Virus record (IMG/VR): IMGVR_UViG_3300025141_000018 | Strand: one strand, 5' to 3' | DNA from: a virus | Taxonomy: Duplodnaviria > Caudoviricetes | Length of the DNA: 64,000 nt | Part shown: positions 1-64,000 of the stretch, piece by piece | How positions within the stretch are numbered: position 1 is the stretch's first letter | Layout: each line of letters starts with the position of its first letter | Translations under genes and position numbers: made by a program | Notes under the pieces: generated by a model | The model's database searches: none | Told to the model about the DNA's origin: nothing | The model's input: only the letters and a program-made list of their open reading frames with translations

Positions 1-38
1 CCTGTTAACGTTACCTGTGTTCCTGGCTGTATGTACAT
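1..38 (-). CDS. 5' end of a gene running off the left edge (MYIQPGTQVTLT...)
   Basis: ATG at 38 with GGAG 5 nt upstream, downstream of a sigma70-like promoter; open to the window edge. Confidence 0.4.
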   Translation of the reverse strand, partial: MYIQPGTQVTLT

Positions 39-88
39 GCTGTCTCCTGTTTGCCTGTGTTTGCCTGGTTGTTTAACTCAATATAATA

Positions 89-117
89 ATTATACGCTCT
101 CGAGACTAAAAGGTCAA
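89..117 (-). promoter_or_regulatory. sigma70-like early promoter
   Basis: aggTTGACC-N17-TATAAT on the minus strand. Confidence 0.75.
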
Positions 118-160
118 CCTTTTTGTTCAATTTCTTTCATTTTTTTTCTATTTTTTGTAT

Positions 161-361
161 TTATTGAAGGTTTTCTATGTCAGGATCCACAAAAAGTTTA
201 ACTTCCTTGTCAGTATTGGCCCAATCTGGATACATTTCTATTTCGAATCCATCATAGTGCCGTGATATAACTATTGTCTCTTTATAAAACTCAGCAAGTT
301 TTTTTGCTTCGTTTTTAGCGGCCTTTAATGTTTGAAATAAACCCGACTCTTGTTCTATCAT
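161..361 (-). CDS. hypothetical protein (66 aa)
   Basis: ORF overlapping the uvsY stop by 4 nt. Confidence 0.6.
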   Translation of the reverse strand: MIEQESGLFQTLKAAKNEAKKLAEFYKETIVISRHYDGFEIEMYPDWANTDKEVKLFVDPDIENLQ

Positions 362-816
362 AAAGTTATATCTTCTAATCCAGCGACTCTCAATTTAATA
401 ACATTATTAATTTGAAATTGTTTGGCTTCAAGGGCCTTCATTAGCCCATGATATTTGTTACGAACAAAAGCAATCTCGTTTATTAGTCCTTGTAAGTCTA
501 ACACGGATTGCTCTCCATCAACATATTTGTCAACATCTCTACTTGATAATGCTCTTTCGTAATGCTCTAAATATTTTCTAAAAAGCCTGCCACGTTCTCT
601 TCGCATTTCAATATTGAGATGTTCTAATATACCTTCAAGTTCTTGTAATTGATTGAATCTGTATGCCACAATACCCGGCATCTCTCTTGAGGTTTTTTCA
701 ACGTTGCCTTTCATAGAAACTTCAAGGCCAACATTTTCTAATTCGTTATTATAATAATCAATACAATCAGGAATTTTACTTAAATCCTTTTGTATTTGTA
801 TAAACCAAGTTGACAT
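358..816 (-). CDS. uvsY: UvsY-like recombination mediator
   Basis: Helical protein with FRKYLEHYERALSSRDVDKYVDGE and LEAKQFQINNVIKLRVAGLED motifs, next to uvsX. Confidence 0.8.
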   Translation of the reverse strand: MSTWFIQIQKDLSKIPDCIDYYNNELENVGLEVSMKGNVEKTSREMPGIVAYRFNQLQELEGILEHLNIEMRRERGRLFRKYLEHYERALSSRDVDKYVDGEQSVLDLQGLINEIAFVRNKYHGLMKALEAKQFQINNVIKLRVAGLEDITL

Positions 817-1068
817 TTAATAATTAAAATCTTCAGGTTCTTCAAATGTGTCATCCAGTTCATCTTCATATCTAGTATCGATAACTGAATCTAATGTTTT
901 GCTATAACCTCTGAGACTATGTAAACTATCTTCTATAGAATAACTATAATTTTCAAAAATTTCAACCAACTGATCGGTTGCTTCTTCTAATTCCTTTTTA
1001 TCCGTATATGTTTTTAACATGTCAAACATATCGTGAAAAAAAGCAACATCAATATCATTCATCTGCAT
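817..1068 (-). CDS. acidic hypothetical protein between uvsX and uvsY
   Basis: 83-aa ORF tightly packed in the operon. Confidence 0.65.
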   Translation of the reverse strand: MQMNDIDVAFFHDMFDMLKTYTDKKELEEATDQLVEIFENYSYSIEDSLHSLRGYSKTLDSVIDTRYEDELDDTFEEPEDFNY

Positions 1069-2164
1069 TCGGCAAATCCTCTTGTATTTCTTCGTTATTT
1101 ATAAGAGTCTCGGCCATTTTAACAATAGTATCTGCCTGAATTTCTCTATCACCGGTCTCATTAATTACTGTTTGTAATTTTTCGTGGCTCCAATATTTAC
1201 GGAACTCTTTAATTTCGTTACCATCTTTGGTTTGGTATTTTAACTTATTACCATCCTTTACAATGACGCCTGCTTTTTCAAACAAATCTAAACAACCACT
1301 GTAAGGATCCATTCCAGTATCGTATGGTATTTTAACTTGTACACTTTCAAACGGTTTTGCAAAACGTGTTTTCATTACTTTACAAGCCGCTCTAATACCA
1401 CGTATATCTGTAATTTTGTTTCCTGATTCGTCTTCTTTAAGTTTAAGTTTTTTCATTGCAACAACAATAGACGAAGCATATATAAATCCTTGTCCACCAC
1501 TAATCTTATCATCTGGATCAAACATATCTTGTGATGCATATGTGTGATTAGTAGCAACTATTCCGACTGGATGTCCTGCAATTAAATTAACACTATTACG
1601 AACAAGGGCAGTCAATGCTTTGGGTTTTCTACCCATGTCGCCTTTCATGTCGCCTCTTTCAAATTGATCAACATCAGTTGGTGTAAGTAACATGCCTAAT
1701 GAATCAGTTACAAACAAAACTTTTTGACGTTCTTCGTAAGGTACATCTGAATATTGTTCTTTATACCCTTTCATAAATTCACTTACAAATTTAGCAACTT
1801 CATCAATCATTGATACACCAAATCGCATAAGTTTATCATCGGCTGTATCAACACCAATTGCTTCTAGCCAATCTGAATCTAGGGCATTTTCTGAATCAAG
1901 TATAATAGGTAGAATACCTTGTTTTTGTGCCTGTTTTACTAAGTTACCGGAACATATATAACTTTTGCCGGATCCACTTTCACCTGCAAAACATGTAACT
2001 CTACCAAGCGGAATACCTTTACTAAAGTCTCCACTAATCAAATAATTTAAAGCATAGTTACCGGTACTAATCCAATCAACAGGATCGTGAAATCCTACTG
2101 CCATTCCCGGTACTGCTTTTGTAATACTATTTCTAAATTTAGAAATATCAAATGGTTTTGACAT
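1055..2164 (-). CDS. uvsX: UvsX/RecA-like recombinase
   Basis: Walker A GESGSGKS, LDSENALD, SGGQGFIYASS. Confidence 0.93.
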   Translation of the reverse strand: MSKPFDISKFRNSITKAVPGMAVGFHDPVDWISTGNYALNYLISGDFSKGIPLGRVTCFAGESGSGKSYICSGNLVKQAQKQGILPIILDSENALDSDWLEAIGVDTADDKLMRFGVSMIDEVAKFVSEFMKGYKEQYSDVPYEERQKVLFVTDSLGMLLTPTDVDQFERGDMKGDMGRKPKALTALVRNSVNLIAGHPVGIVATNHTYASQDMFDPDDKISGGQGFIYASSIVVAMKKLKLKEDESGNKITDIRGIRAACKVMKTRFAKPFESVQVKIPYDTGMDPYSGCLDLFEKAGVIVKDGNKLKYQTKDGNEIKEFRKYWSHEKLQTVINETGDREIQADTIVKMAETLINNEEIQEDLPNADE

Positions 2165-2176
2165 TTAATTCCTCAA

Positions 2177-2202
2177 GAAAATGCGGGGCATCTCTGCCCC
2201 GC
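2177..2202 (-). terminator. intrinsic terminator after gp32
   Basis: GCGGGGCA-GAGA-TGCCCCGC stem-loop followed by ATTTTCTT on the minus strand. Confidence 0.75.
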
Positions 2203-2216
2203 TGATTTAAGATATA

Positions 2217-3197
2217 TCAGGAATTCTTGCGTTCACGGATCATTGCAAGAATTTGATCGGCCGAAGGCTTACTGCCGTCAGTTGCCTCTTCAGTTGCCGG
2301 TTGCGGATCTGCTTTGGGCGTCTGTTCTTCTGCTTTGGGTTGTTCAACAGTACTTGCAGTTTCGCTTATAGTGGGTTCTGGAGTAGGAACTGTTTTGGCT
2401 TTACCCTCAGTTTTACTCATGCCGGCTGGTGTGTAATATGAACCCCATTTTGCTGGGTCATATAAATCGCCGGCTACCGAAGCCTCAAACATTTCAAAAA
2501 TTGCTTTAACTTCATCATCGTTTGGTTGCTTTGGCATAAAATCGTTAAGTGTATGCAGTCCGTTTGATTCAACTGCGGTTCTTTCAAACTCGTTTAATGC
2601 TCTTTCTTTACGAGCCCAATTAGATGTTGAATAATCTGCATACTGACCTTTTTGGGTCTTGGTAAGTTTAAAATCTGTACCATTTTCGTAATCGGTTGGA
2701 ATCTCTGGAAAGTCAGGATCCATTAATGCCGCCGATATAATTTTGTAAATTGACGGATTAATAATAAATCTACGAATTGGATTTTCTGGAGTTTCGTCGT
2801 CTTTAAGTGGATTTTCTACTACAAATCCTTGAAAGATATAAGACCGCTTTTTCCAATACTTACGAGCTTCGTTCTCTAAGGACGGGTCTTTAAACCAAGG
2901 ACGAATTTCTGCGTGGACTGGGCATTCTTTTCCCCACATCTCTACACAAGGTACTTGTACTAAAATATTTCGGGTCTCGTCTTGGCCTTTAACTCCCGGA
3001 AATGGAATCTTAATCATTTGGCGTTCTTGCCAAAAGAAGGTATTCTCTGCATCATTATCAGGTAAAAATCTTAATGTTGCGGTTGTGTTTTCTGGGATAT
3101 TCCAAAAGGGATATATTGCATTGTCGGTAGTAAAGTTACCACCGGATCTTGATTCTTTTTCGATCAACTTAGATCTGATTTCTGCTAAGGTAGGCAT
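2217..3197 (-). CDS. gp32: single-stranded DNA-binding protein (T4 gp32-like)
   Basis: MPTLAEIR start with AGGAG RBS; TLRFLP, VPCVEMWGKECPVHAE, DYENGTDFKLTK, YADYSTSNW motifs. Confidence 0.88.
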   Translation of the reverse strand: MPTLAEIRSKLIEKESRSGGNFTTDNAIYPFWNIPENTTATLRFLPDNDAENTFFWQERQMIKIPFPGVKGQDETRNILVQVPCVEMWGKECPVHAEIRPWFKDPSLENEARKYWKKRSYIFQGFVVENPLKDDETPENPIRRFIINPSIYKIISAALMDPDFPEIPTDYENGTDFKLTKTQKGQYADYSTSNWARKERALNEFERTAVESNGLHTLNDFMPKQPNDDEVKAIFEMFEASVAGDLYDPAKWGSYYTPAGMSKTEGKAKTVPTPEPTISETASTVEQPKAEEQTPKADPQPATEEATDGSKPSADQILAMIRERKNS

Positions 3198-3260
3198 AGT
3201 AATTCTCCTATATTTGCCGTTAATTGCCTGGATCATGATTGCTATTTGCATTCATAAACT

Positions 3261-3290
3261 ATTATAACATAGAGCTTGTATTAAAGTCAA
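3261..3290 (-). promoter_or_regulatory. sigma70-like promoter for gp32
   Basis: aggTTGACT-N18-TATAAT. Confidence 0.65.
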
Positions 3291-3339
3291 CCTCTTATTA
3301 CAACACTATTTATTACGGATACTCCTATATCCGCTACTT

Positions 3340-3585
3340 TCATGCTGATAACCCGCCGCCTGCTAGTGCTCCACTTATTGTAGGTCCTGTTTTTGGACTT
3401 AATGATTTCTTTGGGGCCGGGGACGAGGATGGGGATTTTGCTATGTTTCCAATCTTCCCTGCTTTTGTCGTCTGCTTTTTTTTCTTTTTTCTTCTTCTAT
3501 GTTTGCCTTTTCTCTTATCGAGATCACTTCTGTCAATGTCGCCGCCGAGCCATACCGACTCGTCGATTATTTCTTGTATTTTCAT
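3340..3585 (-). CDS. small basic protein, putative internal head protein
   Basis: MKIQEIIDES start followed by a Lys/Arg-rich tract (KRKGKHRRRKKKKK); ATGA overlap with the upstream gene. Confidence 0.65.
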   Translation of the reverse strand: MKIQEIIDESVWLGGDIDRSDLDKRKGKHRRRKKKKKQTTKAGKIGNIAKSPSSSPAPKKSLSPKTGPTISGALAGGGLSA

Positions 3586-4499
3586 GGTGAAGTTCCCCTG
3601 CCCCCTGGTCCTGTTGTGCCTCCGCCTGCTAATGATACATTTGCAGTTGGTTTATGTTTTGGTCCACCTTTTGTTTTAAAGGGCTTGAGCGGCTTGCTCT
3701 TCTTGGGATATTTGTGTGCAGGCGCCCCCGACCGTTTCTTCTTTTGGCCTCCTACCCAAAAAGATTCGTCTATTTGCTCAATATATTCTTTAAGGGTTGT
3801 TGGTTTCTTTTTTACACTTTCAGTAACTACTTGTTTATTTGTTTTTGCATCATCTTCGGTAAGCACTTGTACTGATTTATTACCATTTGCAACAACCTCA
3901 GCAAAATGATTCATTGAGTTTTTAACAATTTCTCGTTTTGTTGCGTTATCACTTGCTCTTTGTGTTTCTGATGGCCAGCCACCAACTTTTTTACCGTGTT
4001 TTTTAAACCAATCTGGTGGCATTTTTTTAGTCTTTTTTGGATTTGCTGGCGGGGGGCCTTCTTTTTCCCATTTTGCTTGCAGAGCCGCGGCAAAACCTCC
4101 GCCTCCGCCTTCTTCAACATCAACACTTTCATCATAGGAACCATAATCTTCATCTGTGCCGTGTCCTGCAGAAGCCATAGCAGAATCAAAATCGCCATCC
4201 ATTGGCTCAGTAAATCCTTGTGAACCATATTCATCTTGTAGATATTCTTCAATCCATTGATCAGGATCACCATCTCTTGCTTTAGCAATACCATATGGCA
4301 TTTCACCTGAGTTAAGAAAGTAATCATATAGCTCATCATAAAATTCTTGATGATCATATAAACTAGTTTCGCCATTCATTACAGATGCCATTGCATCTGC
4401 ATGTTTGTCTACAATATCATCTAACTGAACACTTGTTTCTCTAAGTGCAAGTCCTGCTAATTTTCGTAAATCATTTTCAGTTTTAATTATTGGTATCAT
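3582..4499 (-). CDS. putative internal head protein, acidic N-half and basic C-terminus
   Basis: 305-aa ORF with DLRKLAGL motif and a Lys-rich tail; translationally coupled. Confidence 0.65.
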   Translation of the reverse strand: MIPIIKTENDLRKLAGLALRETSVQLDDIVDKHADAMASVMNGETSLYDHQEFYDELYDYFLNSGEMPYGIAKARDGDPDQWIEEYLQDEYGSQGFTEPMDGDFDSAMASAGHGTDEDYGSYDESVDVEEGGGGGFAAALQAKWEKEGPPPANPKKTKKMPPDWFKKHGKKVGGWPSETQRASDNATKREIVKNSMNHFAEVVANGNKSVQVLTEDDAKTNKQVVTESVKKKPTTLKEYIEQIDESFWVGGQKKKRSGAPAHKYPKKSKPLKPFKTKGGPKHKPTANVSLAGGGTTGPGGRGTSP

Positions 4500-5983
4500 T
4501 TGTACACTCCTGCTAATTGTAATAACCTTGTATTCTCAACATCTTCTTTTGCTTTAACTTTTTTACCTTTAGGTTTTTCTTCTGTTTCGGATCCAGCAAT
4601 ATATGTATCACCTGCCCATTCACCACTTGTTTCGTTATCGGTTCTAAGTTCGCCTTTTTCTTTAGCGTCTCGACGCCAGGCTGGTACATATTGTCCTTCT
4701 ATGCCTTCGTTAAAAAAGATATCGTTACTTGTGTACTTGCTTAATTGCTGATTTAAACTTTCTTCAATAACTTCTGTTACATCTGGTTTTTCTTGGTTTT
4801 CAAAAGTAATATTTGCTTTAACCATACGAAGTGCTTTATTTCTATCGCCTACTTCCATGTCATTAAACCCTTCTGCTATTTCTGTAACTAATGCACTAAC
4901 GTTTGAGTTTATTGCTTTCTCACCAACATATGTTAACCAATGTTGGTTTTTTAATGTAACACTATCAAACTCAAAGTTACTAGGATTGTTTATATCGTCA
5001 TCTTCAAATAATCCAAGTTCAATTTTACCTTCAAGAAGTGCTAATTCAAGACGTTCTATAATTGTACCTTCAGAAACAAGAGTAGCAAGGTAAGGAAGCA
5101 CACCTGCAATACTCTCATCAAAAGTATGTTTGGTTAGAACTTCTTGTAGTTCGCCTTCAACTTCTTCATTTTTAATTTGTTCGTTATTAACACGCTGGAT
5201 TGCTTCATTGTAAGATCGTGAACTTTTAATTTTGGTAAGATTTTCTTTAATATTATTAACACGCATAATTGCTAATTCGTGCAATCCACTTACACTATCG
5301 TTTTCATTAAAATTTCGCCGAGTATATCTAACAAAATTCTTTAATTGTCCTAGTTCTTCGTCAAGTCCAATTATACCTTTACCACCATCATCAAACGGTG
5401 TTCCTTTATTTGCAATGTGTCTTGCCATTGCTCTAGCGGGTAATAAATTTTTGCTAGGAAATTTAAATCGTTCGCCCTCGGCATTTTCAATATAAATGGA
5501 TTTTATATTGCGGGCTCTACTGCCTCGTTGTTCTTCATTAACAGGTGCGGCATGTCTTACTACTAATCTAGTATTACCTACATCCTGATATGACGATTTT
5601 GAAGAACCATATGTTTTAGAGAATGCACTCTCTTGTATACTGTTCATGTCTGCTTCCTTTGTTAAATCAAAAACGTAATCTTTTGGTTGTAATGTATGAC
5701 CGAATTTTTTAATATTAAAATCCATCATATACTTTTTTGCTAATTGTTTTATAGTGTCGATAGTATCTGTTGCTTCCTCAAAGGTAATACTTTTACCTAA
5801 ATGTACTTTAATTTCTTCGTTGGAGCATGTTACAACTATATTTGCATCCGTTAGAAAAAACCGCCTAGCATCATTGGGCGTTATAACTTTTTTTCCAATA
5901 TCATCAAACATGCGAATAGTATATCCATACCCCTTGAGTATCGCAAATATATTTTCGCCTATAGTTCCTGTATCAACAGCCAT
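4496..5983 (-). CDS. conserved-looking hypothetical virion/morphogenesis protein
   Basis: 495-aa ORF after the terminase, with its own late box; ends RLLQLAGVYK. Confidence 0.7.
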   Translation of the reverse strand: MAVDTGTIGENIFAILKGYGYTIRMFDDIGKKVITPNDARRFFLTDANIVVTCSNEEIKVHLGKSITFEEATDTIDTIKQLAKKYMMDFNIKKFGHTLQPKDYVFDLTKEADMNSIQESAFSKTYGSSKSSYQDVGNTRLVVRHAAPVNEEQRGSRARNIKSIYIENAEGERFKFPSKNLLPARAMARHIANKGTPFDDGGKGIIGLDEELGQLKNFVRYTRRNFNENDSVSGLHELAIMRVNNIKENLTKIKSSRSYNEAIQRVNNEQIKNEEVEGELQEVLTKHTFDESIAGVLPYLATLVSEGTIIERLELALLEGKIELGLFEDDDINNPSNFEFDSVTLKNQHWLTYVGEKAINSNVSALVTEIAEGFNDMEVGDRNKALRMVKANITFENQEKPDVTEVIEESLNQQLSKYTSNDIFFNEGIEGQYVPAWRRDAKEKGELRTDNETSGEWAGDTYIAGSETEEKPKGKKVKAKEDVENTRLLQLAGVYK

Positions 5984-6002
5984 AAATCACAACCCTTTAT
6001 GA

Positions 6003-6009
6003 TATTTAT
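6003..6009 (-). promoter_or_regulatory. T4-like late promoter box ATAAATA
   Basis: gATAAATAtc about 20 nt upstream of the ATG at 5983. Confidence 0.55.
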
Positions 6010-7562
6010 CAAAGAATGCCGATTGGCATTGGCATATCCAGCGGATCATCTCCCAAAGGATCGACTAATTCTTCGAATGCTTCTTTATCGTGCTTTGTAA
6101 TTAGTTGTACAATTCGTATACATAATACGGCGGCCATTACTAAATCATCATGGGCTCCGTCTTTTGCCGCATACGATCTACCTCTTGCAATAAATGTTTT
6201 AAGTTCTTGTATTAAATTTCTACTATATATTTGTACTTTTTTCTCTTCTACAAAGTATTTTAACTTAGAACATGCTTCTAATTTGTTTTTATGTGTGGTA
6301 ACCATTCCTCTAGTAAATGTTTGTCCTTTAGTTTTTGGTTCATTTACTAAATTACCATAAAAATTAACAGGACCTAATTCTTCATATGCCATTAATGATG
6401 CTTTACCTATTCCGTTATTTTCAATACTATAATATATGTTTTCTTCGTTTTGTACTTTATTTTGTATTTCTTCTAGTATACTTTGAAGTATAAGCATCTG
6501 ATTACGTACATCTGTTTTATTGTGTTTCCATTCTGCTACTTGTGAAAATTTAGGTAAACTAAAAACTTGTATAGCCGCATAATCACTTCCTGTACCCATT
6601 GAAGGATCTAATCCTACACAATATGTAGAATTTTTATTAATTTCTTGATACCAACGAACTTGTCCTTCTGTGCGAATTGGAAGGTGTTCTTCTAATAATA
6701 CAAGTTTTAGCGGTGCTATAAGTGTCTCGTCAGCAGTAATAAATTCACATTCGTGTTCTCGTCTAAAACGTTCGTCACCTATTTTTCCACGTTCCTCGCT
6801 TGCCCATTTTTCATCACGATCAGGATGATCTTGCCAACGTGATCTAAATGCCCTAAATCCGTTTTTACCCAATTCTTGCTCATTACCAAAATCATCAACA
6901 TTATCAACTGCTGATTTCCATATTTGTGCAAACTGATCATTGTCTTGATTAGGTGTGCTAGTAATAATACATTTACCGCCTGTTGCTAATGTAGGTGATA
7001 GTGATGTCCAAAATTCTTCTGCTACTCTCGGAGGAACAAATGCAAACTCGTCTAAGTATACAAGTGTTAAACTCATACCTCTACCAGTATTCTCTGTTGT
7101 TGCTTGTGCTACAATTCTACTACCATTGTCAAATTCTATACTTCCTCTATTATAACTTGTACAACCTGCTTTAATCCATTCTGGTAATGTTTCATATATA
7201 TAACGTAATCGTTGCATTATTTCTTGGGCACCTGCATATTTGTGTGCCGCAATTAATATTGTAGTATCAGGTTTAAACATTGCATACCATAACAAGTATG
7301 CCGCGGCCGCGGTAGACTTTCCTGTTTGTCTAGGAAGCATTGCAATCGCATATCTGTAATTATCGTATGTTTCGATTAACCCTTTTTGATATTCAAATAA
7401 ATCAAAACTAACTTTACCTTTTACAGGATGTTGTATATAAGCATAATTTTGAATGAAATGTATCGGATCCTCCATGGCAAGGCCAAGTTCATCAATTTGT
7501 TCTTGCGACCATTTTTGAGACTTATGGGGTTTTTTAACTAATACTTCGTCCAGTATCTGCAT
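6009..7562 (-). CDS. gp17: terminase large subunit (T4 gp17-like)
   Basis: Walker A LPRQTGKS, Walker B VYLDEFAF, ITSTPN, nuclease GLDPSMG and HDDLVMA; no intein or intron. Confidence 0.95.
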   Translation of the reverse strand: MQILDEVLVKKPHKSQKWSQEQIDELGLAMEDPIHFIQNYAYIQHPVKGKVSFDLFEYQKGLIETYDNYRYAIAMLPRQTGKSTAAAAYLLWYAMFKPDTTILIAAHKYAGAQEIMQRLRYIYETLPEWIKAGCTSYNRGSIEFDNGSRIVAQATTENTGRGMSLTLVYLDEFAFVPPRVAEEFWTSLSPTLATGGKCIITSTPNQDNDQFAQIWKSAVDNVDDFGNEQELGKNGFRAFRSRWQDHPDRDEKWASEERGKIGDERFRREHECEFITADETLIAPLKLVLLEEHLPIRTEGQVRWYQEINKNSTYCVGLDPSMGTGSDYAAIQVFSLPKFSQVAEWKHNKTDVRNQMLILQSILEEIQNKVQNEENIYYSIENNGIGKASLMAYEELGPVNFYGNLVNEPKTKGQTFTRGMVTTHKNKLEACSKLKYFVEEKKVQIYSRNLIQELKTFIARGRSYAAKDGAHDDLVMAAVLCIRIVQLITKHDKEAFEELVDPLGDDPLDMPMPIGIL

Positions 7563-8274
7563 AACACTCTACATGATTTTCCATATATTTGTCGCCGTTA
7601 AACCATAGTAATTTTTTTTCGTCAAAAAACGGCTGATGTTCGTTATCTATTTTCCAGAGGTCAGGCATAAACAATTTTTCTTTACTTTCTTGAAGTGTCA
7701 ATGCGGCATGATTCCAGTTACCTGGAGAAACATCATCTGTTTTTATTATTCCCTTACCAATAAGAATAGAACAAATAAATTTATTTTTATGTGTATTTGA
7801 AACTAGTTGATTTGGACTTCCGGGACCATTAGCACATGTCAAAAATGACGGATCATATCCTTGGGATAATGCAAAGGCACATATCGAACCTAATGCTACA
7901 CCGATATCTAGATGTACTGCTCTACTAAACGATTCATGGGTTTCCGCGCCCATAGCATCATCAAATTTAAAAAAATGGTCTTTTTTCTGCATATCAGCAA
8001 AGAATAATATGTGTATAGGTGCAAATACACATCCAAATCTAAGTGGCTGTTCATCCATAAAAACATCATCAAATAACCAACGTTTTATATCAGGTGATCT
8101 CCAATCTACAATCACAGTATCATATAATCTAAAATTTTGTTTACTGGGTATTAACTTGATAAAGTCAACGAATGGTTGTACTCTAGGTTGTTCTGTATTG
8201 TCGTATGCGAGCACTTGATGTCTATTTTGAAAATTGTCTGATAATTGTTGATAATTTGGTTTGGAAAATAACAT
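7534..8274 (-). CDS. nitroreductase-like protein
   Basis: HLDIGVALGSICAFALSQGYDPSFLTC resembles the nitroreductase-family helix/strand signature. Confidence 0.45.
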   Translation of the reverse strand: MLFSKPNYQQLSDNFQNRHQVLAYDNTEQPRVQPFVDFIKLIPSKQNFRLYDTVIVDWRSPDIKRWLFDDVFMDEQPLRFGCVFAPIHILFFADMQKKDHFFKFDDAMGAETHESFSRAVHLDIGVALGSICAFALSQGYDPSFLTCANGPGSPNQLVSNTHKNKFICSILIGKGIIKTDDVSPGNWNHAALTLQESKEKLFMPDLWKIDNEHQPFFDEKKLLWFNGDKYMENHVECYADTGRSIS

Positions 8275-8280
8275 ATATAT

Positions 8281-8631
8281 CTATTGGTTATCTAATGTAA
8301 TTCTTCCGGAGCCTTGTAATTCCCTACTAGATTTTTGTCGACTACTTTTACGAATCGCGTTGTTCTGTTTACTTGATTTACTAGTTTGATTATCACTAGA
8401 TCGCTTCTTTTTACTCCATTGGCCTAAATCATCTGTGCCAATACTCATCGACGGACCATGTTTTCCAAATGGTTTTGCACTAAGATTACCACCTAATCTT
8501 CGATTACCTTGTGAATCAGTACGTAAATTAAGGCCTCCAAGGAAATTTCCTAGTTTAAGACCTCCTAAACCTATATTCCATCCGCCTTCGTCAACAGGCG
8601 TATCTAGTCTTTTTTTTTGAATTTTTTCCAC
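8281..8631 (-). CDS. basic Gly-rich protein (GTG start, or frameshift extension of the upstream ORF)
   Basis: 116-aa ORF overlapping the upstream gene by 28 nt across an A9 run. Confidence 0.55.
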   Translation of the reverse strand: MEKIQKKRLDTPVDEGGWNIGLGGLKLGNFLGGLNLRTDSQGNRRLGGNLSAKPFGKHGPSMSIGTDDLGQWSKKKRSSDNQTSKSSKQNNAIRKSSRQKSSRELQGSGRITLDNQ

Positions 8632-9005
8632 TCTGTCATGAGTTCTTCTTCATTGAGTGGGTTATCACCGTATTTGTTATCAGACTCTGAATCACCGCGA
8701 GTTTTTCCAAACCCTCTAAATGACATGTCATCAATATCACCATGTGCGTCATTTGGTGTTCCGCTAAATTCTGGTGATGCATTTTCAAAATCATCTGAGT
8801 CGTGTTCTTTTACCTTAACGGCTTCTTTTGGGGATGCCAGCACGGTAAGCATATCTCGCATGTCTTCAGTTCCAGTTGGGGGTTCGCCACCGCATCCACT
8901 GTCTGCTGGCATTGGTTCTGCCATTGGCGCAGGCATTGGTGCTGGTTCTGCATGTTGCATACCGGCTAACCTAACTAAATCTTCTAATTCAACTGAAACT
9001 TTCAT
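8604..9005 (-). CDS. acidic protein, putative internal head protein
   Basis: DLVRLAGM motif, Pro/Met-rich linker. Confidence 0.65.
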   Translation of the reverse strand: MKVSVELEDLVRLAGMQHAEPAPMPAPMAEPMPADSGCGGEPPTGTEDMRDMLTVLASPKEAVKVKEHDSDDFENASPEFSGTPNDAHGDIDDMSFRGFGKTRGDSESDNKYGDNPLNEEELMTEWKKFKKKD

Positions 9006-9006
9006 G

Positions 9007-9630
9007 TTACTTCCTTGCTGTCTGCTTGTTTACCCCAGACATTTTGCTGGGATTAGGTATAGAATTTTGACCGCTCAACGGGCTCGTTTTATTGCCCTCT
9101 GTGGTCTCCATTTGTGGTGCCGAACTCTCGCTACTTGCATATTCGAACTTCCTGTTCTCTAACCCTTTAAGAAAATCAACATTATATTCGCCACCATAAT
9201 ATCTGCCATTATTTTTTGCCTCGTCTCCTGAATAATCAGTTCCCATAATGGCCTCTTTAGGACTTTCGTCCTCAGGTTCATCAAGCTCATTGAGCGGATC
9301 TGCCAAATTTCTAACTTTTAATTTATATTCTGGAATGCTAAGATATTCTACTAGTTGTTGTTGTAATATGTGTGGTGCAATAGGTAAATTTAATTTTGCA
9401 TCCACAATATAAACATCTATAGCAGTACCTTGGTTAGCAAACTCTAATGGGTTGGTTTGCGTCATTAATTTTCTTGCGGAAGAAATGCTATCAGGGGAAT
9501 ATCGCTTTAAGAATACATCCATCTTATCATCAATTGCGGAGTCAAGTGTTTCTCCCAAAGGGATGGCCATCTTAATACGTAAGTCGTATTGTTTCTTAGA
9601 TTCGGTTAAGTATTCATTTAAACGTTTCAT
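9007..9630 (-). CDS. hypothetical morphogenesis-region protein
   Basis: Likely start MKRLNEYLTES at 9630 with GAGGA RBS. Confidence 0.7.
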   Translation of the reverse strand: MKRLNEYLTESKKQYDLRIKMAIPLGETLDSAIDDKMDVFLKRYSPDSISSARKLMTQTNPLEFANQGTAIDVYIVDAKLNLPIAPHILQQQLVEYLSIPEYKLKVRNLADPLNELDEPEDESPKEAIMGTDYSGDEAKNNGRYYGGEYNVDFLKGLENRKFEYASSESSAPQMETTEGNKTSPLSGQNSIPNPSKMSGVNKQTARK

Positions 9631-9631
9631 A

Positions 9632-10027
9632 TTATTCCTCGTCTTTTTCTTCGCGAACTTCGTCTTCTTCTTTGTCTTTTTTCTGTGCTTCAGCAACCAT
9701 ATTAGCATAACTACGTAATAAATCTTGTGTAGTTTGTGGTGCTGGTGTGTCTGTAGTTTCCTCGATTTGCTCGCCTTCATCGACTTGCTCGTCGTCTTCG
9801 TCTACTTCTTCTTCTTTTGCTTCTTCAACTTCTTCTTTGTCGTCATCATCGTCTTTTGCTTCGGCAACGGTTTCTTCATCTTCAGTTGCTTCTTCTTTAA
9901 CTTCCTCAGTTGCATCCTCTTGAATTGCTTGATCGGATACTTCTTCAGTTGACTCTTCGACAGGCTTTTGATCTGTTAAAAGATCAGCATAAGCTCGAAG
10001 TTGTTGTGCAGAATTGGCATATTCCAT
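9632..10027 (-). CDS. very acidic protein, prohead-core-like
   Basis: Glu/Asp-rich; repeated LR(A/S)YA motif; late box at 10057-10063. Confidence 0.65.
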   Translation of the reverse strand: MEYANSAQQLRAYADLLTDQKPVEESTEEVSDQAIQEDATEEVKEEATEDEETVAEAKDDDDDKEEVEEAKEEEVDEDDEQVDEGEQIEETTDTPAPQTTQDLLRSYANMVAEAQKKDKEEDEVREEKDEE

Positions 10028-10055
10028 AATATTATCCTTGGATTTCTAGTTTATT

Positions 10056-10592
10056 TTATTTATCTTTATTTTGAGATAAAGCACTCAACATACTATTTCT
10101 ATCTGAAACAACATATTCAGCGTCTTGTTCTATTACTTTAGGCATTTTGTGTATGTTTTGATCCAAACGCATCTTTTTAAGTTGCATTTCGATTGCTTTT
10201 AATTTTCTATCTGCTTTAGCATTTTTTGCATCTACCGCTGTCTTTAATACACTAGATGCGGCTTCAAATATCTTTCCTGCATTGCGATCTTCTACATTAA
10301 ACCCTAAATCCATTAAATCTTCAAATGCTTTTTCTGCTTTATCAGCATATCTATCCATATCTGGATCACTTGAGTGTATATCATCAACGTGAGTTAATGA
10401 TGTGTTAATGCGATCGCTCATATCAACAACATTTGTTACTGGGGCTTCTGCTATAACTTGCTGTTCTTCAACAACAGGCATAGGAGCAACATCTTCAATA
10501 ACTGGAGTTGCTTTTTTATCACGTGATTCGTAGAACTCTTCTGCTTCTACAGGATCTGCTAAATCAAATAAATCTTCTAATTTTTTAGTCAT
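10056..10592 (-). CDS. putative terminase small subunit
   Basis: Helical protein (DLMDLGFNVEDRNAGKIFEAASSVLKTAVDAK) positioned between the gp4-like gene and gp17. Confidence 0.5.
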   Translation of the reverse strand: MTKKLEDLFDLADPVEAEEFYESRDKKATPVIEDVAPMPVVEEQQVIAEAPVTNVVDMSDRINTSLTHVDDIHSSDPDMDRYADKAEKAFEDLMDLGFNVEDRNAGKIFEAASSVLKTAVDAKNAKADRKLKAIEMQLKKMRLDQNIHKMPKVIEQDAEYVVSDRNSMLSALSQNKDK

Positions 10593-11035
10593 CGTTTGCT
10601 TCTGCCGTAATTATTAAATATTTCTTTTTCTGTTACAATACGAAAATTAATTCCTTTACGTTTGCACCATTCACTTGCGGCTGTCCATTTAGCATGATTT
10701 AATGCAACCGCCGCCTTATCAGTTCTTGACTTTGCTTCAGTAAGACTTGATTGTGTACTTGGTTTTATTTCAACCATTTCCATACGTTTTTGACCTTTTT
10801 TGTTTTGATAAACAATCATAAAATCTGGTACATAAACAGTATGTTTTCCTGTAAAGGGATTCCTATACGGAATTGAATGACCTTCACTTGCCCAACCTAT
10901 AACACTTGGATGACCATCACACATTCTCATAAAAACTAATTCCCAACTACTTCGATAATGCGGTGTATGTTTACCAAAATATTTTCCGGGATTTTTACAA
11001 GTATATTTTCCTTGTTCGTATTTTCGTCTTCGCAT
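10589..11035 (-). CDS. gp4: head completion nuclease (T4 gp4 / TnsA-like)
   Basis: YRSSWE...FM..CD, IPYRNP, YVPDF, EIKP, LNHAKW motifs. Confidence 0.85.
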   Translation of the reverse strand: MRRRKYEQGKYTCKNPGKYFGKHTPHYRSSWELVFMRMCDGHPSVIGWASEGHSIPYRNPFTGKHTVYVPDFMIVYQNKKGQKRMEMVEIKPSTQSSLTEAKSRTDKAAVALNHAKWTAASEWCKRKGINFRIVTEKEIFNNYGRSKR

Positions 11036-11047
11036 CTATCATCCTCA

Positions 11048-11809
11048 TTAAGCGGTAATAATATCGGTCATTGAATCTGCAATATTTAAACTGTTAGGAG
11101 TAGATTTGTCCTCATCATTATTTTCTTCATCACCGACTTGAGCAAGATATTTTACTTGTTCAAACGATACATTCATTGTCCATTGGATTGGCCCTGAATC
11201 ACCATAATTTAAAGTATCATGTGCAATACTATTAATTGTTGGGTTATATAATACTACTGGATCAAGTTTCTTTATATTTTCTAGTGTAAGTTCGTCCGGC
11301 CAGCCCCTGGTAATCATAATCCATTTTATAAAATTCTTTTGATAAGCATATGGTGGAGGACTAAAACCAAAGCCACCGCCATGCTGTCCGCTTGCTGATA
11401 TGTCACTTACAGGATCATATAGTCCTTGTATTGAAGATGGAAGCATTCTGTCTTTGTAATAGTATCTAAAATAATTTTGATATACTGATTGAAATGTATT
11501 ATCAACAGTATCATAGAAAACTATGCTGATAGGATTATACGAATGCCCTGTTTGTATAATTCTTTTCCTGTTATATTGATTTACTACTTGAGTATCAAAT
11601 TGTATAGTAGGAAGTTCTATTTGAACCGCTAGCGGATGAGGCACCGACCTTGTGGTATCTCTTTGATCATCGTCCCCGTCGTCCTTGGAGAGTTTGGCAA
11701 AATCAAACTGGACATAAAAGTTAAACTTTTGCCGGGGCCTTAATTCCATAGGCTCCCCGTAAGGAGCCATTACATTAAATTCTTTTTCCGCTAACGTATA
11801 TGCTGACAT
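11048..11809 (-). CDS. tail-tube-like baseplate protein (gp19/gp48/gp54 fold)
   Basis: IELPTIQFDTQVVNQYNRKRIIQTGHSYNPISIVFYDT; adjacent to the tube gene. Confidence 0.7.
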   Translation of the reverse strand: MSAYTLAEKEFNVMAPYGEPMELRPRQKFNFYVQFDFAKLSKDDGDDDQRDTTRSVPHPLAVQIELPTIQFDTQVVNQYNRKRIIQTGHSYNPISIVFYDTVDNTFQSVYQNYFRYYYKDRMLPSSIQGLYDPVSDISASGQHGGGFGFSPPPYAYQKNFIKWIMITRGWPDELTLENIKKLDPVVLYNPTINSIAHDTLNYGDSGPIQWTMNVSFEQVKYLAQVGDEENNDEDKSTPNSLNIADSMTDIITA

Positions 11810-12432
11810 TAGTTACTAGACGTTGCGCCGACATTAAGTCTAGATGGTGCCCGACTTAGAATTGCCAAGCCGTTTGCTCCAGTTTGTTCGGCATTGTCGT
11901 ATCTAATTGTCATCGTTACTATTTGTGCATCATTATTAGCATAGTTACTCTCACCATACTGTATTTGCGACAAATAACATCCACTTAAACTCCAGGCATC
12001 TAAAATATTTTCATCTGCTACTGGGTTTGCTCCATCCAATGTTTCGATTAAAGTTGAAAACTTGTAATTGACAGCGGCTATTGGTGCACTCTGTGCTGAG
12101 TGATCCATTTGGTTTTGAACTTGTGAACCAATTGCTTTAATTACATGTCCATCAACGTCGTCTCTAATTATACATTGAATTGGATTCCAGGTATGTTTAC
12201 CTGCTAGATATACTCTTGAATTATATACTTCAAGAGTAATGTCATCGTGTTGCAAGTCAGGCCGACCAACACTAACTAAGTTTCTTGTGAGCCTGATTAA
12301 ACTATCAGTGGCGTTACTACCACCTAAGTTTTGAAATGTAACCCTAAACCTATATTGCAATTTAGGCATTAGAGTTGTACCTTCGGGTTGTGTCCCGTCA
12401 ACAGGTACTTTAAAATTGCTTAAAACAGCCAT
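11809..12432 (-). CDS. gp19: tail tube protein
   Basis: LMPKLQYRFRV, YLAGKHTWNPI, VTMTIRYDNA; follows the sheath gene; GGAG RBS and late box at 12456-12462. Confidence 0.88.
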   Translation of the reverse strand: MAVLSNFKVPVDGTQPEGTTLMPKLQYRFRVTFQNLGGSNATDSLIRLTRNLVSVGRPDLQHDDITLEVYNSRVYLAGKHTWNPIQCIIRDDVDGHVIKAIGSQVQNQMDHSAQSAPIAAVNYKFSTLIETLDGANPVADENILDAWSLSGCYLSQIQYGESNYANNDAQIVTMTIRYDNAEQTGANGLAILSRAPSRLNVGATSSN

Positions 12433-12491
12433 TATACTCTCCAAGTCGTTTCTAGTATTTATTAAATTTAGACAAATTTTGAGAAGCGGTT

Positions 12492-12522
12492 TGCAGTGGC
12501 CCCCAAATTAGGCGCCACTGCA
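12492..12522. other. 9-bp perfect inverted repeat between sheath and tube genes
   Basis: TGCAGTGGC...GCCACTGCA with no U-tract. Confidence 0.6.
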
Positions 12523-12528
12523 CGAAGA

Positions 12529-15252
12529 TTAACTAGAACCGGAAAGTTTACCGGTATTAAGAATTCTTACAGGTATGTAAATAAATTCTGCGGCTTTTGT
12601 TGGCTCAACGCCAATATCAATCCAAAGTTCATTTCGATCAATTCTTGCAGATGTATTATTGCTTGTATCACAAACTACTGCAAAGTCATACAATCCACGT
12701 TTTGCTTGTATGTCTCCTAAGAATCTTTCAATCATATCTTTGATGTTTGCTCTTGTTAATGTATCATTAGGTTCAAAAATAAACGGTCTTACAATTTTAT
12801 CAAGACGTTCTCTTAGATAAATCATCAAACGAGAAACATTTATTCTATCTAATGCACTATCTGCGGCATAAAGAGTTTTTTGTCCCCAAACTATAACACC
12901 TTCACCTGGAAAGTTTGCTACTGGATTCACTTTTTTAGCATATAAAGTGTCTCGCAAACCTTGTGTTAGTGCTACTGCCTTAAATTCGCTTTCGCTGTCA
13001 ATATAGCCAACGTTTGTAGCATTTTGTACTGATCCTCTTGCAATACCTGCTGGTGCAAACCATGGATAAGAAACATTGTCATTGTATGCTAATGTTCGCA
13101 TAATTGTATGACTCATTGGCTGAGCTACTGTATAACCATCAACGTTTGTTGTTAATGCTACACCTGGATAGTAAACGCCCATTTTATCATTCTTAGGACT
13201 TACTAATCCATCTTCGCCATTTTCTACTGCGGCTGTACCATCAATCCATGTACTAATATTTGTTGCATTATTAGCAAGTCTCATTGGTGAATCAATAACA
13301 CAAAATGCAGTTTCTTTTCTATCAGTTGATAGAGTAGACATTTCGTCAGCACATTCAGGATAACCTGGTGCAGTAATTAAGTTAAAACTTAATGTTTCTG
13401 CTCTTAAGTCATCATCTGATAATGCGGCTTGCATTGCAATAACAACAACTTTTCTTTGTGCCGCTCTGCCAAAATTTCCTGATCCATCAGCGGCTGTTCC
13501 ACTTGCTGAACGCCATTTCCATGAAGTTGTTAATGAAGTATCATACTTTCTAACATTATATGAAGAACGACATAAGTTCATTGCAAGCATCCCATCCGGA
13601 TATAATGCTGGATTTGGTCCACCTGTTATAACTGTTGCACCAATGCTTGCATTTGTTGAGTCACTAGAGGTTTCAGTAATGTCTGCAAATACAACACCAT
13701 TTGGAGTTGACTGATCTGAACTATCACGTGATATCCATGCACTTGTGCCAGTATCATACATTTTAAATACAAGACCGCCACCTGTTGTGTCCATCCATAA
13801 ATCGTTATTACTTGGTCCAGTCGGTGCCGTAGTACCTACAGAGCTAATTGTTTTAGGAATCCAAAGTCCTGTTGCTTTAATATACATATCAAAAGAACCG
13901 ATTAATGTAGTACTATCATACCAGTATGTGCCGTCCGTTGTAGAACCTGTTAATGCAGTTGGACTACTTTGCAAATTACCTGATGCAGTACCTGGTGTAA
14001 TTGCAGTCCATACACCTGCTCCATCAGCAGTTTTAACACTCATTTCTGGATCGCCAGTATCGTGATCAATTGCATCAATATAAATTTCACCTGCGGCAGG
14101 CGTTGCTCCACCGTTAATATAAACAGTTATATCGCCTTGGACCAATCCTGTGTCGGCTGTTCCGCCTACTGTAATAGCGGTAATTTTACCTGACGAGTCA
14201 ACTGTTGCTGTTGCAGTTCTATTTGATGCACCATTCAATGTAATAGTTGGTAAATCACCTGAACTGTATCCTGATCCACCATCGTCTACTGTGATACTAG
14301 CAATATCACCGGCTGTAATAATAGCGGTTCCGTATGCTTGTGACCCAACACCAAAACGTCCTGGTGAATTCGCTTCATCATCAGAAAATAATACAGGTGT
14401 TGTTTTAGTTGTCCATCCAGCCGTTGTTGAACTGTAAGATTTCATAACAACATTCATTCCAGCATTTGCTGAAGTCATCTTAATCCATACATCGTATCTG
14501 GCTGGACTTGCTGGTACATTTGTATGTGGATCAACATATATATTTGTTGCCGCATACACTCCACCAAGTGCTTGCATATCTGTTTCTCTAATTTCTGTCC
14601 ATGTTGCTGATGAGGTCTTTTTGTAATATCTCCATCCTGCTAATGTTGATCCTCCGCTCCCTAAACTAACGATTGCATATGAATCAACTGGTAATGCCGC
14701 TACTGTACTGATAGCATTATTAGGAACTGCACTTGCGGCGGCTCCTGATATTTCGCCTGCTACTAATACAGTTGGTGTCTTACTTACCCAAGCACCAGCA
14801 CTATCGGCTTCAAAAATGCCCCATGATGTTGATGCTGTATCAAGCCATACTTGACCATTGTTAGGTGGTCCTTTTGGTTCTGTTGCAGATGCTTCTAATT
14901 CGGTAGTATTAATGCCTGCTCTTACAACATAAGCCCGACTTGCTATTCCTAGAAAGGAATATGCGGCCAATAAACCCCACTCGTTTGTTTCATGCCCGTG
15001 TACTGGAGTTCCGCTTGTAACTTTAAAAGTAGGATCTCCGTAACTATTAAGTAAGTCTCGTTGACTTGTAATAAGAGCTACGTTTCCAGCCTGGGCTGAA
15101 GTTGTATACGGTGCAGTGGTTGTGCCGTCCGTCAACGTTTTATCTTGCCCTGTTGCAATGATAAACATTGGTACTGTGCCAGTTCCGACGCTGGCATAAA
15201 ATGATTCGTCAGTTACCGAAACACTGACTCCTGGTGATACTAAAGTTGCCAT
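12529..15252 (-). CDS. gp18: tail sheath protein (enlarged, 907 aa)
   Basis: LVSPGVSVSVTDES N-terminus, PWFAPAG..RG, WGQKTL, LDRINVSRL, FEPND, PTKAAEFIYIP; late box at 15287-15293. Confidence 0.95.
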   Translation of the reverse strand: MATLVSPGVSVSVTDESFYASVGTGTVPMFIIATGQDKTLTDGTTTAPYTTSAQAGNVALITSQRDLLNSYGDPTFKVTSGTPVHGHETNEWGLLAAYSFLGIASRAYVVRAGINTTELEASATEPKGPPNNGQVWLDTASTSWGIFEADSAGAWVSKTPTVLVAGEISGAAASAVPNNAISTVAALPVDSYAIVSLGSGGSTLAGWRYYKKTSSATWTEIRETDMQALGGVYAATNIYVDPHTNVPASPARYDVWIKMTSANAGMNVVMKSYSSTTAGWTTKTTPVLFSDDEANSPGRFGVGSQAYGTAIITAGDIASITVDDGGSGYSSGDLPTITLNGASNRTATATVDSSGKITAITVGGTADTGLVQGDITVYINGGATPAAGEIYIDAIDHDTGDPEMSVKTADGAGVWTAITPGTASGNLQSSPTALTGSTTDGTYWYDSTTLIGSFDMYIKATGLWIPKTISSVGTTAPTGPSNNDLWMDTTGGGLVFKMYDTGTSAWISRDSSDQSTPNGVVFADITETSSDSTNASIGATVITGGPNPALYPDGMLAMNLCRSSYNVRKYDTSLTTSWKWRSASGTAADGSGNFGRAAQRKVVVIAMQAALSDDDLRAETLSFNLITAPGYPECADEMSTLSTDRKETAFCVIDSPMRLANNATNISTWIDGTAAVENGEDGLVSPKNDKMGVYYPGVALTTNVDGYTVAQPMSHTIMRTLAYNDNVSYPWFAPAGIARGSVQNATNVGYIDSESEFKAVALTQGLRDTLYAKKVNPVANFPGEGVIVWGQKTLYAADSALDRINVSRLMIYLRERLDKIVRPFIFEPNDTLTRANIKDMIERFLGDIQAKRGLYDFAVVCDTSNNTSARIDRNELWIDIGVEPTKAAEFIYIPVRILNTGKLSGSS

Positions 15253-15317
15253 TTAGTTTTCCTTAAAATTATAGGTCTCTTTTACATATTTATGTGGTAT
15301 TTGGTATATAGTGGTGT

Positions 15318-16067
15318 TTAACCGATGACAAAATGGAGCGGATCGCCACCATCTTGGTAAGTTACAAGTTCTTGCTCGAGCTTGTCCATTGATGCCTGTG
15401 CATCTGTACGTAATGCCTCGCCATTTAATGTAGTACCACCTTGTGGTCCTGCAATTTGGCTAAATTTACTTCTTGCTTCTGCTATAATTAATTTTGCTTC
15501 TGCTACTGCCCAACTTCGACACCAAAATCCAGCATATGTATCGCTTAATAAATCTGCTTCAGGTCTATAGTTATAACAATGTAGAATAACATTTTCATCA
15601 TTACTTTTTACTTTTCGTTGTATTGATATTGTTTTGCTACTAGGCTTCCATGTAAACATATATTCACTACCAAACATTCTACCAAGCATTTCTCTATGTT
15701 GAGAATATGCTTCAAAGGTCATAAGGCCACCAGCCCGTCCTGAATGCAACAAATATGTATTAAGATATGCCGCCTCGAAAGGCTCAACATCATTTCCATA
15801 TGTTGTTCCAGAAATACCTGTTACTGTTCTATAGATATCTTTAACTTCGATTATTTCGTCAGGTAAGACATAATCACTAACTTCCTTTGTTAATGAGAGT
15901 ATTGCGAAACTTTCTTCTGTTGCATTTGATGAACGTTGTCTATAACGGTCTAATGCGTGATCAATGCTTAAATTATAATGATCAGCATCTAATTCAACAT
16001 CTACAATACCTCCACCGAGGCTAAGTTCTATATCTTTAATTAATTTCTGTCGTTGAGACTGGGCCAT
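15318..16067 (-). CDS. gp13: neck protein (T4 gp13-like)
   Basis: LGGGIVDVELD, EARSKFSQIAGPQGGTTLNGEAL; late box at 16085-16091. Confidence 0.85.
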   Translation of the reverse strand: MAQSQRQKLIKDIELSLGGGIVDVELDADHYNLSIDHALDRYRQRSSNATEESFAILSLTKEVSDYVLPDEIIEVKDIYRTVTGISGTTYGNDVEPFEAAYLNTYLLHSGRAGGLMTFEAYSQHREMLGRMFGSEYMFTWKPSSKTISIQRKVKSNDENVILHCYNYRPEADLLSDTYAGFWCRSWAVAEAKLIIAEARSKFSQIAGPQGGTTLNGEALRTDAQASMDKLEQELVTYQDGGDPLHFVIG

Positions 16068-16128
16068 ACAACTACCTTTTACAATATTTATGAAAAAGGA
16101 GACTAAGGTAGTTGCATGGACTTGGGAT

Positions 16129-17307
16129 CTATTTAAATACTTTGAGGATTACAGTATCATCACCAAATCGCGGAGTTAACCGGGTTTCTACTGCATTTAT
16201 GCCTGTAAACCATTTATCAAACTTAGTTTTGCTAAGTCCTTTACATTCTTTTAATTGTTCCTTAGGTTTACGAAGTGTTTTCCTAACACTTAGGTTTTCG
16301 TTCACATTTAGTATGGTTGTACCTTTTGCTTTAAACCCCATACTGTCATCGGCAATTAAAACACCAATCTTTCTAAATTTACATTGATAAATCACTGCCG
16401 CAGTTGCACCAATTAATGATAATGGTTTTTCGCTTACAATTCCTAAATCATCATTTTTAGGAGAGTATTTTAATTTAGCAACTTGCTTTTCAGCACTCCT
16501 TGGTTTCTTTGTACGTTGTTTTCTATTAGCAAGTGATTCACCAATAATCATATCACATGCATCAATAACATCTTGTAAAAACGTTACAAAACGATGTTTA
16601 TCCGAAGTTGACATATGTGAATAACCTTCAACCATATCTTCGTCAGTTTTAAGAATTGCATGATTAATTTCAGCAAGTTCTGCTTCGTAGTCTTTTTTAA
16701 TAACTCTTGCATGAGCTTGGTTACAGTTATTACCACGCAAATACTCAAGTGGTTTGTTTTGTAAGGAAACTAATGCCCATGTACTTTCGTTACTTGTACA
16801 CATGTCTTTCCATTTTTCTAATTCGGCACCAATATCCCATGCTTGTTCTTTAACACGGTCTTGTATTGTTGGACCTACTTGGCGTTCTTCTTTCTTTTCG
16901 TCCCTTTTTTCTAGTTTATTAAATCCATGAGTACAAAGATAATCAACATGTCTATCTAATTTCTCTTGTACTGTTTCTTCAAACTCTGCGCCTTTCACTG
17001 CCATTCGTGCAAGCCAACCATAAGTTGGAAGAACAAATACATCTGGACATGCTTTTACCATTTTAGAATCATCAGTGCGATTTCGTTCAACTAGATACTC
17101 TGCTAAGTATTTTTTTGCATCTTTAACATTACTATGATAATTGTAATAATTAAACCCCCGTGCTAATTCCATATCCTTAACTGGTCCATAAAATTCGGGC
17201 TCTGGTCCAGTATATTGTTCGTCAAGACCTCTTTGTGATAATCGTTTTTTCTTTTTAGGAGCAACTTTTAATAAACTACCATCAGTTTTCTTTTTTTGCT
17301 TTGGCAT
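16129..17307 (-). CDS. hypothetical protein of a type common in T4-like phages
   Basis: Long ORF; likely start MPKQKKK; TIQDRVKEQA, KQVAKLKY, RKTLRKPKEQL motifs. Confidence 0.7.
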   Translation of the reverse strand: MPKQKKKTDGSLLKVAPKKKKRLSQRGLDEQYTGPEPEFYGPVKDMELARGFNYYNYHSNVKDAKKYLAEYLVERNRTDDSKMVKACPDVFVLPTYGWLARMAVKGAEFEETVQEKLDRHVDYLCTHGFNKLEKRDEKKEERQVGPTIQDRVKEQAWDIGAELEKWKDMCTSNESTWALVSLQNKPLEYLRGNNCNQAHARVIKKDYEAELAEINHAILKTDEDMVEGYSHMSTSDKHRFVTFLQDVIDACDMIIGESLANRKQRTKKPRSAEKQVAKLKYSPKNDDLGIVSEKPLSLIGATAAVIYQCKFRKIGVLIADDSMGFKAKGTTILNVNENLSVRKTLRKPKEQLKECKGLSKTKFDKWFTGINAVETRLTPRFGDDTVILKVFK

Positions 17308-17348
17308 ACTGTTCCTTTGTTTAAGTTGGCAGACCATCTAGGAATGGC

Positions 17349-17864
17349 CTATAAGTTCTGCGTATGAGTACATTTTGGATAATTTGAGCATCCAAGAAAA
17401 TTTTTCTTTGTACGTTTCGCAGTTCGTTTAACAAGTAAACTTTCACACTTTGGACAAACATGATTTCCATCTGCTACATATTTCCAAAGTTCCTGTGCCC
17501 GCTCTTTCATATTACGAAAGGCATTTATTGTTCTATTTACTCTGCGTTCTGCTTTAACAGGTCGATCTTGTTTAAGATCAAATAAAGTAACACGAATTGC
17601 ATCAGATCCAATTTCTCGTGTTCTTTTAGTTTTTCTATCTACGGATGAAAAAATACGGATGGAATAACGGAAGTTGTCGCCTTTTAAGGCTTTCATAAAA
17701 TCGTCTGCGTTGTCATTCTTTACTACACGTTCAAAAACATACTCGTTTGCATTAATGCCAAATCCTTCTGAGTTTGGATCAACATCATTAATACATTTAA
17801 AACCCATATCTTCAACTAGCACTTGCTTTGCTTGATCGTATGTAAATTCAACGTATCCTGACAT
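17349..17864 (-). CDS. protein with a C-terminal topoisomerase-type C4 zinc ribbon
   Basis: CPKCESLLVKR...FLGCSNYPKC. Confidence 0.75.
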   Translation of the reverse strand: MSGYVEFTYDQAKQVLVEDMGFKCINDVDPNSEGFGINANEYVFERVVKNDNADDFMKALKGDNFRYSIRIFSSVDRKTKRTREIGSDAIRVTLFDLKQDRPVKAERRVNRTINAFRNMKERAQELWKYVADGNHVCPKCESLLVKRTAKRTKKNFLGCSNYPKCTHTQNL

Positions 17865-17895
17865 AAACCGCCTCTTTGTTAGTGTTTTAATGTTA

Positions 17896-17903
17896 TATAA
17901 ATA
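17896..17903 (+). promoter_or_regulatory. canonical T4 late box TATAAATA driving the plus-strand pair
   Basis: Exact TATAAATA 20 nt upstream of the ATG at 17924. Confidence 0.55.
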
Positions 17904-17930
17904 TTATACTATCATATAGCAAAATGTCAA
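17903..17930 (-). promoter_or_regulatory. sigma70-like promoter
   Basis: ggTTGACA-N16-TATAAT, divergent from and overlapping the plus-strand late box. Confidence 0.65.
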
Positions 17931-18718
17931 CCGAAAAAAAGAACCAAATTATTTATGTATTAAATCGAGCAGGTCATTGTGGAGTCTGGTTCTCTTGGGC
18001 ATTGCATAATGCTCTAGGCTATAATTATTATGAATCTGATTGGTTAGGATACGAATATAATTTAAATGGTAATCCAAATGGAAATAAGGAGTTAGGTGAA
18101 AAGTTACGAATGATATCGTATTTTCTATCTGAAGCCGGTCAACATGGATCATATAATACAAAAAACCATACACACAATGCTACCGATAAAATATTAATTA
18201 ACAATAGCGACGATGGTATGGCTGATAACGAGCTAATAGAATGGGCATTTGTTATTAGAGCAGTTAATCAAATACTAAAAGAGGATAAAATGTTATTCTC
18301 TAAAAAAAATTCTACAATAGTTATTCAAAACGAATTTAGATACAATTTACCAATCCAGTCAAATGATCCAAATAATTTAGTATTTTATACAAACGGAGAT
18401 ACATATTTTAAACGTACCGGAGTTTGGCGTAAAGGATTAGAAAGTATTAATGAAGATTTAGAAATGCAACCCGAAGAACCGCAAGTATTTGATCCTCTAA
18501 CTGGTGCATGTCATAGTTCTGTTCCTTCTAATTTTAGATGGGAAAACATATTAAGCGAATATTCTATTATACTAAATTTAGAAGATATGATTTTTAATAA
18601 AAATTATGATTTTGTAAAATATATATACGAAGATGTTGATATAGATGTATTGCATAATAGTATGTTACAATGGCACCATCGCATGTTAGATACACATAAA
18701 GGACAGGAATATTCATGA
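17924..18718 (+). CDS. hypothetical protein, possible sulfotransferase/P-loop-like fold
   Basis: N-terminal strand-GHCG-helix; paralogue of the next gene. Confidence 0.55.
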   Translation: MSTEKKNQIIYVLNRAGHCGVWFSWALHNALGYNYYESDWLGYEYNLNGNPNGNKELGEKLRMISYFLSEAGQHGSYNTKNHTHNATDKILINNSDDGMADNELIEWAFVIRAVNQILKEDKMLFSKKNSTIVIQNEFRYNLPIQSNDPNNLVFYTNGDTYFKRTGVWRKGLESINEDLEMQPEEPQVFDPLTGACHSSVPSNFRWENILSEYSIILNLEDMIFNKNYDFVKYIYEDVDIDVLHNSMLQWHHRMLDTHKGQEYS

Positions 18719-27167: not shown

Positions 27168-27398
27168 TATAAGGCATTGGTGTACCTAATTTGGAGCCAA
27201 TGCCTTATACGAAGAATAAAGTCCTTAGTTCGGGCCTCAGGGCGACCCCATCTATTGTGCCGGCTAAGGATTACGATATTCTGTCGGCGTGACGCTATCA
27301 CACCCCGCAAGGGTCGAAAAAACCTTATTCGTTGTAAGGGGAAACACCCTATCACGTTTCATTTTCATGCGTAGGATCATAGTGAGAGCCTACTGCAT
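27168..27398 (-). ncRNA. candidate structured RNA between tRNA-Thr and tRNA-Asp
   Basis: GC-richer multi-helix segment flanked by two hairpins, one a perfect 13-bp stem. Confidence 0.5.
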
Positions 27399-27402
27399 TC
27401 TT

Positions 27403-27478
27403 TGGAGCTGGTGACAGGAATTGAACCCGTGACCTATTGATTACAAATCAATTGCTCTACCGACTGAGCTACACCAGC
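27403..27478 (-). tRNA. tRNA-Thr(UGU)
   Basis: GCTGGTG/CACCAGC acceptor stem, ATTGA-TTTGTAA-TCAAT anticodon arm, encoded CCA. Confidence 0.95.
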
Positions 27479-27480
27479 CG

Positions 27481-27807
27481 CTATTCAACACATCCTAATG
27501 TTTCGTATTTTATTTGCTTCCACGACTTTTTTTCTTCATTATATTTTAATCGTATCATGTTGCCGTGCTTATCACAGTGATGAGAATATATTGAATTTTG
27601 CATAGTAAAAAACCCAGCACTTGTTAATCCTTGTAATTTCTCTCTAGGCAAAAACTGTGAAGCAACTACCCACTTAGGTGGATATTCTTCTTCCATTGGA
27701 GCACATGCAATTACAAATAATACTCCGCTAATTATTAAGGTACTCTTCCAATTCGTTAAATTGACCAATGTACTTACCATCCATAATAATTTGTGGCAAT
27801 TTGCCAC
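27481..27807 (-). CDS. putative lipoprotein (true start probably a downstream TTG)
   Basis: Hydrophobic stretch ending in lipobox-like VIA-C. Confidence 0.5.
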   Translation of the reverse strand: MANCHKLLWMVSTLVNLTNWKSTLIISGVLFVIACAPMEEEYPPKWVVASQFLPREKLQGLTSAGFFTMQNSIYSHHCDKHGNMIRLKYNEEKKSWKQIKYETLGCVE

Positions 27808-27970
27808 TCTTTGTTACACGAAATAATTCACCAAATAATTTTTTATCAGACTCAATTAGTGTATATGGTATTTCTTTTTCATCTAATAATTCTTTAGCCT
27901 TATCGCACCATTCACATTCTGGTACTTTCTTATGTTTTATTATTACGTTTCCTGTTATTTTTAAATCCAT
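27728..27970 (-). CDS. glutaredoxin
   Basis: CEWC active site, LPQII, YIGQFNEL. Confidence 0.85.
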   Translation of the reverse strand: MDLKITGNVIIKHKKVPECEWCDKAKELLDEKEIPYTLIESDKKLFGELFRVTKSGKLPQIIMDGKYIGQFNELEEYLNN

Positions 27971-27987
27971 TACAATCTCTTTAAAGT

Positions 27988-28071
27988 TGGTGGGCAGGGG
28001 TGGAGTCGAACCACCACAGCATTAAGCGGCAGATTTACAGTCTGTTGAGCTCACCTATGCTCAGCCTCCCC
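27988..28071 (-). tRNA. tRNA-Tyr(GUA), with non-canonical positions
   Basis: CTGTAAA anticodon loop, long variable arm, GGTGG-TTCGACT-CCACC T arm, A73 and CCA. Confidence 0.85.
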
Positions 28072-28081
28072 ATTACTATAT

Positions 28082-28110
28082 AGTATATGATATTTACTAA
28101 TATATGTCGA
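28082..28110 (-). promoter_or_regulatory. sigma70-like promoter for the tRNA cluster
   Basis: ggTCGACA-N17-TATACT about 10 nt upstream of tRNA-Tyr. Confidence 0.55.
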
Positions 28111-28122
28111 CCGAATTATGTA

Positions 28123-29127
28123 TTAAGTGAAATTGATATTGTGGATTGCATCCATTTTATCTGATTCGCATCCACAATTCTTTTTGCATAACATGTTAGG
28201 TTTAAATTTTATTAAATGATCTATTTTTTTAAATTTGTTGCCGTTAATTATATCATAAAACGAATGATGTTTAAGACTTATTTCATCTGATTGGCTTGAT
28301 GTTACTAATGATGCTAACCGTCGTACCCGCGGATCATCTTCTACCATATCGCCCCATAAATCACAACATGGATACACTTTTGAATCGCATCCAATAAAAT
28401 AATATTGCTCCCCGTCACTATTAAGATGTCTACATTCAACAGTTTTATAATGTTTAAAATGTGAGACATAATCAGTTTTAAAATCAACATGTGGTTTTGG
28501 TTTATATTCTTTTGGTATTTTAAAAATAGCAGTTCTTGATTCTCTTTCTGTTACTCTATTAGGATGGATAAAGAAGGATACAAATCCTAACCGTCTTGCA
28601 AGTTTTTCCATATTTCTATAATCACCCATATTTTTTTCAAAGAAAACTACTTTCCAAACTGCTTTTCCTCCGCTCTCAGTAAATGCTCTCATATTTCCAA
28701 TAATTTTTTCCCAATCAGTACCTCGACGATATATAGCATTACGATTTCCATATGCATCAACCGAAAAAAACATTTTTCGATTTTTTGTATTCAAATACTT
28801 TGCTAATTCTTTATAAAGTTTCTCGTGCTTTAATGATCCATTTGTTTTAAGTTCAACTTCAGCATTTTCAACTTGTGCGGCAGAAGTTATAAGTTTTAAA
28901 ATATTTGGATGAGCCATAGGATCACCATATGATCCTTGAAAATCAAATTTAATCTTAGGCTCTTTAATTGAACGACAAAGTTTATCAAACGCTTTAATAT
29001 CTAATATTTCTTTAGATAATACTGGAGCTCTATTATATATTTCTAAGCGACCTTGATCAAATGTAAACTTAGAACAAAAAGGACATTGTGCATTACAAAT
29101 TCCTGTTGTTTCTATTTCTAGTTCCAT
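28123..29127 (-). CDS. second radical SAM/SPASM-like protein
   Basis: CNAQCPFC, GDPMAHP, KTNGS, FSVDA, VYPCC and C-terminal CKKNCGC. Confidence 0.9.
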   Translation of the reverse strand: MELEIETTGICNAQCPFCSKFTFDQGRLEIYNRAPVLSKEILDIKAFDKLCRSIKEPKIKFDFQGSYGDPMAHPNILKLITSAAQVENAEVELKTNGSLKHEKLYKELAKYLNTKNRKMFFSVDAYGNRNAIYRRGTDWEKIIGNMRAFTESGGKAVWKVVFFEKNMGDYRNMEKLARRLGFVSFFIHPNRVTERESRTAIFKIPKEYKPKPHVDFKTDYVSHFKHYKTVECRHLNSDGEQYYFIGCDSKVYPCCDLWGDMVEDDPRVRRLASLVTSSQSDEISLKHHSFYDIINGNKFKKIDHLIKFKPNMLCKKNCGCESDKMDAIHNINFT

Positions 29128-29945
29128 ATTTCTTTTAACTTATTTGCAACAAATTTATGTACAACTTCGTTTTGATGTCCGCACGAACATGTTTCTGTGT
29201 CCCACGATTCTTTACTAAAATCATTAAAGTAAGATTTTTTAACACTTGTAAGTAAACTAGATGGAACATGTTGTTCTATAATAGATTGCCATCCTGGAAG
29301 TATATTACTTCTAAAATCGCCATGCCAACCAAAAAATATAAATTTACAATTATGTTTATCACATATTGCTTTCATCATACAAATTAATGCAAATTGATCT
29401 ACAACAAAACTTGTGCTAAAAATCCAATGTTTAGAAGCACCTTTTGCTAATCGTTCTGCTTCATCAGTGTATTCTTTAAGTCCTCGTTCCTCCATGTGTC
29501 CTCTAACACGTTTATTAATACTATTTGGAGAACCATAACCGGTATTCCACCATGAAGGAGCAATAGGAACATAAAATCCTGGTAAGTTATTATTCTCAAA
29601 AGGATAATCACCTGATTCGTATAACTCTCTTGTTACTAGTTTTTGATTATCTAGTTCTTCATGTAAATCTGTAATGTTTTTAGGAGAAGATAATCCATCA
29701 AAACTTATACTTGCCCTAGGACGGGTTGGATGATTTAGTTCAATTATTACTGTACTATTCGGTTTAATGTAATAGTCCAACATTATTGCTAATTCTTGAT
29801 TTGTAATAGCAATACATGATAAATTTTCTACATCTACATTTTTTTGTTCTGCAAGTACATATGGCCATGTTTTTTGTATGTCCATGGCTACGTAATCACC
29901 ACAACAACCAAACGTATTACTAGTACCAAATGCTTGTATTAACAT
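29118..29945 (-). CDS. SGNH/GDSL hydrolase-like protein
   Basis: FGTSNTFG block I and C-terminal CGHQNEVVH. Confidence 0.55.
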   Translation of the reverse strand: MLIQAFGTSNTFGCCGDYVAMDIQKTWPYVLAEQKNVDVENLSCIAITNQELAIMLDYYIKPNSTVIIELNHPTRPRASISFDGLSSPKNITDLHEELDNQKLVTRELYESGDYPFENNNLPGFYVPIAPSWWNTGYGSPNSINKRVRGHMEERGLKEYTDEAERLAKGASKHWIFSTSFVVDQFALICMMKAICDKHNCKFIFFGWHGDFRSNILPGWQSIIEQHVPSSLLTSVKKSYFNDFSKESWDTETCSCGHQNEVVHKFVANKLKEIWN

Positions 29946-29968
29946 GATTCTTTAAGGGACAGGTTACG

Positions 29969-29980
29969 ATAAATATTTAT
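29969..29980. promoter_or_regulatory. palindromic bidirectional late box
   Basis: ATAAATATTTAT is a perfect 12-bp palindrome between divergent genes. Confidence 0.55.
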
Positions 29981-31018
29981 ATGCCTAGATTAAGTTTATA
30001 TAAACCGACGAAAACGAACGATTACTATTTCATGGATAAAACCATCGCTGAGCAGTTTCTAATTGGTGGTACAGAAATACTTATCCACAAATATATTGGC
30101 GTTGAAGAAATACACGATGATGATCCTGTAATACAGAATCCTGGTGCGTTAGACAAAGCAACCAAAGAAACTATTATACAAGATTTGTTATTTTTAGAGA
30201 ATCGTGACAGAAAATACGACCAAGATATATATGATTTACGTGCGATTTATAATGTCGGCGATAACGACTTTGATTTAAGTCAGTTTGGTTTTTTTCTTAC
30301 TGCTGATGTATTATACATGAATTTTCATCTTAATACAATGGTAGATATTATGGGCAGAAAGATAATGCCCGGTGATGTATTTGAACTTCCTCATTTACGT
30401 GATGATTTATTGTTAGATGTTGATGCTAAAGCAATAAACAAATTTTATATTGTACAAGATGCTAACAGGGCATCTGAAGGCTTTTCACAAACATGGTATC
30501 CCCATATATGGCGTGTAAAATGTAGCCCACTGATAGATTCACAGGAATACAAAGATATATTAGGTACACACGACGACGATGATAGTCTTAAAAATATGCT
30601 TTCAACATATACAAAAGAAATCGAAATTAATGATGCAGTTGTAGCGGCGGCAGTAAAAGAAAACCCAGATAATGAACCGGCTAATAAACACCTAGCAAAT
30701 GCAACATATCCTGGTGAATGGAATGCAACAGATGATTGGGGTGAAGCAATATCCGAAGTTACCCAATTTCCTGCAAGTCCAGCAATGGGGGATATTGTTA
30801 TACGTTCTGATTTTTCACCAAAACGAATGTTTGAATTTACTGGACAAAAATGGCAACGAAGATTTGATAACGACGAAACTAATAAGTGGGAAAAATCAAC
30901 TTATCCGGCGTGGGATTTTACAAACAATCAAGAAGATCCAATCATCGATGGCGAAACTATTGAAGGGGCAGAAGGGCTTAGTCAAGCAATTAAACCTAAA
31001 GACACGGATCCAACATAA
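29981..31018 (+). CDS. gp14: neck protein (T4 gp14-like)
   Basis: MPRLSLYKP, DLLFLENRDRKYD, FDLSQFG, GRKIMPGDVFELPHL, WYPHIWRVK. Confidence 0.82.
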   Translation: MPRLSLYKPTKTNDYYFMDKTIAEQFLIGGTEILIHKYIGVEEIHDDDPVIQNPGALDKATKETIIQDLLFLENRDRKYDQDIYDLRAIYNVGDNDFDLSQFGFFLTADVLYMNFHLNTMVDIMGRKIMPGDVFELPHLRDDLLLDVDAKAINKFYIVQDANRASEGFSQTWYPHIWRVKCSPLIDSQEYKDILGTHDDDDSLKNMLSTYTKEIEINDAVVAAAVKENPDNEPANKHLANATYPGEWNATDDWGEAISEVTQFPASPAMGDIVIRSDFSPKRMFEFTGQKWQRRFDNDETNKWEKSTYPAWDFTNNQEDPIIDGETIEGAEGLSQAIKPKDTDPT

Positions 31019-32379
31019 TGCAATATTTTTACGACAAACAAATAAGAAGATATATACAACAATTTTTAAGGTTGTTTAATAACTTCTCTGTACAAATGGG
31101 ACATAACGATGTAGGCGAAGCCGAATACTTACGAGTACCTGTTAGGTATGCTAGTAAAGAACGCATGACATCTGCTATTTTAAAGAACAATAGTGAAAAT
31201 GTTGTTAATACTGTTCCTCTTATGGTAGGTTATGTTTCTAATATGCAAATGACTCCTGAAATGAGAATGTATCAAAACCATGAAGAAAAAGTTCAAGTAT
31301 ATGAAAAGAAATTTAACTATGGTACTGATGCATACGAAGATAAAGTAGGACAAACATATACAGTTGAAAGGCATATGCCTGTTCCATATAAGTTATTAAT
31401 GAACTTGGATATATGGACTAGCAACATGGATCAAAAGTTACAACTATTTGAACAAATAATGGTTATTTTTAATCCTACACTTAATATTAAATCTAGCAAC
31501 AATCCACTTGATTGGAGCAGTTTATCATATGTTCAATTAACTGAAGTTAATTTTACAACTCAAAGTATTCCATTAGGAACCGATGATGTTATTGATGTTG
31601 GAACACTAACATTTGAAATGCCTATTTTTATTAATCCTCCAGCGAAAATAAAAAAGCAAACAATAATTCATACTATTCTTACTGACATGGATGTGGTTGC
31701 AACAGGCGAATTAGAAGAATGGGAAGGTAGCAGTCCGGTATGGGATGCTTCAAATCAACATCAAACATATGTTATTGTCTCGGAAGAAAATTATCATGCT
31801 AAAGTTGCTGATAACGGAATACAGTTATTAGGTAGTGATTTAGCATCAACAGATGCAAGCGGTAATCCTTTAAGTTGGGCTACTGTACTTAAAGCATATG
31901 GTGAACTTAGTGCAGGTATAAGTCAATTAAGATTTAGAAATACAACAGATCCTGCTGATTCAAGTGCTGATATTTTAGGAACAATATCATTTAATAGCGG
32001 AGATGTAAACTTACTTGATATAACTTTTGATACAGATACATATCCAGCAACCACACTTACTGCAATTACTGGCATTGTCGATCCTCACATTAATAAACCC
32101 GGAGACGGAACACTTGCCGCGGCAACATTAGGACAAAGATATTTGCTTACAAATGATGTAGGTATTATTACTGAATGGAGTTCTTTAGATGCCGATAAAG
32201 ATGATATTATAGAATACAACGGATCTGCATGGATTAAAAGTTTTGATGCAAGTGCTACGAGTGCGGTTAATCACTTACTAAACAATGCCGATAGTAAACG
32301 ATACAAGTGGACTGGAACTGCTTGGCTTAATGCTATTGAAGGTACTTATAAACCAGGCTACTGGCGAATTTACTTATAA
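31018..32379 (+). CDS. gp15: tail terminator / sheath stabiliser (T4 gp15-like) with a C-terminal extension
   Basis: YFYDKQIRRYIQQF, RVPVRY, MPVPY.L.M.LDIW, QLFEQI.VIFNP, TLTFEMPIFI. Confidence 0.82.
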   Translation: MQYFYDKQIRRYIQQFLRLFNNFSVQMGHNDVGEAEYLRVPVRYASKERMTSAILKNNSENVVNTVPLMVGYVSNMQMTPEMRMYQNHEEKVQVYEKKFNYGTDAYEDKVGQTYTVERHMPVPYKLLMNLDIWTSNMDQKLQLFEQIMVIFNPTLNIKSSNNPLDWSSLSYVQLTEVNFTTQSIPLGTDDVIDVGTLTFEMPIFINPPAKIKKQTIIHTILTDMDVVATGELEEWEGSSPVWDASNQHQTYVIVSEENYHAKVADNGIQLLGSDLASTDASGNPLSWATVLKAYGELSAGISQLRFRNTTDPADSSADILGTISFNSGDVNLLDITFDTDTYPATTLTAITGIVDPHINKPGDGTLAAATLGQRYLLTNDVGIITEWSSLDADKDDIIEYNGSAWIKSFDASATSAVNHLLNNADSKRYKWTGTAWLNAIEGTYKPGYWRIYL

Positions 32380-32385
32380 ACTAAC

Positions 32386-32853
32386 ATGTTATATAAAGCG
32401 GCAGGATGTCTTATATATTCGGTATCCACAGAACGATTTTGCCTACAACTTCGAAAAAATAAAAAAGCAAATACTAATTCGTGGGGTACTTGGGGCGGTC
32501 AATTAGAACAAAACGAAAAGCCCATGGACGGCATGTTACGTGAAATACAAGAAGAACTTTCTAGAGATATACAAATATCTAAAATAATACATCTAAACAC
32601 TTATCGTAATAAAGACTTTTCATATACAAATTATATTATGTTAGTTCGCAACGAATTTATACCTACTTTAAATAGCGAAAGTGATGGATACTCGTGGGTC
32701 AATATACATAGCATACCTGCAGGTTTGCACCATGGAACAAAAAGACTTTTCGAAACGGCTAAGATTAGGAAGAAAATTGAAAAAATAACAGGAAATTATA
32801 ATATAAACAAGGCATTATACGATTATATTAAAAGAAATGAATTAGGATCGTGA
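32386..32853 (+). CDS. NUDIX hydrolase
   Basis: Nudix box GGQLEQNEKPMDGMLREIQEEL. Confidence 0.85.
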   Translation: MLYKAAGCLIYSVSTERFCLQLRKNKKANTNSWGTWGGQLEQNEKPMDGMLREIQEELSRDIQISKIIHLNTYRNKDFSYTNYIMLVRNEFIPTLNSESDGYSWVNIHSIPAGLHHGTKRLFETAKIRKKIEKITGNYNINKALYDYIKRNELGS

Positions 32854-33396
32854 AGAATTACCACCAAAAGTATCACTTAAATCAACGTTAGTATTACCTA
32901 TGGAACCGCCATCTTCTGAGTGTCTATCTGATTGTAAACTACTAAAAGTAACATTAGAAAGAGACTTACCTTGTAAGCCTGCTACGTCACTAACTGCTAA
33001 TGCACTACCAGTTGCTGGCAAAGGATTGTAAGTATCAGGATTACCGGAGTCACCAACATGAATGGTGTTACCATAACTTTCGCCGCCTGCGACAGAATAA
33101 TAAATAAAATTTAATGCGTGGTTAGCTCCTGAATCATATTCAGGAACATAATTTGAACCAACCGCCCATTCAGTATATGCACTAGCAGAGCCAGCCGTGC
33201 CACTAGTTGTTACACCAGTTGTCCAAGTTGACCCGCTGGGCCAGTTTTTAAATTTAAGTGTGTGTCCACTATTACTTGAATGAGACTGATCAAATTTATA
33301 AGTTTTACCTTCGTCAAGGCTAATTGCAGGAGCCTGTTGAGATCCTAAATAAAATTTACTGCCTGAAACAGTAACAACGAACGTAACGTCAGCCAT
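32842..33396 (-). CDS. virion-type beta-sandwich protein (cupredoxin-like, ligands degenerate)
   Basis: LDEGKTYKFDQSHSSNSGHTLKF motif, related to a domain in the 1341-aa fibre. Confidence 0.6.
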   Translation of the reverse strand: MADVTFVVTVSGSKFYLGSQQAPAISLDEGKTYKFDQSHSSNSGHTLKFKNWPSGSTWTTGVTTSGTAGSASAYTEWAVGSNYVPEYDSGANHALNFIYYSVAGGESYGNTIHVGDSGNPDTYNPLPATGSALAVSDVAGLQGKSLSNVTFSSLQSDRHSEDGGSIGNTNVDLSDTFGGNSSRS

Positions 33397-33419
33397 AAAT
33401 TATTCCTTACTTCTAATAT

Positions 33420-34523
33420 TTATCTGTTCACTTCTTTAATGAATTCGTCCTTTAGCCAATTGTAATCATTTATTAATAACATATTATTATCTTGATTACT
33501 ACCAAATTCCTTACCAGCAATAGCACCTTTAATACAATATTTTCCAAATTTTTCTTCTTCACCTTTTGTACACCATGCATTTAACCGTTCTTCACTTTCA
33601 TTACTATTATTACCAAAGTAATTAGAACCACGTGCAAGTTTTGCACATTCTCTAAATGCAGTACGCCAGGCACTTAATGGGTCAATATTAAATTGATGTA
33701 TATTACTTACTTCTTCTACCTGTACAAAATTTGCCAACGAACTCATTGTCATATCTATATTATCAGAATGTAACGTTTCTAATATTGATTTAGGCATTAA
33801 TTTAACTGCTCCATGGCCATATACTAATCCATTTATAGGATTTTTTGCTTGCCAAATATAAACTGTATTATTACGTTTACTTTCGGGTGGTTGATAATCA
33901 AATTCAAATGTATCTAGTAACCTTGCATCGGCATCAATAATCCATACCATTTCTGAATTAGACTGTCTACCAACTTCTTTATGTGCATTTATAATACCAG
34001 TAATTTGCTCTATTCTTTTTGCTGATGGTGCTTTATATTTTAATAATTTAAAATTTACATCAGCATATCGTTCATCGTAAGATAAAAATGCAACATCAAA
34101 ATTAGAACTACTTACACTGGCTCCGTATTCTTTTTTAACTTTAGATAAAGATAATAATTTAGCATGGGGTAGATTAGGAATTAAACGTACACAATCCCAT
34201 GTAATAACTTTTCCTGTTGCAGAACTTGTGCGAGGAAATTCCCATATATGATTCATTGCAACAGATTTACGAGGACGCCAGTGCCAAGGAAAATCACTAC
34301 GTATGTTATATTTTTTATTAATTAACCAAATTAAATCTGTTTTTGCTTCTGGTATATTTGACAAATCCGTAACTGTCTCTACATAAATTTTTTCTGCATT
34401 GTTTAAACTTATTGATTTCCATACAAGTCTATCAATAGTAAAAGGATTATCAGGATACTCTAATATTGTATTATGTGTTAACCGTTTGCGAGTTGTTATA
34501 TTAGTCCAAATATTGTTCTTCAT
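33420..34523 (-). CDS. glycosyltransferase-like protein (GT-A)
   Basis: WIIDADA (DxD), GLVYGHGAVKL, AWRTAFRECAKL. Confidence 0.65.
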   Translation of the reverse strand: MKNNIWTNITTRKRLTHNTILEYPDNPFTIDRLVWKSISLNNAEKIYVETVTDLSNIPEAKTDLIWLINKKYNIRSDFPWHWRPRKSVAMNHIWEFPRTSSATGKVITWDCVRLIPNLPHAKLLSLSKVKKEYGASVSSSNFDVAFLSYDERYADVNFKLLKYKAPSAKRIEQITGIINAHKEVGRQSNSEMVWIIDADARLLDTFEFDYQPPESKRNNTVYIWQAKNPINGLVYGHGAVKLMPKSILETLHSDNIDMTMSSLANFVQVEEVSNIHQFNIDPLSAWRTAFRECAKLARGSNYFGNNSNESEERLNAWCTKGEEEKFGKYCIKGAIAGKEFGSNQDNNMLLINDYNWLKDEFIKEVNR

Positions 34524-35115
34524 TTATATCTCTATAGGAAAATGCTTTTATGCCGATATGTTGTAATTGTTGACTTACATCTTTATCACAATAAACTTTC
34601 ATTAAGGTTTTTTTACAAAAATATATATCTTCTCCGTGTTCGGGAGTAAATTGAAACCAAGGTGGTTCTGTTTGCTTGAACGTATTTATTGATATCAACA
34701 TACACCCCATTCCACATGCTTCTATTTCAAATAACTTAGGCCCGTTCTTACTAATATGTACTCTATCAAAGGAATTAGTTGAATATGAATAAAAGCCAGT
34801 ACTATTAATTGGGGGATACCGAGTAGGATATATGCCTGCCACTATATCTTTATTATGTGCTAAAAATAGTTCTATTAAATTATCTGGAAATATAATATCA
34901 CCATCTAACCATAAAATATGCGTGGCATCAAGTTGTATAGCATCCTTAACAAGTTCATTTCGATTACGTGCTAAATCACTACCTGATCTTATTTTAAGAT
35001 GTATATCAAGTCCGATTCTTCCTGCTCGTAAAAATAACTTTGCTAGTCTATCAGCAAATTGTGCATAAACTTGATCATGAACAGGAATACATACACAAAT
35101 TCTAAGTTGTTCCAC
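34501..35115 (-). CDS. family-2-like glycosyltransferase
   Basis: LARNRNELV, ILWLDGDIIFP, ACGMGCMLI, GEDIYFC. Confidence 0.8.
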   Translation of the reverse strand: MEQLRICVCIPVHDQVYAQFADRLAKLFLRAGRIGLDIHLKIRSGSDLARNRNELVKDAIQLDATHILWLDGDIIFPDNLIELFLAHNKDIVAGIYPTRYPPINSTGFYSYSTNSFDRVHISKNGPKLFEIEACGMGCMLISINTFKQTEPPWFQFTPEHGEDIYFCKKTLMKVYCDKDVSQQLQHIGIKAFSYRDINEEQYLD

Positions 35116-35566
35116 TTGTAAGTGCTAATTCTATATCTTTAATTTCTTTATTCATGGCTGTAACTTTTAGCAAACATTCTCTAATAGTTCTATACATAAC
35201 ATTATTAGGCAGGCATGCAATAGCATCCATTGTTTCTGGTTGCAATTTACCAATAGTTAAAATATCAATAGCACCCATTTTGCCAAGTTTTTCAACCCAA
35301 TACTGTTCTTCCTCATCTTCAAGTTGTCCTAATATTTCATTAGTACCTGATCCATCAGGTACAAGATCATTTAAAATTTCTTGAAATATTTCTATTTCAA
35401 CTTCTGCGGTAGCATCACCTTGCATTTCAAGTTTTTCAATCTCTTGAACTATCGAAGCAATTTTCCTTGCTAATCCAGGATGCCTGCCTAATAATAAATG
35501 TTCAATTTCAAATCTTGTTCGATGAGGAACAAACTGAATTTCTTCCCATTTTTTCTCAGTGCTCAT
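35102..35566 (-). CDS. helical hypothetical protein
   Basis: 154-aa ORF coupled within the GT operon. Confidence 0.65.
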   Translation of the reverse strand: MSTEKKWEEIQFVPHRTRFEIEHLLLGRHPGLARKIASIVQEIEKLEMQGDATAEVEIEIFQEILNDLVPDGSGTNEILGQLEDEEEQYWVEKLGKMGAIDILTIGKLQPETMDAIACLPNNVMYRTIRECLLKVTAMNKEIKDIELALTSGTT

Positions 35567-36471
35567 TTCTTTTCCTTTGTTTTTTTGTTTTGATTCTTCT
35601 CTTGCAATACCTTTTGCAAATTATCTATAACATCTTTTGGTTCTACTTTAATTTCTGTAGGACTTAAACTTTGCATATTTGTATGTAGATTATGTCCTAT
35701 CATTGTCGGTGTTGTTGTGGTCCCCCAAACTACAACTCCTTTTTTACGATATTGACGTGCCGCGGCAAAATGATGTAAACTCGAATCAATAGCAAAAAAT
35801 GTTTCTGCTTTTTCAACTAAAGCCGCAAATACCATTGCATTCGTTTGAGCAGTTAATACTCGCTTTTGCATTTCGGCGGGAATCTGTACTGGTTCGTTTG
35901 GTAACGCATATAAGAAAAATTTATAATTTTTAAATTCTTCACCTAATGCAAGAATCATATCATAATAATTTTGTAAGTTTCTTCCTTGCGTCATTGCATT
36001 ATGTGTATAACCTTTATTTTGTACATAATGATTATCTGCTGGTTGCCCGCCGGTAACTTGTAGCATTATAAATTTTTCTTGAATAAACTTATCATATATA
36101 TTTTTTGCTTCGCCGATCCATTGTGGATTTATAAACATATCTGGTTGCATATCCATACCGGCAGTATCTAATTCAAAACCAAATAATCTAGCCCATTCTT
36201 TTACTATATGCCTATCACGTTTAGCATATTGTGATACATATGGTTCTCTAAAAATAATATCATCAAAATATTCTGCAATATCATGTCTTAAATCTCCACC
36301 TGTCCATTGTGGTGCTGAATTAATTTTTGGATGAAATTTAAATACTTCTGGAAATCCACATGCTATGGATATTTTATTATTATCTTGTTTTGCAAAAACA
36401 TCTATAAGAGAGGAAAATAACACACATTTACCTAAGCCGCCGTGTGCAACATAAAGATTAGTTTTTTTCAT
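35563..36471 (-). CDS. GT9 (heptosyltransferase)-like glycosyltransferase
   Basis: HGGLGKCVLFSSLI, FAIDSSLHHFAAA, VVVWG. Confidence 0.7.
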   Translation of the reverse strand: MKKTNLYVAHGGLGKCVLFSSLIDVFAKQDNNKISIACGFPEVFKFHPKINSAPQWTGGDLRHDIAEYFDDIIFREPYVSQYAKRDRHIVKEWARLFGFELDTAGMDMQPDMFINPQWIGEAKNIYDKFIQEKFIMLQVTGGQPADNHYVQNKGYTHNAMTQGRNLQNYYDMILALGEEFKNYKFFLYALPNEPVQIPAEMQKRVLTAQTNAMVFAALVEKAETFFAIDSSLHHFAAARQYRKKGVVVWGTTTTPTMIGHNLHTNMQSLSPTEIKVEPKDVIDNLQKVLQEKNQNKKTKEKK

Positions 36472-36797
36472 ATACTAGGATTAGGATTTTGGCCCTTTAT
36501 TAGACGTTCTATTTTTTTCCATAATTGATCATACATTTTTGACATATGTTCTATATCTTTAATTAATGATTTGTTTGTTTTTTTAAGTTCTTTTATTTTT
36601 TGAGATTGTTCGTTTAATGCATCAATTACCATTTCATTAGTAACAGTTTCTTTATCAATTTGATTTATTAACTCAGTTGCATTTCTGATTACAACACCAG
36701 TTTCGGCTTTACTTGATTTATATCTTAATACTAATAGATTAATTTGATTGTCATCTGCAACAGATAATAAGTCTTCTATCCATTTGGAATCGTTCAT
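36468..36797 (-). CDS. coiled-coil hypothetical protein
   Basis: 109-aa ORF with heptad pattern. Confidence 0.6.
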   Translation of the reverse strand: MNDSKWIEDLLSVADDNQINLLVLRYKSSKAETGVVIRNATELINQIDKETVTNEMVIDALNEQSQKIKELKKTNKSLIKDIEHMSKMYDQLWKKIERLIKGQNPNPSI

Positions 36798-36800
36798 ATA

Positions 36801-36829
36801 ATTATAACAAAAATATAGTAATTAGTCAA
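36801..36829 (-). promoter_or_regulatory. sigma70-like promoter for the GT operon
   Basis: TTGACT-N17-TATAAT. Confidence 0.55.
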
Positions 36830-39800
36830 CTTCTTTGTTAGGCGGTATGTACCAGGTTAATTCGTCAATTTTTGCTTTTAACTCTTGTATTTTACTAGTT
36901 TGAGCATTAATAGCATTGACCAACAACGGAATTACTTTTTCATATTTAATTGTTAAGTAATCTTCACCTGATTTTGAACTACCATCTTCAGCAATATCAA
37001 ACGGTGCTGGTACTACTACTTCTGGTAATATTTTTTGTACTTCTTGTGCTATTAAACCAACTTGTCGTTTATCAGAATCATATCCAAATAACTTTGCTTC
37101 GTCGTTATTTTTATAATATACGCCTGATATTTCCTTTAATACATCGGCGGCATCTTTACCTTCAACATCTTGTCCCGGACCATCAGGTTCAATTTCTTTT
37201 AATCGTCTATCAGAATAGTATGCTGTAATTTCGCTTGTTGCACGAACTTCTCCGTTTACTGTCAACACTCCACTTGCAAGTGCCATCAAATCAGTATCAG
37301 AAGTATGTCCAATATTAGTACTGTCAATTTTAACATTATCTACCGTTAATGCAGTCAATGTTCCTACTGATGTAATCTGGGTCTGTGCCGCATTTACACT
37401 TAAAGTATTCGTTGATAATGTTAAGCCTGTCCCTGCACTAAGAGCAGTCTTAGACATCGCTAATCCAGATATAGTAGTAGCATTTCCAGAGGAAGTTACA
37501 TCACCGGTTAGGTTTGCATTCGTTACAACAGTTGCCGCATTGCCTACACTTGTTACCCCACCTGTTAGATTTGCGTTTGTTACAACAGTTGCCGCATTAC
37601 CTACACTTGTTACCCCACCTGTTAGATTTGCGTTTGTTACAACAGTTGCCGCATTGCCTACACTTGTTACCCCACCTGTTAAGTTAGCATTAGTTGTGAC
37701 TGTATCTGCATTTCCAGTTAAATCTCCTGTTACATTTCCTTCAAGATGTGCAACGATTGTTCCTTTTACTCCAGAGGCAACCTCTGAGGTTAATGTTGCA
37801 TCTGGTATGAAAATAAGTTTACTAGTAGAATCATCATATCCAAGAAATGCAGTTTTTGCGGCTGATCCATTGTGATACTGCATTGCAAGACCAACATCTT
37901 TATTTGTATCAGCGGCTAACGCACCTCCACCGGAAGCAGTTTGGAGATGAATAATTGGATCGACCACTGTCATTGTTGTACTATCTATTGTGTAATTTGT
38001 TCCTGATACTGTAAAATCGCCAGTTACTGTTAAATCTTGAGATACAGAAACATTTCCGGTTGCATCGATTGCAATAGCATCAGTATCAGAAGCGGAACCT
38101 ATGGTTCCAGCATCCTTTATTACAATATTTCCGCCAAAATATCCATCACATGCTACACTAAGTCCGCCATCTGATTGTAACGCACCATTAGTTGTAGATG
38201 TTGCATTTGTAGTATCATCTGTAAGTATTCTTCCTGTTGCGGTAATAGTTGTTCCACTGAATATTGCTTTAGCGGAACTTATACCACCATCAGTTTGTAT
38301 TGAACCATCTGTACCACTTGTTGCATCTGTTGTGTCATCACTAAGTATTCTGCCAGTTGCAGTAATGGTTGTTCCACCGAATATTGCTTTAGCAGAACTT
38401 ATTCCGCCATCTGTTTGCAATGCACCATCTGTTCCACTTGTTGCATCTGTTGTGCTATCGCTAATTATCCGACCAGTTGCAGTTATTTTACCTGCGGCAA
38501 ATACATCACATGCGGCACTTATACCACCATCTGTTTGCAATGCACCATCAGTTCCGGTTGTTGCATTTGTTGTGCTATCGCTAATTATCCGACCAGTTGC
38601 AGTTATTTTACCTGCGGCAAATACATCACATGCGGCACTTAATCCGCCATCTGTTTGCAATGCACCATCAGTTCCGGTTGTTGCATTTGTTGTATCATTT
38701 GTAAGTATTCGACCAGTTGCAGTTATTTTACCTGCGGCAAATACATCACATGCGGCACTTATACCACCATCAGTTTGTATTGATCCATCTGTTCCAGTTG
38801 TTGCATTTGTTGTGCTATCGCTAATTATTTTGCCAGTGACTGTTACTTGTCCGCCAATATATCCATCACATACTACACTAAGTCCACCGTCAGTTTGTAT
38901 TGATCCATCTGTTGTGTCTGTTGCGTTTGTTGTGCTATCACTAAGTAATCTGCCAGTTGCGGTTATCTTACCTGCGGCAAATACATCACATACTACACTA
39001 AGTCCACCGTCAGTTTGTATTGATCCATCTGTTCCAGTTGTTGCATTTGTTGTGCTATCACTAATTATTCGACTACCACCTACAATACAAGAAGTTGCAG
39101 TAATAAGTCCGGTTTGATCAATACATAATTGCTTAGTACCAGCAGTATAAAATTCTAAATCATCGGAATCTGATGATACCTCAGCACAAATATATGTGTC
39201 CTGATCAATATCAATTAATCCACCGAGGGAGCCCCAAGCAGATCCACTATAACCTTCAAATGAGCTTGTTGTAGTATTGTATCTTACTCCGCCTTGTGTC
39301 GGTGATGCATCTCGTTCAACAGTTGTACCAACCGGTAATACCAATGAATTAGTACCTTCAACAACTACGTTTCCAGTACCGTTTGGATCAAGATTTATAT
39401 TACCATCTGTATCTGTACTTTGTATATCGTTTAAATTAGTAGGATCAAATTGTACATTCGTAGCGGTATCGCCAGCACCTGATTCTGGAACTCCTGTGTT
39501 ACCAGTATAACGTGATCCTTTAACATATATCTTTTTACCACTTAATGCACCCGGTATACTTGTACCAATAAAGTTTAAAACACCTGCATCATAATCAAAA
39601 AACCATTCGTAGCCTGATTCACCACCAAGTAATTGTGTACCGCCTGTTTCTGGATCTGTTTGTCCAGCATCGTCGGCGTATACTTTTACTAAGTAAGTGG
39701 ATCCATACGAAGTATCAATCCAATCTGTTAAACCTGTTTTCCATGATCTTTGTGATGTTGCAGTTGCATCTTCTGTACATTCAACAGTTGCACTTGAACT

Positions 39801-40019
39801 TCCACCATCTGAATATACAGTAACAACACCGGCAGTAGCACTTGGTTGAACACCAGGAATGTCTCCAGATTGTGCCCATATTACTGAGCTATTAATTCTT
39901 GATACGGCAGGAATGGCCTCGTTAGGTCCACCTTTAACAGAAGATATATCTGTTTTCGCGGCTTTAAATCCGAGCTTCTTCCATAAAAAGTCTATCTTTT
40001 GATCACTTGTAATTGCCAT
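36822..40019 (-). CDS. repeat-rich tail fibre with a C-terminal peptidase S74 intramolecular chaperone
   Basis: YSDRRLKEIE...GLIAQEV...YEKVIPLLVNAI; Mtd-N-like LPVGTTVER..GGVRYN; 40-aa and 19-aa repeats. Confidence 0.85.
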   Translation of the reverse strand: MAITSDQKIDFLWKKLGFKAAKTDISSVKGGPNEAIPAVSRINSSVIWAQSGDIPGVQPSATAGVVTVYSDGGSSSATVECTEDATATSQRSWKTGLTDWIDTSYGSTYLVKVYADDAGQTDPETGGTQLLGGESGYEWFFDYDAGVLNFIGTSIPGALSGKKIYVKGSRYTGNTGVPESGAGDTATNVQFDPTNLNDIQSTDTDGNINLDPNGTGNVVVEGTNSLVLPVGTTVERDASPTQGGVRYNTTTSSFEGYSGSAWGSLGGLIDIDQDTYICAEVSSDSDDLEFYTAGTKQLCIDQTGLITATSCIVGGSRIISDSTTNATTGTDGSIQTDGGLSVVCDVFAAGKITATGRLLSDSTTNATDTTDGSIQTDGGLSVVCDGYIGGQVTVTGKIISDSTTNATTGTDGSIQTDGGISAACDVFAAGKITATGRILTNDTTNATTGTDGALQTDGGLSAACDVFAAGKITATGRIISDSTTNATTGTDGALQTDGGISAACDVFAAGKITATGRIISDSTTDATSGTDGALQTDGGISSAKAIFGGTTITATGRILSDDTTDATSGTDGSIQTDGGISSAKAIFSGTTITATGRILTDDTTNATSTTNGALQSDGGLSVACDGYFGGNIVIKDAGTIGSASDTDAIAIDATGNVSVSQDLTVTGDFTVSGTNYTIDSTTMTVVDPIIHLQTASGGGALAADTNKDVGLAMQYHNGSAAKTAFLGYDDSTSKLIFIPDATLTSEVASGVKGTIVAHLEGNVTGDLTGNADTVTTNANLTGGVTSVGNAATVVTNANLTGGVTSVGNAATVVTNANLTGGVTSVGNAATVVTNANLTGDVTSSGNATTISGLAMSKTALSAGTGLTLSTNTLSVNAAQTQITSVGTLTALTVDNVKIDSTNIGHTSDTDLMALASGVLTVNGEVRATSEITAYYSDRRLKEIEPDGPGQDVEGKDAADVLKEISGVYYKNNDEAKLFGYDSDKRQVGLIAQEVQKILPEVVVPAPFDIAEDGSSKSGEDYLTIKYEKVIPLLVNAINAQTSKIQELKAKIDELTWYIPPNKEVD
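37504..37731. repeat. 57-bp coding tandem repeat (VVTNANLTGGVTSVGNAAT)
   Basis: Units start at 37504, 37561, 37618 and 37675. Confidence 0.9.
38112..39071. repeat. 120-bp coding tandem repeat, 8 copies
   Basis: Consensus RIISDSTTNATTGTDGSIQTDGG.S..CD.FAAGKITATG. Confidence 0.9.
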
Positions 40020-40029
40020 TCATGTTTCC

Positions 40030-43000
40030 TTAACTAAAGCTCAAACTATCTATATAATCACCACTTGCTAATTTAATATTAAAAAACAAGAGATTATTAT
40101 ATGTATTACTTAAATTCGCAGTTCCTAAGGTCATAGTAAATGTTGAGTTTACTGCTGACCCAGTTGTTACTTTATTAGAGTTACCCGAAGCAACTCCATC
40201 ACTTCCATTTCCGCCTGCACCTGTGTTTGATCCTGGCATACCAGCACCACCATATGTAGCCGTACAATCTAACCAGCCACCTAATCCACTTGATGCGTCT
40301 GTTGTCTCGCCCGGTAATGCAATCCAAAATCCACTAATTTTTCCATTTAATAAAATATCAAAACTTGAAACAACCGAACGTTTAAATGCTCCTCTAAAAT
40401 ATTGAGCACCTGATCGTCCTGTGTTCAAATCTGGACCTGCGGGTAAATATCCTGATGATAAATCAGTTGAAAAATGCTTTAATTGTCCCCATCTTGCAAC
40501 GGCTTCATCTGTACCTGCAATAGTTTGTGTACCTGTCCATGCATTACTTGCATAATAATCAGTTGAACTACTATAAGTTGGATTATCACCAGCGGCAGAT
40601 GCAATTACTATACGTTTTGCATCACCCGATCCAGTACCTAAAGTTGTTATAGTAATATCTTCTTCGTCGAATCCGCTAATTGAAGTTCCTTTCAAGTTTA
40701 TCTTTGTTGTAAATGTGCTATATCCACCTTCACCGTTAATATTTGATAAATTTGCTTTAACTGTTCCAACGGCATTAACTGAGCCATTAACACTAAAAGT
40801 AATATCTCCTAATGTATATTTACTTCCGCTTGCTTTACCTGTATCAGCAACCGGATTGCCTCCATTTAAAAATGTACTTGATCCATCAATATTTGCGTAT
40901 GTTTTTGTTTGTGTCGATATGATACTTCCAGATGTACTCTCATCGTTTGATGCATGTTCAATACTAAACGGAGTTGAAGTATCTTGATATGTTTGTCCTA
41001 TCCAATCGTATGCTTTAACAGTACCTAATGTTACTGTGGCACCTGTTGTATAATACGGAATACCACTAATATATGCTAAGGTTCCGGCTCCTGCTTGTGT
41101 TACTGTTGATGCTGATATATCTAAACTTGGTGTTGATGTTACATCATCTTTAACAAATTCAATCTCTGGTGTTGCACCTGTAACAGTATGGCAAATCTGG
41201 TAACTATTAAGACCAACACTAACTGCACTTGCTGTTTTAGAAACTTTTGCTTTAAACACTCTATAAAAATTACTTGGATAAATTTTGCTTGAACCTGATA
41301 CACCTACACCTGTTGCACTAACTGTATTTGCATCAATATCTTCAGTAATACACATTGAACTTGTTAAACCTGAATTATCACTAGCAGTAAAAGTAATTGC
41401 ACCATCTGCGGATCCATTAACCAATGCACAAACTGCACCTGCGGCTGAATTATATGCATAAGAGCTAATTATATCTGAGTCGATTGTTCCGCCAGTATCT
41501 GTTGTTCTATCAACTGCTGAACCTGCCGATAATGTAGCACCGCCAGTATTGTCTGTAAATCCATGTGCTAACTTAGGACTTGTTCCAGTATCTTCACCTG
41601 TAAAACCTATTGTTTTAGCACTTAATCCGGCTGGTGCGGCAGGCGTTGCTAAAATATCCATAGTAAAGTTTTCAGTATCATCAGTAGCATTTAAACTTAA
41701 TGTTGGATTATATGCTAATAAATTACCATTATATGTTCCTGTTCCTACTGATGTATAATCATGTGTAATGTTAGTTCCTACATCACCTGGATTACTACTA
41801 CCGTGGGCCATGCAATCAAGAGCTGAACTATCGCCCCAATTATATTCATAGCATGTAGCATTTTGTGATGTATTAGCGGCACATCCTAACGCATAATTAA
41901 GTCCATCATATCCAGTTACAGCATATCCTCTAACGTTGCTTGCATTATCAATACCTGTTGATTCGTTTTGGAATATTACTGCTACATTAGATCTTGGATC
42001 TGGCTTAATTGTTATTGTACATGCCGATGTTACAAACGGACTGCTTGTGTGTCCGTTATATGCTTGCAAGCATACATCACGTGTTACTGTGGTACCTGAG
42101 GCTTGTTCACCTGTTGTTAAATCAAAAGTATGTGCAACGGCAACATTATAATCGCCTGCTCCACCGCCTCCTGCGGCAACTTCGCATGTTGAACCATCAT
42201 CAAATGTCCACTTCCAACAGTTTCCTGCACCAAAATTACTTGCAGATCCTAGTGTATCAACAGTACCTGTAAAGTTAACAACTAAACCACTTGTTGCTTC
42301 TTCATTATTTCCACTATTAACATCACTTGTAAATGCTGGTGTTTGTGAACTCCAAACACATACACATTTAACTTCGCTAAGTGGAAGTACTGACGGGTTA
42401 GTTGTGCTATGATTATCCATTCTCAAACATACTGAATAACGTGTATCTGCATCTGGTGAATTTGTCCATGTGTGTGCTAATCCTGCACCATCTCGTCCAC
42501 CTGCGGCGGCATCAGTTGCAATACATGCATCGGAACTATCACCCCAAAATATTGTATAATCAGCAGTATTACCATATGAAGTTGTAGCACCTGTTTCTGT
42601 TGATGTATTGCATATGCAAGCGGCTGAAGCACTATCCCAGCCAGCAGTTGTAACATTTGCCGGATTTCCATCATACATTGCCCATTCAATATCCGGAGTT
42701 GGAGTAGCAATTAACATATAATCTGTACAATCTAATGTTATTTCTGAACCATAACCTATACCACTTGTATGCTTTGCAGTTGCACAAACTGTATTACATC
42801 CTACTGCACCCGATCCATATGTTTTTGAAACTGTACATGAACCATCACACGATACACTTGTTAATTTGCAATCCGAAGTTCCGTCACCCCAGTCGATATC
42901 AATACATGATGGATTACCCATCCAGCAAAATGTAAAAGCAATAGCGGTATTAGCACTTGAAATACATTGTCCTGCATCATAATCCGAATCTGTACTCCAA

Positions 43001-44607
43001 GATATATCTCTAACATAAGTATCTCGTCTTACATTTAATATTGTATCGTTTAAAATATGAATTGCGTCTGCTAAACCATCTGTGTTTTCAAGACATACAC
43101 TAGCACCTTCTCGTGTTCCGCTATATCCAGATGTTAATTGTGGTGTTCTGTGGAATACACCTGCATATCCGGCCGGTGTACCAATAGCACTACCAGACCC
43201 TGACGAATCAGTTATTACATTAGCGACACATAAATCAGCAAGTGCCGTTCCAAGTTTTAATTCAAATTTATCAGTTGTTTCGTTCCATGTAATATGTGCA
43301 TTATCATCAGTTCCACGTTCAATTTCAAGTCCTGCATTTTCTGATGGTGTTCCTGTTTCGTCGGCATTTAATGTCATAATTGCATCGCCAATCAGCACAC
43401 AATTTGAACATACCGCAGTTTGCGTTCCTGCTACTGTTAAACTACCACCTATATGAACATCGCATCCTACACCTAAACCACCTGTTACAATAACTGCACC
43501 ACTTGAAGCAGATGTTGAATTTGTTGTATCTGTTACACAAGTTGCACCAGAAACATCTGCGTCACCTGTTACTGATAAACGTGATGCTGAAAACGTTAAG
43601 TTTGAACTATCTTCTACTTCACCATTTGTTCCTGCTAATGCAATTCTTCCTGTTGTTAAATCACATACTTGTAAACTACTTGCTATACCACATGCTAATG
43701 TTGCGGTACCTGTAGTATTAATAGTATCTGCACAAATATCATCAATATATGCATCTTCCCATCTCTTAGTGGTAGCACCTAAATTATATGTATCACTTGC
43801 ATTAGGAATAATATGAGAATGTACATCCGCACCAATTGTTAATTCATCTGTATCTGCATCACCTAAAGTAATATTACCGCTGGCAGTAATATTTGCACCA
43901 ATAATATTACCAGTTGCATTTATATTTCCACCAACACATACATCACATGCTACACCAAGACCACCTTTTACTTGTAATGCTCCTGTGGTAGTACTTGTTG
44001 AATTTGTTACATCACAAAAAATACCAGTACAAGCATCTACATCATCAATAAATCCATCTTCCCATCGTTGTGTAACAGAACCTAAATTATATGTATCACT
44101 TGCATTAGGAATAATATGAGATGTAATATCACCACTAACAGTAATATCATCTGCGGCTGTATCACCTAAAGTAACATCACCGCTAAGTTGTACGCCATCA
44201 GCAAACACTTTATTAAATGCTTGTGTTGAACTACCTAAACAAACAGTACTTTCAAAGGTTAAATCAAAACATGCTCCTGTACCAGTTCCACCTGCGGTTG
44301 CGTTTCCAGTTGTAGTTGTTGGCTTAACATCATAGATGCCAGCACATTTAATAGCGGCAGTTTGGATAATTCCACTACCGTCAACAGTTTGTACACAGAT
44401 TGTTCCTACTTCCGATCCTGATGCAGTGGTTGCGCCAGTATTGTCTACGCAGATAATATCGTTTGCGGTGTATCCTGTTCCTGCGGTATTAATCGAAATA
44501 GCGGTAAGATTGAGTGAAGCAAGTAGATTACCCCTAAGGTACCCGCCTGCCTTTGCTAATTTTTTCTTTTCAAGTTTGTTAATTAACCCGGTATTAATTA
44601 TGCTCAT
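40030..44607 (-). CDS. large Cys-rich virion protein with beta-repeat stalk and PKD-like domains
   Basis: IDWGDG, IFWGDS, WTFDDG and YNWGDS PKD-like motifs; about 44 Cys in 1525 aa; late box at 44635-44641. Confidence 0.8.
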   Translation of the reverse strand: MSIINTGLINKLEKKKLAKAGGYLRGNLLASLNLTAISINTAGTGYTANDIICVDNTGATTASGSEVGTICVQTVDGSGIIQTAAIKCAGIYDVKPTTTTGNATAGGTGTGACFDLTFESTVCLGSSTQAFNKVFADGVQLSGDVTLGDTAADDITVSGDITSHIIPNASDTYNLGSVTQRWEDGFIDDVDACTGIFCDVTNSTSTTTGALQVKGGLGVACDVCVGGNINATGNIIGANITASGNITLGDADTDELTIGADVHSHIIPNASDTYNLGATTKRWEDAYIDDICADTINTTGTATLACGIASSLQVCDLTTGRIALAGTNGEVEDSSNLTFSASRLSVTGDADVSGATCVTDTTNSTSASSGAVIVTGGLGVGCDVHIGGSLTVAGTQTAVCSNCVLIGDAIMTLNADETGTPSENAGLEIERGTDDNAHITWNETTDKFELKLGTALADLCVANVITDSSGSGSAIGTPAGYAGVFHRTPQLTSGYSGTREGASVCLENTDGLADAIHILNDTILNVRRDTYVRDISWSTDSDYDAGQCISSANTAIAFTFCWMGNPSCIDIDWGDGTSDCKLTSVSCDGSCTVSKTYGSGAVGCNTVCATAKHTSGIGYGSEITLDCTDYMLIATPTPDIEWAMYDGNPANVTTAGWDSASAACICNTSTETGATTSYGNTADYTIFWGDSSDACIATDAAAGGRDGAGLAHTWTNSPDADTRYSVCLRMDNHSTTNPSVLPLSEVKCVCVWSSQTPAFTSDVNSGNNEEATSGLVVNFTGTVDTLGSASNFGAGNCWKWTFDDGSTCEVAAGGGGAGDYNVAVAHTFDLTTGEQASGTTVTRDVCLQAYNGHTSSPFVTSACTITIKPDPRSNVAVIFQNESTGIDNASNVRGYAVTGYDGLNYALGCAANTSQNATCYEYNWGDSSALDCMAHGSSNPGDVGTNITHDYTSVGTGTYNGNLLAYNPTLSLNATDDTENFTMDILATPAAPAGLSAKTIGFTGEDTGTSPKLAHGFTDNTGGATLSAGSAVDRTTDTGGTIDSDIISSYAYNSAAGAVCALVNGSADGAITFTASDNSGLTSSMCITEDIDANTVSATGVGVSGSSKIYPSNFYRVFKAKVSKTASAVSVGLNSYQICHTVTGATPEIEFVKDDVTSTPSLDISASTVTQAGAGTLAYISGIPYYTTGATVTLGTVKAYDWIGQTYQDTSTPFSIEHASNDESTSGSIISTQTKTYANIDGSSTFLNGGNPVADTGKASGSKYTLGDITFSVNGSVNAVGTVKANLSNINGEGGYSTFTTKINLKGTSISGFDEEDITITTLGTGSGDAKRIVIASAAGDNPTYSSSTDYYASNAWTGTQTIAGTDEAVARWGQLKHFSTDLSSGYLPAGPDLNTGRSGAQYFRGAFKRSVVSSFDILLNGKISGFWIALPGETTDASSGLGGWLDCTATYGGAGMPGSNTGAGGNGSDGVASGNSNKVTTGSAVNSTFTMTLGTANLSNTYNNLLFFNIKLASGDYIDSLSFS

Positions 44608-44644
44608 TTAACTTCCAATACACCTTTGTAGTAATATTTATTTG

Positions 44645-45070
44645 TCATATTTTAGTCCATGTTGTACATACTAACTGATCATCTACGTTATATGTCAAAC
44701 ATTGAGTAAAAAGTTTTGTTGATCCATTTGTGTCATAGTAATCAACTATGTTTAAATTATCGTTGCTATCATAACATAAACATTGCATGTTTCCGGTTAC
44801 ATAACAAACTTTCTCCATTAAGTCACTGGCATTATATACCATACAAGATACATTAGTTTCATTTAATGCCGAATCTAATCTATTTGCTACCCGTACCCAA
44901 TTATCATCATAATATGTTTCTAAAGAACATATTGTTGAGTTATATCTCAAAAGTCCATCTACTGGTGTTCCATCACGTTGTGCAGTTGTTCCAACCGAAA
45001 CTTTAATGGAACCAGTTCCATCGAATCTTGGGTTTTCAGACATTAGTGATGTTGGTACTCTTGTTGTCAT
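44645..45070 (-). CDS. small Cys-rich virion protein with an Mtd-N-like domain
   Basis: VSVGTTAQR..GLLRYNS; 7 Cys in 141 aa. Confidence 0.7.
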   Translation of the reverse strand: MTTRVPTSLMSENPRFDGTGSIKVSVGTTAQRDGTPVDGLLRYNSTICSLETYYDDNWVRVANRLDSALNETNVSCMVYNASDLMEKVCYVTGNMQCLCYDSNDNLNIVDYYDTNGSTKLFTQCLTYNVDDQLVCTTWTKI

Positions 45071-45080
45071 AAAAAAATCC

Positions 45081-45347
45081 TTATAATACTACATGTATTC
45101 TTGCTACTATGTCAACACTTAATGGTGGAGCAGTTACAAAAATAATTGTTTGTGTACTATTATTAAAAGTATAATCTGTTGTCGGTTTTTGTAAAACACC
45201 TGATAATTGCACCATTAAATCTTTCGCATCAACGCTTCTTTCACTGGCTGGAAAGTTGCTTAACGCATAATCGGTTAGGCTCCCGTCCCCAACGAACGTC
45301 CACATCATAAGATCTGAATTTATTAATGGTTGGCCAATGTATGACAT
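45081..45347 (-). CDS. small structural protein (beta-sandwich adaptor)
   Basis: MSYIGQP, FVGDGSLTDYAL, GVLQKP..DYTF, FVTAPP. Confidence 0.7.
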   Translation of the reverse strand: MSYIGQPLINSDLMMWTFVGDGSLTDYALSNFPASERSVDAKDLMVQLSGVLQKPTTDYTFNNSTQTIIFVTAPPLSVDIVARIHVVL

Positions 45348-45370
45348 AAAATTCCCTTGTTATATAATAT

Positions 45371-45700
45371 TTAGCTGAGTTCTAAAACACTCATTACAAC
45401 GTCACAATCCGTACTTGAACTTTGCAATTTCAAACTATCATTCGGTTCTAAATTTACTACTTTATCGACAACTAATGTTGTATTTTTAAAAACAGTAATA
45501 TCCTTCATGATATATTTGTCGGTAGCCGCACTTGCATCATGCAAGACAAGACTAACAACAATACCACCGGTTATTAATTTATTTGAAATATATATTGCAT
45601 GAACAATGGAGCCATTTATACTCGCACCTGCGGTATATAGGGTTTCTAATGTGTCTGCGGTAGTAATTGTAGTTGATGTATTTTTAAATGCAATAGCCAT
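45371..45700 (-). CDS. small structural protein
   Basis: MAIAFKN...LYTA...KVVNLEPNDSLKLQSS...MSVLE; late box at 45730-45736. Confidence 0.7.
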   Translation of the reverse strand: MAIAFKNTSTTITTADTLETLYTAGASINGSIVHAIYISNKLITGGIVVSLVLHDASAATDKYIMKDITVFKNTTLVVDKVVNLEPNDSLKLQSSSTDCDVVMSVLELS

Positions 45701-45736
45701 TAGGCAACGTCCATAAAATCTATTTTAGATATTTAT

Positions 45737-48700
45737 CTATTTTAGATCTTCCAGCGCCTTGACTTTTGAGGACAGTTCTTTAATTGCATTAGTTAAAATA
45801 GGTATCATTTTAACATAATCCAACCAATAATCTGATTCTTTTTCATTATCATTAGGGGTATGTTGCAACATTGATACTGTATTCTTATCAATTCCTAATT
45901 CAGTCAATGCATCTTCCATTTCCTGTGCAATAAAACCAAACTGCTTTGGATCAGTATTATCACTTACAGTTGTTCTATAACTAATAGGATCTAAACAAGT
46001 GACAAATTCCAGTCCTAATGGTAGTGATTCAATATCACATTTAATTTTTCTATCAGAAGGTGATTGTGTCGCATCAGTGCTAATTGCGTACACTTCAGTA
46101 CCTTGTTTTTGTATAGAAAGTACTTTACCATTAGTAGCATCATTGCGATTTAGTGTCATTGTAGTAACATTCGGACTTATAAATGTACTAGCACCATCGC
46201 ATGTAATGCACATTCTTTTTACTGGTGTACCATGTGTATAAACAATATAATCTCCAGATGCATCCATGCACATATCATTTGTACTATTAAATTGTAATGC
46301 TCCGCCAGAATTGAAGCATATATTAGAGCAATAACTTACAGTATCACAAAATGTTGTTGCTCCTTGAAATGTAACTGCGCCAGTATTTGAATTAATTGCC
46401 GAAACAATGTTAGCATCAGATGCCCATTTATTTGTTAATCCTTCTACTAAGTCATCTGTAGTTTCAGCTCTTAATAATATACCACCTTGTTTACCCATGC
46501 TAGTATGATTAGCACAACCATAAGAATATCTAGCCTTTGCACTTGTTGGTACAACAAATTGAATATAGGTAGTCGCGGCATTAGTAAAAGAGGCAACATA
46601 ATCTGCGGCTGTGGAATATGTATTTCCTCCAACATGATATGATACTCCGGCTGGAGTAGTTGGATTTGATCCTCCATTAAAATCTACATCTTCTGACAAT
46701 ACTAAAGGATGCCCGGCGTTTGATGCTCCTGATTGTATAATTTTATATGTAAAACCTGGTACAAAATATAGATATGGTTGTGGGCTCCCACTATCAAATT
46801 TAAATTTACTATCAACAACAGTAACATCAAGTTCAATAATAGGAGTGGATGCCGCGGCAGTTGAATCCCACTGTGATCCATCCCATCTCATATAATCGCC
46901 AGTTCCAGGACTTATTGAAGAATTAACATCACATAATTTTTTAATTGAAGCATCTTGAAGATGTGTATTAAAACATGTCTGATCATATGGACTTGTTGAG
47001 GTTGCCCAGCAAAATGCTGATCCATTATAATAAAGATATGAGTTAGTTGTTGGACCTGCTGGTACATCACATAAAGTTAAAACTGAGCTATCACAAACAT
47101 CAGTTGGTAATGTAATTTGCCCGGTTATGTTATTATAAGCACCTATACCAGAAGTAACACAAACGGAAGCTCTTGCTCTAGTATCTGTAAAGTATAATGG
47201 ACTTGCCCCAAATTCATCAATATCGCATGTATATAAATTAATTGCACCAGTTTTTTCATTAACACAAGTTACATCATTAGTATTTTGATCTGTTTTAACT
47301 TTCCAAGATGTTGTACTATGATTATAATATAAAACTTTACCGTCATCAGCTGATGATACTGCATCAACGTCTGATAAACAAGCAAAATTTGTAGCACAAA
47401 TTCGTGTATCTACTCGTGCATCTGTATAATATAAGTTTGACGAACCTTCAGTTACGCAATCTGTACTTGTAGTAACATTATCAACATATGCTTTTACTGA
47501 TTGTTGAGATGGTACTTTAGTTGCACTATTTGAAACCATATTATCTTCGTCAACTAAAGCATTTGTTATTCTTGCATCTGCTCTTGTATCTGTAAAATAT
47601 AAGTTTGTTGAACCTTCTGTAATTTCGTCTGTATTATCTTTGCTTGCTACTTGTGCATCAACATATGCTTTTACTGATTGCTGAGATGGAAGTTTTGTTG
47701 CACTATCTGAAACCATGTTATCTTCATCAATTAATGCATTTGTAATTCTTGCATCAGCTCTTACATTTGTATAATATAAATTACCACTTTCAGTTATATC
47801 ACATGTACATAAATTAACATCACCGTGTAAACTATTAATACTCGATACAATAGCAGATAGACCCATTATGCCTGTTGTGCTATTATATGTTAAAGCGGAA
47901 CCACTTACAGAAATTGCACTTCTTGCTTTGGCATCTGTATAATATTGATTAACACATTCATTTATATCACAAGAATGAAGTACAACCGCTCCTGTTTTTG
48001 TATTAACTTGTGATACTGCATCTGTAAAAGACATAACACCAGTACTATTATTATATGCCAAGGATCCACTAACTGTAATTGCGGCTCTTGCTCTAGCATC
48101 TGTGTAATATAAATCAGTATCTTCTGCTAAATCGCATGTTTTCTTAGTTGCAAAATCTGTATCAAAATCAGCAGTTTTATACGTTGTTGCTGAAATTACT
48201 CCAGTTGCACTATTATACGATATATCACCACTACTACTTAAATGAGCTCTTGTTTCTGATGCAACAGGACCAGTAAATGTAAACACACCAGTCGAACTGT
48301 TATATACCATGCTACCATCACCGCCAGCATCTGTTAGTGAAACGGCTCCTCTAGCCCTTGCATTTGTATAATATAAATTACCACTTTCAGTTATATCACA
48401 TGTACATAAATTTATAGAACCAGTGTTTGAGTTAACACAAGTAACACCACCCGTTACAGTAATAACACCAGTACTTGAGTTATAACTACCTGAACCAGTT
48501 ACACTAATTGCTCCTCTAGCCCTTGCATCTGTATAATACAAATCAGTACACTCCGAAATATCACAAGTATAATGATTTGAAACATCTGAAATTTTACCAT
48601 ATAAACAATCCGAACGTATAGGCTTATTAAACACCCATTCGTCGTTTGTGCTTGCATAAAGTATTGTAGCATATGGAACAGGATTAGCAGAGCAACATAA

Positions 48701-49762
48701 AGTTAATTTCAATCCACCACTATTTGCGGCCGAAGGGTTAGTAACAGCGGTTCCTAAAATAGTATTAATCGCACCAATATTTTGTGTTTCACAACTAACT
48801 TGAGTTGTTGTTCCACAAACAGTTAAATCACCAGTGATTAATGAATCGCCACAAACTGTAACACAAGCACCTGTATCACATGCTATTAATGTATTTGTTA
48901 TAATATCATCTGCAACTAAATCGTTTGTAACTGTAACACAATTAAAAGTTACATTATTAGTTGTGCCAACTGCTTGTCCTATTGCTACTGCTCCACTTGT
49001 AACTGTAACACCTGTTCCAGCAGTTATAGCGGCACGAGCTCTTGCATCTGTATAATATAGATTTCCACTCTCTGTAATATCACATGTACATAAATCAATC
49101 GAACCTGTATTTTCATTAACACAAGTGACACCACCTGTAACGTTAATAACACCAGTTGAATTGTCGTAACTACCTGAACCAGTTACACTAATTGCTCCAC
49201 GGACTCGTGCAGTTGTATGATATTGATTAGTCGAGCCTTCAGTTAAATCATCTGTATCATTATTATCTAATGATTCTTTTTGTCCATCAACATCACAACT
49301 AATTGTTTGTAATCGAGTAGCAGAAGGGTGCTTTCTGAGTCTTAATAAATTAGCACCTGTGCCAATTTGTATTTCATCAACAATAATCTTTTTTAAGTTA
49401 TTTGAATCATCTTGTATTTTAAGATCGCCTGAAGCATCTCTAGATAATTTTGTACCAGCAATATCAATAGTGGTACCAGCAGTATAGATATCGTTCCATC
49501 GCTTTGTTGATGAGCCTAAATCTCTACAACAAGTTTGATCAGGAATTAATGAAGTATCAACAGTATCAAACGATGCGTATATATTAGCATCGGATGCATA
49601 TAAATTCGATCCTTCACTTAAATCAGTTGTAGATTTGGCTGTAAAATCCGTATTAAAACAGGATGAAGCATAATCTGTTTTTGCATCTATCTGTGTTTGT
49701 ACATCAGATGTTACGTTTGCTAGAAAAGGTACCTTATCTGCAATATCTCTGGCTCTACTCAT
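45737..49762 (-). CDS. Cys-rich long tail fibre with a cupredoxin-like domain and an S74 chaperone
   Basis: Repeated TxD(I/L)xE..NLYYTDARAR units; SDRKIKCDIE...GFIAQE...DYVKMIPIL; about 46 Cys in 1341 aa. Confidence 0.85.
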   Translation of the reverse strand: MSRARDIADKVPFLANVTSDVQTQIDAKTDYASSCFNTDFTAKSTTDLSEGSNLYASDANIYASFDTVDTSLIPDQTCCRDLGSSTKRWNDIYTAGTTIDIAGTKLSRDASGDLKIQDDSNNLKKIIVDEIQIGTGANLLRLRKHPSATRLQTISCDVDGQKESLDNNDTDDLTEGSTNQYHTTARVRGAISVTGSGSYDNSTGVINVTGGVTCVNENTGSIDLCTCDITESGNLYYTDARARAAITAGTGVTVTSGAVAIGQAVGTTNNVTFNCVTVTNDLVADDIITNTLIACDTGACVTVCGDSLITGDLTVCGTTTQVSCETQNIGAINTILGTAVTNPSAANSGGLKLTLCCSANPVPYATILYASTNDEWVFNKPIRSDCLYGKISDVSNHYTCDISECTDLYYTDARARGAISVTGSGSYNSSTGVITVTGGVTCVNSNTGSINLCTCDITESGNLYYTNARARGAVSLTDAGGDGSMVYNSSTGVFTFTGPVASETRAHLSSSGDISYNSATGVISATTYKTADFDTDFATKKTCDLAEDTDLYYTDARARAAITVSGSLAYNNSTGVMSFTDAVSQVNTKTGAVVLHSCDINECVNQYYTDAKARSAISVSGSALTYNSTTGIMGLSAIVSSINSLHGDVNLCTCDITESGNLYYTNVRADARITNALIDEDNMVSDSATKLPSQQSVKAYVDAQVASKDNTDEITEGSTNLYFTDTRADARITNALVDEDNMVSNSATKVPSQQSVKAYVDNVTTSTDCVTEGSSNLYYTDARVDTRICATNFACLSDVDAVSSADDGKVLYYNHSTTSWKVKTDQNTNDVTCVNEKTGAINLYTCDIDEFGASPLYFTDTRARASVCVTSGIGAYNNITGQITLPTDVCDSSVLTLCDVPAGPTTNSYLYYNGSAFCWATSTSPYDQTCFNTHLQDASIKKLCDVNSSISPGTGDYMRWDGSQWDSTAAASTPIIELDVTVVDSKFKFDSGSPQPYLYFVPGFTYKIIQSGASNAGHPLVLSEDVDFNGGSNPTTPAGVSYHVGGNTYSTAADYVASFTNAATTYIQFVVPTSAKARYSYGCANHTSMGKQGGILLRAETTDDLVEGLTNKWASDANIVSAINSNTGAVTFQGATTFCDTVSYCSNICFNSGGALQFNSTNDMCMDASGDYIVYTHGTPVKRMCITCDGASTFISPNVTTMTLNRNDATNGKVLSIQKQGTEVYAISTDATQSPSDRKIKCDIESLPLGLEFVTCLDPISYRTTVSDNTDPKQFGFIAQEMEDALTELGIDKNTVSMLQHTPNDNEKESDYWLDYVKMIPILTNAIKELSSKVKALEDLK

Positions 49763-51119
49763 TGAGCTCCTCCATTAATAACTTATAAAATTTCCCATTT
49801 GTATGGTTAAAAACTCTTATATATTCTGATTGCTCATCAAGTGTAAAATGTCCGTTATCGTTGTGCATATGTAAATCACCAATAGTAGTTGACGAAGCAA
49901 ATACGTCTTTCCAACGTTTTCCTGCTTCTCCTAAACAATGAGTATCATCAACACTAGGAAGAATATGATTTGGAAATGCTTGCATCTGGGCACAAGTATA
50001 ATGACTTGCTGAATCAAATGTTGCATAGGAAACTGTTTCTAATACATCACTAACATTTGCACCTGAATTTAATACAACCGAAGTATTGTTGTTTGCTACA
50101 AAATCATTTGATGCACCTTCTATTAATTTAATACCATTTAAAAATACATCTATGTGTCCTGTTGTATAGCATTGTGCAGGCGTAAACGTTGTTTGACTAG
50201 CAGTTGCCGTAAATGCTTCTGTTACAATAGTGCTTCTTTCAGCATTACCATTTGTAATACATAATTGTTTCGGGTTTGATCCTGTATTTGTTGCTATTGT
50301 AATACCTGTTCCTGCTACTACTTCTAATGTATCATTATTAGTAGCAACTAAACTGCTTTGTCCTGATACTTCTAATGTTTTATATGATACACCTGAACTT
50401 CCAACAGTAACAGTACCACTACCATTATCAGTTAATTCAAATCCACAATTAACATCAAATTTAAAAGTATCTACATTTGCTACTATGGTATTTGAAACTG
50501 GATCGTTTATTTCACATACATTAATAGCAACTCCTGCATCACACCATGCAAAAGCACTACCTGTCCAAATAAGATTTTGATTACTACTAGGACTTGCAGG
50601 AATATCACATAATGATTCAATACCAACACCTAGTGTTCCGTTTGTAGCACACCCTGATGTACCTATATTAAGTACACCTGTTGAATCAGATGATAAAACA
50701 GTATCGCATACTGTAAGAGTACCATCCATACTAACATTTCGCAATGTAGCAATATCTTTATTAGCATCAACAACAAGAGCATTATTACCGGCTACTGTAC
50801 CATCTGTAATTCCATTAATTTTTGCAATATCGGTTTCGGAAACACTTTCTGCACCCATACATAATATATCTGTACAAACTGCTGTAGAAGCACAAATTGT
50901 TCCAACATCAATATTGGCTGTTTTTACACCAACTGTATAAACACATTTCCATTGATTTGTATTACCATCGCTCCCGACTCCGTCTAAACCAATACAATAT
51001 GAGTCGTGGTCAATAGGTACAATGTTCTGATTAATTTGAGTAAGATCAACACCCGATTGAGTTAGTTGCCTCTTATTGTTATAATTAATATTAGGATTAA
51101 AATATGAAAAAGATCCCAC
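49755..51119 (-). CDS. Cys-rich fibre/structural protein
   Basis: FTATASQTTF, DVFLNGIKL, LGEAGKRWKDV; 15 Cys in 454 aa. Confidence 0.75.
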   Translation of the reverse strand: MGSFSYFNPNINYNNKRQLTQSGVDLTQINQNIVPIDHDSYCIGLDGVGSDGNTNQWKCVYTVGVKTANIDVGTICASTAVCTDILCMGAESVSETDIAKINGITDGTVAGNNALVVDANKDIATLRNVSMDGTLTVCDTVLSSDSTGVLNIGTSGCATNGTLGVGIESLCDIPASPSSNQNLIWTGSAFAWCDAGVAINVCEINDPVSNTIVANVDTFKFDVNCGFELTDNGSGTVTVGSSGVSYKTLEVSGQSSLVATNNDTLEVVAGTGITIATNTGSNPKQLCITNGNAERSTIVTEAFTATASQTTFTPAQCYTTGHIDVFLNGIKLIEGASNDFVANNNTSVVLNSGANVSDVLETVSYATFDSASHYTCAQMQAFPNHILPSVDDTHCLGEAGKRWKDVFASSTTIGDLHMHNDNGHFTLDEQSEYIRVFNHTNGKFYKLLMEELNE

Positions 51120-51122
51120 TTA

Positions 51123-51473
51123 CTATCCTCCTAACGCTATTGCAAATGCAATAGCACTTTCATCTATTTGTGATTGCAACGAAGTCGTTGACGGTTTAAA
51201 ACTTGACGAAACTGTATCATATGTTAAGTAATATCCTGCCGCCGGAGTTACACTTGAATCATATGAAACCACATTTTTCCAAGTAGCATTACCATAATGT
51301 TCTAATTGATTTGTATCACTATTAAATCTTAAAGATCCATCAGTTGCAACACCTGTTTGCGAACGCCCCGAAGTTGTACCAACAGGTAATATAATAGCAC
51401 CATTTTGATCAACAGTTAAAACTTGACTGCTACTACTGATTTTGTTTAATTGATGATTTAAATTTATTGCCAT
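51123..51473 (-). CDS. small structural protein with an Mtd-N-like domain
   Basis: MAINLNHQ, ILPVGTT...GSLRFNSD, C-terminal AIAFAIALGG. Confidence 0.75.
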   Translation of the reverse strand: MAINLNHQLNKISSSSQVLTVDQNGAIILPVGTTSGRSQTGVATDGSLRFNSDTNQLEHYGNATWKNVVSYDSSVTPAAGYYLTYDTVSSSFKPSTTSLQSQIDESAIAFAIALGG

Positions 51474-51483
51474 TTTTTATTTC

Positions 51484-53076
51484 CTAACTTGTAATCATAC
51501 TATGATACGGTTCTATATAAGGCATTCTTAAATATCTATTTGGTGCACCACATATACTATCGTCATTATTATAATCATCATCTAATCCTGTTGAATATAA
51601 TCTATTTGCTATACCTTCATCAATGAGCCATTGATTAGCATCATCTTGTGTCCAAGTAGGATGAAGTTGTAACATACAAGCAATTACTCCAGTTACTTGC
51701 GGACTTGCCATACTTGTACCTGATAATGCAGTAACTTTATAACTAGAATTTCTTGGATCATTGTAGCCACTTATATAAGGACTCATAATATTTGATCCTG
51801 GTGCCCATATATGTAATCTTGCGCCTTTAGTTGACGAATATCTAGTTTGCTCATACCATGTTCCACCTGACGATAGATATGATCCTTCAACATTACCAAC
51901 AAGTCCTATATTTGCTGTTGATGTTGTTGGTGTACCACCTCTATGATAATACTTAATACTATTATAATATTTGTCAAAATACCAATTATTATAATCAATA
52001 TGCCCTGAACCTACAATTACATACTTGTTATTGCCAGCGGCATTATACATTATTATTCCATCATCTATGCAATCTTGTACATCTGCATCAATTGATGAAA
52101 CAAAATTACCATGAGTACTACTTACACCTATTCCTCTATTTTCTAATTCTGCTGGACTTGGCCAATCACTTCCAGTATAACTACCAGCACCCCAATCACC
52201 ATGTGATCCAGTATATTCATAAGTCCAATCTGTTCCTCTATAAGTTCCATAAACAGGTTGCAAAGCATTAGTATAATATGACCAACTATTATTACAAACA
52301 GTAGGTCTACCTGCATTAGGACCTGATTTATTATTATGCCATCCTCTAATTAATTCAAAACAAGTATATGAACTAATTGCATACGTATTTGATAATGTAG
52401 CCATTGCATATATGTCTGCACCTCTTGCCCAGCCGTGTGTATTACCTGCGGCTGTTCCTGCTACATGACTTCCGTGTCCGTTTTGATCGCTGTAAAAATT
52501 AGCATTTTGAGAACCAGAAATTCCTGATTCCGTATACCAATCTATTTCTTGTATTCGAGATCCACCAGTACCATCAGGATTAACTGTGTACTCTGGATGC
52601 CCGGCAGTTATACCTGTATCAATTATAACTACATCAACACCTGTGCCATCTAATGCATAATCATGATCAGCGGTTATACTTGTACTATTAACACCTCCAA
52701 ATGCATCAGTATTATTAGTATAAGAACAACTACGTAATCCCCAATTTTTTATATCAGAACCTCCTGAAGTTCTATGAAATTGTGCATCTTCATATTTTCC
52801 AAGAGTCGTAACAGGCATATTTAATATTTCCTGTTTTAATTGTACATCTAGTACTCGCGAATCATTTCTTAATTCTGCGGCTTCTAAATGTGATAATGCA
52901 TACTCTGTATTTCGTTTACTTCCCGGTCGTTTATCAACCCAATCAATAGGTTTATCCGGAATACTGGCTAAACTTGTATCAGAGTTTTTGAGCCCCGATG
53001 TGTCTTTTGTCATTTGATCAAAGAACTCTGACGGGTCACAATCTTTCTTCAGAGTAACTACATATTCTTGTTCCAT
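51484..53076 (-). CDS. subtilisin-family (S8) serine protease
   Basis: IIDTG (Asp), HGSHVAG (His), AAGN, GTSMASP (Ser); N-terminal prodomain. Confidence 0.93.
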   Translation of the reverse strand: MEQEYVVTLKKDCDPSEFFDQMTKDTSGLKNSDTSLASIPDKPIDWVDKRPGSKRNTEYALSHLEAAELRNDSRVLDVQLKQEILNMPVTTLGKYEDAQFHRTSGGSDIKNWGLRSCSYTNNTDAFGGVNSTSITADHDYALDGTGVDVVIIDTGITAGHPEYTVNPDGTGGSRIQEIDWYTESGISGSQNANFYSDQNGHGSHVAGTAAGNTHGWARGADIYAMATLSNTYAISSYTCFELIRGWHNNKSGPNAGRPTVCNNSWSYYTNALQPVYGTYRGTDWTYEYTGSHGDWGAGSYTGSDWPSPAELENRGIGVSSTHGNFVSSIDADVQDCIDDGIIMYNAAGNNKYVIVGSGHIDYNNWYFDKYYNSIKYYHRGGTPTTSTANIGLVGNVEGSYLSSGGTWYEQTRYSSTKGARLHIWAPGSNIMSPYISGYNDPRNSSYKVTALSGTSMASPQVTGVIACMLQLHPTWTQDDANQWLIDEGIANRLYSTGLDDDYNNDDSICGAPNRYLRMPYIEPYHSMITS

Positions 53077-53100
53077 AATACTATTTATTGCAAAATATTA

Positions 53101-54918
53101 TTATGTAATTTCTATAGTCCAGGATCCGTCTTTAAAGGGCATGTTGGCGTATCGGTTATGTCCGCCATGTAGGCTGTCTGTAACAGTATAATCTTGGCCG
53201 CCACCGAGCCAGGCTGCTGTGGGGCCTGCGCCATACCTATCTGCGGGAGTATTTGTAGTACCTTGGTGAATTGCTCCGGATTTATGACATTCTGATCGTA
53301 CAAAATCACGGACATTTTTTTGATTCCAATGAGGATTGGCTTCAAGTAAACAAGCAACCATACCACATACTTGTGGGCTTGCCATACTTGTACCACTTAA
53401 TGATTTCCAATGGTAACTAGAATCTCTAGGGTCGGTCCAGGAACTATTTGCGGCATTTACAGGTCCTGCAATATTAGTTCCGGGGGCCCATACATCTATT
53501 CTAGGTCCACTATTTGAATAATCTGCTTTTTTCTCTGTTGTTGTTCCAGGTTTATTAGTATCAGCGATTGCTCCAACACAAACAGGCATCATTCCATTAT
53601 CATTCCAATGCGAACCTGGGGAGCCACCTTGCATATGTTTTATTGAGCCTCTACTAACAGTTCCGTATTCGGTTGCCCAGTCTCTACCTAAATCTGACAT
53701 ATTTAATTTTCTCGGACAACCATCAGTATCGTTATATGCAACATCTATTTTGTGATATTCATTACCTGCGGCGGCTACAAAAATTACTCCAACATCCATA
53801 CATTGTTCCATATCTGCTTTTATATCTGATCTAACTCGCGGATGCACCCAATAATTAGATGGATCATCTGTATCTTCGTATCCTGTTTCACCAAAAAATT
53901 CTTTACGTTGGTTTCCTGATGTATATCCTGCTTCAGCAAATCTGTAAGCCTGACCAGAATCATAAGGATAATCACCATATCTCCATGCATGTATTGTCAT
54001 ATTCCAATAATGCTCTAAAATAATCCAACTTTGATTTACTACTGTAGGTCGTTTATATCCAGTTGATGCCTGGGCTGTTTTTTGTGTATGAAATGCTTCT
54101 ATCATATCAAAACTATATGCATGAGAAACATATGCGGCATCTTGAATTTTTTGTGACCATATACCTGCTTCTGTTGCCCATCCACAAGTATTACCTACTG
54201 CTATTCCAGCAACATGAGATCCATGTCCGTAACTATCATTATGATAACCATCATAACTATAACCACCAGGCATATTAATACCTAATGCATTCCACCAATG
54301 ATATGTGCTATCGTATCTTGAACCACCTGTGCCATCAGGATTAATTGCAAACTCGGGATGATCTCCTATTATACCTGTGTCTTGAATTATAACATCTACT
54401 CCTTTACCTGTCAAGTTATAACCATACTTTCCAGTAAGTTCTGTAGAGTTACTATTCCATCCTCCAGCAGTTGTAGTCATAGAACGTAAACCCCAATTTA
54501 CATCCCATGCTTGCGATGGACTCCTATCAAAATTCATATCAGTTGGTGCCCACCCTACTGCTCCTTGGGTACCTCTATAATGACATAATCCTATATTTTG
54601 ATGGGGATCGTTTTCAAATGGAATTTGCACATCGTCGACTCTAGGATCTTTACGTAACTCTCGCACTTCTTCTAAAGACATGCTATAATGTGTATTACAA
54701 TTACTTTTTTCTCGTCTATTTACAGTATCTATAGTTCTTGTTGGTATTTGTCCTGTATCGGAAAGGGAGGCTGAATCACGAATCATTTTATCATGAAAAT
54801 CTGTTGCATCTGCATCTTTTTTTAATGTCACGATATACTCCTCTTGAGCAGTCATATCAAGACCGTTTGCAATTTCTTCTTCTTCTAGTGCTTTTAATTC
54901 ATCTAATATGTCGCTCAT
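53101..54918 (-). CDS. second S8 serine protease (tandem paralogue)
   Basis: IQDTG, HGSHVAG, AAGN, GTSMASP. Confidence 0.93.
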   Translation of the reverse strand: MSDILDELKALEEEEIANGLDMTAQEEYIVTLKKDADATDFHDKMIRDSASLSDTGQIPTRTIDTVNRREKSNCNTHYSMSLEEVRELRKDPRVDDVQIPFENDPHQNIGLCHYRGTQGAVGWAPTDMNFDRSPSQAWDVNWGLRSMTTTAGGWNSNSTELTGKYGYNLTGKGVDVIIQDTGIIGDHPEFAINPDGTGGSRYDSTYHWWNALGINMPGGYSYDGYHNDSYGHGSHVAGIAVGNTCGWATEAGIWSQKIQDAAYVSHAYSFDMIEAFHTQKTAQASTGYKRPTVVNQSWIILEHYWNMTIHAWRYGDYPYDSGQAYRFAEAGYTSGNQRKEFFGETGYEDTDDPSNYWVHPRVRSDIKADMEQCMDVGVIFVAAAGNEYHKIDVAYNDTDGCPRKLNMSDLGRDWATEYGTVSRGSIKHMQGGSPGSHWNDNGMMPVCVGAIADTNKPGTTTEKKADYSNSGPRIDVWAPGTNIAGPVNAANSSWTDPRDSSYHWKSLSGTSMASPQVCGMVACLLEANPHWNQKNVRDFVRSECHKSGAIHQGTTNTPADRYGAGPTAAWLGGGQDYTVTDSLHGGHNRYANMPFKDGSWTIEIT

Positions 54919-55892
54919 TATGTATTCACCACCGTAGCTCTAGTATCAAATCTAAGCCAATTAGTGCCATCATAAAATACTGGAGTAGGTTGAGCATTAC
55001 TAGATCCGTCTGTTGCATCACATGCATATGCTATTGCTCCTGCACTTGGTGCGCCTAGAGCATTTAAAGCGGTAACTGTACATACTGCTAAACCAATAGG
55101 CGAACACGCTCTTGTTTCACCAGCGGCGTTAAGACAAATATAATTTCCTGCATTTATATTAAATGTGCCTGATGCAGTTGTAATCAAACAACATGAAATA
55201 CATAAAGTATTAGCAACTAATGTTCCACCAATATGTGCATTACATGCAATGCCTACACCACCAGATACCATAAATGCACCTGTTGTTGAACTTGTTGATT
55301 GGGTTGTATTTGTTATAGTAAGTGTACCATCAGTACAATAACAAACATCATGTCCTGAATATTTGCAAAGATAGCCTGTTCCTGAACCACCTGTAATACC
55401 TGTTAAGTTACTTCCATCACCAATGAAACAATCAGCAGTAACATTTCCACCAACTTTTATATCGCATACTACACTAATTCCGCCATCGGTTTGTATAGAC
55501 CCATCAGTTGTAGATGTTGCATTTGTAGTATTTTCAGTATATATTTTACTTTCTGATATAATATGTCCTTCAATATACGCATCGCATTTAACACCTAAGC
55601 CTCCTGAGCAGGCTATTAAAGAACCGGTTACTCCTGATGTTGCATTAGTATTTTGAGTTGCGGTATAAACTGTGGCTGATTGAATTGTATTACAAGTAAG
55701 AGTACCGGAGACTGTCATGTCTCCTGCTACATTAATGTCACCACCAATCCAAGCATCACATGCAATACCGGCTCCACCTAGCATTACTAAGGCACCTGTG
55801 CTAGTACTTGTTGAATTTGTTGTTGTCTTAAGACATAATTTATCTGCGGTTAAATTATAATCACCGCAAATACAAGAAGTGATGTCAGTCAT
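54918..55892 (-). CDS. very Cys-rich short fibre protein
   Basis: TNSTSTSTGAL...GG.G..CD repeats; 20 Cys in 324 aa. Confidence 0.8.
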   Translation of the reverse strand: MTDITSCICGDYNLTADKLCLKTTTNSTSTSTGALVMLGGAGIACDAWIGGDINVAGDMTVSGTLTCNTIQSATVYTATQNTNATSGVTGSLIACSGGLGVKCDAYIEGHIISESKIYTENTTNATSTTDGSIQTDGGISVVCDIKVGGNVTADCFIGDGSNLTGITGGSGTGYLCKYSGHDVCYCTDGTLTITNTTQSTSSTTGAFMVSGGVGIACNAHIGGTLVANTLCISCCLITTASGTFNINAGNYICLNAAGETRACSPIGLAVCTVTALNALGAPSAGAIAYACDATDGSSNAQPTPVFYDGTNWLRFDTRATVVNT

Positions 55893-55903
55893 TAGTGATT
55901 ATC

Positions 55904-56665
55904 CTAGTGTAAATCTGTCCATGCACCGTTAGCATATCCTCTAAATTTGCAAGTATCGGATTTATAATACATTTGGCCTTCGGCACCTGCTGGATCACTT
56001 GTGGCAGTATGAAGTTGAACAACATTGCTCATTGTTAATTTACCAGCAATGTATGCATCACAAGCAACTCCAATTCCTCCATCTGTTTGTATTGAGCCAG
56101 TTGTACCACTAGTTGAATTAGTAGTACTGTCAACAGTAATGGCACCAGCAATGTATGCATCACAAGTAACTCCAAGTCCGCCATCTGTTTGTATTGAGCC
56201 AGTTGTACCATTAGTTGAATTAGTAGTACTATCGACAGTGATGGCACCACCAATATATACATCACAAGCAACTCCAAGTCCACCAGCATTAGTAATAGCA
56301 CCTGTGGTTGTGCTAGTTGAATTCGTTGTATCTGTTGCACTAATAATACCTGCGGCTATTGTTTTAACAAAAACACAATTCCATTTTTGTGGCGCAGAAC
56401 CTAAATTATAGGTTTCATCTGTATCGGGTATAATATGTGATATTACATCAGCAGTAAAACAAACAGAATCAGTATTAGCATCACCAATAACTGTATTACC
56501 AGTGGCATATAAATTACCTCCAACACAAATATCTTTAGTAACACCAACTCCACCTGCAACAACTAACGCACCGGTTGTTGTACTTGTTGAATTTGTGTCA
56601 CTTATTATTGTTACACATGTTGAATCAATACTATATTCGCCTGCTATTTTTTCTGTATGTTTCAT
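55904..56665 (-). CDS. short fibre protein with 34-aa repeats
   Basis: Three repeats; C-terminus SDPAGAEGQMYYKSDTCKFRGYANGAWTDLH. Confidence 0.8.
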   Translation of the reverse strand: MKHTEKIAGEYSIDSTCVTIISDTNSTSTTTGALVVAGGVGVTKDICVGGNLYATGNTVIGDANTDSVCFTADVISHIIPDTDETYNLGSAPQKWNCVFVKTIAAGIISATDTTNSTSTTTGAITNAGGLGVACDVYIGGAITVDSTTNSTNGTTGSIQTDGGLGVTCDAYIAGAITVDSTTNSTSGTTGSIQTDGGIGVACDAYIAGKLTMSNVVQLHTATSDPAGAEGQMYYKSDTCKFRGYANGAWTDLH

Positions 56666-56673
56666 TTATATCT

Positions 56674-64000: not shown

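Follow-up and report, generated by a model that had tools for sequence, protein, structure and literature searches.

A conserved folded RNA of about 190 nt located between tRNA genes of uncultured marine phages

Background

Extra stable RNAs were recognized in phage tRNA clusters decades ago and, to our knowledge, none of rnaC and rnaD of T4, GOLLD and ROOL has an established function. With these examples, extra structured RNAs in phage tRNA islands constitute a known category. Transcription of the T4 tRNA region yields rnaC and rnaD, which have no known biological role (PMC3014915; PMC9697503). These species 1 and 2 stable RNAs are 139 and 119 nt long, and rnaD lies 1 nt past tRNA-Arg and is followed by rnaC. 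GOLLD and ROOL are noncoding RNAs of phages and prophages, of unknown function, that are often found near tRNA islands; one GOLLD example originates from a marine metagenome, where it lies downstream of tRNA-Met (PMC12286853). Furthermore, Y RNAs, which are bound by Ro60/Rsr, are small structured RNAs of bacteria and phages that work as partners of proteins and that tRNA enzymes can process (PMC4201824).

Here, we describe a folded RNA encoded by the spacer between two tRNA genes of a 64-kb stretch of DNA (hereafter the window), whose source appears to be an uncultured marine jumbo myophage. Like rnaC and rnaD, this RNA is small, is encoded on the strand of the tRNAs and directly follows a tRNA gene in a phage tRNA cluster. 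With its ~190 nt, it differs from GOLLD and ROOL, which reach ~580 to >800 nt, harbor multiple pseudoknots and form multimeric cages. Neither Rfam 15 nor the literature searched, which did not extend to the 2023 catalogue of ~10,000 candidate viral RNAs (PMC10690425), contains this RNA family. The category thereby gains a compact family whose fold is well defined, whose loops are sharply conserved and whose gene order (tRNA, RNA, tRNA) is simple. These traits make it a workable object for asking what the RNAs of tRNA arrays do.

Genomic context of the spacer

The window has a G+C content of about 35% and its tail sheath protein is only ~35% identical to the sheaths of Rak2/121Q-type jumbo phages. 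The spacer (27164-27402, minus strand) consists of 239 nt between a tRNA-Thr(UGU) gene that encodes its CCA (27403-27478) and, downstream, a tRNA-Asp(GUC) gene (27087-27163). Both tRNA genes are on the minus strand, and ARAGORN and the Rfam tRNA model (76 bits for tRNA-Thr and 60.9 bits for tRNA-Asp) indicate that they are real. A preliminary description of the window had placed a multi-helix candidate RNA between them, and all the sequences that it quoted were found on the minus strand at their proper positions. A 21-nt piece of the anticodon arm of tRNA-Thr (27436-27456) is exactly repeated 1.2 kb downstream (26245-26265).

On the minus strand, the gene order is tRNA-Tyr, a thioredoxin-like ORF, a lipoprotein-like ORF of 108 aa, tRNA-Thr, the spacer and tRNA-Asp. 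A sigma70-like promoter (TCGACA-17-TATACT, 10 matches out of 12; 28082-28110, minus strand) is found just upstream of tRNA-Tyr and is, judging from its sequence, a candidate start for the transcription unit of the tRNAs and the RNA. The tRNA-Tyr gene itself (27988-28071, minus strand) obtains a score of only 38.9 bits from the Rfam tRNA model, which flags four positions as non-standard pairs; this tRNA may be atypical. The lipoprotein-like ORF (27481-27807, minus strand) ends 3 nt before tRNA-Thr. Its family is small and well conserved, and its members have an invariant Cys after a hydrophobic N-terminus; 316 homologues were detected in marine metagenomes and the family has no match in Pfam or PHROG.

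Distribution of the RNA in marine phages

Homologues of the RNA were searched for in IMG/VR, in JGI/ENA metagenome contigs and in GTDB. A neighboring radical-SAM gene, used as an anchor in IMG/VR, led to L001 (91% amino acid identity) and to L002 and L003 (68%), which share the arrangement of tRNA-Tyr, tRNA-Thr and spacer. Another anchor, an ORF of the PEPCK_ATP family, led to L006-L009, and L007 carries a diverged copy of the RNA between tRNA-Pro and tRNA-Asp. Motif scans of IMG/VR, metagenome contigs and GTDB, filtered by eye or with covariance models, added L021, L027, L046, L047, L054 and L059 and nothing more, the remaining matches being chance ones in G+C-rich coding DNA.

All homologues found are carried by marine phage contigs and belong to only three lineages: lineage i (the window, L001 and L046), lineage ii (L003, L047 and the truncated L002) and lineage iii (L007, L021, L027, L054 and L059). 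Every RNA-bearing contig is phage-like, and Tara Oceans scaffolds account for at least one of them. In every lineage, the RNA is located inside a tRNA array and on the strand of the tRNAs, and across homologues it starts 4-6 nt past tRNA-Thr or tRNA-Pro. Lineages i and ii have tRNA-Thr as upstream neighbor. For lineage iii, 4 nt separate tRNA-Pro from the RNA, which stops ~5 nt before tRNA-Asp. On the 3' side, the RNA is followed by a hairpin and tRNA-Asp in the window and L046, by an ORF in L001 and L003 and by a run of tRNAs in L054 and L027.

Beyond these contigs, a blastn search with the spacer against GenBank phages gave no match, and the RNA is absent from 25 more distant loci anchored on the lipoprotein gene, from five partial genomes of relatives that were searched and from L006, L008 and L009. 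No second copy was found in the window. In L006 (2215-2466), tRNA-Thr, tRNA-Pro and tRNA-Asp are only 2-20 nt apart without any RNA between them, tRNA-Pro and tRNA-Asp being separated by 2 nt. Since this relative has contiguous tRNAs, the RNA is dispensable. The best explanation of our data is that the spacer encodes a member of a small structured RNA family, not catalogued before, which a narrow clade of uncultured marine jumbo myophages carries in its tRNA arrays.

A fold supported by covariation

The structure was drawn on the sequence of the window, a covariance model (R1) was built from the window and L001, and all homologues were aligned with cmsearch. The core used for R1 and for model R2 spans 150 nt (27210-27359, minus strand); the window scores 161.5 bits with R2, and homologues of the other lineages score 139-157 bits with the covariance model. 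Compensatory changes were already visible in a naive alignment of the window and L003. In the structure-guided alignment (A4), standard pairs fill 98.6% of the pair cells, compared with a mean of 76.5% for shuffles and 40-58% when partners are slid by 1-3 columns, and 21 of the 36 pairs have changed on both sides; the pairing is somewhat inflated because the alignment used for counting was fitted to the model, and the independent lineages number only three. When lineages are compared with each other, all of the 16-17 double changes keep pairing, except between L003 and L021 (18 out of 19). Furthermore, identity between lineages is 46-54% in paired columns versus 64-79% in unpaired ones, and the same helices emerge when the window and L007 are each folded independently by minimum free energy. 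Hence, this covariation indicates that the spacer encodes a real, evolutionarily conserved folded RNA. The multi-helix noncoding element that the preliminary description had recognized on the minus strand of the tRNA array is therefore genuine, and the analysis of relatives that it had proposed as a check bears it out, although part of the fold that it had drawn does not hold.

Folding energy was also considered. The whole spacer folds better than shuffles (z = -3.0 and -2.85 for the two strands), a difference that comes mainly from its two flanking hairpins, but the 150-nt core of the window taken alone does not (z = -0.44); the z values of this core are -1.8 in L003 and -2.4 in L007. As the core of the window is not unusually stable, the case for structure rests on covariation and not on folding energy. 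The minus strand is supported by the G-U pairs found in conserved helices (1-3 per sequence) and by the co-orientation with the tRNAs in every lineage.

The RNA is ~190 nt long, or ~235 nt when a lineage-specific 3' hairpin is included. Its 5' part folds into hairpin H1, after which come a P2/P3 domain containing a U-tract, hairpin P4 and the long P5-P8 arm, which bears a GUCG tetraloop. Model positions are numbered from 27402 of the window, which is position 1, and all the elements below are on the minus strand. H1 (27367-27398; model positions 5-36) starts 5 nt past the CCA of tRNA-Thr and corresponds to the hairpin previously noticed after this tRNA. A hairpin is present there in every lineage. 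Between lineages i and ii, H1 shows one compensatory change, TGCAGTAGG/CCTACGCA in the window being replaced by TGTAGTAGG/CCTACACA in L003, and lineage iii has an unrelated 13-bp A/U stem at this site. No pairing partner was found for the single-stranded linker between H1 and P2 (27351-27366), which is A-rich in all lineages. Lineages i and ii share GAAAC in this linker, and lineage iii has AAAAC or AAACU.

In the P2/P3 domain (27310-27350), P2 encloses the hairpin P3. P2 pairs AGGGT with ACCCT (27346-27350/27310-27314; model positions 53-57/89-93), and three of its five pairs have changed on both sides. P3 pairs CCTTA with TAAGG (27335-27339/27323-27327; model positions 64-68/76-80) and is paired in 100% of cases. 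Its loop is CAACGAA, in which ACGA is invariant, and it is followed by a T6 tract (27317-27322) that contains at least five U in all lineages. The next element, P4 (27286-27304; model positions 99-105/111-117), is a 7-bp hairpin that is also 100% paired and has four of its seven pairs changed on both sides. Its loop is TAGCG (UAGCN across lineages), with TAGC invariant. The hairpin GTGA-TAGCG-TCAC of the preliminary description is the inner part of P4 and shares its conservation and compensatory changes.

The long arm (27213-27282) is composed of four helices, P5 to P8, all of them 100% paired. P5 (AGAATA/TATTCT; model positions 121-126/185-190) has three of six pairs changed on both sides. 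In P6 (model positions 133-139/175-181), all seven pairs have changed on both sides, giving three complementary versions: TCCTTAG/CTAAGGA, AGCCAGG/CCTGGCT and CTTACTA/TAGTAAG. P7 (GGC/GCC; model positions 142-144/168-170) has two of its three pairs changed on both sides and P8 (GGG-GTCG-CCC; model positions 154-156/161-163, loop GUCG) one of three. The TCCTTAG/CTAAGGA pairing and the GGG-GTCG-CCC hairpin had both been proposed previously; they are conserved as P6 and P8, with compensatory changes in relatives. The internal loops AGA, CTGAG and GAA of the arm are invariant. Taken over the whole RNA, the invariant unpaired nucleotides include those of the P3 loop (ACGA) and of the P4 loop (UAGC) as well as AGA-GG-GUCG-CCUGAG and GAA. 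The CGA of the P3 loop might make a kissing contact with the UCG of the P8 loop; since both are invariant, covariation is uninformative here.

Three other parts of the architecture proposed previously were not retained. The helix GAATAAGG (27323-27330)/CTTTATTC (27214-27221), which was thought to close the whole domain, is paired in 71.7% of cases, as are shuffles, and shows no covariation. Its halves belong to P3 and P5: TAAGG pairs locally with CCTTA, and TATTCT pairs with AGAATA at 27277-27282. As this closing helix is not conserved, the G-U pair that it contains does not support the strand. The hairpin CCC-TTGC-GGG does not covary either and competes with P2, which does covary and uses its CCC. 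Lastly, the pairing of CGACCC with GGGTCG, viewed as a possible pseudoknot or switch, shows no compensatory change and has one pair broken in four of the six distinct sequences.

The hairpin located between the RNA core and tRNA-Asp (27167-27209, minus strand) has a 13-bp stem and a 16-nt loop. The perfect 13-bp stem reported before tRNA-Asp is thus real, but it is restricted to the lineage of the window, where it is found in the window, L001 and L046. The stem of L001 shows a compensatory change from A-U to U-A. The loop of the window is the exact reverse complement of the loop of L001 and L046, i.e. an inversion between the arms. This hairpin is possibly a 3' protecting hairpin or a quasi-palindrome acting at the DNA level. 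The inversion of the loop points to template switching at a quasi-palindrome in DNA rather than to a sequence-specific role of the RNA.

Comparison with known RNA families and coding potential

With E values up to 10, no Rfam 15 family overlaps the RNA core in the window, L027, L046 or L003. The sole Rfam entry within the spacer is a chance-level match to mir-239 (16.6 bits) on the opposite strand of the 13-bp hairpin. ARAGORN and the Rfam tRNA model (RF00005) detected only the flanking tRNAs and no cloverleaf in the spacer. When R2 was run with filters off on the T4 tRNA region, its best hit (6.8 bits, E = 0.16) was located outside rnaC and rnaD. No similarity of sequence or structure to these two RNAs was therefore found with R2, and homology to them was rejected. 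In addition, rnaC has a T-arm-like hairpin, GGGTTCGAATCCC, whereas the RNA described here has no tRNA-like module. GOLLD and ROOL gave no Rfam match to the spacer. The preliminary description had found no match to tmRNA, SRP, RNase P or a hammerhead core, and the Rfam, ARAGORN and R2 searches support the lack of match to a known family.

The preliminary description had also considered that the spacer might prove to be a degenerate tRNA or a short ORF. A tRNA, even a degenerate one, was rejected since neither ARAGORN nor Rfam at E values up to 10 gave any signal. Two ORFs of 38 and 68 codons overlap the RNA. A protein-coding gene was rejected because none of the frames stays open in all lineages and because lineage iii itself contains indels that change the frame. 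P3 and the U-tract that follows it were examined as an intrinsic terminator, and this possibility was rejected as well: the P3 stem has only 5 bp, two of them G-C, and a terminator scan found none in the spacer. Furthermore, P2 covaries across the U-tract, which argues against a terminator. The spacer could finally be devoid of function, as a decayed tRNA, a short coding gene or a set of chance hairpins, in line with the two overlapping ORFs and the ordinary stability of the window core; we give hardly any credence to this explanation given the extensive covariation, the absence of tRNA signal and the frame-shifting indels.

Possible roles of the RNA

Maturation of tRNAs relies on RNase P at 5' ends and, at 3' ends that encode CCA, on endonucleolytic cleavage of the trailer followed by trimming. 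Stable bacterial RNAs usually have a hairpin at or near each end. On balance, we lean towards the view that the spacer gives rise to a discrete, processed and stable RNA that acts in trans. It would be transcribed on the minus strand within a polycistronic tRNA transcript, from which host tRNA-maturation enzymes would excise it. An endonuclease acting on the short, A-rich trailer of the upstream tRNA would generate the 5' end of the RNA, and RNase P, cleaving at the 5' end of tRNA-Asp, would generate its 3' end. The preliminary description had proposed such a release by tRNA processing. The gene spacing of lineage iii (tRNA, 4-6 nt, H1, core, ~5 nt, tRNA-Asp) fits this proposal, as ordinary tRNA maturation would release the RNA from this arrangement; that the product is a discrete RNA is what we infer from this gene order. 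The RNAs of the T4 tRNA region are arranged in the same way (PMC3014915; PMC9697503). Once released, the RNA would carry a hairpin at or close to both of its ends: H1 would protect it from exonucleases at its 5' end and the P5/P6 stem, together with the 13-bp hairpin in this phage, at its 3' end. The combination of conserved loops with stems that covary points to a molecule that is recognized by a protein or by some other RNA. The mature RNA would then act in trans, most likely bound to a protein, or as a decoy, through its invariant nucleotides; the ACGA of the P3 loop, the UAGC of the P4 loop, the GUCG tetraloop and the AGA, CUGAG and GAA internal loops are candidate contacts.

One alternative, unlikely in our opinion though credible, is that the RNA is a cis-acting part of the tRNA precursor and not a free RNA. 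It could be a spacer that insulates tRNA folding, a guide for the order of processing or a put-like element causing antitermination through the hairpin-rich array. The constant proximity of the RNA to tRNAs of the same strand, always within a few nt, and the conserved P3 hairpin with its U5-6 tract inside the RNA would fit such a role, and no partner protein or target was found. Moreover, its domains follow one another in series without a closing helix and might therefore be separate pieces, or parts of the precursor that act in cis. However, invariant loops and junctions over ~150 nt combined with covarying stems exceed the needs of a passive spacer, the 2-nt gap between tRNA-Pro and tRNA-Asp in L006 shows that the array can do without it, and P3 is too weak for an efficient terminator. 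A role in cis could also be exerted on a gene: the RNA would be a riboswitch or 5' leader of the PEPCK-like gene, orphaned in the window by a 1.3-kb deletion. This is very unlikely. A 408-409-aa ORF of the PEPCK_ATP family does directly follow the RNA in L001 and L003, and the window lacks exactly this ORF plus tRNA-Ala. Nevertheless, in L006 and L007, the PEPCK-like gene comes after a tRNA and a ~35-nt leader that lacks the RNA, tRNA-Asp follows the RNA in the window, L046 and lineage iii, a run of tRNAs does so in L054 and L027, and no Rfam riboswitch matches. The RNA is therefore not tied to one downstream gene.

Other alternatives assign a precise activity to the RNA. It could bind a phage Ro60-like ring protein in the way Y RNAs do, as suggested by its context (a tRNA array of a large marine phage) and by a bulged double helix whose unpaired, purine-rich segments are invariant (GACAGA ahead of P5; AGA, CUGAG and GAA in the arm). 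Y RNAs were recognized by a tRNA-like module with T and D arms, a GNCGAAN0-1G motif near the 5' end and a Ro60/TROVE gene usually within 4 kb. The YrlA family (RF02553) has a tRNA-like domain, whereas our RNA has neither such a module nor a tRNA body; the Rfam YrlA model gives only sub-threshold hits, which lie on true tRNAs and not on the core. The YrlA motif GNCGAAN0-1G (PMC4201824) is absent in that form, RACGAR being found in the P3 loop and NGAA in the arm. The RNA has no closing stem, and the handle motif AACAGCAA or YACAGC is not matched in lineage iii, which has AACAAGAA. PF05731 (TROVE) is absent from two RNA-bearing contigs, each only 12-18% complete. We assign to a Y-RNA function the same low probability as to a riboswitch. 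Self-cleavage by a ribozyme of a new class that would help cut the tRNA array appears even more improbable. HDV-like ribozymes linked to phage tRNAs are known, the RNA directly adjoins tRNA ends, and its junction nucleotides (AGA, GUCG, CUGAG and GAA) are invariant, but no Rfam ribozyme matches at E values up to 10, nothing indicates a specific cleavage site, and a hammerhead does not fit since P7 encloses P8. Lastly, the RNA could be a decoy made by the phage, whose hairpin tips would imitate tRNA anticodon loops. The P3 loop, CAACGAA or CGACGAA, is identical to the anticodon loop of E. coli tRNA-Arg(ACG), CUACGAA, except at position 33, and the tip of P8 carries GUC, the anticodon of the neighboring tRNA-Asp. 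This resemblance is only a lead because it would arise by chance with an estimated probability of ~0.1-0.2, and we regard the decoy as rather unlikely, if somewhat less so than a riboswitch or a Y RNA. If it were true, the decoy could soak up a host anticodon nuclease or tRNA-modifying enzyme during infection.

Whatever the activity of the trans-acting RNA that we favor, the family raises the questions of its excision by tRNA enzymes, of its protein partner and of a possible protection of the phage translation apparatus.

Exchange of modules in the tRNA arrays

The order of tRNAs, small ORFs and PEPCK-like genes varies among the loci, indicating that these tRNA arrays are very fluid. The tRNA arrays of marine jumbo phages shuffle modules: the RNA, the PEPCK-like metabolic gene and individual tRNAs come and go. 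The PEPCK_ATP-family gene (PF01293, E ~1e-92), a candidate PEP-carboxykinase-like auxiliary gene of phages, is located inside the tRNA array at 5936-7162 in L001 and at 6016-7245 in L003. The window and L046 lack both this gene and tRNA-Ala, as a clean indel of ~1.3 kb positioned right after the 13-bp hairpin. In L001, the last codons of the PEPCK-like ORF overlap tRNA-Ala.
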